A stretch of DNA of 64,000 nucleotides, taken from NCBI GenBank assembly GCA_965223155.1, contig CBDCVR010000015.1, positions 832,001 to 896,000 on the forward strand. The letters are read 5' to 3'. The stretch's first letter is position 1. Every line of letters starts with the position of its first letter. A program made the translations under genes and the position numbers. Positions 1 through 64,000 of the stretch are shown here, piece after piece. The notes below the pieces were generated by a model. That model had not been told where the DNA came from. It saw nothing but the letters and a program-made list of their open reading frames with translations, and did no database searches. Origin of the DNA: Candidatus Multivoradales bacterium (GTDB lineage: Bacteria; Acidobacteriota; Thermoanaerobaculia; Multivoradales; JAHEKO01).

Positions 1-152
1 TGAGACGGCCTGCGGCAGGTCGAAACCCAGCCGGCTTCTCGGGTTGCGTCAAGCGCGGCCTCCACGGCTAGAATTCCGCTGCGAGCCGATGCCTCGGTTC
101 CCCCAACCCGATCCAGTCGACCGACCTCCAGACCGGCCCGGACCCAAATCCG

Positions 153-1463
153 ATGCACGACCCACCCGAGAATCGAGCCATCGCCAAAGCCTCGCCGGCG
201 CTCGCCGCGCTGCTGTCACCCCTGGGTGAGCGGGTTGCCTTTCCTCCCGACATCCCGTTCCAGGCAGCACAGGCTCGCGGCAGGGAAATCGACGGCACCA
301 TCGGCCAGATCACCGATGGAACCGGCGGGGTTGTGGCCCCGGCCTCGCTCACGGCCGGCTTGGACGCTCTTGAGACCGAAGCCCGCAACCGGGCGCTCTT
401 GTACTCCCCGGTGGAGGGCCGGCCCGAAGTTCGCTCGGCGTGGCGCGATTGGCAGCGGAACCGGGGCGCTGAAGGCAAGCCGTCGTCTCTTCCGCTAGTA
501 ACTGTGGGACTCACCCACGGCTTGTCGCTCGTTGCTGATCTCTTCGCAGGGCCCGGGCGCCTGGTCGCGGTCCCGGCGCCGTTCTGGGGCAACTACCGCC
601 AGACCTTCTCGACGCGCACGGGCGCGATCGTGGTTTCCGCTCCAGCGTACCGCGACGGAAACTTCAACCCCCGCGCCATCAGCGAGGCGCTTGGAGATCT
701 GCCGCCGGAGAAGGGCGCCATCGCCATCGTCAACCTACCCTCGAATCCGGGCGGTTACTCGGTCACGGACGAAGAACGGGCGAGCCTGGTCGAGTCCCTT
801 CGCGGCGTGGCCCAAGAACGTCCTCTGCTCGTGGTCTGCGACGACGCCTACGCCGGGCTTGTCTACGAGGACGCCGTCTCGGATCGCTCGCTCTTCTGGG
901 ACTTGATCGGCGTCGACGACAATCTAGTCCCGGTCAAGGTCGATGGCGCCACCAAGGAGCTGTCCTTCTTCGGCGGCCGGCTCGGCTTCTTGACCTTTCC
1001 GTTCGATCCGGAAACCGAGATCGCGGCCGCGCTCGAGAGCAAGGTCAAGTGCCTGACCCGGGCCGCCCTGGGCTCGCCGGCGGCGGTCACCCAGGTGCTC
1101 GTGCATCAGGCCCTGGCGTCCGGCCGGGCCGAGGCCGAGGTCGCCGCGATCCGTGACCGGCTCGGCCAGCGCTGCCGGATCTTGCAAGAGGCGCTCGCCG
1201 CCACCGATCCGGACTTGCTCCGGCCGATGCCGTGCAACTCGGGCTGTTTCGCTCTCATCGAGCTCGGTCCCGCGCCGGCCCGCGCCGGGATCGAGGCCGA
1301 CGCCGTCCGCCGCCACCTCCTGGACCGGCACGATACGGGCCTCATCTCGATCGGCTCGAGCTTTCTCCGCATTGCCTTCTGCTCGGTGCACCGAGACGCA
1401 TTGCCCGAGCTCGTTCGGCGCCTGGAGCAAGCCGTTCGTGAGCTCACCGACCCGGCGAAGTAG
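153..1463 (+). CDS. PLP-dependent aminotransferase class I/II
   Basis: NLPSNPGGY, DDAY and DGATKE...GGRLG motifs of fold-type I aminotransferases; 436 aa. Confidence 0.85.
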   Translation: MHDPPENRAIAKASPALAALLSPLGERVAFPPDIPFQAAQARGREIDGTIGQITDGTGGVVAPASLTAGLDALETEARNRALLYSPVEGRPEVRSAWRDWQRNRGAEGKPSSLPLVTVGLTHGLSLVADLFAGPGRLVAVPAPFWGNYRQTFSTRTGAIVVSAPAYRDGNFNPRAISEALGDLPPEKGAIAIVNLPSNPGGYSVTDEERASLVESLRGVAQERPLLVVCDDAYAGLVYEDAVSDRSLFWDLIGVDDNLVPVKVDGATKELSFFGGRLGFLTFPFDPETEIAAALESKVKCLTRAALGSPAAVTQVLVHQALASGRAEAEVAAIRDRLGQRCRILQEALAATDPDLLRPMPCNSGCFALIELGPAPARAGIEADAVRRHLLDRHDTGLISIGSSFLRIAFCSVHRDALPELVRRLEQAVRELTDPAK

Positions 1464-1487
1464 GCGACCCATAGTAACTTAGACGGC

Positions 1488-1736
1488 GTGACCGCGAGCG
1501 ATCCCCAGCCCCGCGCTACTCCGGCCGATTCTCCGCCGCGCTCGGACTCGTTCGGGCCCTCGAGCAGGATGGCCTTGGCGGTCGCCGCCATCGTTCTCTT
1601 CGCCGTCCGCCACGACGTGTTCCTCGGAGATACGACCACCCTGGTCGCCGGCCTCCCGATCTCGCTCGTCTACCACCTCGCCTATTGCGTCTTGGTATCG
1701 GTGGTTCTGGCCCTGCTTCTTCGGGCCGGCCGATGA
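1488..1736 (+). CDS. Small 2-TM membrane protein (DUF3311/DUF997-like symporter partner)
   Basis: Two hydrophobic segments with RHD..GLP..L.YH; stop overlaps the ATG of the SSS gene (ATGA). Confidence 0.65.
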   Translation: MTASDPQPRATPADSPPRSDSFGPSSRMALAVAAIVLFAVRHDVFLGDTTTLVAGLPISLVYHLAYCVLVSVVLALLLRAGR

Positions 1737-3190
1737 CGCTGGCCATCATCTTCATTTACCTCGGCCTAGTCGTGGCCATCGGCCTCTTGAGCCAGCGCCT
1801 GCTGCGCTCGACCGGAGAGGACTACTTCCTCGCGTCCCGGACGATCGGACCGTTCCTGCTCCTGATGTCGCTTTTTGGCACGCACATGACCGCCTTTTCC
1901 CTCCTGGGCGCTTCGGGCGAGGCCTACCACCGGGGTATCGGCGTCTTCGCCCTCATGGCGTCGTCCTCGGCGCTGGTGGTGCCCTTCGCCATTCTGCTTC
2001 TGGCGCCCAAAGTTTGGCGCTTGGGCAGCATCCACGGCTATCGCACCCAAGTCGAGTTCTTTCGCGACCGCTGGGGCTCGGACGCTCTCGGGCTGTGCCT
2101 GTTCGCGGTTCTGGTCGGATTGCTGGTGCCGTATCTGCTGATCGGCATCAAGGGCGGCGGCATCACGCTCGCGGTCATCACCGGAGGCGACGTTCCCGAA
2201 TGGGCCGGCAGCGTTCTGATGTGTGTCGTGGTCTTCGGCTATGTCACCGCGGGCGGTCTTAGGGGTACCGCCTGGGTCAACGCGTTCCAGACTCTGGTCT
2301 TCATGCTGCTCGGTGCCGTGACCTTCGTACTCATCACGCGCTCGTTCGGCGGCGTGGGCGCGGCGATGGAGCGCCTCGCCCAGTCCTCGCCCCACCTTCT
2401 GGCCCGAGGCGGGCACATCCGCCCGCTGGAGCTCGTGACGTACGCCGCTATTCCGCTGTCGGTCGCCATGTTCCCGCACATCTTCATGCACTGGTTGACG
2501 GCCCGCCGCGCCCAAGCCTTTCGATTGCCGGTCGTGGCCTACCCGCTCTGCATCGCCATCGTGTGGCTGCCGAGCGTCGTTCTCGGCGTTCTGGGCACGC
2601 TCGACTTCCCGGGCCTCAAGGGCCCTGCGGCCAACAACGTCTTGGTCGAGATGATCGGTCTCTACGCGCCGGGCGCGATGGCCGGGCTCCTGGCTGCCGG
2701 CGTTTTCGCCGCGGTCATGTCGTCCCTCGATTCCCAGGTCCTGGCACTCAGCACGATGTTCACCCGCGACGTCGTCGAGCGCTACCTGCCCGGACGGTTG
2801 AACGAGAAGGCGACGGTAATGGCCGGGCGCTGCTTCGTCGCCGCGATCCTGGCGGTGACGCTGTTTCTGGCGCTTACCGTTGACCGCAGCTTGTTCCGCC
2901 TCGGCATCTGGTCTTTTAGCGGGTTCGCGGCGCTCGCCCCGATCATCGTGGCCGCCCTCTACTGGCGCCGGAGCACGGGCTCGGGTGCGTTCGGCTCGCT
3001 CGCCGCAACCGCGGCAACCTGGATCTACTTTTTTCAGAAGGGCTGGCAACAACCGGGCTACACCGTCGTAGGAAGCGGTGTGATGCCGGTCGCGGTCATG
3101 CTGGCCGTCTCGGCTGGAACCATGATCCTCGTGTCGCTCGCCACCCGCCCTCCGGAATCGGAACGGATCTCGAAATTCTTCTCCTCGTGA
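1733..3190 (+). CDS. Sodium:solute symporter (SSS) family
   Basis: EDYFLASR, GGLRGTAW...FQ, AAVMSSLDSQ motifs; about 13 TM; start taken at ATG 1733 coupled to the upstream stop. Confidence 0.9.
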   Translation: MTLAIIFIYLGLVVAIGLLSQRLLRSTGEDYFLASRTIGPFLLLMSLFGTHMTAFSLLGASGEAYHRGIGVFALMASSSALVVPFAILLLAPKVWRLGSIHGYRTQVEFFRDRWGSDALGLCLFAVLVGLLVPYLLIGIKGGGITLAVITGGDVPEWAGSVLMCVVVFGYVTAGGLRGTAWVNAFQTLVFMLLGAVTFVLITRSFGGVGAAMERLAQSSPHLLARGGHIRPLELVTYAAIPLSVAMFPHIFMHWLTARRAQAFRLPVVAYPLCIAIVWLPSVVLGVLGTLDFPGLKGPAANNVLVEMIGLYAPGAMAGLLAAGVFAAVMSSLDSQVLALSTMFTRDVVERYLPGRLNEKATVMAGRCFVAAILAVTLFLALTVDRSLFRLGIWSFSGFAALAPIIVAALYWRRSTGSGAFGSLAATAATWIYFFQKGWQQPGYTVVGSGVMPVAVMLAVSAGTMILVSLATRPPESERISKFFSS

Positions 3191-3209
3191 GCCCCAGGAC
3201 GTCCCCGTC

Positions 3210-4607
3210 GTGAAGATCGCCTACATCGCCGCCGGCGCCGGCGGCATGTACTGCGGCTCGTGCATTCACGACAACACGGTGGCGGCGGCCCTTCAGGACC
3301 TCGGTCACGAGGTCGCGCTGTTGCCGACCTACACGCCGATGCGGACCGACGAGGCCAGCGTCAGCGAGAAGCGCGTCTTCTACGGCGCTCTCGGGGTGTA
3401 CCTGGAGCAGAAGAGCGCGTTCTTTCGCCGCCGGCATCGCGCTCTCGACTGGATTCTGAACCGTCCGGGTCTGCTCGAGTTCGTCGCGCGCTTCAGCGGC
3501 CGAACCGATGCCCGCGAGCTGGGCGAGCTGGCTCTTGGGGTGCTCCGCGGCGAGGCCGGGACGGCGACCAAGGAGCTCGACCAGCTCGTCGCGTTTCTGA
3601 AGCAGGACTTCCGTCCTGACCTCGTCCATGTCACGAATTCGCTCTTCCTGGGGCTGGTACGTCGCCTGCGATCGGAGCTTGGCGTTCCGGTGGTGGTTGC
3701 CGTCCAGGGCGAGGACCTGTTCCTCGACGAGTTGCCGGAAGCCTACCGCCATGAGGTCGTCGCCGAGATGCGCCGCCGCGCAGCGGACGTCAGTGCCTTC
3801 CTCGCCCCCAACCACTACTACGCCGGGCACATGGCCGAGCTCCTCGAGGTACCGGTGGATCGCATGACCGTCATTCCCCTCGGACTCAACCTGGACGGCC
3901 ACTCCGAGCCTCTGGAGCGGCCCGGCGACGACGCTCCCAGGACCGTCGGCTACCTGGCCCGGATCGCCCCGGAGAAGGGGCTGCACCATCTGGTCGAGGC
4001 CTTTCTGGAGCTGGCCCGCGATCCGGATCTGGAGGACGTCCGGCTGGCGGTCGCCGGCTACCTGGGGCCCAAGGACCGCTCCTACTACCTCGAGCTCGAG
4101 CGCAAGATCGCGGCCGCCGGACTCATCGACCGCTACGATTACGTCGGCGAGATCGACCGAGCCGCCAAGATCTCGTTCTTGCGATCCTTGGACGTCGTCG
4201 CGGTGCCGACCGTCTACCGGGAGGCCAAAGGGCTCTTCGCCCTCGAAGCCATGGCCAACGGCGTGCCGGTGGTGGTCCCCGATCACGGCGGCTTCCCGGA
4301 GATGCTCGCCGCCACCGGTGGCGGATGCCTGGTCGAACCCGGCTCACAGCGCGATCTCGCCGACACCGTGCGGCGGCTTCTGCGAGACCGGGACGAGCGA
4401 CGGGCTCTCGGCGATGCCGCGAGACAAGCCGTCCTGGAGCGGTTTGGCGCCGAGGCCATGGCCCGCGCCACCGCCGACTTCTACAAAGCTACGATCGCGC
4501 GGACGGCATCGAGTCGGCCATCAGGGGCGCCGGCCGGACCGGCCGCCGAGACCGCTCGGGAGCCCACGCGCGAACCGGCCGAACCAGCAGAGCCAGGGCC
4601 GCCGTAG
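3210..4607 (+). CDS. Glycosyltransferase family 4
   Basis: GT-B motifs YLARIAPEKG and EAKGLFALEAMANGVPVV; N-terminal GMYCGSC. Confidence 0.88.
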   Translation: MKIAYIAAGAGGMYCGSCIHDNTVAAALQDLGHEVALLPTYTPMRTDEASVSEKRVFYGALGVYLEQKSAFFRRRHRALDWILNRPGLLEFVARFSGRTDARELGELALGVLRGEAGTATKELDQLVAFLKQDFRPDLVHVTNSLFLGLVRRLRSELGVPVVVAVQGEDLFLDELPEAYRHEVVAEMRRRAADVSAFLAPNHYYAGHMAELLEVPVDRMTVIPLGLNLDGHSEPLERPGDDAPRTVGYLARIAPEKGLHHLVEAFLELARDPDLEDVRLAVAGYLGPKDRSYYLELERKIAAAGLIDRYDYVGEIDRAAKISFLRSLDVVAVPTVYREAKGLFALEAMANGVPVVVPDHGGFPEMLAATGGGCLVEPGSQRDLADTVRRLLRDRDERRALGDAARQAVLERFGAEAMARATADFYKATIARTASSRPSGAPAGPAAETAREPTREPAEPAEPGPP

Positions 4608-4630
4608 CGAGGATTGGATATCCTCGCGTC

Positions 4631-5059
4631 ATGACCGAGCCGGCCCGTTTCACCTACCGCCGCCGCATCGAGTTCGTGGACACCGACGTCTCGGGCATCG
4701 TCCACTTCTCGCGCTTTCTCGTGTTCATGGAGACCGCCGAGCACGAGCTTCTGCGTTCGCTCGGCACCAGCGTTCACCTCGAGAGCGGCGGCGACACCAT
4801 CGGCTGGCCGCGGGTGAACGCGACCTGCGACTACCTCGCGCCGCTCCGCTTCGGCGACGAGGTCGCCGTCGAAGTCCGGATTGCCCGCCAGGGCACCAAG
4901 TCCATGACCTACGCCTTCCGCTTCCTCCGCGACTGCGAGCGCGTCGCCGAGGGGCGGATGACCTCGGTCTGCTGCCGCCTGACCGAAGCCGGCCCCGAGC
5001 CCATCCCGATCCCGGACTTCTTCCTGGAGAAGCTGGCCGGGGCCGCCGCCCGCCCATGA
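4631..5059 (+). CDS. Acyl-CoA thioesterase (4HBT/YbgC hot-dog fold)
   Basis: FVDTDVSGIVHFSRFLVFME motif; start at ATG 4631 within ORF 4325..5059. Confidence 0.85.
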   Translation: MTEPARFTYRRRIEFVDTDVSGIVHFSRFLVFMETAEHELLRSLGTSVHLESGGDTIGWPRVNATCDYLAPLRFGDEVAVEVRIARQGTKSMTYAFRFLRDCERVAEGRMTSVCCRLTEAGPEPIPIPDFFLEKLAGAAARP

Positions 5060-5742
5060 GCGATCCGACGCCCGCCCTCGCCGTCCGCGGGCTGAGCAAG
5101 ACCTTCGTCAGCGGCGACTCCCGCGTCGAAGTTCTCCGGGACGCGTCACTCGGCCTCGACCGGGGTGAGTCGGCCGCGATCACCGGGCCTTCGGGCTCGG
5201 GCAAGAGCACTCTGCTCCATCTGATCGGCACCCTGGACGAGCCCACCTCGGGCTCGATCTCGATCGCCGGTGAGAACCCGTTCGAGCGGAGCGAGAGCGA
5301 TCTGGCCTACTTCCGGAACCGCGAGCTGGGCTTCGTCTTCCAGGAGAACCATCTCTTGCCCCAGTACACGGTCGAGGAAAACGTGCTGCTGCCCTCCCTG
5401 GCCTTTCCCTCGCCGCCGGGCGACGTCGCGGGCCGCGCCCGCGAGCTTCTCGGACGGGTCGGGCTCGGCCACCGCCTAGAGCACAAGGCCGCGCGGCTAT
5501 CGGGCGGGGAGCGCCAGCGGGCCGCGGTCGCCCGCGCCCTGATCCTGGAGCCCAAGATCCTGCTTTGCGACGAGCCTACCGGCAACCTGGACCGGGACAA
5601 CGCCGAAGCGGTGGCCGACCTTCTCCTGGAGCTCCATCGGGAGGCGGCAACCGTCCTGGTCGTGGTCACCCACGACCTCGAGCTCGCGGCGCGCTTCGAC
5701 CGGCGCTTCGAACTGGACGGCGGCATTCTCACCGAGGTCTGA
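5056..5742 (+). CDS. ABC transporter ATP-binding protein (LolD/MacB-like)
   Basis: GPSGSGKS, LSGGERQR, DEPTGNLD, VTHD; ATGA overlap with the thioesterase. Confidence 0.93.
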   Translation: MSDPTPALAVRGLSKTFVSGDSRVEVLRDASLGLDRGESAAITGPSGSGKSTLLHLIGTLDEPTSGSISIAGENPFERSESDLAYFRNRELGFVFQENHLLPQYTVEENVLLPSLAFPSPPGDVAGRARELLGRVGLGHRLEHKAARLSGGERQRAAVARALILEPKILLCDEPTGNLDRDNAEAVADLLLELHREAATVLVVVTHDLELAARFDRRFELDGGILTEV

Positions 5743-5748
5743 AGACCG

Positions 5749-8700
5749 ATGCGGGCGAGCCTCCGGCATTACTGGCGCAGCCATCTGGCGGTAGCGCTGG
5801 GCGCCGCCACCGCCTCGGCAGTGCTGGCTGGAGCCCTCGTCGTCGGCGACTCCGTGCGAGCGAGCCTCCGCGGCCTCGTGTTAGATCGTTTGGGCTCGAT
5901 CGAGAGCGCCGTCCTGGCTCCGGGCTTCTTTCGCGAGGAGCTGGCCGAGGAGCTCGCCGGCGTCCCGATGCTGACCTTCCGGGGTGCCGCGACACGAGTT
6001 GCCTCCGGAGCGCGCGCCTCGAACGTTGCGATCTTCGGCGTCGATGCGAGCTTTGCCGAGCTCTTTCCCGAACCTTCTGCTTCGCCCGAGCCTTCTGTTT
6101 CGAAAGCTCCTGGCGACGCCTCGCTGCCATTTGACTTCGACCGCCGTCCCGGGCAGATCCTGGCTTCGGTCGTCGTCAACCAGACCCTGGCCGACGAGCT
6201 TGGAGTTGAGCTGGGCGACGACGTGGTCGTGGCTCTCGAACGGCCCGCCGAGATCCCACGCGAGACCGTGCTCGGCCGCGAAGCGGCCGCCGAGAGCGTC
6301 GAGAGCTTGCGGCTCCAGGTCTCGGCCGTCGTGCCCGATCGTGGGCCAGGGGGCTTTCGCTTTCACCCTCAGCAAACGGCGCCTAAGAACCTCTTCGTCG
6401 AACTCTCGCGCCTGCAACGGAATCTCTTCGGCAGGGAGCAGAATCGCCGGGCGAACGTCGCGCTTCTTCCGACCTCCGGTTCGAGCGCAGGCAACCCGGA
6501 TCTGACGACGCGGCTGGAGGAAGCCGCGCGGCTGGAGGATCTTTCGTTGTTTCTCGAGACCGGCGAGGGGCGAGCGCGGCTCATGAGCCGGCAGTTCGTC
6601 CTTTCCGATGCCGTGGTCGAAGAAGCGGCCGAGCTCGGACGGGAGCGGGGCCTTGTGGCCCAGCGGAGCTTGACCTACCTCGCCAACTCGCTCGAGACCG
6701 CGGCCGGCTCGGTGCCCTATTCCACGATCACGGCCCTCGAGACCCTGGACTCGGTCGAGATTCTCGCGCCCCTCGGTACGGATCCACCCTCCGCTCTGGC
6801 GGACGACGAAATTCTCATTGACGCCTGGTCGGCCGAGGATCTGGGCGCCGTGCCCGGTGAGACCGTACGTCTCACCTACTACGAGCTCGGTCCGCGCGAC
6901 GAGCTCACCGAGCGCACCGCTGAGTTCACTCTGCGCGGCGTGGTCGCCATGTCCGGCGCGGCGGTCGATTCCTCGCTGACGCCGGACTTTCCCGGCATGC
7001 AGGATGCCGACGACATCTCGGCCTGGGAACCGCCGTTCCCGGTGGATCTCGACCGCGTCCGCGATCGGGACGAGGACTATTGGGACAGCTTCGAGGCCGC
7101 TCCGAAGGCGTTCGTCTCGCTGGCGGCCGGCCGCGAGCTCTGGCGAAGCCGCTTCGGCCAGACCACCGCCCTCGATCTTTCGGGACCTGCTCCAGAGGTG
7201 GGCTCCAACGCCGCCCAACCGAAGCTCGACCGAGCGCTCGCCCGCCATCTCGTTCGCCACCTCGTTCGAAGAACCGCGCCGCTCGAGAACCGCGACCTGC
7301 GCCGGGAGGGCCTCGAAGCCGCCCGGGGAGCGACCGACTTCGCCGGTCTCTTTCTGGCCTTGAGCTTTTTTCTGATCGTGGCCGCGATCTTGCTGGCAGC
7401 GCTCCTCTTTCGGCTCGGACTCGAGCAGCGAGCGGCCGAGGTCGGGCTCCTGCGCGCCGTAGGCTTTCGCGAGCCCGCGGTCCGAAGGCGGTTTCTAAAG
7501 GAAGGCTTGGTGGTCGCCGCCGCCGGCTCGGCGCTCGGTCTGGCCGCCGCCGTCGCCTACGCCCGGATGATGCTGGCCGGGCTCTCGGGCTGGTGGCGGC
7601 CCGCGGTCGGCACCTCCGCGCTCGAACTCCACGTCACCACCCGATCCCTGGCCCTGGGCGGTTTCGTGGCGCTGGTTACCGTGGTCTTCGCCATCGCTTG
7701 GTCGCTCCGCCGGCTCAAGGCCGTTACCGTTCCCGCGCTCCTGAGCGGAGACGTCGAGCGCCCAGCTTCGCCCAGGACGAGCCGCCTACGCCGCTGGATC
7801 GCTGTCGCCGCCCTGACGGGAAGCGCGTATTTCGGGCTCCGCGCGGTCGCTGGCTCTTTGTCTCCGGCCCTCGACGCCTTGGCCTGTGGCGCGGGGCTCC
7901 TCATCGCCGGGATCGCCGGCTTTTCCGAGCTCGCCGCCGGCCGCGGCCGCCGCGGCTGGGGACCCGGAGGACGGCGACACGACCAGGCGCCGCAAGACGG
8001 CCGTTTTGCGGCAGAAGCCATGGGTGCCCGCAACAGCCGGCGCCATCCGGGACGAAGCCTCGCCAGCGTGGCGCTCGTGGCCACAGCCGTCTTCCTCTTG
8101 GTGGTCGTCGGTGCCAATCGTCGCGAGTTGGCGATTGACGCCGATTCCCGCGACTCGGGCGCCGGAGGATTTCGCTGGGTCGCGGAGTCGTCAACTCCGA
8201 TCTACGGCGACCTCTCCGACCCGACCGCCCTCGAAGAGCTCGGCCTCGACGCCGAGGACGCCGGGCTGGTCGCCGCGGCGTCGATCGTTCCGCTTCGCCG
8301 CTTGCTCGGCGAAGACGCCAGCTGTCTCAACCTCTACCGGCCGGAAAAGCCTACGCTCCTCGGCGTCCCGTCCGAGCTGGTCGCGCGGGGCGGATTCGCC
8401 TTCCAATCGCAACTCACCGCAGCGGACAATCCGTGGTCGTTGCTGGAAACGCGCTTTGCGCCCGTCGATGGAGAGCCCGTCGTCGCCGCCATCGGCGACG
8501 CCAACTCGGTCCAGTGGATTCTCCACTCGGGCCTCGGCAAGGACTTCGCGATCCGCAATCAACGCGGCCAGACAGTGCGCTTGCGCTTCGTAGCGCTGCT
8601 CAAGCGCAGCCTCTTTCAGAGCGAGCTCCTGGTCGCCGAGAGCGCGTTTCTCGAACACTTCCCGGGAGCCGGCGGTTACGGAACGTTCCTGGTCGAGGCG

Positions 8701-9207
8701 CCCCGAGACGATGCTCCGGATTTCGCCGAGGAGCTGCCGGTGGTTCTGGAGCGCTCGCTCGGCAGGTACGGCTTCGACGTCACCGGATCCGAGGCGAAGA
8801 TCCTCTCGTTTCTCGCCATCGAGAACACCTACATGGCGACCTTTCAGGCTCTGGGCGGCCTGGGGCTCATCCTGGGCACCCTGGGTCTGGGCATCGTTCT
8901 CCTCCGGAACGTCTTGGAGAGGCGCGGAGAGCTCGCCACGTTGCGCGCCTTGGGCTTTCGCCGGAGCCTCCTGGCGCGCATGGTGCTGGCCGAGAACGCG
9001 ACCCTCCTGGCGGCAGGCATCGGGATCGGTTCAATCGCGGGTCTGATCGCCGTCTTGCCGAATCTTCTGGCGGAGGGGCACGGGTTACCGATCGTCTCGC
9101 TCGCCGCCACCCTGGCAGCGGTTTTCACCGTCGGAATGCTGGCGAGCGGCTTCGCCGTGCGCACCACTCTCCGCGCGCCCCTGATCGCGGCGCTCAAGGG
9201 CGACTAG
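5749..9207 (+). CDS. Large duplicated FtsX/MacB-type ABC permease
   Basis: Two FtsX-like repeats (EQRAAEVGLLRAVGF; ERRGELATLRALGF) with large periplasmic domains; 1152 aa. Confidence 0.88.
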   Translation: MRASLRHYWRSHLAVALGAATASAVLAGALVVGDSVRASLRGLVLDRLGSIESAVLAPGFFREELAEELAGVPMLTFRGAATRVASGARASNVAIFGVDASFAELFPEPSASPEPSVSKAPGDASLPFDFDRRPGQILASVVVNQTLADELGVELGDDVVVALERPAEIPRETVLGREAAAESVESLRLQVSAVVPDRGPGGFRFHPQQTAPKNLFVELSRLQRNLFGREQNRRANVALLPTSGSSAGNPDLTTRLEEAARLEDLSLFLETGEGRARLMSRQFVLSDAVVEEAAELGRERGLVAQRSLTYLANSLETAAGSVPYSTITALETLDSVEILAPLGTDPPSALADDEILIDAWSAEDLGAVPGETVRLTYYELGPRDELTERTAEFTLRGVVAMSGAAVDSSLTPDFPGMQDADDISAWEPPFPVDLDRVRDRDEDYWDSFEAAPKAFVSLAAGRELWRSRFGQTTALDLSGPAPEVGSNAAQPKLDRALARHLVRHLVRRTAPLENRDLRREGLEAARGATDFAGLFLALSFFLIVAAILLAALLFRLGLEQRAAEVGLLRAVGFREPAVRRRFLKEGLVVAAAGSALGLAAAVAYARMMLAGLSGWWRPAVGTSALELHVTTRSLALGGFVALVTVVFAIAWSLRRLKAVTVPALLSGDVERPASPRTSRLRRWIAVAALTGSAYFGLRAVAGSLSPALDALACGAGLLIAGIAGFSELAAGRGRRGWGPGGRRHDQAPQDGRFAAEAMGARNSRRHPGRSLASVALVATAVFLLVVVGANRRELAIDADSRDSGAGGFRWVAESSTPIYGDLSDPTALEELGLDAEDAGLVAAASIVPLRRLLGEDASCLNLYRPEKPTLLGVPSELVARGGFAFQSQLTAADNPWSLLETRFAPVDGEPVVAAIGDANSVQWILHSGLGKDFAIRNQRGQTVRLRFVALLKRSLFQSELLVAESAFLEHFPGAGGYGTFLVEAPRDDAPDFAEELPVVLERSLGRYGFDVTGSEAKILSFLAIENTYMATFQALGGLGLILGTLGLGIVLLRNVLERRGELATLRALGFRRSLLARMVLAENATLLAAGIGIGSIAGLIAVLPNLLAEGHGLPIVSLAATLAAVFTVGMLASGFAVRTTLRAPLIAALKGD

Positions 9208-11201
9208 CCCTGAGCCTGACGGCGGCGGCGGTTGATGACGGCAAGCACCGCGAACCCGGCAAGCCCCAAGTAGTTCCACCAGGCGATTCCCGCGCTCGAA
9301 TCCATCGCTTGCCGGGCCAGGCCCGGAGCCAGGATCAAGAGCGCGGCCGCCAATGAGACCGCTCGCGTGGCCGGGGTGAGCCGCGTCCAGAGCTGGCCGG
9401 TGATCGCCGCTGCCAGAGGCACGACACCGGCAAGGGCGATGGCCAGCGCCACAGCCACGGCCGGCCACGGCGCCCGGCTGCCATCGGGCTCGAGCATCAA
9501 GAGTGCCGGCCGGAAGACAAACAGGAACGGCAAGCCGAAACCCACGAGAGCAAAGCGAAACGCGGCCCAGCTCGACTTGAGGAAGGACGCGTTCGCGATG
9601 GAGCTCGCCGCGTAGGCGGCAAGGGCGACGGGTGGCGTCACCATCGACATCATTCCGAAGTAGAAGATGAAGAGGTGAGCGGCGAGCGGCACCACGCCCA
9701 GCTTCGCCAGAACCGGCCCGATCAGGGTCGCCATCAAGAGATAACAGACGGCCGACGGCAAGCCCATTCCGAGGACAATCGACGAGACCATGATGGCCAG
9801 AAGAGCCAAGATCAGGTGGTCCTGGGCGAGCGGCAGAATCAGGGCCGGCAGCCGGGTGCCGATACCGGTAAGGGTGACGATCCCAATCACGATGCCGACG
9901 CAGGCCGCGGCCGCCACCAGCGCGGTGCTGGCCTCGGCGGCCCGCTCGAGGGCGGCGAGCAAGCGGCCGACGCCGAGCCGGGTTCTGCGGTTCCAGGCGC
10001 TCAGGAACACCACCACCAGGAGCGCCAGGGTGACAGCGCGAAACACCGAGAATCCGGCGAGAAGAAAGACGATGAGCCCGCCCAGCCCGCCCAGGAACAC
10101 GAGCCCTTCGAACCGGGCCCAGGAAAACGGCTCGGCCTCGCCGCTGCCGGGCGCTGCGGCACCGGTCGGAGCCGGCTCGGCCGTGGCCGCAGCCCCGACG
10201 CCGTCCGCCCCGATCCCGGCGGGCGTGGCCCCGGCTTCTCGGCCTTGGAACTTCCGCGCCGACAGATGCACGATGACGAAGAGCGACGCGTAGTAGACGA
10301 GCGCGGGCAAGAAGGCGGCTCGGATGATCTCCAGATACGTCACCGCGGGGGTGACGATTTCGAGCATCATGTACGCGCCCGCACCCATCACCGGCGGCAC
10401 CAGGGCGCCGCCCGAGCTGGCGGCGGCCTCGACGCCCGCGGCCTCATGCCGTGGAAAGCCCGAGCTCCGCATCATCGGGATCGTGAACGTACCCGTGGTC
10501 GCGGTATTGGCCACCGCGCTTCCCGAAAGCGAGCCCATGAGTCCGCTGGAGAACACCGCCACCTTGGCCGCGCCGCCGGTCGAGCGGGCAAACACCCTGC
10601 GGGCGAGGTTGACGATGAAGCCGGTGGCCCCCGTGGCTTCGAGAATCGCGCCAAAGACGACAAACAGGAAGACGTAGGTGAACATCACCCGCAGGGCGAT
10701 GCCGAACACTCCCTGGCTGTGTAGAAAGGCCTGGCCGACAATGCGCTCGAGCGAGTAGCCCCGGTGAGGCATGAGCCAGTCCGGAAGCATCGGGCCGAGC
10801 TTGGCGTAGAGCAGGAACGCCCCGGCCAGAGCCGGAAGAACCCACCCCACGACCCGCTGGGTCGCCAGCAAGACCAGTACGATGCCGACGGTACCGATAG
10901 CGATGTCCCAGCCGGTCTCCACGCCCGCGCGCTCACCCAGCGCGGTGCTATCGAGCCACAGGCCGCGGAACCAAGGCTCGGTCTGAACCACCACGAAACC
11001 ACAGACCGCGAGCGCGAGACCCGCCGCCGCGAGATCCACCACGCGCCCCTTGGCCAGGAAGCACAGGGCCAGTCCCAGCCCGGCGAAGATCGCCAATTGG
11101 GACTGCGGCTGAAGCTGCGGATAGTTGATCTCGGCGAGCGCGAAGATCGGCAGGGCCACCGCGATGCCGCGCGCTAGAACGCGCGCGCCGGCGTTAGCCA
11201 T
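9204..11201 (-). CDS. TRAP transporter fused 4TM/12TM permease (TAXI type)
   Basis: GSLSGSAVANTATTG, EAAASSGG..PPVMGA, LGMGLP, TPPVALAAYAA motifs. Confidence 0.92.
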   Translation of the reverse strand: MANAGARVLARGIAVALPIFALAEINYPQLQPQSQLAIFAGLGLALCFLAKGRVVDLAAAGLALAVCGFVVVQTEPWFRGLWLDSTALGERAGVETGWDIAIGTVGIVLVLLATQRVVGWVLPALAGAFLLYAKLGPMLPDWLMPHRGYSLERIVGQAFLHSQGVFGIALRVMFTYVFLFVVFGAILEATGATGFIVNLARRVFARSTGGAAKVAVFSSGLMGSLSGSAVANTATTGTFTIPMMRSSGFPRHEAAGVEAAASSGGALVPPVMGAGAYMMLEIVTPAVTYLEIIRAAFLPALVYYASLFVIVHLSARKFQGREAGATPAGIGADGVGAAATAEPAPTGAAAPGSGEAEPFSWARFEGLVFLGGLGGLIVFLLAGFSVFRAVTLALLVVVFLSAWNRRTRLGVGRLLAALERAAEASTALVAAAACVGIVIGIVTLTGIGTRLPALILPLAQDHLILALLAIMVSSIVLGMGLPSAVCYLLMATLIGPVLAKLGVVPLAAHLFIFYFGMMSMVTPPVALAAYAASSIANASFLKSSWAAFRFALVGFGLPFLFVFRPALLMLEPDGSRAPWPAVAVALAIALAGVVPLAAAITGQLWTRLTPATRAVSLAAALLILAPGLARQAMDSSAGIAWWNYLGLAGFAVLAVINRRRRQAQG

Positions 11202-11204
11202 CGA

Positions 11205-12266
11205 TCAGGAGCCGGGACCGGCTTCGGTGGCGGCTTCGGGCGAAGCCTCCGCGCGGTCCGCCGGCCAGATGTCGAGCTCGCGAAAGAAGCGGATGGCGCC
11301 CGGGTGAAACGGCGTTCCGGTGTCCCGGACGGCCACGTTCGGGTTGATGGCGCGTCCCGCCGGGTGTTTCTCGACGACCTCGGCGCGATGCTCCCAGATG
11401 GTCTTGGTCACGTCGTAGACCACCTCCTCGTCGGCGGCCGCCGACGTCACGAGGTGCATCGAGCCCACGTTCAGCCCGGCGAAGTCCTCGTCCAGGCCCC
11501 GGTAGGTTCCCGCCGGAATCGTCGCGCGGTCGAAGAACGGATACTCGCGCAGCAGCGCCTCGATCGCTTCGGGGTCGAACGGCACGTAGATGAGGTCCTG
11601 GGTGGTCGCCGCCTGGGTAATCGAGGCCGTCGGGACCGCGCCTCCCAGAAACGCCGCCGCCGCCGAGCCATCGGCCAGCAGATCCACCGCGCCGGTCTGC
11701 GTGGCGTGGAGAGCGGTCAGGTCCTCGTAACTCAAGCCGTGGGCCTGGAGGATCGGGCCTAGGAAGTGATCGAAGCCCGCACCCGCCGGCCCCAAGACCA
11801 CCCGCCTACCGGCAAGATCGGCGATCCCGGCCACGGGTCCATCCTCGGGAGCGATGAACAGGGCGACGTTGGGTGCCAGGGTCATCACGGTCCGGATGGG
11901 CAGCTCACTCTGCCAGGCCCCCTGCCCGCGCACCGCGAAATAGGAAATCGCCGAGTTCGCCATGGCGAAGTCGAGCTCACCCCGAGCCAACCGCCGTAGG
12001 TTCTCCTGCGTCCCCTTGGTGGCCTCGGCGGTAACTTGCCAACCGCGATCGCCCGGATGGGCGTCGAGGACCTCGGCCAAGGCCCCGCCGACGACAAAGA
12101 ACGCCCCGCCCGGCGGAGCAGTCCCCACGCTCAAGAATCGGGGTGCCGCAGCCGAGCTTTCGGAAGTGGGACCGGACTCGCCGGCACCTCCGCACGCCAT
12201 CCCAAGAAGGCCGGCGGCCGCCGCCAGCGCGGGAGCGATCTTGAACGTTCTTCCGGTTCTCGACAT
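11205..12266 (-). CDS. TAXI family TRAP solute-binding lipoprotein
   Basis: GTAPPGGAFF, ATKGTQENL, PFHPGAIRFF; lipobox-like GMAC; adjacent to the permease. Confidence 0.9.
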   Translation of the reverse strand: MSRTGRTFKIAPALAAAAGLLGMACGGAGESGPTSESSAAAPRFLSVGTAPPGGAFFVVGGALAEVLDAHPGDRGWQVTAEATKGTQENLRRLARGELDFAMANSAISYFAVRGQGAWQSELPIRTVMTLAPNVALFIAPEDGPVAGIADLAGRRVVLGPAGAGFDHFLGPILQAHGLSYEDLTALHATQTGAVDLLADGSAAAAFLGGAVPTASITQAATTQDLIYVPFDPEAIEALLREYPFFDRATIPAGTYRGLDEDFAGLNVGSMHLVTSAAADEEVVYDVTKTIWEHRAEVVEKHPAGRAINPNVAVRDTGTPFHPGAIRFFRELDIWPADRAEASPEAATEAGPGS

Positions 12267-12388
12267 CGGGAAAGTCTAGCAGCCCGAAGGAGGGGTCCAG
12301 AGGGGCAGGCCAAGACCGAAACCGGAAGGCCCAGCTCGCTCGGCGCGACAGCGATCCGCGGCCAAGCCGAGCCGGCCGCCGGCCGAGA

Positions 12389-14200
12389 TCAGCGCACCGG
12401 CAGCCGGTAGAGAGCCGCTTCCTGGTCGGTTCGAAGAAGCAGGTGACGCCCTGCCAGAGCCGGCGGATTCCAGGACTTGCCCGAAAAGGCTCGGAACCGC
12501 CCTAGCTCGCGGTACTCCTCGGGATCGGGATCGAGCAGCAGCACCTCGCCGCGCTCGGTCGTCACGAGCAGGAGCTCCCCGACCAGAATCATCTGGCCGT
12601 GTCCGAACCGCCCCTTCTTCCAGCAGCGTTCGCCGTCGCGCGGATCGAGACAGACCAGAACACCGTCGTCGAGGCCATAGACGTAGCCCTCGTGGACCAC
12701 CACGTTGGTGAACTTTGCCTTGAGCCTGGAGCTCGCCCAGAGCTCCTCGAGCTCGAATCCTCCAGCGCCCGACTCCACCCGGAAGAGCTTCGAGCCGATG
12801 CCGTACCCGGTCGATACCAGCATCCGGTCGCCGCCCAGGAAGACCGGCACCGCCACGTTCGGAAACTCGCCGGTCCAGGACTCGGACCAAAGGACCTCGC
12901 CGGTCGCGACCTCGTGGCCGGTGATCGAGGTCTGATTCCGGATCACGACCTGCCGGCGGCCGCCGAGGGTGGCGAGAACCGGCGATGAATAGCTCGAGGT
13001 GTCGTCGCCCGCGGCCCAAACCGGTCCGCCAGTCTCGGCGTCGTAGGCCACCAGCGAGCGGCCGTCCCGGCCACCGGCGCTGACCACCACCAATCCATCC
13101 ACGACGAGCGGAGAACCGCTCTTGCCCCACTCCCGGTTGCCGGCTCCGTTCTCGGCCAGAACGTCCCGCGACCAGAGCTTCCGGCCGGTCTCGAGATCAA
13201 GCGCGTTGAGCAGACCCGTGGCTCCCAGGGTGTAGACCCGCCCACCAGCGAGGGTCGGCGTGGCCCGCGGTCCGATACCGCCGATGGTCGTCTCGTAGCG
13301 CGTCGTATCGGAATGGCGCCAGAGCACTTCGCCGGTGGCGAGCGCGTAGGCCGTGACCTGCTCTTCGACGCCCTGCTGCTCTTGCGTTACCGCGCGGTCG
13401 CCGGCAATGGCGAAGGCCGACCAGGCCGCGCCCACGGGTCGCCGCCAGATTTCCTCCGGCGGATGGCTCGCCCAATCGGGATCGAGCGCCGGACCCGGCA
13501 GCCGCGCGTCCCGGGTCGGTCCCAGAAACTGCGGGTAGTCGGGCGCGGCAGGCGTCAGGGGCACCGGCGCGTTGACCGCGGTCGCGGCGACCACGAGCTC
13601 GTCGCCTGCCGGAGCGATTGCCTCGGACCCTTGTGAGGCCTCGGACGCCGCACCCGAAGCCGGGTCAGGCCCAGACTCGACCTCGGTCCCGGACAGCTCG
13701 ACCTCGACCGACGCGCCGGCGGCGGCGTCGTCATCAGGACCAGGGCTCAACGGCCCCACTTCGGCCGTTCCTGCCTCTGCCGCAGCTTCCATGGAGACTC
13801 CGACATCGGGCGCGGACTCGCCTGGCGACTCTTCCGGCTCCGGGGGCTCCTCCTCCCCACCGGCCTTCCAGCCCAGAATCGGCACCAAGTCTCCGGTGAC
13901 TCCCTGGATCTCGACGAAGTTCGCGGCCAACCCTCCGGCCGCCACGGCGAGTGCCAGCGCTCCCAGCCGCCAGCGCCATGGCGCCTTCGAGGCCAGCAAG
14001 AACCAGAGCAGCAGCAGAGCTGCCGCGGCCACCGTCGCCAGCAGGCCGTGGAGAACGCTGTGCTGGCGGCTATGGTCCGCGATCCACCAGGTCCAGACAA
14101 GGACGACTGCCCAGAGAACCAGGATCAATCCGGCCGGCCAGAGCCTGAGTCTCCGAGAATCCCGGCCGTTCTGAGTCCCGCGGTGGCTTCGGCTCTCCAT
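12389..14200 (-). CDS. Membrane-anchored PQQ-like beta-propeller repeat protein
   Basis: N-terminal TMs, acidic linker, YPQFLGPTRD and repeated D/ATG..LW blades; start taken at ATG 14200. Confidence 0.82.
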   Translation of the reverse strand: MESRSHRGTQNGRDSRRLRLWPAGLILVLWAVVLVWTWWIADHSRQHSVLHGLLATVAAAALLLLWFLLASKAPWRWRLGALALAVAAGGLAANFVEIQGVTGDLVPILGWKAGGEEEPPEPEESPGESAPDVGVSMEAAAEAGTAEVGPLSPGPDDDAAAGASVEVELSGTEVESGPDPASGAASEASQGSEAIAPAGDELVVAATAVNAPVPLTPAAPDYPQFLGPTRDARLPGPALDPDWASHPPEEIWRRPVGAAWSAFAIAGDRAVTQEQQGVEEQVTAYALATGEVLWRHSDTTRYETTIGGIGPRATPTLAGGRVYTLGATGLLNALDLETGRKLWSRDVLAENGAGNREWGKSGSPLVVDGLVVVSAGGRDGRSLVAYDAETGGPVWAAGDDTSSYSSPVLATLGGRRQVVIRNQTSITGHEVATGEVLWSESWTGEFPNVAVPVFLGGDRMLVSTGYGIGSKLFRVESGAGGFELEELWASSRLKAKFTNVVVHEGYVYGLDDGVLVCLDPRDGERCWKKGRFGHGQMILVGELLLVTTERGEVLLLDPDPEEYRELGRFRAFSGKSWNPPALAGRHLLLRTDQEAALYRLPVR

Positions 14201-14226
14201 GGCAACAATGTTAGCCTGCCGGTCCG

Positions 14227-16113
14227 TTGACTCCACCCGACGCCAAGAAGAAGGTCACCCTGGCCGCGGTCCGCCGGGAGGCCAAGCGCGTCATCTGGCA
14301 GTTCCGGGGGCGTCTGGCCATCGGTCTGGTGCTGCTCCTCATCGGACGGCTGGCGGGCATGATCCTGCCGGCGTCTTCGAAGTTCCTGATCGATGAGGTG
14401 ATCGGCAAGGGCCGGCACGATCTTCTCGTCTGGATCGCCGTCGCCGCCGGTGCCGGAGCTCTCATCCAGGCGATCTCGTCGTTCTCGCTGGCAGTGCTTC
14501 TGGGCGCCGCGGCCCAGCGCGCCATCAACGGCCTGCGCCTCCGGGTCCAGAGCCATATCGGCCGGCTGCCGATCTCGTTCTTCGAGGAGCACAAGAGCGG
14601 TGAGCTCATCTCGCGCATCATGTCCGACCCAGAGGGCGTCCGGAATCTCGTGGGCACGGGATTCGTGCAGCTGATCGGCGGGGCGCTGTCGGCGACGGTG
14701 GCGTTCTCCGTCCTGCTGTGGCTGAACTGGCGGCTGACGCTCATCACGCTCCTCTTCCTGGCGGTCTTCGGAGTCGTCATGGTCGTGGGTTTCAGCCGCA
14801 TTCGCCCGATTTTCCGGGAACGCGGCAAGCTCAACGCCGAGATCACCGGTCGGCTCGCCGAGTCGCTCAACGGCGCCCGCATCGTCAAGGCCTACACCGC
14901 CGAGGATCGCGAGGACGCGCTCTTTGCCAAAAACACCGAGCGCTTCGTCGATCTGGTGGTCAAGTCAGTGGTCGGTGTTTCGACCGTTTCGACCCTGGGC
15001 ACCTTGATCTTCGGCCTGGTGGCACTCACGGTCGGTCTTCTCGGCACCCGGCAAGTCCTCGCCGGAACCATGTCGGTTGGCGACCTCTTCATGTTCGTCG
15101 TTTTCACCGGTCTGATGGTGACGCCGCTCATCCAGATGAGCGCCATCGGCACGCAACTGACCGAAGCTTTCGCCGGCCTCGACCGCATCTACGAGATCCT
15201 GGAGCGTGAGACCGAGCTCGACGACGACCCCACCCGCCGGGCGCTTGCATCCTTGGATGGGCATGTTCGGTTCCAGAACGTCTGGTTCGAGTACCAGCGA
15301 GACGTCCCGGTCTTGCGCGACGTTTCCTTCGAAGCCCCAGCGGGCACGACGACCGCGATCGTGGGATCGAGCGGCGCCGGCAAGAGCACGCTCATCGGCC
15401 TCATCCTGACCTTCAGAACGCCCACCCAAGGATCCATTCACGTGGACGGGCAGGATCTCGCGACCGTCAAGCTCCGCGACTATCGCCGTCACCTCGCGGT
15501 CGTCCTGCAGGACGATTTCCTATTCGACGGCACCATCGCCGAGAACATCGCCTATAGCCGGCCCGAAGCGAGCCGCGACGAGATCGTCGAGGCCGCGCGC
15601 CTGGCCAACTGCGATCAGTTCGTGCGCGAGTTTCCGGACGGCTACGACACGGTGGTCGGGGAGCGCGGGGTCAAGCTCTCGGGCGGCCAGAAGCAAAGGG
15701 TCTCGATCGCGCGGGCAATGCTCGCGGACCCGCGAATCCTGGTGCTCGATGAAGCCACCTCATCGCTCGACAGCGAGAGCGAGCAGTTGATCCAGGAGGG
15801 TCTCCAGAAGCTGCGCTCGGGGCGAACCACCTTCGTCATCGCGCACAGGCTCTCCACCATTCGGAACGCCGACAACATTCTCGTTCTCGAAGAGGGCAGG
15901 ATCGTCGAAAGCGGCGTCCACGCCGAGTTGCTCGAGCGTGACGGCCGCTATCGCGAGCTCCACGACAAGCAATACCGACTCGAGGCCGACCTCTTCCTGA
16001 ACCCCGGCGAGAGCCCTCGGGACGAAGCCGACGATCGAGAGGACGCCGGCGGCGTCCGGCCCGCCGCCATCGGTCCCCGGATGCCGGGAGGCTTTGGCGG
16101 GCGGGGCGGCTGA
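14227..16113 (+). CDS. ABC exporter, fused TMD-NBD (MsbA-like)
   Basis: 6-TM domain plus GSSGAGKS, LSGGQKQR, DEATSSLD, IAHRLST; TTG start uncertain. Confidence 0.92.
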   Translation: MTPPDAKKKVTLAAVRREAKRVIWQFRGRLAIGLVLLLIGRLAGMILPASSKFLIDEVIGKGRHDLLVWIAVAAGAGALIQAISSFSLAVLLGAAAQRAINGLRLRVQSHIGRLPISFFEEHKSGELISRIMSDPEGVRNLVGTGFVQLIGGALSATVAFSVLLWLNWRLTLITLLFLAVFGVVMVVGFSRIRPIFRERGKLNAEITGRLAESLNGARIVKAYTAEDREDALFAKNTERFVDLVVKSVVGVSTVSTLGTLIFGLVALTVGLLGTRQVLAGTMSVGDLFMFVVFTGLMVTPLIQMSAIGTQLTEAFAGLDRIYEILERETELDDDPTRRALASLDGHVRFQNVWFEYQRDVPVLRDVSFEAPAGTTTAIVGSSGAGKSTLIGLILTFRTPTQGSIHVDGQDLATVKLRDYRRHLAVVLQDDFLFDGTIAENIAYSRPEASRDEIVEAARLANCDQFVREFPDGYDTVVGERGVKLSGGQKQRVSIARAMLADPRILVLDEATSSLDSESEQLIQEGLQKLRSGRTTFVIAHRLSTIRNADNILVLEEGRIVESGVHAELLERDGRYRELHDKQYRLEADLFLNPGESPRDEADDREDAGGVRPAAIGPRMPGGFGGRGG

Positions 16114-16118
16114 CGGTC

Positions 16119-17072
16119 TTGAACTACTTCCTCGTCGCTCTCGGCATCACGCTTCTGTACTTGGGCGGCGAGGCTCTGGTGCGCGGCTCGGTTAGCCTGG
16201 CCCGAGCCATGGGGCTGAGCCCGCTCGTCATCGGCCTGACCGTAGTCTCCTTCGGGACTTCGAGCCCGGAGCTGGCTTCGACCCTGGCGGCGACCCTCGA
16301 GGAAGCGCCGGCGGTCGCGTTCGGCAACGTCGTGGGCTCGAACATCGCGAACATCGGGCTCATCCTGGGACTGACCGCACTGGTGTGGCCACTCAGGACC
16401 CAGGCCCGGTTCCTGCGCCGGGAGGTTCCGTTCATGCTGGCGGCGTCGGGGCTGCTCTTCCCGCTGGCCGCCGACGGTCGGATTGGTCGCCTGGAGGGCA
16501 TGGCACTCTTCGGTCTCTTGATCTGGTTTCTGGTGCATCTGCTCCGGGCCAAGAAGGATCCGGATCCGGAGGTCCGAGAGGAGTTCGAAACCGAGTTCGG
16601 CACCTCCGCTCGCCAGCGCCGGCGCGTCCCGAAAGCCATCGGCCTGGTGGTTTTAGGCCTGGTACTGCTGGTCGTCGGCGCCGAGTCCCTATTGCGGGGC
16701 GGGCTAGCCATCGCTCGCGAGGTCGGTATCAGCGAGCGCGTCTTGGGCCTGACGCTGGTTGCCCTCGGTACCAGCCTTCCAGAGCTGGCGGCGTCGATCG
16801 TGGCGGCTCTGAAGCGCGAGGGTGACATCGTCCTCGGCAACATCGTCGGCTCGAACGTCTTTAACGTCCTATGCATCCTCGGACTCACGTCGATCGTCCG
16901 CCCGGTGCATCTGGATTGGGGATCGAGCTGGCCCGACCTCGTCGTGATGCTGGGGCTCTCAGCGATCGTCTGGCCGTTTCTGGCCACCAGGCTCAAACTC
17001 GAGCGCTGGGAAGGGGTCCTGCTCTTGGGCGGATACGTCCTCTACACCGCGTTTCTCTTCACCGCGTCGTAG
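16119..17072 (+). CDS. Calcium/sodium antiporter (YrbG family)
   Basis: Two alpha repeats GTSSPEL/GTSLPEL with GN(V/I)VGSN. Confidence 0.92.
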   Translation: MNYFLVALGITLLYLGGEALVRGSVSLARAMGLSPLVIGLTVVSFGTSSPELASTLAATLEEAPAVAFGNVVGSNIANIGLILGLTALVWPLRTQARFLRREVPFMLAASGLLFPLAADGRIGRLEGMALFGLLIWFLVHLLRAKKDPDPEVREEFETEFGTSARQRRRVPKAIGLVVLGLVLLVVGAESLLRGGLAIAREVGISERVLGLTLVALGTSLPELAASIVAALKREGDIVLGNIVGSNVFNVLCILGLTSIVRPVHLDWGSSWPDLVVMLGLSAIVWPFLATRLKLERWEGVLLLGGYVLYTAFLFTAS

Positions 17073-17253
17073 GCTGCGGACCGGTCTGAAGCGAGTGGGA
17101 ACGAGCCGAGCTGGAATAAACCGAGTCGAGCGACCAATCAAGCCCCAACGGACCCTCTTCCCTACTGGGTCTAGCATCTCGGCAGCAACCCAGTCCGGAT
17201 TCTTGCTCGCTCGATCCAGCGGCGGAGGAAACGCCAGTCGACCGAACAGAGGC

Positions 17254-19890
17254 CTACCCGGCCACCGGAGCGGCCGGTTCGGCATCGGCGGCCGGAGATG
17301 GGGCGGCACCAGGGCCGGGGTCCAGGGGAACGCTTACGACAAACGCAGCGCCCCCGAGTTCGGAGCGTCCCTCGACGGTGACTTCGCCGCCATGGGCCTT
17401 GACCAGATTGCGAACCGTGGCCAACCCCAAACCGGTACCCTTCTTCTTGCCCGTCGAAAACGGATCAAAAAGTGACCCGAGCCGTTCTTCCTCGATGCCC
17501 GCGCCGTTGTCGGCGACTCGAACCCGCAAGAAGGTCTCATCGCTACCCAACTCGACGACGATCAGACGCTCCTGCTTGCCGGACACGGCATCCTGAGCGT
17601 TCGAGACGAGGTTCTCGAGAACCCGAGTGAAACGGTCGGGGTCGAGCTCGACCTCCACAGCGGACTCCAGACGATCCTCGACGACCAACTCCACGCCGTG
17701 ACGCGCCACATTCGTCCGCAACGGCGCCAGGACACCGACGAGATAGGTCGAAGCCGGCAGCACGGCCTTCTTGAGCTCGGTGCCTGCTCCGCGGGCGAAC
17801 TCCAGGATCTCGGTCGCCATCGTCTCCAACCTGGTGGCAGCGGCTCGAACCTGATCGATGTCTTCGACCAAGTCTTCCTTCGGCCCACCGCCCACGGCGA
17901 CCGCACGCGCCAGGTCGGAATAGCCTTTGATGAGCATCAGGGCGTTGCGAAGATCATGCACCACCGTGCTCGTCAAGCTGCCGATGGCGGCGAGTCTCGT
18001 CTCACGCTCTCCCAACCGCCGCTCCGTCCGACGTGCCCGGATCTGCGCGCCGATGCGCGCTTCCAGCTCCTCCATCGAGAACGGCTTCGTGACGTAGTCA
18101 TCGGCCCCGGTGTCGAGACCTTCGACCGCGGCCTCGGAGCCGGCCTTCGCGGTTACCAGGATAATCGGCGTTCCCTTGAGCATGGGCTCGGTGCGAAGCC
18201 TCCGGCACAGCTCGTATCCGTTCATCTTGGGCATCATGATGTCGGAGAGGACAAGATCGGGCCGAATCGCCAAGGCCTTCTTGAGACCTTCGACCCCGTC
18301 GATAGCGGTCTCGACCTTGTAGTGCCGCGACAGTTGTCCGACCAGGTACGAGCGTAGATCCGAGTTGTCCTCGACGACCAGCACCGTGGCATCCCGGTCG
18401 AGTCGTTCGGGAGGACCTGTCCCATCGCCTCCCATCCCAGCCGCGTCGCCGCCGCGCACGTCGGCCAGCAACGTGTCCCGCTGAGAGCGACGACCAAACT
18501 CTCGATTGGCAAGAACCTCTGCCCGCGCTCGGAGGACCTTGTCTTCTCGTCTTCGCGGAGCCTGCCGGCGCTCTTCCGGCGTCAGAGCCTCCCTCGGCAG
18601 GGTCACGCGAAATGTCGACCCTTGACCCGCGACGCTCTCGACCTCGACGTCTCCGCCCTGCAATCGCGCCAACTCGCGAGCCAGGGCCAGACCGAGCCCG
18701 GTGCCTTCCTCGCTTCGCGTGAGGCTGCTGTCGACTTGGTGAAACCGATCGAAGATGGCTTCTTCCTGTCCGGGGGGAATGCCCGGTCCCGAGTCCGAGA
18801 CCTCGAACACCATGGCGCTGTCGTCGGCCCGCGCCCTCACCACGATGCGTCCGCCGTCCGGGGTGAACTTCAAGGCGTTGGAAAGAAGATTGGCGGCGAT
18901 CATCTCGACCTTGGCGCTGTCGAAGGCAAAGACCGGCAGATCGTTCAGTCCTTCGGTGGTGAGCTCGATTCCCTTGCGTCCGGCGTGCGGCAGGCTGGCC
19001 TGAACCAACTCGGTGAGGAGGGCGGCAAGATCGCCCGGCCGAACGTCGAGCTGCATCTGACCCGCCTCGAGCTTGGCGGTGTCCAGCAGGAGATTGACGT
19101 GCCTCAGGAGACGGCGGCTGTTCGCCAGCGCGGCCCGCAGGAGAGTTCTCTTCTCCGGATTCCGCTCGTCCCGAAGCATGGTCTCGACCGGACTGACCAT
19201 CAGCGTCAGCGGCGTACGCAGCTCGTGGCTGACGTTCGCGAAGAAGCGGGTCTTTGCCTCATCGAGCTTCTTGAGCTCGTCGTTGGCCTGCTCTAACCGC
19301 AAACGAAGGGACAGATCGCGGCGACGGCTTCGATCTCCGGCTTCGACCGCGAGACAGGTAAAGACACAGGTGCTCACCACATAGAAGAACGCTGGAACGG
19401 CCGCGGCATTGAGACCTGCAAGGTATGCGTTGGCGAGTAAGTAGGTGACCGCAACAGCGAAGCAAAACAGCACCGCCGTCGGCAGCCTCCAGGGCATGAA
19501 CAGGCCGACAAAGAAGAGAACCAGTAAGATCCCGAAGTAATAGTGGCTCTCGAAACCACCGACCCTCGGAGTCATAATTGCGATGCCCGAGGCTGCCACG
19601 TAGAGCATCAGGACTGAAATTGGCCCCAGAAAGGGCTGAGCCTTCTCGGCATACGAGAGGCCGATCGTTATCGCTGCGAGCAAGACGACAACCAGGCGAA
19701 CAGCGATCAAGAAACCAAGTTCGGAACTCGAGCTGTAGTAGTCCAGGATGCTGAATCCTGCATACAGCACGATCCCCACGCCCAGGCCCCGACGGAGCCA
19801 TTGGACCAACAGCTCATGCACTTCTGCGGCCAGGACGGACTCAAAGCGCGCCACATCAGAGGTCGCCCTGTCGGGCTTTTCGCTGAACAC
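17254..19890 (-). CDS. Membrane hybrid histidine kinase TM-HisKA-HATPase-REC-HisKA-HATPase (PhcS+PhcR-like architecture)
   Basis: About 6 TM; H-box SHELRTPL with ATPase; REC (VEDN, SDIMMP, KP); second H-box VHDLRNAL with second ATPase (DNGAGI, GTGLGL). Confidence 0.9.
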   Translation of the reverse strand: MFSEKPDRATSDVARFESVLAAEVHELLVQWLRRGLGVGIVLYAGFSILDYYSSSSELGFLIAVRLVVVLLAAITIGLSYAEKAQPFLGPISVLMLYVAASGIAIMTPRVGGFESHYYFGILLVLFFVGLFMPWRLPTAVLFCFAVAVTYLLANAYLAGLNAAAVPAFFYVVSTCVFTCLAVEAGDRSRRRDLSLRLRLEQANDELKKLDEAKTRFFANVSHELRTPLTLMVSPVETMLRDERNPEKRTLLRAALANSRRLLRHVNLLLDTAKLEAGQMQLDVRPGDLAALLTELVQASLPHAGRKGIELTTEGLNDLPVFAFDSAKVEMIAANLLSNALKFTPDGGRIVVRARADDSAMVFEVSDSGPGIPPGQEEAIFDRFHQVDSSLTRSEEGTGLGLALARELARLQGGDVEVESVAGQGSTFRVTLPREALTPEERRQAPRRREDKVLRARAEVLANREFGRRSQRDTLLADVRGGDAAGMGGDGTGPPERLDRDATVLVVEDNSDLRSYLVGQLSRHYKVETAIDGVEGLKKALAIRPDLVLSDIMMPKMNGYELCRRLRTEPMLKGTPIILVTAKAGSEAAVEGLDTGADDYVTKPFSMEELEARIGAQIRARRTERRLGERETRLAAIGSLTSTVVHDLRNALMLIKGYSDLARAVAVGGGPKEDLVEDIDQVRAAATRLETMATEILEFARGAGTELKKAVLPASTYLVGVLAPLRTNVARHGVELVVEDRLESAVEVELDPDRFTRVLENLVSNAQDAVSGKQERLIVVELGSDETFLRVRVADNGAGIEEERLGSLFDPFSTGKKKGTGLGLATVRNLVKAHGGEVTVEGRSELGGAAFVVSVPLDPGPGAAPSPAADAEPAAPVAG

Positions 19891-19981
19891 CAGCCAAAGC
19901 CTACCTCAAGAAATATCAAGTGCCGAGCGTCTTTAGCGGTACACTAGATCAGCGATCCCGCAAAGCTTCTCTGGAGCTGGT

Positions 19982-21493
19982 TTGAAATCGAACCGACCAT
20001 CGAATGCACCCTCAGGCGCAATACACGCGGACCTGTTGGGAGGCGACGAGATTCTTCAATACCGACCTCGCCGGCTCCGTACGTCCGAGCTCAATTACGA
20101 CCTTTCTTGCCAAGGACTCTTGGACCAGGCCGCGTTTGGCCCCTTCCCAGTCGTCGATATCTCGACCACGGGCCTCGCGCTACAGGGAGGTGACAGCTCA
20201 GTTCTGCCCCCGGGGTCTGAGATCTCGTCGCTTCAGCTGCTACACGGAGAATCGATCATCTGGGAAGGACTCGGTGTCTGCGTGTATCAGGTCCAGGACC
20301 CTTCGCCCCGCGTCGGCCTACGCTTCACGTCCGGACTTCTCGACCTGCACCTAATCAAGGTCGCTGATTCAATCGAAACTCGCTTGGAAGCGCTCCTGAC
20401 GGAGCGCCAGGAGACCAGCTCAGCTCTTCCCGCTGCTTGGCGAGTAGCCGTTTCCGATCTTCGCGGACTCCTTGAAGACGTGCAACAGGTACTCGAGGTA
20501 GCCGACGAGAGCTTCGACTACGATTCATCCAGCTTTGTCGAAGACCGAAAGGCCCTTTTCGAACGAGTCTTCGAGAAATGGGCCCCGGCGTTCTACGGGC
20601 AACAGGAATTACTCTTTCGACTGTCCGAGGAGCTCGAGGAAAAAACCCGCGAGCGAGCTCAGGCTTTCGCTTCTCGCGAGATCATGCCCCTCGTCTACTT
20701 GAGCCCCATGTACCGGCGGGCTTTCGACAAGCCCCTTGGTTACGCCGGCGACTACCGACTGATCGAAATGTACTTCGAGGATCTGTACTCCGGAAAGACA
20801 CTCTTCGCTCAGTTCCTCCAATTGCTGGCGCAGCGTTACCCGCTTGGGAAGACGGTTCGAGACCGCGAATCCTTGATGCGTAGCAAGGTCTCCCGAACGA
20901 TCAGGCGCCGCGACAACCCGCGAATCGTCGCCCTTGCCTGCGGACCCGCCCTAGAACTAAAGAACGTCATCCTCGAACTCGCCTCCGGCGAACACTCGTG
21001 CGAGTTCGTTTTCGTAGATCAAGACGAACAGGCGATGAACTTCGCCCACAGTTCTCTGAGTAGGTCGCTTATGGGCGTCGGGCAGGCGGCTCAGCTGGCG
21101 TACCGCCTCAACGGGCTTCATATTTCCGTCAAACAGATCCTGAAACCGGCGGATGATGGAGAAGCGGAGTTCGTTCGTTCGGCACTTGGGGAAGCGGACT
21201 TGATCTACGCCGCCGGGCTGTACGACTACTTGCCTCAACCGGTAGCGACCGCCCTTACACAAAGGCTCTATGGCCTCTTGGCGCCTGGTGGAGAGCTGTT
21301 CGTTGGCAACCTGAAGCGCTGCCCCGTCTCCACCTGGATCATGGAATACGTCCTCGCCTGGCACCTTCAGTACCGGACGGAGTCGGACATGGAAGCGCTG
21401 GCCCTTGCGTTGCGGCCCACCCCCTCTACCTACCGTCTTTCGGTCGATGCTATGGACCGCTGCGTTTTCCTTGAAGTCCATCGGCCCGAGTAG
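19982..21493 (+). CDS. PhcB-like class I SAM-dependent methyltransferase with N-terminal PilZ-like region
   Basis: KPLGYAGDY, ALACGP, VDQD, IYAAGLYDYL, LAPGGELFVGN; N-terminal RPRRLR...DISTTG...VGLRF. Confidence 0.72.
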   Translation: MKSNRPSNAPSGAIHADLLGGDEILQYRPRRLRTSELNYDLSCQGLLDQAAFGPFPVVDISTTGLALQGGDSSVLPPGSEISSLQLLHGESIIWEGLGVCVYQVQDPSPRVGLRFTSGLLDLHLIKVADSIETRLEALLTERQETSSALPAAWRVAVSDLRGLLEDVQQVLEVADESFDYDSSSFVEDRKALFERVFEKWAPAFYGQQELLFRLSEELEEKTRERAQAFASREIMPLVYLSPMYRRAFDKPLGYAGDYRLIEMYFEDLYSGKTLFAQFLQLLAQRYPLGKTVRDRESLMRSKVSRTIRRRDNPRIVALACGPALELKNVILELASGEHSCEFVFVDQDEQAMNFAHSSLSRSLMGVGQAAQLAYRLNGLHISVKQILKPADDGEAEFVRSALGEADLIYAAGLYDYLPQPVATALTQRLYGLLAPGGELFVGNLKRCPVSTWIMEYVLAWHLQYRTESDMEALALALRPTPSTYRLSVDAMDRCVFLEVHRPE

Positions 21494-21508
21494 CTTGAGC
21501 GTCGCGGA

Positions 21509-22423
21509 ATGACCAAGTCCCCAACCACGCGCCTGCCGGGATGGGCCTATCGGCGAGAGCGTCGTGTGACCCTCGTCGCCGTTGTGCTGCCGTTCTTGGG
21601 CTTCGTCGGCGGAACCCTCGCCTTTTGGAAGCGCGGGCTGGATCTCTCGGACCTGGTGCTCTTTGGAGTCTTCTACGTGCTCACCGCCCTCGGAGTCACG
21701 ATCGGTTTCCACCGTCTCTTTTCGCACCGCAGCTTCAAGACCGCCCGCCCGATTCGGGTCGTTCTCGCGGTCTTCGGATCCATGGCCGTTCAGGGACCGA
21801 TTATTCGCTGGGTTGCCGATCATCGCCGCCATCATCAATTCAGCGACCACGAAGGCGACCCGCATTCGCCCCACTTGCAAGAAGGCACCGGCTATCTGAC
21901 GATGCTCCGCAATCTCTGGTACGCCCACGTCGGCTGGCTCTTCGACCGGGACAAGACCTCCATCCGGATCTACGCCGCTGACCTCCTTCACGATGGGCTC
22001 GTACGGTCCGTCGACCGGCACTACGCGGCCTGGCTGGTCCTCAGCCTCGCCGCTCCGGCGCTGGCGGGGTGGGCCTTGACCTCGAGTCTGACGGGCGCGC
22101 TTTCGGCGTTCCTGTTTGCCGGACTCGCTCGTATCTTTGTCCTGCAACACGTGACCTGGAGTGTGAACTCCATCTGCCACTACTTCGGCAGCCAGCCCTT
22201 CGCCACCGAGGACGAGAGCCGGAACAACTGGGTCATGGCTTTGCTTGCGCTGGGTGAGGGATGGCACAACAATCATCACGCCTTCCCCGGTTCGGCTCGG
22301 CAGGGGCTCAGATGGTGGCAGTTCGATCCCAGCTATCTCGTGATCGTGCTCCTCGAGAAGCTGGGTCTGGCCGAGCGCGTGAAGACGGTCTCGCCGGCCG
22401 CCATGACTCGTAAGGCCCGCTAG
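21509..22423 (+). CDS. Acyl-CoA (delta-9 type) fatty acid desaturase
   Basis: His boxes [20 protein letters not shown]. Confidence 0.93.
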
Positions 22424-22604
22424 GCCCGTACCGGTACCCGCCCGGATTTCCCTCCGACGCGGTACCGCAAGCCTCCGACTTGCGAAACAATCGGGGCGCC
22501 ATGGTCCTGCGCCCCACGAAGCAAACGATCGTCGCGGCCCCATCCCGGCCCGCCAAGCTCGACGTGCGGCTCGGCCGCTTTTCGCCGCAAGGTCGGTCCC
22601 TGAC

Positions 22605-23504
22605 ATGAAGATAGGCGTATTGTCGCTGAGGTCTTCGCTCTATTCGACCCGGCGGCTGGTCACCGCCGCGCGCGAGCGCGGCCACGACGCGTCGGTCATC
22701 AACTATCTGCGCTGCTACATGGACATCACTTCGCGCAGGCCCTCGGTCCTGTACGCCGGCCACCGCCTCAAGTTCGACGCAATCATCCCTCGGATCGGAG
22801 CAACCTACACGTTCTATGGAACCGCCGTGGTCCGCCAGTTCGAGATGATGAACGTTCTGGCCGCGAACGACTCGATGGCGATCAGCCGATCCCGTGACAA
22901 GTTGCGCTCGCTCCAGCTCTTGGCGCGTGAGGGTCTCGGGCTGCCGGTGACGAGCTTTGCCCATTCCACCAAGGACATAGACGGGTTGATCGAGATCGTC
23001 GGCGGCACCCCGCTGCTAGTCAAGCTTCTGGAGGGAACCCAAGGAGTCGGGGTCGTCTTGGCCGAGACCAAGAGCGCCGCCCGTTCCGTAATGGAGGCTT
23101 TTCGCCAGCTCGACGCCAATATCCTGGTCCAGCAGTTCATCAAGGAGGCCAAGGGCGCCGACATCCGGGCTTTCGTCGTCGGCGGCAAGGTGATCGCCGC
23201 GATGAAGCGCCAGGCGCCTCCGGGGGAGTTTCGGTCCAACCTCCATCGCGGCGGAACCGCCGTCAAGATCAAACTCAGTGAAGAGGAGCGACGCACCGCG
23301 GTCAAGGCCGCGGCCACCCTCGGATTGAACGTCGCCGGCGTCGACATGCTGCAATCCGGGCACGGGCCGGTGGTCATCGAGGTCAACTCCTCTCCGGGGC
23401 TCGAAGGCATCGAGGCGGCCAGCGGCAAAGACGTGGCCGGGGCCATCATCCAGTTCTTGGAACGGCAGCACCGCCGGGGACGACGACGTGGCGTCCGAGC
23501 CTAA
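22605..23504 (+). CDS. rimK: RimK family alpha-L-glutamate ligase (ATP-grasp)
   Basis: [51 protein letters not shown]. Confidence 0.93.
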
Positions 23505-24453
23505 GCCCTTCAAGATCGGAGGCCACAAGGTCTCCCCAGGCAAGCGCAAGCGCCTGTCCCTCGATCTCGCTCGCCTGCCCACGGGAGACTGGCTCTCTCT
23601 CCACGTCGTGGTGCTCCACGGCGCCTTGCCCGGTCCGGCACTGTGGATGGACGCCGCCGTCCATGGCGACGAGCTAAACGGCCTCGAGATCATTCATCGA
23701 GTCTTGGACGCGCTCGACCCGAAGACGCTCTCCGGCACGGTTGTCGCGGTCCCGATCGTCAACGTCTTCGGCTTCGTCCAGCAGACACGCTACCTACCCG
23801 ACCGGAGAGACCTGAATCGCAGCTTTCCGGGTTCCTCGCGCGGTTCTCTGGCGTCACGAATCGCGCATCTCTTCATGCGCGAGATCGTCTCGCGGTGCGA
23901 CTACGGTCTCGACTTTCACACCGGCTCGAACCACCGCACCAACCTGCCCCAGGTTCGCGCCGACATCTCCGACCCGGAGACCCGCAGGCTGGCCCTGGCC
24001 TTTGGCGCCCCCCTTATGTACCGTGCCAAGCGCATCAAGGGCTCGCTACGCTCCGCGGCTGGCAAGGCTGGGGTCAAGATCTTGGTCTACGAAGCCGGAG
24101 AGCCGCTCCGTTTCGAGGAGAATGCCATCGAGCTCGGCGTCCAGGGGACGCTCCGCGTCCTGGAGATGGTCGGCATCGCCAAGACCCGTACGCCGGGCGA
24201 GGCTGCATCTTTCGAGGCGAAGTCCACGCGCTGGGTCCGCGCGCCCCGCAGCGGCATCCTGCACCTGTCGGCCGATCTCGGAAAACCCGTCCGCAAGGGC
24301 GAGCTGCTGGGGGTCATCTCGGATCCCCTGGGGAGCCGGAAACGCAAGTTCCGCGCCCCGGCCACGGGGATCGTCATGGGCTACACCAACAATCCCCTGG
24401 TCCATCGCGGCGATGCCGTGGTCCACATTGCCACGGCTCCGGACGACGTCTAG
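23488..24453 (+). CDS. Succinylglutamate desuccinylase/aspartoacylase family (M14-like) protein
   Basis: [25 protein letters not shown]; commonly paired with rimK. Confidence 0.88.
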
Positions 24454-24517
24454 CTCGCCCGGTCGTCGCACCAGGAAGCCCGCGGGCGCGGCCCGAAGCA
24501 CCTCCTCCTCGGGGCCG

Positions 24518-25834
24518 CTAGAGCGAAGTTCCGGCCTCTCCCGCCAAGCTGGAAAGAGCGCTCTCGAAGCCGGCGATGAGCTCTCCGGGATCGGGAATCA
24601 GGCCTCTGTCGACCGCGAGACCCAAGCGCACCCTGCCGTCGTAACTCAGGATGCTCACTCCCAGGCCGAGCCGCCCGGATTGCGGCACCCAGAACATCAT
24701 GTCGTCGACGGCGCGGCCGCAGATCGCGAGCGGCCGTCTCGGACCGGGCACGTTCGTCATGACTGCCGTGGCATTCTTGCTGAGCAGGTTCACGACGCGC
24801 CGATGGAGCCCGGCGTGGGTCGAGCCCAGGGCCCTCAGCACGGCGTAGACGACGAAGGCCTCGGGCGAGCGCTTGAGTCGATCCATGCGCTCCTTGACCG
24901 CGCGCACGCGGGCGATTCGCTTCCCGACTCCCACCGGCAGCGACAGATAGACAAGACCGAACTGGTTGCCGAGCTCGGTATCGGACGGAGGCCGCAGGTT
25001 GACCGGAATGACCGCCCGTAAGTCCCGCACGGGGAGTCCCTGGGCGCGCTTCTCGAGGTACGAGCGCAGGGTCTCGGTGACTGCCGCGGTAAGCACGTCG
25101 TTGATGGTCGCCTCCAGTCTTCGGCCGATGTCTTTGACGGTCGCAAGCGGAATCTCGTTCGACCAGACCGCGAGCTTGTCCACGCCCAGCGGTCCCTTGA
25201 ACGCTGTTGCCGGGTCGGCTCGCATCGAGAGCAGCCGCGCCAGCGCGCCCGCGGCGTGGCCGCCCGCCTTGACCGCCGCGACGATTCTCCGGGCCGAGGG
25301 AATGCTCTCGTGATCGTCGCCTGCTTGGGCCAGCCCGACCTGGGCGATACCGTCTTCCGTCTCGGCGGGATCGGTCATGCCCAGGAGGACCTGCATCAGC
25401 GACATGCCGTCGCCGATGCAGTGGTGGATCCTGGCAACCAAGGCCGAACCGCCCCGGAAGTCCTCGACGTAGCGGAACCTCCAGAGCGGGCGGTCGAAGG
25501 CCAAGGGCGTCGACATCTCCGAACTCACCAGTGTCTGGAGCTCGGCTTTGCTGGTGCGATCCTCCAACCGGGTGTCTAGAACGTGCTTTGAAAGATCGAA
25601 GTCGGTCTCGATCCAGGCCGGCTTGCCCAGCTTGCCCGCCGGGTCGCGAACACACATCCGGAAACGCTCGTGCGGAAGCAGCGTGTCTTCGATCCGGCCC
25701 AGAAACTCGTCCCGCGGCAGCCGTTCGGCCAAAGTCATGACCGAAGTGATCGTCATGAGATTGGTTGCATCCTCCATGCGCAACCAAGCGCTGTCGGCCG
25801 CGGTTAGCGGGTTCGCTTCGAAACGATCGGTCAT
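24518..25834 (-). CDS. Wax ester synthase/diacylglycerol acyltransferase (WS/DGAT)
   Basis: HHCIGDG catalytic motif, RPLW, TINDVL, TNVPGP; start taken at ATG 25834. Confidence 0.92.
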   Translation of the reverse strand: MTDRFEANPLTAADSAWLRMEDATNLMTITSVMTLAERLPRDEFLGRIEDTLLPHERFRMCVRDPAGKLGKPAWIETDFDLSKHVLDTRLEDRTSKAELQTLVSSEMSTPLAFDRPLWRFRYVEDFRGGSALVARIHHCIGDGMSLMQVLLGMTDPAETEDGIAQVGLAQAGDDHESIPSARRIVAAVKAGGHAAGALARLLSMRADPATAFKGPLGVDKLAVWSNEIPLATVKDIGRRLEATINDVLTAAVTETLRSYLEKRAQGLPVRDLRAVIPVNLRPPSDTELGNQFGLVYLSLPVGVGKRIARVRAVKERMDRLKRSPEAFVVYAVLRALGSTHAGLHRRVVNLLSKNATAVMTNVPGPRRPLAICGRAVDDMMFWVPQSGRLGLGVSILSYDGRVRLGLAVDRGLIPDPGELIAGFESALSSLAGEAGTSL

Positions 25835-25856
25835 CGCAGCGTGCCGGAGGCGATGC

Positions 25857-26228
25857 CTATTCTTCTTCGTCGCCGGCGGCCGCAACGAGTCCCTCGCCGG
25901 CCTCGGAAAGCAGAGCTTCGGCCGCCTCCCGGCTGGAGGCTGGAACGCGTACGACGGCCGCTAGCAGCCGCGGATCGTCGTCGCCGCCCATCGCGCCCAG
26001 AGGATAGAGGCCTCCGAGGGTTTCGCCTCCCTGGACCAAGAAGCGAATTCCGGCGCCGCTCAGAACCGACTCGACCACGGGCAGGAGCGAAGCATCCGCG
26101 GTCCGCAGAACTTCGACGAAGCGCTCGCCGCGCTCCGGCTCCGGCTTCGTTGAGCTCAACGGTACCGAGCAGTCCGGACACATCCGAATCTCGTCTCGAA
26201 ACTCACCACCGCATGAGGGACAGTACAT
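25857..26228 (-). CDS. Zinc-ribbon plus DUF2007-like putative signal-transducing protein
   Basis: MYCPSC..E.R.....CPDC..L followed by SVLSGAGIRFLVQGG; start ATG 26228. Confidence 0.75.
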   Translation of the reverse strand: MYCPSCGGEFRDEIRMCPDCSVPLSSTKPEPERGERFVEVLRTADASLLPVVESVLSGAGIRFLVQGGETLGGLYPLGAMGGDDDPRLLAAVVRVPASSREAAEALLSEAGEGLVAAAGDEEE

Positions 26229-26604
26229 CGCTTGCAACCTTTCCGTTGAGGGCGAGCGCCGACAGCATCTCGCGCGCAGCCTCCTTGTTGGTGACGACCC
26301 AGTACCAGACGCTGACGACGAAGAAATAGAGGGCGCCGAGCGCCATTCCCAAGAAAACCAGGTAGTGGCCGAGCCGGCTCGTGCGACCGAACGGAACCAG
26401 CAGCCCGGCATAGACACCCAGGGTCAGCAGAAGGGAAAAATACGTGTAGTAGTAGCCTTCCTTGGTCACCAGCTCCGTAGCGAAAAAAAAGCTGATGTTG
26501 AGGACAATCAGCAAGTTGTTGAGCCGCGCCAGGTTCGCCCAGTAGACAGCGTATCGCGCTCCGAAGTCCTCGCGGACGCGCTGCCGGAAGGTGTCTTCGG
26601 CCAT
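26203..26604 (-). CDS. Hypothetical membrane protein (about 3 TM)
   Basis: Hydrophobic ORF filling the gap between co-oriented genes; no family recognised. Confidence 0.55.
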   Translation of the reverse strand: MAEDTFRQRVREDFGARYAVYWANLARLNNLLIVLNISFFFATELVTKEGYYYTYFSLLLTLGVYAGLLVPFGRTSRLGHYLVFLGMALGALYFFVVSVWYWVVTNKEAAREMLSALALNGKVASDVLSLMRW

Positions 26605-26629
26605 ATCCAAAGGAAATGTTAGCAGCCGC

Positions 26630-28687
26630 CTAGGCGGCATCCGAGCGCACGACCCATACCAGGCCGGCCACGGCGAGCACCGTGCAGAGTCCGGCGGGAC
26701 CGGGCGCGCCGAGGATCCAGAAGCCGATTCCAAAGAGGCTGCCGAAGACCACGACCAGGCCGGCCGCGAAACGGGTCAGCATCGCACCGGCCCGATCCGG
26801 CGAGGAATCGACATACGGGCGCCAGCCCGGACCCGCCGGACGCACCTTGCGAGCGAAGGCCTCGAGCACCCGCCGATCGTTCTGCGGTCCCCAGATCGCC
26901 GTCGGCAGCCACGCCGTCAGGCTCACCGCAGCGACGATGAGAATCTTCGCCCAGGCGGCGATCTCGGTCACGAAGAAGGGGTTGGTGCCTCCCAGGAGCC
27001 GCGGCGCGCCGCCGAGCTCGAGCCCTAGCGCGGTCAGTGTCGTGGCCCCAAGCGCGGCGAGCTCGGCATGGGCCGTCACTCGCGGCCAGTACCAGCGCAG
27101 GGCGGTTACACTGCCCAGGCCGGCGCCAAGGGTAATGAGAAAGCGCCACACCGTGGCGATGTTCTGGATGAAGAGCGCTGTACTGCCCGCCAGAACCGCG
27201 ATCAGCACGATCGCGATCCGGCTCGCCGTGACGTAGTGGGCCGGCGCGGCATCGCGCTTCACGAACCTCTGGTAGAGATCCCGGACAAGATACGACGCGC
27301 CCCAGTTGGTATGGGTGTCGATCGTGCTCATGAAGGCCGCCAGCAGGCTGGCGACGACCAGTCCCAGAATTCCGGAGGGCAAGTTCCTCCGCATCATGAG
27401 CGGATACGCCATCTCGCGATCGTCCAAGGTCAGGAGAATCGAGCCCAGCTCGAACCTCCGAACCGTCCCGCAGACGGCCTCGAGCGGCAGCTCGCCGCCA
27501 CCGCGCCAGCCGGACAGTTCGAACGGCGACCGGCCCGGCACAGGTTCTCCGCCGATCTCGAGGCGGCATGACGACGGCAGGCCGGTAACGACGAGCCGTG
27601 CGTCTCGTCCGAGATCGATCGGTCCGGGCGAGACGACAACTGTGGCCGCGCCCTCCGGAAGGGCCAGCTCGAAGCTCCGTTCCGGGAAACTCGTACCCTC
27701 CGTGAGCCCGGCCGGCTCCGCTCGCGGATAGACCACCAGCGCCGCCAGGGCGACCAGAATCCAGGGCCAGGGCCGGAGAGCGTTGTGGGCGATGGCGAAC
27801 CAAAGACTGGCACCCTGCGCTTCGCCCTCGCTTCGGCACGAGGCCAGACGCTGCACGATATAGCCCTGCCCCTCGGCCAGGCGCCACCAGCCGGCGACCA
27901 GAAGGACGACAAAGTAGATCCAGCTGATGGATCCCTCTCCGGAAGGCAGGAAGCCGAGAAGCTCCTGGGCTTCGGCGCTTCCCCCGACCGAGCTCTCGAG
28001 CGCTCCCAGCAGGCCCTCGCCGGACGTCGAAGCGGGTTCGCTCAGCGCGCCGACGCCGCCGAAGTCGGCCAGGACGAACCAAGCCAGCGCCAAGGCGCCG
28101 ACGACACCCATCGCGAACTGCACGAGATCGGTCACGACCACCGAGCGCAAGCCCCCGAGGGTCGTGTAGGCAACCGAGGCGATCAGACAGACGGCGATCA
28201 CGAACACCGGCTCGACCGAGAAGAAGGAGCGCGTGATCTTGACCATCGCGGCGATCACCCAGGCCATCGTCAAGCAGTTGACGAAGAGGCCGAAGTAGAT
28301 TGCCTTGAAGGCCCGGAGCACTGCGGCCGCGCGGCCGCCGTAGCGCAGCTCCACAATCTCCGCGTCCGTCAGCACACCCGACCGGCGCCAGAGCCGGGCG
28401 AAGAAGAACGTCGCCGCCAGGTGAGCGATCGCCCAGTTCCACCAAATCCAATTGCCGCTGATGCCGTCGGCCGCGACCAAGCCGGTGACCGCCAGCGGCG
28501 TATCCGCCGCAAAGGTGGTAGCGACCATCGAGGTTCCGGCCAGCCACCAGGGGAGGTTCCGGCCGCCGAGGAAGAAGTTCTCGAGATCGGTGCTGGCCCG
28601 CCTGGAAAAATACGCTCCGACCGCGATAGCGCAAAGCAAGTACAGCCCGATAATCAGAAAATCGATGCCGACCAGGCCGGGACTCAT
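26630..28687 (-). CDS. Sodium:solute symporter (SSS) family, with extracytoplasmic insertion
   Basis: FFLGGRNLPWWLAGTSMVATTFAADTPL, AAFMSTIDT..NWGASY. Confidence 0.9.
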   Translation of the reverse strand: MSPGLVGIDFLIIGLYLLCAIAVGAYFSRRASTDLENFFLGGRNLPWWLAGTSMVATTFAADTPLAVTGLVAADGISGNWIWWNWAIAHLAATFFFARLWRRSGVLTDAEIVELRYGGRAAAVLRAFKAIYFGLFVNCLTMAWVIAAMVKITRSFFSVEPVFVIAVCLIASVAYTTLGGLRSVVVTDLVQFAMGVVGALALAWFVLADFGGVGALSEPASTSGEGLLGALESSVGGSAEAQELLGFLPSGEGSISWIYFVVLLVAGWWRLAEGQGYIVQRLASCRSEGEAQGASLWFAIAHNALRPWPWILVALAALVVYPRAEPAGLTEGTSFPERSFELALPEGAATVVVSPGPIDLGRDARLVVTGLPSSCRLEIGGEPVPGRSPFELSGWRGGGELPLEAVCGTVRRFELGSILLTLDDREMAYPLMMRRNLPSGILGLVVASLLAAFMSTIDTHTNWGASYLVRDLYQRFVKRDAAPAHYVTASRIAIVLIAVLAGSTALFIQNIATVWRFLITLGAGLGSVTALRWYWPRVTAHAELAALGATTLTALGLELGGAPRLLGGTNPFFVTEIAAWAKILIVAAVSLTAWLPTAIWGPQNDRRVLEAFARKVRPAGPGWRPYVDSSPDRAGAMLTRFAAGLVVVFGSLFGIGFWILGAPGPAGLCTVLAVAGLVWVVRSDAA

Positions 28688-28723
28688 CGAGGCACAGGGT
28701 ATCGCCTGGGGGCAGGCGAGCCC

Positions 28724-28756
28724 AAACGAAGAAAGCCCCGGTCGAGCGACCGGGGC
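28724..28756 (-). terminator. Intrinsic terminator
   Basis: 9-bp stem (plus strand GCCCCGGTC 28735-28743 / GACCGGGGC 28748-28756) with a 4-nt loop, followed by TTTCTTCGTTT on the minus strand. Confidence 0.75.
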
Positions 28757-28829
28757 CAGGTGGTTTGTTAGGTGGCGTTGGGCTTCCTAGTAGGGGCCCT
28801 TCCAGTGCGCCACGCGCGAAGAGGATTCC

Positions 28830-28874
28830 CTAAAGGGACGCCACCTCCATCAAACCGCGTTTCTCAGATACCAC
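28830..28874 (-). CDS. 14-codon small ORF MVSEKRGLMEVASL
   Basis: GTG start 7 nt after GGAGG within AGAAAGGAGGTGGTCCA; TAG stop at 28832-28830. Confidence 0.45.
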   Translation of the reverse strand: MVSEKRGLMEVASL

Positions 28875-28999
28875 TGGACCACCTCCTTTCTGGGCGAATC
28901 CGCAAACTGGCGGGACCCAAGTCCGCCCGATCCTCCCGACCGCCCAAGCCGTTTGGACCGCCGCGTCTCCAGTGCGAAGCCGCGGGCACGACTGGCTGC

Positions 29000-29028
29000 A
29001 TGTTGCAGCAAAGATTTTCCTCTGTCAA
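29000..29028 (-). promoter_or_regulatory. Putative sigma70 promoter for the small transcript
   Basis: TTGACA (29028-29023), 17-nt spacer, weak -10 CAACAT (29005-29000). Confidence 0.45.
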
Positions 29029-29080
29029 TCCTGGAATCTCCCTCCCTCATGCCGAGTTACGCCGACTTTGAGCAGGGCGA

Positions 29081-29998
29081 TCAGAACGGGAGCGGCTCTC
29101 CGCTGGTCTCGGTCTGCGCCTTGTGAAGTTCCTGCAGCCGCTCGGTCACCGGTCCTCGCGCTCCATCGCCGATCTGCCGGCCATCCACCTCGAGGATCGG
29201 GCTCAGCTCGCCGACGGTGCCCGTGGTGAAGGCCTCGTCCGCCGTGTAGAGCTCCGAGAGGCTGAGGTTGCGCTCGCGCGAGGGAATGTCGTTGTCCCGC
29301 GCCAGCTCGAGGACGACGCCGCGGGTAATGCCGGGCAGGCAGCTATCGGCGTGCGGCGTCTGAAGCTCGCCGCGGCGCACCAGAAACAGGTTGGTGGCGT
29401 TGGTTTCGGACAGAAACCCATTGAGATCCAACATGACCGCGTCGTCTACGCCGGCGACGTTGGCCTCGATCTTGGCCAGGATGTTGTTGATCAGGTTGTT
29501 GTGATGGATCTTCGAATCGAGGGTCTGGGGCGAATTGCGCCGTACCGAAGCCGTGACCAGCCGCACTCCCTTCGAGGCATAGATCGGCGCTTTCCACTCG
29601 GCCAAGACGATCAGGCAGCACCCCATGCGGTTGAACTCCGGGCTCATGCCGGAGGTGACCTTGGGACCACGAGTCAAGGTCAGCCGGAGGTGGGCACCGT
29701 CCCGCATGCCGTTGGCCTCCAACGTTTCGAAGATGGCCCCCTTGATCTCGTCGCGGGACGGCACACCGTCGAACGCCATGGTGTGGGCCGAGGCCTCGAG
29801 CCGGTCGAGGTGGGCGTCGAGCTGGAAGATCCGGCCGTCGTAGACCCTGAGACCCTCCCAGACCGCGTCGCCGCCCTGGACGACGCTGTCGAAGACCGAC
29901 ACCGAGGCCAGGTGACGGGATACCAGATCGCCACCCACGTGAACCTTGATGTCGGCATTGCGGGGATCCGGAAGCTCGTCCGGGCGGTAGCTCCTCAT
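29081..29998 (-). CDS. Aminotransferase class IV (BCAT/D-amino acid AT-like)
   Basis: GDAVWEGLR, KIHHNNL, LPGITR, ADEAFTTGT; AGGAG RBS before ATG 29998. Confidence 0.9.
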   Translation of the reverse strand: MRSYRPDELPDPRNADIKVHVGGDLVSRHLASVSVFDSVVQGGDAVWEGLRVYDGRIFQLDAHLDRLEASAHTMAFDGVPSRDEIKGAIFETLEANGMRDGAHLRLTLTRGPKVTSGMSPEFNRMGCCLIVLAEWKAPIYASKGVRLVTASVRRNSPQTLDSKIHHNNLINNILAKIEANVAGVDDAVMLDLNGFLSETNATNLFLVRRGELQTPHADSCLPGITRGVVLELARDNDIPSRERNLSLSELYTADEAFTTGTVGELSPILEVDGRQIGDGARGPVTERLQELHKAQTETSGEPLPF

Positions 29999-30008
29999 GC
30001 TGAGTCTC

Positions 30009-30737
30009 CTAGCCGGCCGCCCGAATGGCCCGAGCGTACAGACGCTGGTAATGAGGGAGGCACTCTTCAAGCAGGCCTTCGAGGTGCTCGGGAACGGGTT
30101 CGGCCTTGGGTCGGTAGGGCATGAAGCCGGTCGAGCGGTGCACGTTCCGGTACCAGTGGGGCGCCCAGACCCCGTCCTCGGCTCTGGCGCCCGCCGGCCA
30201 GGACAGCATCGCGGGATCGAAGTCGATTCCGATCGCCTGGCACAATCGCTCGAGCACCCCGGCCGGATCCAACAGAATCTCGCGCGAATCCACGACCGGC
30301 GGATCCTGGCCGCGGGCGACGAGGTCATCCAGGAGCTCGGTCTGATCGGCCAGCCCGGTGTCTCCGATCCCCGGATTCGGTACCTGGTGCACCAGCGAGG
30401 TCAGGACTTCGGCCGGATCCCGGATCAAGAGCACGTTGACGGTCTCATCCAGAAACGAGGGTTCGAGACCGCGCAAGTGGTGGGCCATCTGCTTGAAGAA
30501 CAGAACCGCCCGGTCGCACGGTCCCAGCACGACCTCTCGCACCACTCGCTCGCCGTCGGTGTCCATCGCGGCCAGCACCTCGTCACGGCCGGGGTGGTCG
30601 ACACCAGACAAAGCGAGGTAGTAGCCGTAGAGCGGCTCGTCCACGACCCGTGTGTCCGAGCGCTGCGCGAACGAGTACATGAGCGCCGTCGAGACATTGC
30701 GCGGACCCGACCAGAGACACAGCCGTAGGACCGACAT
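30009..30737 (-). CDS. Sulfotransferase-like P-loop domain protein partnered with class IV aminotransferase
   Basis: WSGPRNVSTALMYSF, DEPLY, FFKQM, LIRDP, GVWAPHWY. Confidence 0.82.
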   Translation of the reverse strand: MSVLRLCLWSGPRNVSTALMYSFAQRSDTRVVDEPLYGYYLALSGVDHPGRDEVLAAMDTDGERVVREVVLGPCDRAVLFFKQMAHHLRGLEPSFLDETVNVLLIRDPAEVLTSLVHQVPNPGIGDTGLADQTELLDDLVARGQDPPVVDSREILLDPAGVLERLCQAIGIDFDPAMLSWPAGARAEDGVWAPHWYRNVHRSTGFMPYRPKAEPVPEHLEGLLEECLPHYQRLYARAIRAAG

Positions 30738-30749
30738 CGAGGACGTACT

Positions 30750-32543
30750 CTATGCGATCTTGAGGGCGACGATGGTGCGGTCGTCCGAGATCTCGACCCC
30801 GCGCGAGAACGCCCGCACACTCTCGAGGACGCCACGGGCCAGATCCTCCGCCGACACGCCCGCCAGGCGCTCGAGGGTGCCGTGGAGACGCTCCGATCCG
30901 AACTCCTGATCGCGGCCATTGAGGCTCTCGTCGACGCCGTCCGAAGCCAGGACGATCACGTCGCCGGCCTTCAGGTCAATCTCGTGCTGCCGGTAGCTGC
31001 GCTCGCCCAAGAGCCCCAGTGGCACGCCGCTCGCCTCGATCGGCGTCACCGCGCTTTTCCGCACGAGCAGCGGATAAGGCAGCCCGGAGTTAGCGATCGT
31101 CAGGCGGCGCCGATCTCGATCGTAGACCCCGAAGGCCAGGGCCACGAAACGGCTATCGAACCCCAGCCGGATGAGTTTGCGGTTCATCTCTTCCAAGACC
31201 TCGGCGGGAGGCAGGCACTTGCCAGTGGCAAACTCCCTCAGGGTTCCAACCGCCAGCGATCCAAGGAGAGCCGCCGAGGTGCCCTTGCCGGCAACGTCCC
31301 CGACGGCAAAGGCCAGCCTGCCCTCGCCGTACGGAAAGGAGTCGTAGAAATCTCCACCCAGATAGCGCGCGGGCTCGTAGGCAACGCCGATGTCGATGCC
31401 TTCGATGGCGAGCATGGTCTTGGGTAGGAGCTGTTTCTGTACCTCGCGAGCGGTCGACAGGTCCTGCTCGAGGCGCAGCTCATCCTGGCGAAGCTTCTCG
31501 TAGAGGCGGGCGTTCTCGAGCGCGATCGCGAGCGACGTCGCCAGCGTCGACAAGAGCTGCTGGTGCCGGTTGCTGAAAGCGTTGTAGCTCGCGCTCTCGA
31601 GATCAATGACCCCGATCATCCGGTCCTTGAAGACCAGCGGAACCACGAGCTCGGAGCGCACCCGGAGCTCGGTGTTACAGCGGGCGTATCTGGGGTCGAG
31701 ATCCACGTTGGGCACGCGGATGGGTTGGCGCAGCGCCGCGGCCGTGCCGCAGATGCCCTGGCCTAGGGCAACCGGCTCGAGCGAACGCACGGGCCGGCCG
31801 TCCTCGAAAACCGAAAAGAAGGGCTCCAGGTGCTGCTTCGTCTCCTCCCACAGGAAGATGGAGAAGACGTCGTAGTCGACGATTCGTCCCAGCCGGTCGG
31901 CGACTTTGCGCAAGAGCTCACGCCGGTTGAGGATCGCCGTCATCTCGCGGCTGATCTCGTGGAGCAAGGACAGCGAGCGCGCTTGCTCGCGCATGCGCTG
32001 TTGAATCCGGGCGCTCTCGATGGCGCTCGCAAGTTGGTCCGCCAGAAGCTCGAGAAGCTCAAGCGTGTCTCCAGCAAACGCACCCGCCTCTTGGGAGCCG
32101 ACGTCCAGGACTCCGATGACACGATCCTCCACGAACAGCGGGATCGCGACTTCGGAACGGACGTCCGCCGAGGCCGCGATGTATCGGGGCTCGGAGAGGA
32201 CATCGTCCACGACCAGGGTCCCCTTGCGCTCCGCCGCGCTGCCCACGATTCCCTGGCCTATGCCAAAGCGCCAGTGTTCGACGACTTCGCGCGAAAAGCC
32301 CTCGGCGAAGGCGAAGCGCAGCTCGCCGCCGAAATCGTCGAGGAGGAGCACCGCCAGGCTGGCGAAATCCACGATCCCGCGCAGCTGCTCGGCGACTCGA
32401 CCTAAGCCCTCGGCCAGGTCCGAACCGGCATTCAGGCTCTGAACCGAGCGCAAGAGACCGCGCAGAGCACGGTCGTGCGCCAGCCGGCTCTGGGCCGGCC
32501 GGATCCCGGAAGCTCCGGGCTTGGGTTGGGAAGTCTGGCTCAC
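30750..32543 (-). CDS. GAF-GAF-SpoIIE (PP2C, RsbU-like) phosphatase
   Basis: Two GAF domains; GGDFYD, GDVAGKG, SDGV, DDRTIV; start taken at GTG 32543 after GGAGG. Confidence 0.9.
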   Translation of the reverse strand: MSQTSQPKPGASGIRPAQSRLAHDRALRGLLRSVQSLNAGSDLAEGLGRVAEQLRGIVDFASLAVLLLDDFGGELRFAFAEGFSREVVEHWRFGIGQGIVGSAAERKGTLVVDDVLSEPRYIAASADVRSEVAIPLFVEDRVIGVLDVGSQEAGAFAGDTLELLELLADQLASAIESARIQQRMREQARSLSLLHEISREMTAILNRRELLRKVADRLGRIVDYDVFSIFLWEETKQHLEPFFSVFEDGRPVRSLEPVALGQGICGTAAALRQPIRVPNVDLDPRYARCNTELRVRSELVVPLVFKDRMIGVIDLESASYNAFSNRHQQLLSTLATSLAIALENARLYEKLRQDELRLEQDLSTAREVQKQLLPKTMLAIEGIDIGVAYEPARYLGGDFYDSFPYGEGRLAFAVGDVAGKGTSAALLGSLAVGTLREFATGKCLPPAEVLEEMNRKLIRLGFDSRFVALAFGVYDRDRRRLTIANSGLPYPLLVRKSAVTPIEASGVPLGLLGERSYRQHEIDLKAGDVIVLASDGVDESLNGRDQEFGSERLHGTLERLAGVSAEDLARGVLESVRAFSRGVEISDDRTIVALKIA

Positions 32544-32629
32544 GGAACCTCCTAGGCCTCCAACAGGGAATCTATCGACTTTCTTCCCAGGCTCCCAGGG
32601 GGATTTGACAGAATCATGCCTCTTCCGAG

Positions 32630-34150
32630 ATGGCCGTAGATTCGCAAAGCGCGCTCTTCGTTCTTGCCTGCCTCTTGTTCGAGCTGGGCATTGTCGCGAT
32701 CCCCATCTTCTACCTCTTTCGGATTCGGCGGCGGGTCGGCATCGGTCCGCTCCTGGTCCTGCTGGGCTCGAACCAGGTCCTGGCGGTCGTCCTGGCCTCG
32801 ACCGTCTACTTCGAGATCCAGCCAGGCCTCCTGGTCTCACCGGGCTCGGCGGTGCTCTTTACCGGTCTGATCGCCGCCGCCCTGCTGGTGTATCTGCGCG
32901 AAGACATTCCCAAGACGCGCAGCCTTCTCTTCGCTTTCGTGCTGGTCAACGCCTCGATCTTCGTTCTGCTCTGGTTGACCGGGTACCAAATGGTTGCCCT
33001 GCCGAGCCAGAACCTGCTCGAGGTTCCGATTGAACTCTTTGAGCTCAATCCCAGGGTGATGGCAGCCGGCACCTTGGCGCTGACTCTCGACGTGTTCCTG
33101 CTCGCGATCTTCTGGGAGGCGTTGCGCCGGTCGCTTCCCAACCTGCCGCGAGCTCTCCGGGTGCTCCTCGTCATTGTTGCCGTGCTTTGTGTCGATGCAG
33201 CCGTCTTCACCACGGTGGCGTTCTGGGGCAGCCCCAATCTCGACGCGCTTCTGGAGGGCCAGCTCGTCACCAAGGTCTTCTTTGGCGTCATCTGGGGCGG
33301 CCTTCTTTCAGCCTACCTCCGCTGGGTGGAGCCGATTGCGGTGCGTTCCATGCAGGAAACCGGCGAGCTCGCGGTCTTTTCGATCCTGACCTACAGGGAG
33401 CGCATCGAGCAGGTCCGGATGGAGCTCGAGGCCGAGCGCTCAGCCAATATCGCAAAGACTCGCTTCCTGGCCCATATGAGCCACGAGTTGCGCACGCCTC
33501 TCAATGCCATCTTAGGATTTACCAAGCTCCTTCAGTCGCCCTCGGCACCGGCCGCCGAGGACCAGAGGCGCCTTTACCTCGAACGGGTCTTCGACAACGG
33601 CCGCCACCTTCTCCATCTGATCAACGGCATCCTGGATCTGTCCAAGATCGAAGCCGGCAAGATCGATATCCATATCGAGCCGGTCGAGGTGGGCTCGCTG
33701 GTCGAGCGCACCATCGAAGAGCTGCGCAGCCAGGCCGCCGCCAAGGAACTCGCTCTCGAAACCCACATCCCGGCCGGAGCGGTCACGCTGGTCACCGACC
33801 CGGTGCGGCTCAAGCAGATCGTCATCAACCTGGTCGGCAACGCGATCAAGTTCACCCACACCGGAGGCGTTCGAATCCAGCTCGGCGAAAGCGCGCACCG
33901 CTGGCACCTCGAAGTCACCGATACCGGCATCGGCATTCCGGCCGACCAGATCGACCGGGTCTTCGAACCGTTCACTCAGGTCGAGGGAGGCCTCTCCCGC
34001 CGCCATCCCGGCACCGGCCTCGGACTGGCCATCACCAGAGCCTTGTGCGAGCAACTTGGGTTTGCCATCTCGATCGACAGCCGGGAAGGTAACGGTACGA
34101 GCATCCGCGTCGAGCTTCAGGATTTCCACGAAGGGCAGGTCGTCGCATGA
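32630..34150 (+). CDS. Sensor histidine kinase with YhhQ/Vut-like multi-TM input domain
   Basis: About 8 TM N-terminus; MSHELRTPLN, NLVGNAIKF, DTGIGI, GTGLGL. Confidence 0.88.
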   Translation: MAVDSQSALFVLACLLFELGIVAIPIFYLFRIRRRVGIGPLLVLLGSNQVLAVVLASTVYFEIQPGLLVSPGSAVLFTGLIAAALLVYLREDIPKTRSLLFAFVLVNASIFVLLWLTGYQMVALPSQNLLEVPIELFELNPRVMAAGTLALTLDVFLLAIFWEALRRSLPNLPRALRVLLVIVAVLCVDAAVFTTVAFWGSPNLDALLEGQLVTKVFFGVIWGGLLSAYLRWVEPIAVRSMQETGELAVFSILTYRERIEQVRMELEAERSANIAKTRFLAHMSHELRTPLNAILGFTKLLQSPSAPAAEDQRRLYLERVFDNGRHLLHLINGILDLSKIEAGKIDIHIEPVEVGSLVERTIEELRSQAAAKELALETHIPAGAVTLVTDPVRLKQIVINLVGNAIKFTHTGGVRIQLGESAHRWHLEVTDTGIGIPADQIDRVFEPFTQVEGGLSRRHPGTGLGLAITRALCEQLGFAISIDSREGNGTSIRVELQDFHEGQVVA

Positions 34151-36111
34151 GCCAAGAACGAGCATCTGAGCTCCCATCCGAGATGGCGCCGTCGCGCTAC
34201 ATCGAGAAGGTCCGTCTCGCGACCGGAGAGATCCTGGAGGACGCGATCGAACCGCGGCGGCTCTTGGTGCACACCCACCGGGACTACCACGTCGTCGATA
34301 TCCACGCTCGCTACATGATGAGCCGGGTGGTCAAGGCCACCGGCGACGAGAGCGCGGCCCGGCGCAAGATGAAGGAGATGCGCGCCCTCGGCCAGCGCAC
34401 CTCGCGGATGCTGGCCAAGATGATCGGCGAAGAGAATCCAGAACGCATCTCCAAGGCTCTTTTCGGCCTCAAGGATCGCGACTATTACTTCCGCTACCGC
34501 CGTCACCCTCTAACCGGCGACGAGATCGCGGCCAGGATTGGCGAGTTGCGCAGGCGGGCCGCCGGCCAGCTGGAACGGAACCGCGAGGACGGCCGTCTGG
34601 CGTTACGCGTGCTTCTCACTGGGGGCACCGGCTTCGTCGGTAAAGAAACTCTCTGGCAGGCGGCTTCCGACCCCGAGATCGCCGAGGTCGTGGTGGTCAT
34701 TCGTCCCAAGACCATCCGCGACCGCAAGACCGGCGAGGTACTCGACGTGCTCGATCCCGCCGACCGCGGCAGGCTGCTTCTCGAGGAGCTCTGGCTCGCC
34801 GACCATCCCGACCGCTCGAAGTTTCGCTTCATCGGCGGCGACGTCGAGGAGCCCAACCTGGGGATTGCCGAGGACGTGCTCGCGACGCTTCGAGCCACCC
34901 TGACCCACGTCATTCACTGCGCCGCTAGCGTCGCCTTCGACGACCCCTATGAGGCGTCCTTTCGCGCCAACGTCAACGGCACGGTCAACGCGCTCGAGTT
35001 CTCACTCGGGCTCCAGGAGGCCCCGGGCAGTCCCTTCGTCTCGCACCTGTCGGTCGAGACTTCGTACATCCACGGACGTCAGACCAAGGAGGTGGCGCGC
35101 GAGGACGAGGTCGTCTTCCCACGTAACTTCTACAACAACTACTACGAGCTCACCAAGGCGATGGCGTCGATCGAGACCGAGCGCTTCATGCTCGAACGCG
35201 GTCTGCGGGTAGCACAGGTCTGCCCGGCGATCGTCATCGGTGAGTCCCGAGCCGGCAACAATCGCGGTGACACCAAGGTCGTCAACGCCCCGGTCAACGT
35301 CTTCGGTCGAGCCCAGCAGGCGATTACAGGACGGTTCGGCGAAGGCAAAGCCGAGCCCCGATCCGATCGATCCGGCCGGCCCGGCCGATCCGGCGGCCGC
35401 GTGCGCTGGCGGGATCGCTCGAAGGCGGCGGCAATCGCTCGCCTGGCGTGCATCTTTCCCGGCGATCCTTCCGCCCAGATCAACTTGATCCCGGTCGACC
35501 GGGTCGCCGCGGGCATGCTGGCCGCGCTCAAACGCGCCGAAGCAGTTGGCGAGCGCGTACACCTCGCCAGCGACACCCGGATCACCTCCAAGCAGATTCA
35601 GACCATCGTCAAGGAAGAACTTGGCGTCGACGTGCGCTTGACCGAGCCGACGCTCCACCGCACCGTCACCCTGCCGCTCCTGACCAAGGTCCTGACCCGC
35701 CTAGGCCAAGGACGGACCGCCAACGCTCTCGAGAAGCTGGGCGGCATCTTTGGCGGCTACAGTGAGTGGGGGCAGCCCGTGCACCAGGTAGGAAAGGACG
35801 TCGAGGTCCTGGGCCTGCCGGCCGAGCGGCCCCAGGCAGAGCACGCTTTTCGCATGCTCTGTCGCCACAACAAGTGGGTCCAGAACTTCGGTCAGATCCG
35901 GGACCCCTTGGAGATCTCGCGCCGGGAGCGCATCTGGTGGAGCTTCATCCAGGATCTGGAGCAGCGCCATGGCAAGCCCGCGGGCGCCATCCCGAGCGAC
36001 GAGTTTCTGACTGAGCTCGAGAAGGCTCTAGACACGGAGGCCTTCGAGGCGCGCCCGCCGGGCTCCCGGGTACCCTCAAGTCCGGCTCACGAGGGTTCGG
36101 AGACGGCCTGA
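34147..36111 (+). CDS. Extended SDR / fatty acyl-CoA reductase-like (NAD_binding_4) protein with N-terminal extension
   Basis: TGGTGFVG, HCAASV, YELTK (YxxxK), PVDRVA; ATGA overlap with the kinase. Confidence 0.75.
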   Translation: MSQERASELPSEMAPSRYIEKVRLATGEILEDAIEPRRLLVHTHRDYHVVDIHARYMMSRVVKATGDESAARRKMKEMRALGQRTSRMLAKMIGEENPERISKALFGLKDRDYYFRYRRHPLTGDEIAARIGELRRRAAGQLERNREDGRLALRVLLTGGTGFVGKETLWQAASDPEIAEVVVVIRPKTIRDRKTGEVLDVLDPADRGRLLLEELWLADHPDRSKFRFIGGDVEEPNLGIAEDVLATLRATLTHVIHCAASVAFDDPYEASFRANVNGTVNALEFSLGLQEAPGSPFVSHLSVETSYIHGRQTKEVAREDEVVFPRNFYNNYYELTKAMASIETERFMLERGLRVAQVCPAIVIGESRAGNNRGDTKVVNAPVNVFGRAQQAITGRFGEGKAEPRSDRSGRPGRSGGRVRWRDRSKAAAIARLACIFPGDPSAQINLIPVDRVAAGMLAALKRAEAVGERVHLASDTRITSKQIQTIVKEELGVDVRLTEPTLHRTVTLPLLTKVLTRLGQGRTANALEKLGGIFGGYSEWGQPVHQVGKDVEVLGLPAERPQAEHAFRMLCRHNKWVQNFGQIRDPLEISRRERIWWSFIQDLEQRHGKPAGAIPSDEFLTELEKALDTEAFEARPPGSRVPSSPAHEGSETA

Positions 36112-37007
36112 GAAGGCCTCTTTGCAATCGCCTTGGTCATGACGATCGCACGGCCAGAGTCCTCGTGCCGAACGGTGTCCATGAACGCCGCGATTAGGTA
36201 AAGGCCGCGGCCGCTGGTCTTCAGCAGATTCTCCGGATCGGTCGGGTTGGGTATCGCGCTCGGGTCAAAGCCGCGGCCTTCGTCCCGGACCACGCATCGG
36301 AACTGGCCGGGGGTGAGCTCGATCTCCACGGTCACCCGCCGCCGGGCGAAGCCGGGCTGGCCCAGCCGTTTCTCCACCTGAGCCGAATACACCAGGGAGG
36401 ACTCCTCGCGAAGCTCCGAGCTGACTTCCAGATTGCCGTGGTGCATGGCGTTGCGAACCGCTTCCTGCACCGCGACGCCAACCTGCATGGCCGAGACTTC
36501 ATCCTCCGACAGCCGGCGCTCGACCAGAAGGCTCTGGACAAAGTGGACCAGCGGCGGAATCAAGATCTCTTCATTCGCCAAGCGAAACTCGAATCGCGAG
36601 CTCATGAGGTGCGACAGAAGACGGGCCCGCTCGCGGTGCTGGTTGGCCACCGCCAAGACGCTCTCGACCGTCGGAACGAGATCGCCCATGATGCGCCGCT
36701 TGGGCACGTAGCTGACGGCACCTTTCTTCAAAGCTCTCTGCGCCACCTCACCACTACCGAAGGCGGTTACCAGAATCACCGGCAGGTTCGGATGCTTCTC
36801 GCGGACCTTCTCGACCAGGACCATGCCGTTCATGCCGGGCATCACGAGGTCCGTGACGACCGCGTCTGGGCGCTTCGTATCGAGGAGCTCGAGAGCACTC
36901 TCGACACTGTCGGCAGCGCGGGTCTCCAGACCGGCCTTCTCCAGGAGCGCTCGGATGAGGAGCACCTGGTCGCCGCTGTCGTCAACAACCAGAACTTCGT
37001 TCGCCAT
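36087..37007 (-). CDS. Response regulator with C-terminal RsbW-like HATPase domain
   Basis: REC (VDD, TDLVMP, VPK); EAVRNAMHHGN, DEGRGFD, GRGLYLI; start ATG 37007. Confidence 0.87.
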   Translation of the reverse strand: MANEVLVVDDSGDQVLLIRALLEKAGLETRAADSVESALELLDTKRPDAVVTDLVMPGMNGMVLVEKVREKHPNLPVILVTAFGSGEVAQRALKKGAVSYVPKRRIMGDLVPTVESVLAVANQHRERARLLSHLMSSRFEFRLANEEILIPPLVHFVQSLLVERRLSEDEVSAMQVGVAVQEAVRNAMHHGNLEVSSELREESSLVYSAQVEKRLGQPGFARRRVTVEIELTPGQFRCVVRDEGRGFDPSAIPNPTDPENLLKTSGRGLYLIAAFMDTVRHEDSGRAIVMTKAIAKRPSQAVSEPS

Positions 37008-37047
37008 GCAATCGCTTTCTTGGGCCGGCAGTCTATACTTTTCGGGT

Positions 37048-38652
37048 TTGGGAGCCTTTCGCCGCCGCGCCGATTCGAACCCGCCAAGCTCCGCGTCGAT
37101 CCGCAGTCCGGAACCGGTCGTGGAAACCGCCCACGGCAGGCTCCGGGGCGTGGCGCTCGAGACCGGAGTGTTCCGCTTCTCCGGCATTCCTTTCGCGGCG
37201 CCGCCTGTCGGGGCCCTGCGCTTCGCCGACCCCCAGCCACCCGAGCCGTGGCCCGGCATCCGCCCCGCCGGTGAGGTCGGCCCGGCGGCGCCCCAGCTCG
37301 CGGTCGGCGCCATGGGGCCCATCGGACGCTTGTCACGCCTGGTTCGCGGCCCCATGGCCGAGGACTGCCTGACCCTCAATGTCTGGACGCCGGGCCTCGG
37401 CGGCGCTTCGCGGCCGGTCCTGGTCTGGTTCCATGGTGGCGCGTTTGTCTTGGGCGCGGGCTCGACGTTTCTCTACGATGCCGCCCATCTGGCGGCAAGC
37501 GGAGACGTCGTGGTGGTCTCGGTCAACTACCGTCTGGGGGCCCTCGGCTTCCTGGACCTCACGCGCCTCACCCGCAGGCGAGACGCACCCTCCAATCTGG
37601 GGCTGAAGGATCAGATCGCCGCTTTGCATTGGGTGCGGGACACGATCGCCGCCTTCGGAGGCGCCGCCGACCAGGTCACGGTCTTCGGAGAATCGGCCGG
37701 AGCGATGAGCGTGGGCACCCTGCTGGCGGCCGCACCCCATCTGTTTCGCCGCGCGATCCTCCAGAGCGGAGCCGCCGCCAACGTTTCGTCTCCCGCCGAG
37801 GCGGCCTACGTCGCGGCCCAGTTCCTGGACGCTCTGGAGGTCGATCCGGATCGGTTCGAAAGGCTGCGCGAGATCGACATCGAGACGATCTTGAAGGCTC
37901 AAAGATCGGTCTTGTTCGGAGAATGGCGCCGCATGGGCCGGCTGCCATGGCAGCCGAGCGTCGACGGCACGACGGTGCCGAACGCGCCGGTCGCAGACAT
38001 CGCCCGCGGGCGCGCCGGCAACATCGACATCCTCCTCGGCACCAACCTGGACGAGTGGAAGCTCTTTACCGCCGGCGCGGTCATGCTGCGGGGCATGAGC
38101 CATCGGGATCTGGAGACAAGGATCGCCTGGAGCCTCCGGCTCTGGGGCATCCGACACGCGCAGGCGGCCGAGGTTCGGAACTACTACCTAGACCTTGTCG
38201 CCCGGCGCAAGCGCCGGCCGACGCCCTACGAGGCCTGGGTGGCGTTTCGAAGCGACCAGTTCTTTCGGATGCCGGCCCGCGATCTCGCCAATCGCCAGAG
38301 CCGGCACACCGGCGCCGTGTTTCTGTACCGCTTCGATCAGCCGATACCCGCGTTTCGCCACTCACTGGGCGCTTGCCACGCAGCCGAGGTTCCCTTGGTC
38401 TTCGGCACCCATCGCACCGCCCTGCTCCGGCCGCTCTATCTCGGCAGCCGCCGCATCGACAGCCTCTCCCGGCTGATGCAATCCGCCTGGCTCTCCTTCG
38501 CCCGTACCGGGCGGCCCGAAGACGACGAGATCGGTCCTTGGCCCGAATTCGAGCCGGAGGGCGACTCCACCCGGGCGCTGGGCTCTCCAGAAACCGTACT
38601 CCGGGAGGTCGACGAGACCAGCCTCGACCTCTGGCTGCGGCCGGCCGGGTAG
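37048..38652 (+). CDS. Carboxylesterase type B (pNB esterase-like)
   Basis: EDCLTLNVWTP, HGGAF, FGESAG nucleophile, GACHAAE; start uncertain (TTG 37048 or GTG 37120). Confidence 0.9.
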   Translation: MGAFRRRADSNPPSSASIRSPEPVVETAHGRLRGVALETGVFRFSGIPFAAPPVGALRFADPQPPEPWPGIRPAGEVGPAAPQLAVGAMGPIGRLSRLVRGPMAEDCLTLNVWTPGLGGASRPVLVWFHGGAFVLGAGSTFLYDAAHLAASGDVVVVSVNYRLGALGFLDLTRLTRRRDAPSNLGLKDQIAALHWVRDTIAAFGGAADQVTVFGESAGAMSVGTLLAAAPHLFRRAILQSGAAANVSSPAEAAYVAAQFLDALEVDPDRFERLREIDIETILKAQRSVLFGEWRRMGRLPWQPSVDGTTVPNAPVADIARGRAGNIDILLGTNLDEWKLFTAGAVMLRGMSHRDLETRIAWSLRLWGIRHAQAAEVRNYYLDLVARRKRRPTPYEAWVAFRSDQFFRMPARDLANRQSRHTGAVFLYRFDQPIPAFRHSLGACHAAEVPLVFGTHRTALLRPLYLGSRRIDSLSRLMQSAWLSFARTGRPEDDEIGPWPEFEPEGDSTRALGSPETVLREVDETSLDLWLRPAG

Positions 38653-38726
38653 GGCGGTGGGCCCGGTCCGAGCCGGCCGGAGCCGGTCGAAAGCAGGCCC
38701 GACCAAGTTTGATCAGGACCGAGGCC

Positions 38727-38771
38727 TTGACAGAGGAGCCCTTCCAGAGTACTCTTTTTGAGTACTCAAAA
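38727..38771 (+). promoter_or_regulatory. sigma70 promoter with overlapping palindromic operator
   Basis: TTGACA 38727-38732, 17 nt, TACTCT 38750-38755; perfect palindrome TTTTGAGTACTCAAAA 38756-38771; second palindrome AGAGTACTCT 38746-38755. Confidence 0.75.
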
Positions 38772-38803
38772 TTCCTTGCGCCGCTTACTCCGGTTAGACC
38801 ACC

Positions 38804-40699
38804 ATGCCAAATTCAACCTCGAACCGATTTCTTCTCGCTAGCGTTTTTCTGCTTGGGCTCGCAACCGCGCCGGCACCCGCGCACATCGTGCCCCCGGAGG
38901 CGCTTCATCCGGTTGCCGAGAGCTACCGCCGTCTCGAGTTCTTTCTGAATCTGAATCCAGTGCCCTGGGACCAGGTCGCGGCCGATTCGCGGCGGATCGC
39001 CGGCGAGCTCGATCGGCTCGGCACCGAGGATCCGTTTGCCGAGGCCCTCGAGGACCGGCTCCGCGCTCTCGAGTCCGAGCGCGGATCCGGGGCCTGGGAC
39101 GCCGGCGCCCGGCGCCAAGCCGGGGCCGCGATTCTGGAAGAAGCGACCCGAGCAGTCGCCCGCACGGTCGTGGCCGAGTTGGATGCCGCCCGAACGCATC
39201 TCGCCGAGTACTCCCGCGCGGCGCGCCATCTCGAAACCGCCCGACGACTCTGGCAGGCGTTCGAGCCCGCGGTGGCGGCGGCGCACCCGGACGAGTTCGT
39301 CCGCCTGGGCGAGTGCTGGCTCGAGCTGGCCTCGGCCCTGGGACATCCGGGACTCGGAGGAATCGGAGGGGTCGCCCCCGACGAGGCCACGTTCGCCTTG
39401 GAAACGGCCGAGGTCTCCGAGTACCTGGCCGCGCACTTCACCGACACGGTCCGTATCCCGCAAATGGGCCGCCTGGCGCCCCTGCCCGGTGTTGAGCTTG
39501 CCGCCTATTCCCCGGGCCGCATGCTGGCGCCCGGCTTCAATCTCAACAAACAGATTCCCCGGCCAAGGCAGATCCTGAACATGGCGACCCGCGGCGTTGA
39601 CGAGCGCGACACGCCGCTGGTGGCCTTGGGAGACATGGCTTTCGACAGCGCCTTGATCTTCGGCGAGCCGGCGCGTTCGCTGGCGATCACCTGCAACACC
39701 TGCCACAACAAGGGCGTAACCAATCCGCAGTTCTTTATCCCTGGTCTGTCCCGGCGCCCCGGCGGCATGGACGTCTCGAACGGTTTCTTCGCCGCTCACG
39801 CCAACAACGGACACTTCGATCCGCTCGACATCCCCGATTTGCGGGGCCTGCGTTTTACCGCGCCCTATGGCCGCAACGGCCGCTTCGACTCGTTGCGCGA
39901 GTTCACCCGCAATGTGATCGTCAACGAGTTCTCCGGCCCCGATCCCGATCCGCTGCTGCTCGACGGCTTGGTGGCGTACATGCTCGAGTTCGACTTCCTG
40001 CCGAACCCCTACCTGGAGGCCGACGGCTCGCTCACGGCTGAGGCCCCGGAGGCGGCGAAGCGCGGCGAGGTTCTCTTCTTGCGCGAGTACCCGGGCCTGG
40101 GCGGGCGTTCCTGCGCCTCGTGCCACGTCCCCTCCGACCACTTCCTGGATCGCAAGCGCCACGACCTCGGCTCGGTCGCGGGCGCCGAAAGCCATTCGAA
40201 GGACCGGGCTCTGGACACGCCGACGCTGCTGAGCAGCACGTATACGGCCCCGTATTTCCATGATGGACGCTTCGAGACCCTGGCCGAGGTCGTCGACTGG
40301 TTCGACGCCCGCTTCGAGCTCGGCTTGAGCGAGGAGCAAGCCTCCGATCTGACCGCCTATCTCGAAACCATCGGCGACGGCGTCGAGGCTTATGAAGACA
40401 CGATTCATACCCTTGAGTCCGAGCTCGAAGAGTTCGACTTCTTTCTTTCCACCTACGAGTTCCTGAAGACCCGCGGCAACGACGTCTTGATCGACGTCAC
40501 CTTCGGCACCATCGCGTTCGAGATCCGAGCCCACAAGTGGGACGTTCAGGATCCGGAGAACCTGCCGCTGCTGGATCGGCTGGCGGCGATGATGGACGAA
40601 GCCCGAACCGCCTTCGCCGCCGGCGACGTCGGGACCGCCGACACCGTGGTGACCGAGTACCGCCGACTCTACAGGAGCAACGCGGAGATCTTGCGATGA
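38804..40699 (+). CDS. Exported di-heme cytochrome c (CcP/MauG superfamily-like) with long N-terminal helical domain
   Basis: Signal peptide; CNTCH and CASCH; TAPYGRNG and TPTL..TAPYFHDG motifs. Confidence 0.82.
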   Translation: MPNSTSNRFLLASVFLLGLATAPAPAHIVPPEALHPVAESYRRLEFFLNLNPVPWDQVAADSRRIAGELDRLGTEDPFAEALEDRLRALESERGSGAWDAGARRQAGAAILEEATRAVARTVVAELDAARTHLAEYSRAARHLETARRLWQAFEPAVAAAHPDEFVRLGECWLELASALGHPGLGGIGGVAPDEATFALETAEVSEYLAAHFTDTVRIPQMGRLAPLPGVELAAYSPGRMLAPGFNLNKQIPRPRQILNMATRGVDERDTPLVALGDMAFDSALIFGEPARSLAITCNTCHNKGVTNPQFFIPGLSRRPGGMDVSNGFFAAHANNGHFDPLDIPDLRGLRFTAPYGRNGRFDSLREFTRNVIVNEFSGPDPDPLLLDGLVAYMLEFDFLPNPYLEADGSLTAEAPEAAKRGEVLFLREYPGLGGRSCASCHVPSDHFLDRKRHDLGSVAGAESHSKDRALDTPTLLSSTYTAPYFHDGRFETLAEVVDWFDARFELGLSEEQASDLTAYLETIGDGVEAYEDTIHTLESELEEFDFFLSTYEFLKTRGNDVLIDVTFGTIAFEIRAHKWDVQDPENLPLLDRLAAMMDEARTAFAAGDVGTADTVVTEYRRLYRSNAEILR

Positions 40700-41583
40700 C
40701 CCGACGCCTTCTTCTTGCCTTCCTTGCGGCGACCTTGGGTGCTTTGAGCGCCCCGAGCGCTCCCGCGGCCACCGCCGCCGCCGAAACTGCGCAGTCCCCA
40801 CTGCGTATCGCGTTCATCGCCTACCAGAATCCGGACCAGCTCCTCGAGAACGTCGCCCCGGTGGCCCGATATCTTGAGAGCGCGCTCGGCCGCCCGGTCG
40901 AGACCTTCGCCGCCACCGATTACGCCGGCGTGGTCGAAGCACTCAAGAACGAAACCGCCGACGCCGGCTTCATGGGTCCGCTCCAGTACATCATCGCCAA
41001 CCGCCAGGCCGGAGCGCGGCCGATCCTGGCCGAGCTCTACAACGGCTCCGCCACCTACGAGTCCCATGTTTTTGTCCGTAAGGACAGTGGCATCGACTCC
41101 TTGGCCGAGCTCGAGGGCAAGACCATCGCCTTCGTGGATCCCTTGTCCTCGTCCGGATATCTGTATCCGCTCCAGACCTTCGTTACCGCCGATCTCATCG
41201 ACTCGGCTGGCGCCGCCGACTCGTTCTTTCGCAAGGTCTACTTCGCCGGCGGCGACGAGCAGGCCGTCCGCGCGGTGCTCAACCGCTTCGTGGACGCCGC
41301 CGGCGTGGGCCAGTACTCGGTGGGTCTGCTCCGTCCCGAGGAGCGCGAAGCCATGCGAATCCTGGGCCGGTCGCGGCCGATCCCGTCCCATTGCGTGGTC
41401 GTTCGCGAAGGGCTCGACGAGGGATCGGCGCAAGCCCTCCAAGAGGCGCTTCTGGCTCTCAACGAAGGACCCGACCGGCCGCTCCTACGGCATCTCTACT
41501 CGGTGGACGGCTACGCCGAAGCAACCCACAAAACCTACTCCGACGTCGAGGCCCTGGCGCGTGAGCTGGGCTTCATCGACTAG
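40696..41583 (+). CDS. PhnD/PtxB-like phosphonate/phosphite ABC substrate-binding protein
   Basis: DYAGVVEAL, FVDPLSSSGYLYP; ATGA overlap with the cytochrome gene. Confidence 0.85.
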   Translation: MTRRLLLAFLAATLGALSAPSAPAATAAAETAQSPLRIAFIAYQNPDQLLENVAPVARYLESALGRPVETFAATDYAGVVEALKNETADAGFMGPLQYIIANRQAGARPILAELYNGSATYESHVFVRKDSGIDSLAELEGKTIAFVDPLSSSGYLYPLQTFVTADLIDSAGAADSFFRKVYFAGGDEQAVRAVLNRFVDAAGVGQYSVGLLRPEEREAMRILGRSRPIPSHCVVVREGLDEGSAQALQEALLALNEGPDRPLLRHLYSVDGYAEATHKTYSDVEALARELGFID

Positions 41584-41599
41584 CCGGAGGCGGCGGCCC

Positions 41600-42481
41600 A
41601 TGGCCAACTCTGAGGTGCGTACCGGCACGGGTCCCGAGGGCCAGGCGATCATTCAGCTCGACTCGGTCCACGTCCTCTACGGCACCACCCTGGCGCTCGA
41701 CGTCGAGAGCCTCGAGATCCGATCCGGCGAGCGCGTCTTCGCCCTCGGCCACAGTGGCTCGGGCAAGACGACGCTTGCCCGCCTCATCAAAGGCCGCCAG
41801 CGGCCGTCGACTGGCAGCGTGCGCGTCTTCGGTCGCGATCCGGCCACCGCCAGGGATCGCCGGCGCCGCCAGCGCCGCGTGGCCATGATCGACCAGGAGT
41901 ACTTCCTGGTACCGCGCCTGAGCGTCGTCGAGAACGTTCTGCACGGCGCTCTCGGCCGGGTCTCGCCCGGCCGTAGCCTGCTCGGCCTCTACCCAAGTGA
42001 CGAGTGGTCCAAGGCCGAAGCCATTCTCGCTGAAGTCGAGCTCGACGGTCTTGGCTACCGGCGAGTCGAGACCCTGTCCGGCGGTCAGAAGCAGCGCGCC
42101 GCGATCGCCCGGGCGCTCATGCAAGAAGCCGACGTCATTCTTGCCGACGAGCCGGTCTCGGCCCTCGATCCAGAGCTCGCCGAGGATGCTCTCGAGCTCC
42201 TGGTCGAGTGCGTGGCGCGGCGCGACGTGACGTTGCTTGTCAACCTCCACCAGCCCGAGCTGGCGCGTCGTTACGCTGACCGCTTTCTGGGCTTGGCCCA
42301 CGGGCGGCTGGTGTACGACGGCGACCCTGAGAACTTTACCGACGACGTAGCCGAGCTCGTCTACCGTGGCCGGCAGGCCGAGCCTGAACTCCCCAACCAT
42401 CCGGAGACCCCTGATGTCGATGCTGCAGAAGGTACGCAGAAGGAAGCTCTTTCTTCAGACCTCCGTCTGGTTGGCGATTAG
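41600..42481 (+). CDS. PhnC-like ABC ATP-binding protein
   Basis: GHSGSGKT, LSGGQKQR, DEPVSALDP, VNLHQ. Confidence 0.87.
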   Translation: MANSEVRTGTGPEGQAIIQLDSVHVLYGTTLALDVESLEIRSGERVFALGHSGSGKTTLARLIKGRQRPSTGSVRVFGRDPATARDRRRRQRRVAMIDQEYFLVPRLSVVENVLHGALGRVSPGRSLLGLYPSDEWSKAEAILAEVELDGLGYRRVETLSGGQKQRAAIARALMQEADVILADEPVSALDPELAEDALELLVECVARRDVTLLVNLHQPELARRYADRFLGLAHGRLVYDGDPENFTDDVAELVYRGRQAEPELPNHPETPDVDAAEGTQKEALSSDLRLVGD

Positions 42482-43193
42482 CGCTCTCGTTCTATGGGCG
42501 ATGCGCTGGTCGGAGTTCGACTCCGGCGCGCTCTTCTCGTCCGGGGAGCGGTTCGCGGAGTTCTTCTCCAGGCTGGTGCCTCCGGATTGGTCGGTCGCGC
42601 AGCTGGTGTTTCGCTCGACGATCGAGACTCTGATGATCGCCCTCGCCGGCACCACGCTGGCCGTGGTGGTGGCCCTGCCGCTGGGTTTTCTGGCTGCCGC
42701 CAACGTCTCGCCCGCCTGGGTCAGCCAGCCCATCAAGTGGCTTCTGGGCCTGATCCGCTCGATCCCGCTGATCGTCGTGGCGATGCTCTTCGTCGCGGCC
42801 GTCGGTCTCGGTCCCTTCCCCGGCATGCTCGCCATCGCGTTTCACTCGATCGGCATGCTCGGCAAGTTCTACGCCGAAGAATTCGAGACCGCCGAGCGCG
42901 GCATTCTCCAAGCGGTGTCCGGAACCGGCGCCACCTGGACGCAAACGGTGCGCTACGGGCTCTGGCCGCAGTCGATTCCCCAGGTCGTGGCCTTCACCGT
43001 CTACCGCCTGGAGATGAATTTTCGGGACGCTGCCGTCCTGGGCCTGGTCGGCGCTGGCGGCGTCGGCTACTACATCCTTCTGTACGTGCGCGGATTCCAG
43101 TACGAGAAAGTCGCCGTGTTGCTCCTGGTGATCATTCTCGTCGTCCTGGCTCTCGACACACTGACCTTTTGGATACGACGATGGATTCAATGA
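42414..43193 (+). CDS. PhnE-like ABC permease
   Basis: RLVPPDW, RSIP, GMLGKFYAE, AAVLGLVGAGGVG. Confidence 0.88.
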   Translation: MSMLQKVRRRKLFLQTSVWLAISALVLWAMRWSEFDSGALFSSGERFAEFFSRLVPPDWSVAQLVFRSTIETLMIALAGTTLAVVVALPLGFLAAANVSPAWVSQPIKWLLGLIRSIPLIVVAMLFVAAVGLGPFPGMLAIAFHSIGMLGKFYAEEFETAERGILQAVSGTGATWTQTVRYGLWPQSIPQVVAFTVYRLEMNFRDAAVLGLVGAGGVGYYILLYVRGFQYEKVAVLLLVIILVVLALDTLTFWIRRWIQ

Positions 43194-43960
43194 AACCCGC
43201 AGTCCTGGCGCCGGCCCTCGCCTTGGCTCTGGTCCTAGGCCTCCTTCTCGGCGGCGCTCCCGGCGCCGCCCAAGAGCCGGAGCTCATAACCGATCGCCCT
43301 GACCAGACCGAGTCTGCGGTCACCGTCCCTGCCGGGAGGGTTCAGGTCGAAACCGGCGCTCTCTGGACCCACGACGACGGAGGCCGAACTTCTCGGGAAG
43401 CCCTGGAGCTAGCCTCGACTCTCGTCCGGATCGGCTGGACCGAGCGTTTCGAGCTCCGCATCGGCGTCGATGGCTGGGTTTCCGAGCGCCTCGAGACAGG
43501 AGCTGGGCGGCCTACGACGCTCGAGGGCCTTGGGGATGCCTCGCTTGGAGGCAAGTTCGTGCTTCAAGAGGGCTCGGGCTCGCGGGCCCAGATCGCCCTT
43601 CTGGCCGAAACCACCGTACCGGCCGGCGACTCCGAGATCACGAGCGACCGCTGGGACCCCTCCGTGCGGCTCGCCATGGCCCGAGACTTCGCGCGGTTCT
43701 CCCTGGGCTGGAACCTCGGCGTCGAGTTCCCCGACGGCGACGAGGTCGCGTTCTACACGCTAGCCGCCAGCTTTCCGCTCGGGAAACGGCGCGGTGCCTT
43801 CCTCGAGATCTTCGGCGACTCGGAGTCCAGCCACTCTCTGGACGGCGGCCTGACGTTCCTGTCCGGCCCCAACTTTCAATTCGACGTCGCCGCGGGGATT
43901 GGCCTGACCGACGAGGCGCCGGACTGGTTCGCCGGGCTGGGCTTTTCGGTACGCCGCTAG
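43190..43960 (+). CDS. Putative outer-membrane beta-barrel transporter (MetA-pathway/phenol degradation family-like)
   Basis: Signal peptide, ITDRPDQTESA, C-terminal GLGFSVR; ATGA overlap with the permease. Confidence 0.75.
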   Translation: MKPAVLAPALALALVLGLLLGGAPGAAQEPELITDRPDQTESAVTVPAGRVQVETGALWTHDDGGRTSREALELASTLVRIGWTERFELRIGVDGWVSERLETGAGRPTTLEGLGDASLGGKFVLQEGSGSRAQIALLAETTVPAGDSEITSDRWDPSVRLAMARDFARFSLGWNLGVEFPDGDEVAFYTLAASFPLGKRRGAFLEIFGDSESSHSLDGGLTFLSGPNFQFDVAAGIGLTDEAPDWFAGLGFSVRR

Positions 43961-44401
43961 TCAGCAGCGAAACCGATCGGGCCGCCAGGTCTGGACCGCC
44001 TTCTTGATCGATTCGCGTCCGCTCAGCTCGCCGTCCAGCACCCGCCGGACCAGACCCGCCACTTCGTCGTCGGAAGCGAAGCGGAGGCCGATGAGCTGGT
44101 CTTCGGAAAGCTCGCCGATCCGCCCTCGGAGCTCGTCGGGCAAGATCTCGGCAAGACGCAGGCGCTCCTCCAAGCGAATCAACCGGTCCTGAACCTGAAG
44201 CGGAAAGAGACGCGCGTAGAGCCAGAGGCCGATGAGAGCCAGCGCCACCGCGAGTGCCAGAGCCGTCGCGAAGGACGGGTGCCGGAAGAGCTGCCAGGCG
44301 GCAAAGAGCGTGTTGACGAGCAGGATCAAGGCCAGCACGAAGTGGTACATCGGCACGAAGCGCCGGTGATTGGCATAGTTCTGGGAACCGGTCTCGGTCA
44401 T
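43961..44401 (-). CDS. Small membrane protein (DUF6526-like)
   Basis: QNYANHRR..YHF, QDRLIRLEE.LR, LRFASD, W..D..R; GGAGA RBS. Confidence 0.7.
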   Translation of the reverse strand: MTETGSQNYANHRRFVPMYHFVLALILLVNTLFAAWQLFRHPSFATALALAVALALIGLWLYARLFPLQVQDRLIRLEERLRLAEILPDELRGRIGELSEDQLIGLRFASDDEVAGLVRRVLDGELSGRESIKKAVQTWRPDRFRC

Positions 44402-44488
44402 CGTGTCTCCTTGTCGGAATTTCCCTTTCCGGCGATGGTACCAATCGCGTTTCCAGGAAAGCCACTCCGGGTAGGTTTCTGCCCGCTT

Positions 44489-44530
44489 CCGCCTTCCGCC
44501 TTCCGCCTTCCGCCTTCCGCCTCCCGCCTC
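44489..44530. repeat. Heptamer tandem repeat (CCGCCTT)n
   Basis: 4 perfect units at 44489-44516 plus 2 CCGCCTC variants in a divergent intergenic region. Confidence 0.85.
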
Positions 44531-44579
44531 CGCAACCCGCCTTCCACCTCCCGCTCTTGATATTGCTAGGCTCCGCCGA

Positions 44580-45806
44580 ATGCCGAACCAGGGCCGCAAT
44601 CTCGCCGTCCTGGTCGCCTCGCAGGCCATTTTCACCACCGGCTCGAGCCTCGTCGTGGCCACTGCGGCGCTCGTCGGTCACAGGCTAGCCGCCGATCCCC
44701 GACTTGCGACCTTGCCCACCGGGCTGGGGTTCTTGGCGGCGATGCTAATTACCTATCCGGCCTCTCTCGTGATGCAGACCCGTGGCCGGCGCTTCGGATT
44801 TCAGGCCGGCTTTCTGAGTGGCGCGGTGGGGGCGATCTTGGCGACCATCAGCATCCTGCGGCCCAACTTTCCGCTGTTCTGCGTCGCCCTGCTCCTGGTC
44901 GGCGTCAACCGTGGCATCGCCCCGTACTACCGATTTGCCGCGGTCGAAGCGGTGAGCGAAGGCCGCCGCGCGAGGGCCATCGCCTGCGTCCTGGTCGGGG
45001 GCCTCGTCGCTGCTTTTCTGGGTCCGGGCCTTGCCCGGTGGACGGAGACGTTGATCGCACAGCCGTTCGCCGGCTCGTTTTCGGCCCTGATCGGTGTTCA
45101 ACTCCTCGGCCTCATCACGCTCGCCGGCCTCGACCTGCCGCGGGTCGAGGCGGTCGAAGCCGCGAGCTCGGGCCGCCCGCTCGCGCGGGTCGCAGCCCAG
45201 CCCCGGTACCTGGTCGCCGCCTTCGGGGCCGTCGTTTCCTACGCCACGATGAACGCGCTAATGACGGCAACACCGCTGGCGATGGCCGAGCGCGGCTTCG
45301 CCTTTGGTCCCACGGCGTCGGTCATCCAGTGGCATCTGGCCGGGATGTTCGCTCCCGCGCTCGTCTCCGGACGCCTCGTCGAGCGCTTCGGCCCCCGGCG
45401 CATGATGGTGCTGGGCGCGGCCGGCATCGGTGTCGCCGCCGCCGGCAACCTGGCCGGCACGACCTTCCTCCACTTCGCCCTGTCTCTCGGTGCCCTGGGC
45501 GTGGGCTGGAACTTCCTCTTCGTCGCCGCCACCGCCTTGATTACGGAGACCTATGAGCCGGCGGAGCAGGCACGAGCCCAGGGATTCAACGACCTCCTGG
45601 TCCTGGGTGCCATGACCGTCTCGGCAACGACCGCCGGCTGGCTCTACGAGTCGGCGGGCTGGTGGCGGATGAACGCCGCCGTGTTGCCCCTGGTCGGGCT
45701 CGTTATTCTGGCGGTGGCGCTTCTGGGTTCCGGCGGGGAAGACCTCGCGCCCGCAAAGCCTACGGGCGGACGCGAGGCCCTGCGCCGTGGCTCTACGCCT
45801 TCTTGA
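44580..45806 (+). CDS. MFS transporter
   Basis: About 12 TM; GRR.GF, YRFAAVE, GRLVERFG. Confidence 0.88.
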   Translation: MPNQGRNLAVLVASQAIFTTGSSLVVATAALVGHRLAADPRLATLPTGLGFLAAMLITYPASLVMQTRGRRFGFQAGFLSGAVGAILATISILRPNFPLFCVALLLVGVNRGIAPYYRFAAVEAVSEGRRARAIACVLVGGLVAAFLGPGLARWTETLIAQPFAGSFSALIGVQLLGLITLAGLDLPRVEAVEAASSGRPLARVAAQPRYLVAAFGAVVSYATMNALMTATPLAMAERGFAFGPTASVIQWHLAGMFAPALVSGRLVERFGPRRMMVLGAAGIGVAAAGNLAGTTFLHFALSLGALGVGWNFLFVAATALITETYEPAEQARAQGFNDLLVLGAMTVSATTAGWLYESAGWWRMNAAVLPLVGLVILAVALLGSGGEDLAPAKPTGGREALRRGSTPS

Positions 45807-46038
45807 TCAGGCCGACGATAAAGAGCAGGACGACTGCGCCGACGACGGCGGTAACCAGCGAACCGGCAAGGCCGCCACCCGCGGAGATCCCCAGAAGTCC
45901 GAAGAGATACCCGCCGAGAACGGCACCGATGATGCCGACGATGATGTTGCCGACGAGCCCGAACCCGCCGCCCTTCATCAGCTGCCCGGCGAGCCAACCC
46001 GCGACCGCTCCGATGATCAAGAACCAAATGATTGCCAT
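45793..46038 (-). CDS. GlsB/YeaQ/YmgE family stress-response membrane protein
   Basis: GAVAGWLAG..M.GGG.G...NIIVGIIGA.LGG pattern; AGGAGG RBS. Confidence 0.9.
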   Translation of the reverse strand: MAIIWFLIIGAVAGWLAGQLMKGGGFGLVGNIIVGIIGAVLGGYLFGLLGISAGGGLAGSLVTAVVGAVVLLFIVGLIKKA

Positions 46039-46143
46039 CGCTTCCCTCCTTGCCCCTCAGGGCTGTGACTAGGTGCACGCCGCAATGCGGCGTGCCAGAC
46101 GGGTTTGAACGCCCGCCGAGTCTATCACCCGATTTGTAAGCGT

Positions 46144-47025
46144 TTAGGCAGCGGAGGCGTGCCGGGCCGAGCGTCTGGCGGTGAACCTGGCGCTCCAGAT
46201 CCGTCCCTCGAGCCTGCGGGCCACGGCGCCGACCAGCCAGGCCAAACCCAGGCGACGGATCCATGCTTTCCACCATGCCGGTATCTCGGACAGGATCAAG
46301 TCGGCCATCTGAGCTCCCCCATAGACGAACCGATCCAGGACCTCGACCTCCTCGAGACCGGCGGCTTCAAGGCCCCGGCGATAGTCGTCCTCCCCAATCG
46401 CGCCGCCGACACAGGAGTTGTAGACCGCCGGGATGGCCCGCAGCCAGCCCGGCAGGTCCTCGACCACGATATCCGAGACCGACATGCGGCCACCCGGCCG
46501 CAGTACTCGGGCGATCTCGGAAAAGACGCGCGGTTTGTCGGGCGAGAGATTGATCACACAATTCGAGATCACCAGATCCACGGACGCATCCTCGACCGGC
46601 AGCTCTTCGATCAGCCCTTTGCGCACTTCCACGTTGCCGACCCCGGCCGAAGCAATGGCGCCTCGCGCGCGCTCGATCATGGCGTCGGTCATATCGACGC
46701 CAATGACCCGACCTTCCGGCCCCACCTTGCCCGCCGCCAGCAAGAGATCGATTCCCGCGCCCGAGCCGAGATCCAGCACCACCTCGCCTGGCCCGACGCC
46801 GGCAAGGGCGGTCGGGTTGCCGCAACCGAACGAGTTGATTCGCGCCTCCTCGGGCAATGACGCCAACTCTTCTTCAGTGTAGCCCGCCGTCCGGGCCGCG
46901 ACCCCTTTCGTTCGTGCGGGGCCACCGCCGCAGTCGCCGCCACCACCACAACAGCCGCTACCAGTGGTCACCGCCTCGGCGTAGGCCTTAGAGACGTTGT
47001 CGCGAATCTTGTCTTGATCGTTCAT
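46144..47025 (-). CDS. arsM: Arsenite S-adenosylmethyltransferase-like protein
   Basis: N-terminal CC, GCGNP, DLGSGAG, SNCVINL, CVGGA; downstream of ArsR. Confidence 0.8.
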   Translation of the reverse strand: MNDQDKIRDNVSKAYAEAVTTGSGCCGGGGDCGGGPARTKGVAARTAGYTEEELASLPEEARINSFGCGNPTALAGVGPGEVVLDLGSGAGIDLLLAAGKVGPEGRVIGVDMTDAMIERARGAIASAGVGNVEVRKGLIEELPVEDASVDLVISNCVINLSPDKPRVFSEIARVLRPGGRMSVSDIVVEDLPGWLRAIPAVYNSCVGGAIGEDDYRRGLEAAGLEEVEVLDRFVYGGAQMADLILSEIPAWWKAWIRRLGLAWLVGAVARRLEGRIWSARFTARRSARHASAA

Positions 47026-47420
47026 TGCGGTTCTCCTTGGATGGTTTCGGTGGCCGGGGCGGCGTCTTCGAGCCGCTTCCATTCACCGGCACCGGCGCAG
47101 CATTCCTCGATCGCCCCGGCCATGTCGCGGAGCGCTTTCGCGACCTCGTCGTAGCGCAACCGGTAGTAGACCTCGCGGCCGCGCTTTTCCGATTCCACGA
47201 TGCCGGCGTCCCGCAAGGTCGCTAGGTGCCGGGACACGACCGAGAGGTCGGTCGGGCAGCACTCCGAGAGCGACGAGACGGTCTGGGCGTCGCAGCAGGT
47301 AGCGAGTTGGGCCACCAGAGCGATGCGATTGCGGTCGCCCAGGGCACGGAAGAAGCCCGGGGCGAAACGGCTTTCGATGTCGGAACAGCACGGGGCGGAA
47401 CTATTGCTTGTTTGCGTCAT
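47022..47420 (-). CDS. arsR: ArsR/SmtB family transcriptional repressor
   Basis: FRALGD.NR, SVVSRHLATLRDAG, EKRGREVYY; several CC pairs. Confidence 0.87.
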   Translation of the reverse strand: MTQTSNSSAPCCSDIESRFAPGFFRALGDRNRIALVAQLATCCDAQTVSSLSECCPTDLSVVSRHLATLRDAGIVESEKRGREVYYRLRYDEVAKALRDMAGAIEECCAGAGEWKRLEDAAPATETIQGEPQ

Positions 47421-47426
47421 TGTGCA

Positions 47427-47455
47427 AGCATAAACGGTGCCCGACCTCGTGTCAA
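47427..47455 (-). promoter_or_regulatory. sigma70 promoter for a leaderless arsR transcript
   Basis: TTGACA (47455-47450), 17 nt, TATGCT (47432-47427), 6 nt, ATG. Confidence 0.75.
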
Positions 47456-47525
47456 GAACTTCCTCCATCCGGCGATCGGACTCTCGACCCGGGCTGACCA
47501 GCGGATCCGAGCTCGCCGCCGCCCA

Positions 47526-48340
47526 GGGCCTGTTAACACTTAAGGGTTAGGATCGTATAAGCTCCGTGCATGGAAATCACGGAGAAACAGTACGAGCGCA
47601 TTGCAGATTGCTTTCCAGTGCAGCGAGGCAACGTCAGCGTGCCGAATGTTCAAGTGCTGAACGCAATTCTCTACGTTGCCGAACACGGCTGCAAGTGGCG
47701 CGGGCTCCCGAAACGATTCGGGAATTGGCACACGATCTACACTCGCATGAACCGTTGGTCCAAGAACGGCGTGTTGGATCGGGTGTTCGCGCGGCTCCAA
47801 GAGGAGCAGATCGTGCGAGTCAAGATCGAGGCCGTGTCACTTGACAGCACGATCGTGCGGGTTCACCCCGACGGTACGGGAGCATTAAAAAAAACGGCCC
47901 CCAGGCCATTGGAAAGTCCCGCGGTGGATGGACCACCAAGATTCATATGGTTGCCGCAGATGCTCGAACAGCCATCACCTTCTGCCTCTCGCCCGGCCAA
48001 GCGCACGATGCGCCCGTCGGCCGATGCTTGCTGAAAGACCTGGGCCGACCGAAGCAACCGATCGCGCTTGTCATGGACCGAGCCTACGAAGGCAACGAAA
48101 CCCGACAACTCGCTCTGAATCTCGGCTATACCCCTGTCGTGCCACCCTTGAGCACTCGCCTTCGGCCCTGGGCCTACGACCGGCTCCTCTACAAACGTCG
48201 CAACGAGATCGAACGGCTCTTTCGCCGGCTCAAAGGCTACCGGCGCATCTTTTCCAGATTCGAGAAGCTCGACGTCATGTACATCGCCTTCATCCATTTC
48301 GCCCTCATCGCTGATGCACTGCGACAATGTTAACACGCCC
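47526..48340 (+). mobile_element. IS5-family insertion sequence (IS427-like subgroup)
   Basis: Terminal inverted repeats GGGCCTGTTAACACT / AATGTTAACACGCCC; about 815 bp; lower GC than flanks. Confidence 0.9.
47570..48333 (+). CDS. IS5 transposase expressed via -1 frameshift
   Basis: orfA (GCKWRGLP..FGNWHTIY, DSTIVR) joins orfB (SRGGWTTKIH, DRAY, RNEIERLF) by a -1 slip at the A8 run 47887-47894. Confidence 0.9.
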
Positions 48341-50115
48341 TAGTCCGCCAGCTCGGCTTCGATGTAGCGGTCGATCGCTTCTTCGAGCACGGGCAGCGGC
48401 ACCGAGCCGTTTCGGAGCACGGCGTCGTGGAACTCACGGACGTCGAAGTCGTCGCCGAGCTTGTTTTCGGCCCTCTTTCTCAACTCTTTGATCTTGAGCT
48501 CGCCCAGCTTGTAGGACAGGGCCTGCCCGGGCCAGGAGATGTAGCGGTCGGTCTCGGTCGTGACCTCGTGGAGGGGCAGGGCCGTGTTCGACCCCAAGAA
48601 CTCCATCACTTGCTCGCGCGTCCATCCCATCGCATGGACGCCGGTGTCCACGACCAGCCGGCAGGCCCGCCACATCTCGTAGGTCAGGCGCCCGAAGTTC
48701 GAGTAGGGATCCGTGTAGAAGCCGGCCTCGAGTCCCAGCCATTCGGAATAGAGGCCCCAGCCCTCTCCGAAGGCCGAGATGTAGGAAAACCGCCGGAAGT
48801 TGGGCAGGCCCTCGAGCTCGCGGTTGAGAGCGATCTGGAAGTGGTGCCCGGGCACGGCTTCGTGGAGGGATAAGGCTTCGAGGTTGTAGAGCGGTCGCGA
48901 CGGCAGGTTGTAGGTGTTGACCCAGTAGCGGCCGGGCTCGGTGCTGCCCAGCGGCGGTCCGACGTAGCGCCCGGCCGTGTACTTGGGAGCCAGATAGTCG
49001 GGCACGGGCTCGACCGTGTAGGACAGCCGCGGCAGGGTCTTGAAGAGCGACGGCAGCTTGCCGTCCATCCGCTTCGAGATCCAGGCAGCCTCCTTCAAGA
49101 GCGCCTCCGGACTGTCCACGTAGAACTGCGGATCGGTGCGCAGGAAGTCCAGGAACTCGGCGAAGGTGCCCGCAAAGCCCACCTCCTCGATGATGGTCTC
49201 CATCTCCGCCCGGATGCGCGCGACCTCGGACTTGCCGATCTCGTGGATCTCCTCGGGGGTGAGATCGAGGGTGGTGAAGTTCCGGATCGTGTGCTGGTAG
49301 TAGGCGCGCCCGTCGGGGAGCTCGACCGCGCCCAGGGTCTCGCGCGCGCCCGGGATGTACTCCTCGGTCATGAAGTCGTAGAACGCCTGGTAGGCCGGAA
49401 CGACGGCTTCGAGGATGGCTTGGCTACCCTCCGCGGCCAGGCGCGCACGCTCCTCGTCCGAAAAGCTCGGCGGAAACTTCGCAAACGGCTCCCACAGCAC
49501 GCTGTCTTCGGCCTCCTCCACCACGTGGGAAGAGATCGTGTCCTCAATGCCATCTAGCACCACCCGGGCCAGGGTCATGCCGCGGGCCAGCCCCGCTTTC
49601 ATGTTGGCGATGTGCTGCCGGGTGTACCCCGAAAAAGCGTTGAGGCGGGCGATCAGGTTGTCGTAGTCGTGGACGGTCGCCAGCGGTACGTTCTTGTGCA
49701 GGCGCGCAAAGCCGCTGTGAAACCCCGAGTCGGCGTTGATCGGGATCTCGTAGGTCTTGAAGCCGTGCGCCGCGACGCGCAGCTCAAGCTGCCGCCGGAA
49801 GATGTCGTAGTTGATCTGGGACATCCGGTCCAGGGCCTCGCGATCGATCGCCGCGAGCTCGGCTAGAAAGGCCTCGGTCTCGGCCGCGGCTTGCGCCCGA
49901 GCCTCGGGGCCCACGTCCGGCAGCTTGTCGTTCCACTCGTGCCGGCCTACCGACGTGGCCAGCAACGGATTGTTGGCCACGCGCCACTCCCACTCCCGCG
50001 CGAAGAGCTCTTCGAGCTCCGCTGCCCCAGCAGAATTATCCGATGCAGAGACCGTCGTCGTACGTGCCGCGACGACCGCGAGCATCATCAGCGCGAAACA
50101 AGTCAATCTACGCAT
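48340..50115 (-). CDS. DUF885 family exported protein
   Basis: Signal peptide; HEAVPGHH.Q, EGWGLYSE, RLVVDTG.H, PGQALSYK. Confidence 0.92.
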   Translation of the reverse strand: MRRLTCFALMMLAVVAARTTTVSASDNSAGAAELEELFAREWEWRVANNPLLATSVGRHEWNDKLPDVGPEARAQAAAETEAFLAELAAIDREALDRMSQINYDIFRRQLELRVAAHGFKTYEIPINADSGFHSGFARLHKNVPLATVHDYDNLIARLNAFSGYTRQHIANMKAGLARGMTLARVVLDGIEDTISSHVVEEAEDSVLWEPFAKFPPSFSDEERARLAAEGSQAILEAVVPAYQAFYDFMTEEYIPGARETLGAVELPDGRAYYQHTIRNFTTLDLTPEEIHEIGKSEVARIRAEMETIIEEVGFAGTFAEFLDFLRTDPQFYVDSPEALLKEAAWISKRMDGKLPSLFKTLPRLSYTVEPVPDYLAPKYTAGRYVGPPLGSTEPGRYWVNTYNLPSRPLYNLEALSLHEAVPGHHFQIALNRELEGLPNFRRFSYISAFGEGWGLYSEWLGLEAGFYTDPYSNFGRLTYEMWRACRLVVDTGVHAMGWTREQVMEFLGSNTALPLHEVTTETDRYISWPGQALSYKLGELKIKELRKRAENKLGDDFDVREFHDAVLRNGSVPLPVLEEAIDRYIEAELAD

Positions 50116-50177
50116 CCCTGACTCCTTCTTTGTTTGCGAACCCCTGAGAGGCGTGGTCCCGGCGGGGTTTCCGGATC

Positions 50178-50867
50178 TTACTCCTCGTCGTCATCGAGAC
50201 CGAGTTGGCGCCTCAGGTCCGAGACCGAACGGTCTAGTTCGTCCACTCGGCCCTCCAGAACCTCGAGCTTTTGAGCGAGCACCGCACGGGGTCGGGCCAT
50301 CGGCTCCTCTTGGGACTTGGGCAAAGGCGCCTGCGCGGGATCCGCAACGGCTCTGCTACGAGACTCGGCCGCCTCGCCGCCCAGAAGCTGCATCCACCGG
50401 CTTTCTTTCTGCCCCGGCCGCCGCGCCAGCTCGGTCACGAGATCCCGATCCTCGACGGCCATCCGCCGGAGCGCGCCGTTGACGTCCTCGAGCTCGGCGA
50501 ACTCATGGAGCCGGCGGGTCCGCGTTCGGAGCTCGCCCACGGTCTGCGGACCGCGCAGCATCAAGACCGTCAACACCGCCTTTTCCCCGGCATCGAGCTC
50601 CAGGCGCCTGCTGATCGACTGCTTCCACTTCTGAGCGCGGGCGCCCTCGGTCTTCCAGACCAGCGTGGTCTCAGCCAGGGAGTCCAGGGCCTCGTAGACC
50701 TCGCTCTCGGTGAGAGCCGTCACCGGATCGCGATTGCTCTTCTGGTTGCAGCCGGCGAGAAGGGCGTTGACGGTCATCGGGTAGTACTCGGGCGTCGCCT
50801 GCTCCTTTTCCAGCAGGGTGCCGAGAACCCGGACTTGGACCGGGTCGAGATCATCGATGATCCGCAT
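50178..50867 (-). CDS. YceH/DUF480 family protein
   Basis: RVLGTLLEKE.ATPEYYP, CNQKSNRDP, LRGPQTVGEL, PGQKESR. Confidence 0.9.
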   Translation of the reverse strand: MRIIDDLDPVQVRVLGTLLEKEQATPEYYPMTVNALLAGCNQKSNRDPVTALTESEVYEALDSLAETTLVWKTEGARAQKWKQSISRRLELDAGEKAVLTVLMLRGPQTVGELRTRTRRLHEFAELEDVNGALRRMAVEDRDLVTELARRPGQKESRWMQLLGGEAAESRSRAVADPAQAPLPKSQEEPMARPRAVLAQKLEVLEGRVDELDRSVSDLRRQLGLDDDEE

Positions 50868-50891
50868 GCCTCCGGGCGCTCTCCGGACGCG

Positions 50892-53800
50892 CTACTCCGG
50901 CTGCCAGGCCGGTATCCGGCCCGGCGTCCAGGGTGCGCCCGCGGCTTCCATCTCGGCCTCGAGCTCGCCGAGATCCTCCTCGACCAATGCCCTGAGCGCG
51001 CCAAGAACCGGCTCGAACGCCTCGGCGGCGATGTCGTAGGCGCGCCGGTGGGTGGCGGTGGGCGCCGAGCTCGACGTCCAGCTGCCGCCCACGGCACGGC
51101 CGATCCGGGCCGAGATCGAAGGCGGCGTGGGCTCGAAGCGGCGGGAGACGGTCCGGTCTCCCTGAAGCGAGACCTTGAGGTCCTCGAGGCGGGTTTCGAG
51201 ATCTTCGAGCCGTGCCACCCAAGCCTCGCTTTCGGTCGGCGTGTCGAGAGCGGCGCGGCGCAGGTGCTGGATCCGGGTTTCGGTCTCTCCGACCACGCGG
51301 TTGGCGCCCTGGACCGCCCGCTGCAAGCGGGCGAGCTTCTTCTGGAAGGCGAGGAGAGCGGCCTTGTCGTCGGCCGGCAACGAGACCGTACCGGTCGGCA
51401 CCGTCTCGAACGTCTCCGGCCCGGCGAGCTCGGTCAGCTCGTTGTTCTCGAACTTGGCGAGACTCACCGAGTAGGTCCCGGGAACCACCATCGGTCCCAT
51501 GGGATCGCTCGAGAAGGCGTTCCGCGCTCGCGGTGTGAGGCGAGCGGGGTCGTGCGGCGGATACCGAAGATCCCAGCTCACCCGATGGAGGCCCTTCTCG
51601 GCCGGACCGGTCAGGCGGCGAACGACGTGTCCGTCGGAGTCCCGCACGGTCAGGACGATCGCTGGATCCTGGGCGCGATCTTCGGCCCGGAGCTCTTCCC
51701 AGCTCGGGTAGCCGACGTCCTCGCCGGCTTCCTTCTCGGCTTCCTCGGACTGGCGCTTCTTCTTCAGGCTCTGGAACCCGTCCTCGAGGTAGTAGGTGAA
51801 GACCGCTCCGTGCGGGGGATTTTCGGCCGTGTAGAACGAGTCCCCCTGGAAGGCGACGTTGTTGTAGCCGAGCTCGAAGCTCTTCATGTACATCCGGGTG
51901 CGCCGCGGAGCGAACAGGATCGCCTCGGCTTCGAGCGCTTCTTCGCTCATCCGCCGGAGCGGCGAGTAGTCGTCGAGGATGAAAAAGCCGCGCCCGAAGG
52001 TGCCGACGACCAAGTCGTTTTCGCGAGCCTGGATCTCGAGGTCGCGCACGTTGATGGTCGGCATGCCGGCGAGCTTCACCCAGCTCGTGCCGCCATTGAC
52101 CGAGACGTAGGCCGCCCACTCGGTGCCGGCAAACAGGAGATCGGCCGTCTCGTGATCCTGGGCGACAGTGTAGACCGTGCCCTTGTCGGGCAGATCGCCG
52201 GCGATCGACGTCCAACTGCGGCCGCGGTCGGTTGACTTCAGAAGGTACGGCTTGAAGTCACCCGACTTGTGGTTGTCGATCGCCGCGAAGACCGTGTCAG
52301 GGTCGTGCTTCGAAGCTTCGAGGTCGCTCACATACGCCATCGCCGGAACACCAGGAAACGAGTCCTCGCGTCTCCAGTTGGCGCCGCCATCTTCCGAGAT
52401 CTGAATCAAGCCGTCATCGGTGCCGACGTAAAGCAGCCCTTCGATCAGTGGTGATTCCGAGACCGACACGATCGTGCCGAAGAACGAGGTCGATCGGTTC
52501 TTCGACACGGTGTCCACACCCCAGACCTTCCCCATGACCTCGAGCCGGTTCCGGTCCAGGTTCCGGGTCAGATCGCCGGAGACCGGCCGCCAGGAGTCAC
52601 CCCGGTCGTCCGAGCGATACAGGCGCTGCGAGGCGAAGTAGAGGCGAGTCGAGGCGTGCGGACTGATCGCGAACGCCGAATCCCAATTCCAACGCGGCGG
52701 ATCCTCTCCGGGCTCGGTCTGGGGCTTGATGTCGGTTCGCTCCCAGCTCTTCTTGTCGAGCCGGACCAGGCCGCCGTACTGCCACTGGGAGTAGACGATG
52801 TCGGGGTTGTCGGGATCGACCCCCGGGTCGAAGCCGTCGCCGCCCACGGTCACGTACCAGTCCCGGTTGGTGATGCCGTGCTCGGAGGTGGTCCGGGAAG
52901 GACCGCCCAAGGTGGAATTGTCTTGGGTGCCGCCATAGACGTTGTAGAAGGGCAGCGCGTTATCGACCGCGATCTTGTAAAACTGCGTGATCGGCAAATT
53001 GGCCTTGAAATCCCAGGTCGCGCCCCGGTCCCAGGTCTCATAGACGCCGCCGTCGCAGCCCGAGATCATGTGCCGGGTGTCGTCCGGATCGATCCAGTGG
53101 GCGTGGCTGTCGACGTGCTTGGCAAACTCCGGGACCTTCTCGAAGCTCTTGCCGCCGTTCTCGGACACATGGAGCCAGGTGTCCATCGAGTAGATCCGGT
53201 CCGGGTTCGTCGGATCGACGAAGATCTCGTTGTAGTACTGGGGCGAGCCCGACACGTAGTCCGAGCGTCTCTCCCAGTTGAGCCCACCGTCGGTCGAGCG
53301 GAAGAAACCACTCTTCTTGCCCAGCGACTCGACGATGGCGTAGACGGTATCCGGTGCCGACGGCGCTACCGCCAGCCCGATCTTGCCCTTGTCCTCCTTC
53401 GGCAGACCGTTTTCGATCTTCGACCAATTGGCACCGCCGTCCGTCGTCTTGTAGACGGTCGATTCCGGACCGCCGTTGATGAGCGTCCAGGTCCGCCGGC
53501 GCCGCTGGTAGGAGGACGCGTACAAGACGTCCGGGGCGCGCGGGTCCATCCAGACTTCGTTGACCCCGGTGTGCTCGCCGATCTCGAGCACTCGCTGCCA
53601 GGTCTCGCCGCCGTCGGTCGTCTTGTAGACGCCGCGCTCACCGCCGGCCCGCCAGAGCGGGCCCTGAGCGGCGACGTAGACCGTCGCCGAATCGCGCGGA
53701 TCCACCACGATCCGCCCGATGTGTTCCGACTCGCCCAGGCCCACGTTCTTCCAGTTCTTGCCGGCGTCCTGGGACTTGTAGACCCCATCGCCGTAGGAGA

Positions 53801-54203
53801 CCGAGCGCTGCGAGTTGTTCTCGCCGGTACCGACCCAGATCACGTCCGGGTTGTTGGGGTCCAGGGTGATGCACCCGATCGAAAACGATCCCTCGCCGTC
53901 GAAGATAGGCGTCCAGGTGGTGCCCGCGTTGATCGTCTTCCACACCCCGCCGGAAGCCGCGGTCACGTACCAGATGCTCGAGTCGTCCGGATGCACGACG
54001 AGATCCGAGATCCGGCCCGAGGCGATCGCGGGACCGATCTCGCGCAGCGGCAACCCGGCCAGGAGCTCGGCCGAGACCCGAAGCTCGGAGCCATCCGGGC
54101 TCGCGGCCGAGGCCTTGGCTTTGCCCCGCTTGGCGGCGGCCGGTTCGGCAGCCCCGGCGAGAACGGTCCAGGTGACAAGAATTCCGACCAAAGTCCGCGT
54201 CAT
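50892..54203 (-). CDS. Exported VPS10/BNR-repeat glycosyl hydrolase-like protein (paralog 1)
   Basis: IGP..SGRI, many S.DGG..W Asp-boxes, GGTQDN, GTFGRG; signal peptide. Confidence 0.88.
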
Positions 54204-54379
54204 CGCTTACCTCTTTCTCCTCAGGAACTTGAAGCCGGGGGACCGTCCGCCGTCGGGAAGACCGGAGCCCGCGCTCCGCTGGTCGAGGAAGGCCGCAAGG
54301 CTATCACCACGCGCTCCGCGCGCCGGCCGCGGATCCGTACCGCTCGCCCGAGGCTTCTTGCCCCTATACTTCGAGCATC

Positions 54380-54658
54380 TTGCGCCCGGCCCGCCCCAAC
54401 CCCGAAGTGCTCTTTCGACACGTGAACGACGAGACCATCCTCGTGCACCTCGACTCGGGAGCAATCTTCTCGCTCAACGAGACCGGATCGCGGTACTGGC
54501 AGCTCCTCGAGTCGGGACTGGCGCCCGAGGCGCTCCTGGACCGAATGGCCGAGGAGTTCGACGTGGCCCGCTCTCAGCTCGCCAGGGAGATCGCCGAGCT
54601 GCAGACAAGCCTCCTGGAGGCCGGGTTGGTCGAAGTCGGCGCTCCTGCGGTTGACTAG
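54380..54658 (+). CRISPR. placeholder
   Basis: not a CRISPR; disregard, see the CDS entry at the same coordinates. Confidence 0.
54380..54658 (+). CDS. PqqD-family RiPP recognition element (lasso B1-like)
   Basis: V.FR.V.DE.ILV.L.SG..FSLNETG...WQLL ... EFDV ... L.EAGLV pattern; 92 aa; TTG start. Confidence 0.85.
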   Translation: MRPARPNPEVLFRHVNDETILVHLDSGAIFSLNETGSRYWQLLESGLAPEALLDRMAEEFDVARSQLAREIAELQTSLLEAGLVEVGAPAVD

Positions 54659-56555
54659 GCCGCCTGAGATCGACATGGCCGCCTGGGCTCTCAGCTGGCT
54701 ACCCGAGATCGAGGCCGAGCCCCGGCTCTACGGCGATCCTCCGGGACCGGACTCCTCCGTCAGCCTTTCTCGCTCGGACGCCGGCGACTTTTCGTTATTC
54801 GACGGCTACCTCCTCGACCCGGGCAAGCTTTCTGCCCGGTCCGACCCAACGGCTTCGAACGCCGAGATCCTCGCCCGCGCCGATGGCGACGGGACGCCCA
54901 GGATCCTCGACCGGCTGCGCGGGAGCTTCGTCTGGATCGTCTGGAACGCCCAGCGCCGTCGGCTGACGGTAGTCCGGGACCTGGCCGGGCTCACCCCCTG
55001 CTTCTTCACTTGGGATGGGAGCGCGCTTCTCGTCGCGCGCCGACCCGACGCGCTCCTGAGGCTCGGCCGTGACCTGGGGCGACTCGACTTTGCCGTCAAC
55101 CGGGAGGCCGTCGCCGAGTACCTGGCGTCGTCCTATTCGGAGGCGCTCGCCGACGAGACCTTCATCAGCAAGGTCAGGCGACTGCGGCCGGCGCACCTGC
55201 TGCGGCTCGACCGGACCGGCCTGGAGATCGATCGCTACTGGGCGCCGCTGCCGGGGGGATTCGCTTGGGCCACGGCGGACGAGGCCGCAACCTTCCCCCA
55301 GGTGCTCGAAGCCGCAGTGGCTCGCTGCCTCGACGCGGGGGCGGACTCGCTGGCCCTGAGCGGCGGCTTCGATTCGGTGAGCCTGGCGGTGCTGGCCGCC
55401 CGGTTGCGCGGTAGCCGGGCGCCACTCGACGCCGTCTCGCTTCACTTCGACGGCGGTGACTGCGACGAGAGCGCCACCCAGACGGCGGTCGCCCGCGCCC
55501 TCGGCATGCCCCAGACCATCCGATCGCTCGCCCAGAGTCTTGGAGACCGCAATCCGGTCGAGGCCGCCCTGGCTCTCTCCGGCGAGAGCCCGGTGCCGGT
55601 GCTGAGCGTATGGCAAGCGTTCTACACCGGTCTCATGGCGAGCATGCGCCCCAGGAAGAGCGGCCTGATGCTGGGAACCGGCGGCGACGAACTCATGGCC
55701 GTCGATGGAAAATATGGCGCGGACTGTGTGCTCGCGGCCTCGCCGCTCCGCCTCTGGCGGTTCTACGACTCCTGGCGGCGGGCTTCTTCGTTCGGACCGC
55801 TATTTGTTGCCCGCGAGATCTTCTGGCGCCACGGCCTGCGGGCAGCGGGACGCGAGATCCTGCTGCGGGCTCTTGACGCGGGGGTCCCGGAGCTCCAAGC
55901 GCGGATCCTCCGCCGGCGCTGGCGCCGGCGAATCGAGGCCAATACCTGGCTCACCCGCGACGCCGGGCTCCTGGACCGGCTCGAACGCCGACGCTCCGGT
56001 GGTACCGACCTCCGCCAAGTCCGGGAGCCAAGCCTGTACATTCGGTACCTGCGCGCCTTGTTTGACTCGCCGGCCCTGATGATGGAGCTCGATCAGGGAG
56101 CTGCCTGGGCCCAGGCCCAGGGTATTGCCACATTCCTGCCATTTTTCGATCGAGACGTCATCGAGCTGAGCCTCCGCCTGACTCCCGAGCAACTCCTGGC
56201 GGGCGGCGAATCCAAAGCACTCTTGCGGAATCTGGTTCGTGGAGGACTCCCCCAGGTCGAGCTCCCTGCCCGCAAAGTCGGCTTCGGTATGATGGTTCAT
56301 GACGTTCTCCGTAAGAGTGGCCGCGAAATCTGGCAGAATTGGCGTTCGACGCTTCGGCTCGGCGAGATTGGCCTGATCCAGCCGGATCGTGGACAGCGAG
56401 CCCTCGATGGCTATTTTGCTCATCGCAACAACGATTGGTTCTTGGCGTGGAAGATTCTGAGCGCGGAAGCCTGGCTGAGGCACCATCGGTCGCGGCCGAC
56501 GAGACCACCCCGGCCTCTCTCCGAAAACCCTGGCGAAAGTCCTGGAGGCCCATGA
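54651..56555 (+). CDS. Asparagine-synthetase-like macrolactam synthetase (lasso cyclase C-like)
   Basis: LSGGFDS ATP-pyrophosphatase loop, GTGGDE, LPFFD, EAWLR; no N-terminal Cys; alternative start ATG 54675. Confidence 0.82.
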   Translation: MTRPPEIDMAAWALSWLPEIEAEPRLYGDPPGPDSSVSLSRSDAGDFSLFDGYLLDPGKLSARSDPTASNAEILARADGDGTPRILDRLRGSFVWIVWNAQRRRLTVVRDLAGLTPCFFTWDGSALLVARRPDALLRLGRDLGRLDFAVNREAVAEYLASSYSEALADETFISKVRRLRPAHLLRLDRTGLEIDRYWAPLPGGFAWATADEAATFPQVLEAAVARCLDAGADSLALSGGFDSVSLAVLAARLRGSRAPLDAVSLHFDGGDCDESATQTAVARALGMPQTIRSLAQSLGDRNPVEAALALSGESPVPVLSVWQAFYTGLMASMRPRKSGLMLGTGGDELMAVDGKYGADCVLAASPLRLWRFYDSWRRASSFGPLFVAREIFWRHGLRAAGREILLRALDAGVPELQARILRRRWRRRIEANTWLTRDAGLLDRLERRRSGGTDLRQVREPSLYIRYLRALFDSPALMMELDQGAAWAQAQGIATFLPFFDRDVIELSLRLTPEQLLAGGESKALLRNLVRGGLPQVELPARKVGFGMMVHDVLRKSGREIWQNWRSTLRLGEIGLIQPDRGQRALDGYFAHRNNDWFLAWKILSAEAWLRHHRSRPTRPPRPLSENPGESPGGP

Positions 56556-56662
56556 AGCTGAGCCACCTGGGCTCGATCGGCGATCTCGTTCAGGGAAGCG
56601 GCAAGACCGGCACGGTTCCCGACGGCGATCCCCAATCTGTTCGCAAGACCGGCGTCGGCTAG
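56552..56662 (+). CDS. Putative RiPP precursor peptide MKLSHLGSIGDLVQGSGKTGTVPDGDPQSVRKTGVG
   Basis: ATGA overlap with the cyclase stop; lasso-leader-like (W.P)xKLxxLGxxxxLVQG; true start may be further upstream in frame. Confidence 0.72.
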   Translation: MKLSHLGSIGDLVQGSGKTGTVPDGDPQSVRKTGVG

Positions 56663-57534
56663 GCCGTTCGGTCGTTCTCGAAAACCGCCCGCAGCCGCCG
56701 CACGGTCCGCCGGAACCGCTCGGGCCCGGACGGATACGCAAGACGCGCGACCTCGACCGAGCCGACCAGGTGTAAGCAGGAGGCAGCCATTCGCCGGGTT
56801 GCCTCACCGTCGGCCGGGTCGAAGCGCCAGCAGTGCTTGAGAAGCTCCGGAAAAGCGATTGGCGCGGGAAGGGGTTCAAGGACGGAACCCTCCAGCTCGG
56901 CTGCGCCGTCTCGACGCTCGAGCAGGACGACGCGCCGGATCGGAAGGAATCGGGGCGGCCGCCGCGCATCCGCCAGCCATTCTGAGGGCGGCTCCGAAAA
57001 CCCCTCCGGATCGAAGCCCAGGAGCTCAAAGGCGTCGGGAAGCAGCCTGAGCCGGAACGGCACGAGCCAACCCCGGCAGGATTCACCGTCCGGCTCGAAG
57101 GGCACGAGGTCGTCCGCGGCCACCTGGGCTCCGGAGAGTCCCAGGGCCGCGGCCAGCGTCGACTTGCCGGTGCCCGAGTCTCCGCAAAGCACCGCTACGC
57201 CGCCGGCCGCGACCACGGCGCTGGCATGGAGCGAGGTCAGCCCGCGAGCCTCGAGGATCAGTGGCAGCACCTGGCGCCGGTACACCTCGGCGATCTCGTC
57301 GCCGGCCGCGTCGCCGGCCACCTCGGCAACCGCTGCGGCCGAGGTCTCGGTCCCGAATCGAAAGAGGCCCACGGCATCGAGGCGCAAGAATCGCTCGGCC
57401 CCCAGAGAGCCGGCGGTACCGATCTGGACGCCCCGCGGATCGCACCAGGGCCAGGAGCGACCCCCGCGCGACGTCCAGTCCGCCCCGGGATCGCCCACCG
57501 TCGCGACCCGCTCGATCTTCAACTCCGGTAGCAT
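56659..57534 (-). CDS. HPr-kinase-like protein (RiPP-associated kinase type)
   Basis: LHASAV, GDSGTGKSTL, ADDL motifs; convergent with the precursor, stops overlapping in CTAG. Confidence 0.8.
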   Translation of the reverse strand: MLPELKIERVATVGDPGADWTSRGGRSWPWCDPRGVQIGTAGSLGAERFLRLDAVGLFRFGTETSAAAVAEVAGDAAGDEIAEVYRRQVLPLILEARGLTSLHASAVVAAGGVAVLCGDSGTGKSTLAAALGLSGAQVAADDLVPFEPDGESCRGWLVPFRLRLLPDAFELLGFDPEGFSEPPSEWLADARRPPRFLPIRRVVLLERRDGAAELEGSVLEPLPAPIAFPELLKHCWRFDPADGEATRRMAASCLHLVGSVEVARLAYPSGPERFRRTVRRLRAVFENDRTA

Positions 57535-57672
57535 GGCGCCTCGACCGAATCTTAGCGGCCGGCACCAAGGCCTGTCCCCGACGCCTCGAGCCGCCCCGGC
57601 GGGCTTGTCCAGCCCGATCGAGACGCCGGCCGGTACCGGAAAAAACTGCTGCCCTCGGAGGACCCTAGAACG

Positions 57673-60600
57673 ATGACCCGACCCCTCGGCACCGCCCGGA
57701 CCAATCGTTGCCCCGTCTTGTCCCGGATCGCTCTTGCCACCGTCGTCTTGACCCTCCTGTCCCTCGTTTTCTCGACACCCGCCGAAGCCCGTAAGGGCAA
57801 GAAGAAGGCGGCCGCCGAGTCCGCTGAGGCCCCCGAGTCCGATACCGCGCTATCGTCGGCGACCTTCTCCGGCCTCGAGTTTCGCTCGATCGGCCCGGCT
57901 CTCATGTCGGGCCGCATCGCCGACATTGCCGTTCATCCCGACGACCAGTCGGTCTGGTACGTGGCGGTGGGGAGCGGCAACTTGTGGAAGACTACGAACG
58001 CTGGCACTACCTGGACGCCCATCTTCGACGACCAGGGCTCGTACTCGATTGGTGACGTGACCCTGGATCCGTCCAACCCCGAGATCGTTTGGGTCGGCAC
58101 CGGCGAGAACGTCGGAGGGCGTCACGTGGGCTACGGTGACGGCGTGTACAAGAGCCTCGATGGGGGCGCAAGCTGGGAAAACGTCGGCCTCGAGAGCTCG
58201 GAACACATCGGCAACATCGTCGTCGATCCGAACGACGGCAATGTCGTCTACGTCGCATCTCAAGGCCCACTGTGGTCTGCCGGAGGCGACCGCGGTCTCT
58301 TCAAGACCACCGACGGCGGCGCGACCTGGGAGAAGATCCTCGGCGGCGGCGAGTACACGGGCGTCAACGAGGTGATGATGGACCCGCGGGACTCGATGGT
58401 TCTCTACGCCTCGACCCATCAGCGCTTTCGGAACGTCGCCGCCCTCCTCAACGGCGGCCCCGAATCGGGACTCCACAAGTCCACCGACGGCGGCACGACT
58501 TGGCGTGAGCTCTCGAACGGCATCCCCGAAGACGACAAAGGCAAGATCGGCATCGCGATCTCGCCCATCAACCCGGACGTTGTCTACGCGACGGTCGAGA
58601 CCCCACAGCGGGAGATCGCCGTCTACCGTTCCGCGAACGCCGGCGCGAGCTGGGAGAAGGGCGCCGATGTCGGCTACTCGGGCACCGGCCCGCACTACTA
58701 CCAGGAGATCTTCGCCAGTCCCCACAAGTTCGACCGCATCTACCACATGAACCCGCGTATCTCGGTCTCGGACGACGGCGGTACGAGCTGGCGGCCGCTG
58801 GGCGAGGAGTACAAGCACGGCGACAGCCATGCGATGGCCTTCGATCCGAACGACCCGGACTACCTTCTAGTCGGAAGCGACGGTGGGCTCTACGAGAGCT
58901 TCGACCAGGCCAAGAGCTGGAAGTTCCTCGCCAACCTGCCGGTGACCCAGTTCTACAAGGTGGCGGTGGACTACGACGAGCCCTTCTACCACGTGGTCGG
59001 CGGCACCCAGGACAACAACACGCAGTACGGGCCTTCGCGCACCGACAACGTGCACGGCATCCGCAACTCCGACTGGGAGATCACGCTTTTCGGCGACGGC
59101 CACCAGCCGGCGATCGACCCCACCGACCCGAACATCGTCTACTCCGAGTGGCAGGAAGGGAACCTGACCCGCTGGGACCGAGCCACCGGCGAGATGATCT
59201 ACATCCAGCCGCAACCCGAAGCCGACGAGGAATGGGACCGCTTCAACTGGGACTCGCCCATTCTGATCAGCGCCCACGACCCGGCCCGCCTCTACTTCGC
59301 GAGCCAGCGAGTCTGGCGCAGCGACAACCGCGGCGATTCTTGGCGGCCGGTTTCCGGAGACCTCTCGAAGGGCGTTGATCGGCTGACCCAGCCGATGATG
59401 GGCAGAGTGTGGCAGTGGGAGTCGAACTGGGACGTCTGGGCGATGTCGAAATACAGCACGATCACGTCTCTAGGGGAATCACCCAAGGACGAGAACATCC
59501 TCTACGCCGGCACCGATGACGGCCTCGTCCAGATCTCCGAGGACGGCGGCCAGACCTGGCGCAAGATCGACTCGCTGCCCGGCGTCCCCGATGGTTTCTT
59601 CGTCAACGACATCAAGGCCGACCTCCACGACGCGGACACCGCCTACGTCGTGGTTGACGACCACAAGTCAGGCGACTTCTCGCCCTACGTCCTGAAATCG
59701 ACCAATCGAGGCCGCTCCTGGACCTCGATCGCGAGCGATCTTCCCGAGCGCCACGTCGTGTGGCGTCTGGTGCAAGATCACGAGAACCCCAATCTCCTCT
59801 TCGTCGGCACCGAATTCGGGGTCTTCTTCACGGTCGACGGCGGCGGCAAGTGGGTCAAGCTTTCGGCCGGGATGCCCAACATCCCGGTGCGGGACCTGGC
59901 CATCCAGAAGCGGGAGAACGACTTGATCGCGGCGACCTTCGGCCGCGGCTTCTACGTCCTCGACGACTACAGCGCTCTGCGCTCGATCTCGGAGGAAATG
60001 CTCGAGTCGTCCGACGTCGAGCTCTTCGAGCCGCGTAAGGCCTGGTGGTACATGGAGCGCCGTGCCCTGGGCGGCTCCAAGAAGGCCAGCCAGGGCGAGG
60101 CCTTCTACGTCGCCGACAACCCGCCTTTCGGCGCCACCTTCACTTACTACCTGAAGGATTCCCTCGAGACCGCCAAGGAGGCGCGCAAGAAGCAAGAGGG
60201 CGAGGTCGCCAAGGAGGGCGGAGACACGCCCTACCCCGGATGGGACGCACTCCGCGAAGAGGATCTCGAGGAGGCTCCTGCGATTCTCCTAACGGTCACC
60301 AACGGAGCCGGCGAGGTGGTTCGCCGCCTGACCGGGCCGGCCAAGGCCGGCGTCCACCGCGTGACCTGGGACCTACGGTATCCGAGTTCGAGCGCCTGGA
60401 GCGAGGACTGGAACGACGAGAACGCAAGCGGTTTCCTGGCCGAGCCCGGAACCTACACAGTTTCGCTGGCCCAGCGCTCGGGGACCGTCGTGACCGATCT
60501 CGACCAGAGCCAGTCCTTCGAGGTCGTACCGCTTCGCGAGCGAGGCCTTCCGGGCGCGAGCCCGGCCGAGGCCGTGGCCTTCCTGCGCGAGCTCGACGCC

Positions 60601-61032
60601 TTCAACCTCCAGGCCGAGGCCGCGAACTCCGCGCTCGCGGAGGCCGAAACGAAGCTCGACGCCATCAGGCAGGCGCTCATGCGGTCGACTCTGGCGCACA
60701 GCCAGCTCGATGACAGCGCCCGCGGTCTGTGGCGGAAGGTCAAGGACCTCCAGCTCTGGCTCGAAGGCAGCGAACGCCGGGACAACATGGGTGATCCGGG
60801 ACCGGTCTCGATCGAGCGCCGGCTCGGCGTCGCCTTCATGGGCAACATGCTGTCGACCTACGGACCGACACCGACTCATACGCGCCAGTTCGAAATCGCC
60901 AAGGAGGAGTTCGCCCGACTCTCTTCGGAGCTCAACCAACTTCTCGAAACCGACCTACCCGCTCTCGAGACTCAGCTCGACGCGGCGGGCGTTCCGTGGA
61001 CTCCGGGCCGCGGCATTGGCGGAGGATCCTGA
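57673..61032 (+). CDS. Exported VPS10/BNR-repeat glycosyl hydrolase-like protein (paralog 2)
   Basis: Same architecture as 50892..54203, with shared blocks [27 protein letters not shown]. Confidence 0.88.
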   Translation: MTRPLGTARTNRCPVLSRIALATVVLTLLSLVFSTPAEARKGKKKAAAESAEAPESDTALSSATFSGLEFRSIGPALMSGRIADIAVHPDDQSVWYVAVGSGNLWKTTNAGTTWTPIFDDQGSYSIGDVTLDPSNPEIVWVGTGENVGGRHVGYGDGVYKSLDGGASWENVGLESSEHIGNIVVDPNDGNVVYVASQGPLWSAGGDRGLFKTTDGGATWEKILGGGEYTGVNEVMMDPRDSMVLYASTHQRFRNVAALLNGGPESGLHKSTDGGTTWRELSNGIPEDDKGKIGIAISPINPDVVYATVETPQREIAVYRSANAGASWEKGADVGYSGTGPHYYQEIFASPHKFDRIYHMNPRISVSDDGGTSWRPLGEEYKHGDSHAMAFDPNDPDYLLVGSDGGLYESFDQAKSWKFLANLPVTQFYKVAVDYDEPFYHVVGGTQDNNTQYGPSRTDNVHGIRNSDWEITLFGDGHQPAIDPTDPNIVYSEWQEGNLTRWDRATGEMIYIQPQPEADEEWDRFNWDSPILISAHDPARLYFASQRVWRSDNRGDSWRPVSGDLSKGVDRLTQPMMGRVWQWESNWDVWAMSKYSTITSLGESPKDENILYAGTDDGLVQISEDGGQTWRKIDSLPGVPDGFFVNDIKADLHDADTAYVVVDDHKSGDFSPYVLKSTNRGRSWTSIASDLPERHVVWRLVQDHENPNLLFVGTEFGVFFTVDGGGKWVKLSAGMPNIPVRDLAIQKRENDLIAATFGRGFYVLDDYSALRSISEEMLESSDVELFEPRKAWWYMERRALGGSKKASQGEAFYVADNPPFGATFTYYLKDSLETAKEARKKQEGEVAKEGGDTPYPGWDALREEDLEEAPAILLTVTNGAGEVVRRLTGPAKAGVHRVTWDLRYPSSSAWSEDWNDENASGFLAEPGTYTVSLAQRSGTVVTDLDQSQSFEVVPLRERGLPGASPAEAVAFLRELDAFNLQAEAANSALAEAETKLDAIRQALMRSTLAHSQLDDSARGLWRKVKDLQLWLEGSERRDNMGDPGPVSIERRLGVAFMGNMLSTYGPTPTHTRQFEIAKEEFARLSSELNQLLETDLPALETQLDAAGVPWTPGRGIGGGS

Positions 61033-61034
61033 AG

Positions 61035-63221
61035 ATGACTCCGAATACGACGTTTGCCACTCTCCGGCCCGCGGCCGTTCTGGCCGCCGCCTTCCTCATC
61101 GCGGCCTACCTCGGGGCCTCTCCCGGCCCGGAAGAGGCAAGCCGCCTCTTTGACGCGGCTCGCTCTGGAGATGCCGATGCCGCGACCGCCCTTCTCGACC
61201 AAGGCGTTCCGGTGGACGCCACCGACAAGTACGGCTCGACCGCGCTGGCCATGGCTTCGAGCTCCGGCCACGCCGACGTCGTCCGGCTCTTGCTGGCGCG
61301 CGGAGCCGACGTCAATCACGCCGACGCCTTCTACGGCGCGCGCCCGGTGGACATCGCGCTCTTCTGGAAAGGCCATCGCGACATCGCCAAGATCCTCCTC
61401 GAAGCTGGAGCCGAGGGCCGCGAGGACGCCCTCGGCCTTGCTCTGCGAGAAGGCGACGTGGATCTGGCGCGGGCCGCCGTGGCCAGTGGTCCGCTCTACC
61501 AGAGCGCTCTTCAGGCACTGCGCGACCGGCTGGGCAAGCTCGCCTCAGAGGAGGAGGCGCCGGCCCAGATCGCCGAGCTCCTGGCTGGTGCGTCAAGCCG
61601 CCCCGATCCGCCGACGCCCAGCTACGACTTGGAGCAGCTTCATACCTTTACCGGCAAGTTCGAGGGCTGGACTTCGGATGATGCCGTCGAGGTCACCTTG
61701 CGCGAAGGCGTCCTTCAGTGGCGCCTCAACGACGAGGCGCGCGGCGCTCTCCGCATCGTCGGTGAGCGCGCTTTCGCCGCGACCGACGGCAGCCCGGTCA
61801 ACTTCAACGGCCGCTCCGGGCGCATCGAAGGCGTCGTCGTTCGCGCTGGGGACCAGAGCGTGTTCATGCGCCGGAGCGTGGCCGAGCCCGATCCCGAGGC
61901 CGCCGCGCGCTTCGCCGCTCTCGAGGTGACTCCAGAAGACGCCGCCTCGAGTCCCAACTGGCCCGCCTTCCGGGGTGCCAACGCGGTCGGCGTCGCCGAC
62001 GGTCACGCCACCGCCGTGTCCTGGAACATCGGCTCGGGCGACGGCATCCTCTGGACCGGTTCTCTTCCCGGCCTCGGCAATTCGAGCCCGATTGTCTGGG
62101 GCGACCGGGTCTACGTCACGACCGCGGTCGCCGACGTCGAGCAGAGGCTCCGCACGGGTCTGACCGGGGCCACCGAGTACTTCGATGAGAACGTGGAGCA
62201 CTCCTGGCGGGTCCTGGCCTTCGACAAGCGCTCGGGCAAGCTCGTCTGGGACGTCGAGGTGGGCCGCGCCGTGCCTCTGACCAAGCGCCATTTCAAGGCC
62301 TCGCAGGCCAACTCGACCCCGGTCACCGACGGTGAGCGCATCGTCGTGGTCTTTCCAACTGCCGGGCTTGCTTGCCTGGACGCGGACGGTACCGTCCTCT
62401 GGAGGAAGGACCTGGGAGGCCTCAATGCCGGGGCCTTCAGCGACCCGACTATCGAGTGGGGTTTCGCCAGCTCACCGATTCTGTACGGCGATTCGGTCAT
62501 CCTCCAGGTCGACGTCCACGAGGGATCCCACCTCGTCTCCTGGGATCTCGAGACGGGGCGCGAGCTCTGGCGCACCGAGCGTGACGTCGCCCCGTCGTGG
62601 GCGACGCCGACGATTCTCCCGGGTCCGGAGGGCGACGAGCTCGTCACCAACGGCTCGACCATCCACGCCTACGATCCCAAGACCGGGCGCGAGCTCTGGA
62701 GCCTGGGGCCCAACTCGGAGTTGGTCGTCGCCACGCCCGTGGTCGATGGCGGGGTCGTCTACGTCTCGGCCGGGTACCCGCCGATCAAGCCGATCTATGC
62801 CGTGCGCGCGGGCACCCGCGGGGCGCTCGACACCCAACCGGGCAAAGCCCACGACGATCTTCTCTGGAGCCACGGGCGGGGCGGCGCCTACATGCCCAGT
62901 CCGCTTCTCTACCGGGGCCTCTACTACATCGTGCACCACAATGGCCGCCTGGTGGCTTACGACCCGGCCGACGGCACCGCCGTCTTCAAGAGCCGTTTTT
63001 CCAAGGGCGGCACCTTCACCGGCTCGCCGGTGGCCGCCGACGGCAAGCTCTACGTCCCCACCGAAGAGGGGCTTCTCTACGTTCTCGAGGCCGGCCCGGC
63101 CTATTCCGAGCTCGCCATCAACGACATGGGCGAGCCGCTCATGGCCACACCCGCGATCTCAGAGGGAATGCTCTTCTTGCGGACGCCTTCGAAGCTCGTG
63201 GCGGTTGCCGGCGCCGGCTGA
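61035..63221 (+). CDS. Exported ankyrin-repeat plus PQQ-like beta-propeller protein
   Basis: Ankyrin GSTAL.MA...GH..VV.LLL..GADVN; NWPAFRG, SSPIVWG propeller; GGAGG RBS before ATG 61035. Confidence 0.83.
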   Translation: MTPNTTFATLRPAAVLAAAFLIAAYLGASPGPEEASRLFDAARSGDADAATALLDQGVPVDATDKYGSTALAMASSSGHADVVRLLLARGADVNHADAFYGARPVDIALFWKGHRDIAKILLEAGAEGREDALGLALREGDVDLARAAVASGPLYQSALQALRDRLGKLASEEEAPAQIAELLAGASSRPDPPTPSYDLEQLHTFTGKFEGWTSDDAVEVTLREGVLQWRLNDEARGALRIVGERAFAATDGSPVNFNGRSGRIEGVVVRAGDQSVFMRRSVAEPDPEAAARFAALEVTPEDAASSPNWPAFRGANAVGVADGHATAVSWNIGSGDGILWTGSLPGLGNSSPIVWGDRVYVTTAVADVEQRLRTGLTGATEYFDENVEHSWRVLAFDKRSGKLVWDVEVGRAVPLTKRHFKASQANSTPVTDGERIVVVFPTAGLACLDADGTVLWRKDLGGLNAGAFSDPTIEWGFASSPILYGDSVILQVDVHEGSHLVSWDLETGRELWRTERDVAPSWATPTILPGPEGDELVTNGSTIHAYDPKTGRELWSLGPNSELVVATPVVDGGVVYVSAGYPPIKPIYAVRAGTRGALDTQPGKAHDDLLWSHGRGGAYMPSPLLYRGLYYIVHHNGRLVAYDPADGTAVFKSRFSKGGTFTGSPVAADGKLYVPTEEGLLYVLEAGPAYSELAINDMGEPLMATPAISEGMLFLRTPSKLVAVAGAG

Positions 63222-63228
63222 TCCGCCC

Positions 63229-64000
63229 CTAGGCTGCCGCGTGCGCCCAGGCCGTGTAGGCGCGAAGATGCGAGACGGCGTCGTGGACGCGTAGGACCTC
63301 GACGCCCTTGGTGCACAGGGCGAGCGAGATGCCCAGGGTCTCGAGGTCGCGGCCGGCGGCATCGTCACCCCTCCCGGAATCGCGGGCCAACGATCCGAGA
63401 AACGACTTCCGCGAGTGCCCCACCAAGATCCGGAGCCCGTAGCGCTGGAACCTCTCTACCGCGCGCAGGAGCTCGAGCGAGTGGAGCGCGCTCTTGCCGA
63501 AGCCGATCCCCGGGTCGAAGAGAATCCGGTCGAGATCAAGGCCCGCGGCTTCCCAGGCGCGCAGCCGCTCGCCCAGCCAGGACTCGACTTCGGCAACCGG
63601 GTCGGCCGTGTCCGGAAACCGAACTTCCGGCTCGACCGGCACGGTCAGACTGTGCATCGCCACCCAGTCCGCTCCGCTCTGGCGGGCCAGGTCCAGCATT
63701 GCGGGATCGGCCAAGCCGGAAGTGTCGTTGATCCAGTCGGCACCTAGCTCGAGCGCCCATTCGGCGACCTCCGCATGACGGGTATCGACCGAGATCAGAG
63801 GACGAAGCAGCCGGCCCCGGCCGGCGGCGACGAGATCCGACAGAACCGGCTCGAGCCGCGCCCATTCGCTTTCGGGATCGACCGCCTCGGCTCCCGGCCG
63901 GGTTGACTCCGCTCCCAGGTCGAGGACGTGGACGCCGGCACTGTCCATCGCCTCGAGGTCCTCCTCGAGCACTCTCCGGTCCCGGTAGCGGCCACCGTCC
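63229..64000 (-). CDS. folP: Dihydropteroate synthase (5' part outside window)
   Basis: DGG at the window edge, GAESTRPG, SVDT, DPGIGFGK, GHSRKSF, RVHD. Confidence 0.92.
   Translation of the reverse strand, partial: DGGRYRDRRVLEEDLEAMDSAGVHVLDLGAESTRPGAEAVDPESEWARLEPVLSDLVAAGRGRLLRPLISVDTRHAEVAEWALELGADWINDTSGLADPAMLDLARQSGADWVAMHSLTVPVEPEVRFPDTADPVAEVESWLGERLRAWEAAGLDLDRILFDPGIGFGKSALHSLELLRAVERFQRYGLRILVGHSRKSFLGSLARDSGRGDDAAGRDLETLGISLALCTKGVEVLRVHDAVSHLRAYTAWAHAAA

Follow-up and report, generated by a model that had tools for sequence, protein, structure and literature searches.

Lasso peptides are defined by a ring of 7-9 residues closed from the N-terminus, genome-mining rules assume this geometry, and RODEO reportedly does so as well. 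The window analysed here is the whole stretch of 64,000 nucleotides taken from Candidatus Multivoradales bacterium of the Acidobacteriota (GCA_965223155.1, contig CBDCVR010000015.1, positions 832,001 to 896,000). A short open reading frame (ORF) beside an Asn-synthetase-like gene in this window raised the question of whether a lasso-type precursor is encoded there, and which amine and which acid would close its ring. The frame 56447-56662 (+) encodes WRPMKLSHLGSIGDLVQ then GSGKTGTVPDGDPQSVRKTGVG, and the translation of 56339-56662 (+) ends in ...LRKPWRKSWRPMKLSHLGSIGDLVQGSGKTGTVPDGDPQSVRKTGVG and the stop codon. With Gly 56594 as residue 1, Val and Gln are residues -2 and -1, core positions 7-9 are T, V and P, and Asp is located at positions 10 and 12. 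The translation thus agreed with the preliminary description, in which Asp had been placed outside positions 7-9 of the canonical core. The features of the locus are collected in Table 1.

Table 1. Genes and peptide segments of the precursor locus (positions in the window)
Feature	Position	Strand	Characteristics
B1, PqqD-like leader-recognition protein (RRE), 92 aa	54380..54658	+	PF05402 E = 6e-15
C, Asn-synthetase-like macrolactam synthetase (lasso-cyclase type)	54651..56555	+	PF00733 E = 2.2e-28; GATase-like N-domain
A, precursor peptide	56447..56662	+	71 aa from GTG 56447, 75 aa from TTG 56435; family-profile match
Conserved leader, W(-17) R P M(-14) K L(-12) S H L G(-8) S I G D L V(-2) Q(-1)	56543..56593	+	Spacing as in 216/222 homologues
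Core, GSGKTGTVPDGDPQSVRKTGVG	56594..56659	+	Spacer G1-G3, Lys4, Thr5, Thr7, Asp10, Asp12-Pro13, Arg17-Lys18, Gly-rich tail
K, HPr-kinase-like peptide kinase, 291 aa	56659..57534	-	Weak family matches and motif

A precursor family linked to a cyclase and a kinase

The ORF was flanked upstream by the Asn-synthetase-like cyclase and its PqqD partner, and on the other side by the convergent HPr-kinase-like gene, with CTAG at 56659-56662 common to the stop codons of A and K. B1 scored 39.5 and 36 bits with the NCBIfam lasso PqqD models, below the cut-offs of 70 and 80, and most related loci had a B1 homologue immediately 5' of the cyclase. The ORF listing of cyclase C opens at TTG 54651, and its homologues begin at the equivalent of ATG 54675 (MAAWALSW...). 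The ATP-binding motif SGGFDS was present and the N-terminal catalytic Cys was absent. The score of C with the NCBIfam lasso cyclase model NF033535 (93 bits) was far under the cut-off of 525, its identity to the two copies in genome G015 was 42% and 38%, and a PDB sequence search returned only a hydroxyamidotransferase (7ylz, E = 1.9e-08) and AsnB, with no close lasso cyclase. The family matches of K were weak (PF07475, E = 0.0039; TIGR04352, E = 8e-06; each below its cut-off), and its translation (P0003), LHAS...GDSGTGKST...ADD, fitted the H-G-G-G-K-S-D-D motif reported for BsfK. The GC content of the cluster, 0.64-0.71, was the same as that of its flanks in a profile of 48-62 kb, so no sign of recent transfer was found.

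Homologous short ORFs were then collected, including 88 peptides from a first profile search and 54 more from a second; the final 222 homologues gave 190 unique leader-plus-core sequences. The ORF was matched with E = 4.4e-13 among 15,276 stop-to-stop ORFs by a profile of 81 homologous peptides, so that the resemblance of the ORF to the family is not due to chance. Among 80 metagenomic cyclase loci, 68 carried a precursor homologue, mostly immediately 3' of the cyclase, and the cyclase was strictly linked to the precursor across the family. A K homologue was detected in 73 of the 78 precursor-bearing sources, and many loci also held a nucleotidyltransferase (PF14907). The usual gene order was B1-C-A-K, relative to which K of this locus is inverted. 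Members were found in Acidobacteriota, Rokubacteria, Polyangia and one Gaiellaceae record. When 12 family peptides were scanned against NCBIfam with E up to 10, only sub-threshold matches were obtained, the best being lasso_leader_L3 (12.8 bits vs 19) and rhodolasso (13.5 vs 30).

These results indicated that the precursors form a widespread, uncharacterised, kinase-linked family of lasso type. The ORF is almost certainly a genuine member, and it is best explained as the A gene of a kinase-associated lasso-type RiPP cluster with the order B1-C-A and a convergent K.

Leader, translation start and leader peptidase

The family leader has canonical lasso spacing, with W(-17), L(-12), G(-8) and a hydrophobic residue at -2, and P(-15) is also kept in the leader of this locus, which differs from the lasso leader motif YxxPxLx3Gx5Tx in lacking Thr(-2). 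Among 183 sequences the residue at -2 was V in 90, I in 35, M in 30, L in 23 and F in 5, and never Thr. The hydrophobic, non-Thr residue at -2 in the preliminary description was therefore borne out for a real precursor of lasso type. It is not new, since Ile/Val(-2) in kinase-containing lasso clusters was published by Duan et al. 2023 (PMC10368454), who, in the text available, described such precursors from Bradymonadales, Acidobacteriaceae and Sphingomonadales; the present family possibly overlaps with their Acidobacteriaceae precursors.

The gene-caller form of the ORF comprises 36 aa from ATG 56552 (P0061), a codon that overlaps the cyclase stop (ATGA), and W-R-P lies upstream of it in frame. 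W(-17) was present in all 136 called homologues and the W-x-P-M variant in 50 of them, and ATG 56552 encodes the conserved family Met(-14) of that variant. The true start is therefore very probably upstream of ATG 56552, as had been suspected, and the 36-aa form is a truncated gene call without the recognition motif, which is corrected here. The only canonical in-frame starts upstream of the Trp and within 95 codons of the stop were GTG 56447 and TTG 56435, and TTG 56339, the listed ORF start, is farther upstream; GTG 56447, the nearest, is the most likely start. A GGAGG Shine-Dalgarno sequence occurs 3 nt before ATG 56552, and there was no good one before GTG 56447.

The RRE-leader pairing envisaged in the preliminary description was modelled for B1 with the 71-aa precursor. 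The complex scored 0.54, compared with 0.19 for the best control, with at least 96% contact agreement between runs and a partner pLDDT of at least 53. Of 157 solved complexes 116 passed the mark of this test, as did 2 of 215 mismatched pairs, and among the passes scoring up to 0.60 were only 18 of the 157 solved complexes together with both passing mismatches. Because RRE-leader complexes have already been solved, the pass may stem from likeness, and the model lends weak support to the pairing.

The B2 cleavage site is predicted after Gln 56591-56593 by analogy with the Bsf system, in which BsfB2 was reported to cleave after Ile(-2)-x(-1) in vitro (PMC10368454). No peptidase was found among the four cluster genes by Pfam scan, and no B2 (transglutaminase-like leader peptidase) was found in the scanned part of the window, about 48-64 kb. 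A single intact PF13471 (B2) gene is located on the same contig about 275 kb away (G000:C15:1163494-1163859). B2 was found in 42 of 78 related sources, within the stretches fetched, and in 10 of the 11 other Acidobacteriota genomes with a family cyclase, the sole exception being G003 (91% complete); genomes lacking B2 thus cannot discriminate leader-independent cyclisation. An unlinked B2 was a trait of this lineage (G000, G001 and G015), and those copies were intact.

The conserved lysine and the closure of the ring

In the core of this locus, Lys4 is encoded at 56603-56605, Asp10 at 56621-56623, Asp12 at 56627-56629 and Lys18 at 56645-56647. A Lys with an acid at +6, +7 or +8 was present in 183 of the 190 unique sequences, and the acids over these three positions followed the patterns.D. 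(99), D.D (72), DD. (8) and D.. (4). Asp or Glu lay 6 or 7 residues past the Lys in all 183, a regularity that is partly built in by the rule used, which picks the earliest Lys followed by an acid at +6 to +8; that the spacing is genuine is supported by the conserved context K-x-S...D-P-G-E. The spacer between the canonical cleavage site and the Lys varied from 2 to 15 residues, was never 0 or 1, and is 3 here. The preliminary description had noted a pseudo-symmetric core and had suggested that the conservation of K, D-x-D and K be examined in short ORFs next to homologous cyclases. The first Lys and its acid were conserved, whereas the D-x-D (72/183) and the second Lys, 6 residues past the last acid (93/183), were not.

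In 176 of 183 sequences at least one of the positions K+1 to K+4 was Ser or Thr, so the Thr of KTG or a Ser, as suggested earlier, is a plausible kinase target just past the first Lys. A functional role for the repetition of KTG was not supported. At the DNA level, copies of GCAAGACCGGC were found at 56601 and 56643, at a distance of 42 nt, and the window contains 3 copies in all against 0.12 expected by chance; since the repeat simply reflects reuse of a single codon for each of Lys, Thr and Gly, a duplication event is not required. Two other ideas were rejected. The likeness of GSGKT to a Walker A motif failed on spacing, and other members read GKGG or GKLS; lysinoalanine formation via phospho-Ser elimination failed because there is no lyase and the distance from Lys to Ser is only 2.

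Pairing of a spacer Cys with a tail Cys points to retention of the spacer in the mature peptide. A single Cys within the spacer and another five residues past the Asp were carried by 16 of 16 unique sequences with spacers of 13-15 residues, and neither Cys was present in any of the 28 sequences with spacers of 9-12 residues. This covariation was confined to one clade and tracked spacer length, and could stem from one evolutionary event.

A lactam between Lys and Asp side chains, of the kind raised in the preliminary description, agrees best with the family. Judged from the sequences, there is about an even chance that the cyclase forms one Lys4-Asp10 side-chain lactam and leaves a free GSG stub. 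The wider proposition is as evenly poised: that this is a cyclase family in several phyla in which the epsilon-amine of an internal Lys closes onto an Asp 6 or 7 residues downstream. The same balance holds for its putative products, which would combine a ring of lasso size (26 or 29 atoms) with two tails, the N-terminal one free and of variable length. In the proposed route, translation would start upstream of ATG 56552, overlapping the non-conserved tail of the cyclase gene, and the PqqD protein (B1) would bind the W-x-P-M-x-L...G leader. Kinase K would phosphorylate a precursor Thr near Lys4, presumably Thr5 or Thr7, and B2 would cleave after Val(-2)-Gln(-1), as in the Bsf system. The Asn-synthetase-like enzyme would then adenylate the side chain of Asp10, and the epsilon-amine of Lys4, not the alpha-amine of Gly1, would close the ring. 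The ring would contain 7 residues and 26 atoms, an atom count equal to that of the classical Gly1-Glu8 lasso ring, with G1-S2-G3 as a free N-terminal stub, G11-G22 as the tail and Arg17/Lys18 as possible plugs. Gene content, family membership, the register of the leader and the spacing statistics come straight from the sequences, and we infer the cleavage site, the phosphorylation site, the Lys-Asp bond and any threading.

Graspetides and microviridins contain omega-amide lactams between Lys and Asp or Glu, which are made by ATP-grasp ligases, and to our knowledge side-chain-to-side-chain lactams are so far known from ATP-grasp enzymes only. The proposed Lys-Asp macrolactam resembles graspetide chemistry; however, a scan of the cluster ORFs revealed no ATP-grasp domain, and the sole candidate here is an adenylating enzyme of the Asn-synthetase type. 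A search of open-access papers for a Lys-Asp or enlarged lasso ring returned nothing relevant.

Against a Lys-Asp ring stands the precedent, described in a review (PMC13352647) as far as its text was available, that characterised lasso cyclases all use the N-terminal alpha-amine. Every known lasso ring being of this kind, a classical lasso has to be weighed, in which the core would start from Gly3, a Gly3-Asp10 ring would have 8 residues (9 in the K+7 subgroup) and the Lys would be ring position 2. The residue preceding the Lys was G in 164 of 183 sequences, as a classical Gly1 would appear, so an alpha-amine ring of the G-K...D8 or D9 form would be possible if B2 cleaved later. There is also a likeness between G-K-T-G-x3-D and the BsfA core G-T-S-G-N-E-x-D, whose Ser3 is phosphorylated, and class V peptides are reported to hold a functional Lys2 in an Ala1-Asp8 ring (PMC13178200). 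However, B2 would have to cleave 2 to 15 residues downstream of the canonical register. A spacer of 1, predicted by the classical ring at canonical cleavage, occurred in 0 of 183 sequences. The hydrophobic residue at -2 was in the canonical register in all 183, and G, A, P or N would move into -2 and -1. In the remaining 19 sequences position 1 would be occupied by A (9), V (3), P (3), T (2), E (1) or N (1), one of the Pro cases being the second G015 set, for which a separate cyclase and PqqD protein are present, and the conserved spacer Cys that is paired with a tail Cys would be lost with the leader. We therefore consider the classical ring unlikely.

It is less probable still that no macrolactam is formed, either because the product is a linear phosphorylated peptide or because the locus has decayed and expresses only the 36-aa ORF. 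The position of B2 outside the cluster, the inversion of K and the Shine-Dalgarno sequence before ATG 56552 rather than GTG 56447 are in line with this view, but the four ORFs are intact with their motifs kept, the in-frame sequence ahead of the ATG still agrees with the family leader at each residue, an unlinked intact B2 is typical of the lineage, and cyclase and precursor are strictly linked.

The bicyclic product suggested in the preliminary description, with Lys4-Asp10 and Asp12-Lys18 lactams symmetric about PDGDP, is very improbable. K-x5-[DE]-x-[DE]-x5-K occurs in the window, in its closest relatives and in many members of groups A and B, and slightly over half of the sequences have the second Lys, but the full pattern was limited to 41 of 183 (41 of the 72 of D.D type). 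The second Lys was absent in 90 and the second Asp missing in 111 (patterns.D., D.. and DD.). The subgroup QFQA.., QFQSC.. was wholly without the second Lys, and the second G015 copy has RR there. Moreover, there is one cyclase per precursor, and the DNA repeat is only three codons used twice.

Least probable of all is an enlarged N-terminal macrolactam, Gly1-Asp10 (10 residues, as proposed earlier) or Gly1-Asp12 (12 residues): cleavage at the canonical site is likely and Asp12-Pro13 is equidistant from it in window-like groups and the GGGGK group, but the distance from cleavage site to Asp varies from about 9 to 23 residues across the family because of the spacer, lasso cyclases poorly tolerate even a one-residue change of ring size according to the available text of a review, and Arg/Lys plugs probably could not hold so large a ring.

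Relation to known systems and significance

The closest likeness was to the bsf-type cluster of Bradymonas sediminis, as far as it is described in the available text of Duan et al. 2023 (PMC10368454). In both, B1 and B2 are separate, C is Asn-synthetase-like, and K is HPr-kinase-like and carries the H...GxxGxGKS...DD motif, although in the window the N and D genes are absent and B2 is unlinked. Both leaders are of YxxPxL type with a hydrophobic residue replacing Thr(-2), Val(-2) here falling within the Ile/Val description, and Trp(-17) stands in place of the Tyr of the bsf type. A Ser/Thr of the ring region is phosphorylated on the bsf-type precursor, and the same is proposed here. The BsfA core lies directly at the cleavage site (G1-T2-pS3...D8) with no spacer, and its first six residues, G-T-S-G-N-E, contain no Lys; in contrast, the present family has a spacer of 2-15 residues and an almost invariant Lys before the Asp, which is at 10 here. 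According to the same text, the mature Bsf lasso was never detected.

The paeninodin and pseudomycoidin clusters (PadeK, ThcoK, PsmK, PsmN), as described in the text available of PMC9266682, likewise use an HPr-kinase-like tailoring kinase on the precursor, and share the nucleotidyltransferase (PF14907) with many loci of the present family. The PadeK/ThcoK/PsmK kinases act on a conserved C-terminal Ser, in precursors whose leaders carry Thr(-2), whereas the present family mostly ends in Gly and has its Ser/Thr beside the Lys. Class V lasso peptides (gelatinamin A, lariocidin B, triculamin type) share the x1-K2...D8 layout, and a Lys side chain near the core start forms an isopeptide bond in them, as proposed here; in the available account (PMC13178200), however, the ring is still closed from the alpha-amine to Asp8, and Lys2 is linked to the C-terminus by an extracellular clostripain-like transpeptidase, for which the present four-gene cluster has no counterpart. 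The Acidobacteria lasso cluster of PMC9064862 was set aside as not belonging to this family, since its kinase is of the aminoglycoside-phosphotransferase type.

At least 183 distinct precursors from several phyla depart from the lasso ring rule in one consistent way. If the ring is Lys-anchored, lasso cyclase chemistry would extend to side-chain amines, engineering would gain a scaffold whose N-terminal tail is free and variable in length, and the difficulty of finding mature products of related clusters with a kinase, as with Bsf, might be explained. If it is not, the family would show that leader peptidases can cleave at a variable register.

Gene cluster and translation start of the precursor

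The frame 56339-56662 (+) of the window was translated as ...LRKPWRKSWRPMKLSHLGSIGDLVQGSGKTGTVPDGDPQSVRKTGVG*, and all the sequence statements of the preliminary description agreed with this translation, including an 11-nt repeat, which is real and merely reflects the same three codons used twice. The precursor gene (A) was accompanied by the genes of a PqqD-like RRE (B1), an Asn-synthetase-like cyclase (C), whose TGA overlapped ATG 56552, and an HPr-kinase-like kinase (K). Both HPr-kinase matches of K (PF07475 and TIGR04352) were weak and below the cut-offs; its translation contained LHAS...GDSGTGKST...ADD, the motif given as essential for BsfK, the lasso kinase of Bradymonas sediminis. A CTAG palindrome (56659-56662) was common to the stops of A (TAG 56660-56662) and K (56659-56661, minus), and neither intergenic space nor terminator was found between the two genes in the window. 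In most related loci K lies behind A and is read in the same direction, so K of the window appears to be turned round. Two paralogous, secreted Sortilin/VPS10-BNR proteins, each of about 1,100 aa and divergently oriented, bracketed the four genes, an arrangement that looks like insertion of the cluster into a duplicated pair. A second Asn-synthase-like match elsewhere in the genome carried an in-frame TAG.

Coordinates of the cluster genes, their surroundings and related features (L-numbers, loci; P-numbers, called short proteins)
Feature	Coordinates	Strand	Remarks
Sortilin/VPS10-BNR protein	50892-54203	-	
PqqD-family protein (B1)	54380-54658	+	PF05402, E = 6e-15
Asn-synthetase-like protein (C)	54651-56555	+	PF00733, E = 2.2e-28
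Precursor (A)	56447-56662	+	
Kinase (K)	56659-57534	-	291 aa, convergent with A; PF07475, E = 0.0039; TIGR04352, E = 8e-06
Sortilin/VPS10-BNR protein	57673-61032	+	
Unlinked B2 of the genome	L001 1378-1938		G000:C15, ~275 kb downstream of cluster
Second Asn-synthase-like match	G000:C13:851537-853042		L003; 30% identity, E = 1.9e-17
PqqD fused to cyclase N-terminus	L014 3647-5815		
PqqD at C-terminus only	L015 3195-3902		235 aa
B2 with N-terminal extension	L011 2789-3643		284 aa; extension ~160 aa without Pfam match
Long-spacer precursor	L090 5277-5462		
Long-spacer precursor	L081 1837-2022		
Long-spacer precursor	L097 1522-1695		
Long-spacer precursor	L065 2605-2781		
Long-spacer precursors	P0095-P0148		

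One leader register (W, hydrophobic at +5, G/A at +9, hydrophobic at +15, then one further residue) fitted 216 of 222 sequences, and its spacing was that of the canonical lasso YxxPxLx3Gx5Tx, but with W at -17. W(-17) was present in 136/136 called homologues and the W-x-P-M variant, as in the window, in 50 of them; thus ATG 56552 corresponds to Met(-14), a conserved position, and the recognition element is missing from the 36-aa call that starts there. The start upstream of ATG 56552 that had been proposed is well supported. Upstream of the Trp, the closest canonical starts in frame were GTG 56447 (71 aa) and TTG 56435; the listed ORF begins further upstream than both, at TTG 56339. The Trp of the 71-aa form was preceded by 32 residues (family range 3 to 65, median 18). 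As a point against the upstream start, a Shine-Dalgarno sequence was not evident before GTG 56447, whereas a GGAGG lies before ATG 56552; the GGAGG 3 nt before ATG 56552 is made up of the W-R codons. A likewise overlapped a non-conserved cyclase tail, by about 83 nt, in the related locus L011.

The predicted complex of B1 and the 71-aa precursor scored 0.54 against 0.19 for the best control. Of 157 solved complexes, 116 passed the score mark, as did 2 of 215 mismatched pairs; the passes with scores of 0.60 or below comprised only 18 of the 157 complexes and both of these mismatches. Contact agreement between runs was at least 96% and partner pLDDT at least 53, with no interface returned. This modelling weakly suggested that B1 binds the precursor, and the pass may come from likeness to solved RRE-leader complexes.

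Precursor family and the unlinked leader peptidase

Among 40 related genomes, the closest relative was G015, a MAG of Acidobacteriota, Thermoanaerobaculia, Multivoradales, with two tandem B1-C-A sets and one K, whose peptides ended in ...RKPWSSPKIDSLGQLRRFVRGGGKTGDQADSDPNVQRKQGLG and ...RKRWVKPDIEDLGRLHEFVELRPKSGAGTDIDPDSARRQTTVPD. The neighbours of its cluster (class A PBP and a BTAD/AAA regulator) differ from those of the window. A profile from 8 precursors retrieved 88 short proteins, among them P0061, the 36-aa call of the window itself. After P0061, P0094, P0083, P0092, P0054, P0056 and P0082 had been left out as truncated or frameshift-like, the second profile of 81 peptides gave 80 ORF matches in 78 sources. 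The metagenome search with the cyclase alignment, in which 80 loci were kept of 160 confirmed relatives, had a precursor ORF matched in 68 of the 80, mostly immediately 3' of the cyclase; of the 12 loci without such a match, several stop at the cyclase. Rokubacteria and Polyangia loci were gained by search of genome contigs. With local profiles, K was detected in 73/78 sources, and the commonest gene order was (B2)-B1-C-A-K-(B2)-(N), where B2 is the leader peptidase and N a nucleotidyltransferase. By sequence, the window ORF is a member of a large precursor family, and its assignment as a lasso-type precursor is well supported; the preliminary observation is thus real, and its interpretation was correct in part. 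The same-genus genomes G003, G002 and G001 (L005, L006 and L007) carried another branch of the family, with cyclases about 30% identical, the peptide ...IVRGGGGKLSTSVDGDGRKPPG.., K upstream and divergent, and B1 not adjoining C. Further domain arrangements of B1 and B2 are listed in the table.

The transglutaminase-like B2 gene was not found in the window's cluster. One intact copy, with Cys and His retained, lay about 275 kb off on the same contig; it shared 49% identity with B2 of a same-genus genome and 40% with that of G015, which is unlinked as well. This gene was seemingly monocistronic and had as neighbours an unannotated 429-aa ORF and, in the opposite orientation, an unrelated ORF. 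B2 was also apart from the C-A-K genes in G001 and G015, so that splitting of the cluster characterises the window's lineage. Local profiles detected B2 in 42 of the 78 fetched stretches, and six sources (the window, L010, L044, L071, L091 and L094) were without it despite flanks of 4 kb or more on either side. Of 401 Acidobacteriota genomes with a completeness of at least 90%, 12 contained a match to the family cyclase at E <= 1e-60. PF13471 was present in 10 of the 11 other genomes tested among these carriers, and was not matched anywhere in the G003 genome (91% complete).

Core conservation and ring closure

The core was compared in 190 unique leader-plus-core sequences. In 183 of them a Lys was followed by an acid at +6, +7 or +8, and most of the remaining 7 look truncated or frameshifted. 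The acid patterns at these positions (D = acidic) were.D. (99), D.D (72, the window type), DD. (8) and D.. (4), with no case of an acid at +8 alone among the 183. The second Lys, 6 residues past the last acid, occurred in 93/183, and the symmetric K/DxD/K pattern emphasized in the preliminary description in 41/183 only. Neither the symmetry nor the bicyclic product with two lactams was supported. The residue preceding Lys was mostly G (164; A 9, V 3, P 3, T 2, E 1, N 1), and Ser/Thr was present at K+1 to K+4 in 176/183. The spacer between the canonical cleavage site and Lys contained 2 (1 sequence), 3 (49), 4 (61), 5 (6), 6 (22), 9 (1), 10 (21), 12 (6), 13 (1), 14 (14) or 15 (1) residues, and never 0 or 1.

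Cys was absent from 144 of the 183; it was found twice in the tail in 17, in the K..D segment and tail in 3, and in the spacer and tail in 16, and 3 were odd cases, namely P0056 (frameshift-like), P0135 (tail) and the L043/L051 peptide (lone Cys at core position 1). P0135, a metagenome protein with an unrelated 21-residue tail after ...PGEPNLKP that resembles a translated sequencing adaptor, was taken as an assembly artefact in these counts. In the members with 13-15-residue spacers, the spacer Cys was kept in 16/16 though adjoining residues and length vary, as was a Cys five residues past Asp (tail motif PGEPC[YL]KPPG), and the 28 with 9-12-residue spacers had neither Cys and Asn/Thr at the tail position. 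One record of this long-spacer subfamily (9-15 residues) was named Gaiellaceae.

A single Lys-Asp lactam was the hypothesis that fitted these patterns best, with roughly even chances of being correct. If the Lys epsilon-amine were the nucleophile, the invariant Lys, the fixed Lys-to-Asp spacing, the freely varying spacer, both in length and in composition, and the Cys within it would all be explained, the last argument being limited to one clade. In the window (spacer G1-S2-G3), the ring would be closed from Lys4 to Asp10, since the +6 acid is retained where only one of the pair is left (4 D.. sequences, no ..D). Counted from Lys(N-zeta) to Asp(C-gamma), such rings would have 26 atoms at i,i+6 and 29 at i,i+7, as many as the Gly1-Glu8 and Gly1-Glu9 rings of classical type, and an unchanged active-site geometry could therefore suffice. 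Asp12-Pro13 and Arg17-Lys18 would probably be loop and plug or function residues, and the kinase target, by analogy with Ser3 of the B. sediminis precursor BsfA, is likely Thr5 or Thr7.

A classical ring begun at the residue preceding Lys would give normal 8- or 9-residue rings, but B2 would have to cut 1 to 14 residues past a register strictly kept across the family, the -2/-1 residues would become G, A, P or N, position 1 would be Pro, Val, Glu, Thr, Asn or Ala in 19 sequences, and the conserved spacer Cys would be lost together with the leader. With canonical cleavage, this reading would further imply a spacer of exactly one residue; no such spacer was observed, and the reading is considered improbable. 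An enlarged ring from the canonical N-terminus, such as the 10-residue ring suggested earlier, was rejected because sizes of about 9 to 23 residues would be needed across the family, while even one-residue changes are poorly tolerated by lasso cyclases according to a review.

Relation to known lasso systems

The closest characterised system was the bsf cluster of B. sediminis, for which it is reported that BsfB2 together with BsfB1 cuts in vitro after Ile(-2)-x(-1), that core Ser3 on the precursor is phosphorylated by BsfK, and that lasso clusters with a kinase typically have Ile/Val(-2) (Duan et al. 2023, PMC10368454). The Val(-2) of the window, which had been singled out, is thus present but not new; residue -2 among the 183 sequences was V (90), I (35), M (30), L (23) or F (5), and never Thr. 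The BsfA core, which starts G-T-S-G-N-E in the ion table of that paper, differs in having neither spacer nor Lys, whereas the window family has both. A precedent for a reactive Lys2 exists in class V lasso peptides, in which a clostripain-like transpeptidase links this residue to the C-terminus (PMC13178200). In the accessible sections of a June 2026 review, the ring is closed by the N-terminus only (PMC13352647). In the open-access literature, no account of a lasso cyclase forming a Lys-Asp ring was found and, the image-only Acidobacteriaceae alignments of Duan et al. aside, no report of the window's precursor family. The Lys-Asp lactam, if true, would add a new and noteworthy variant to lasso chemistry.
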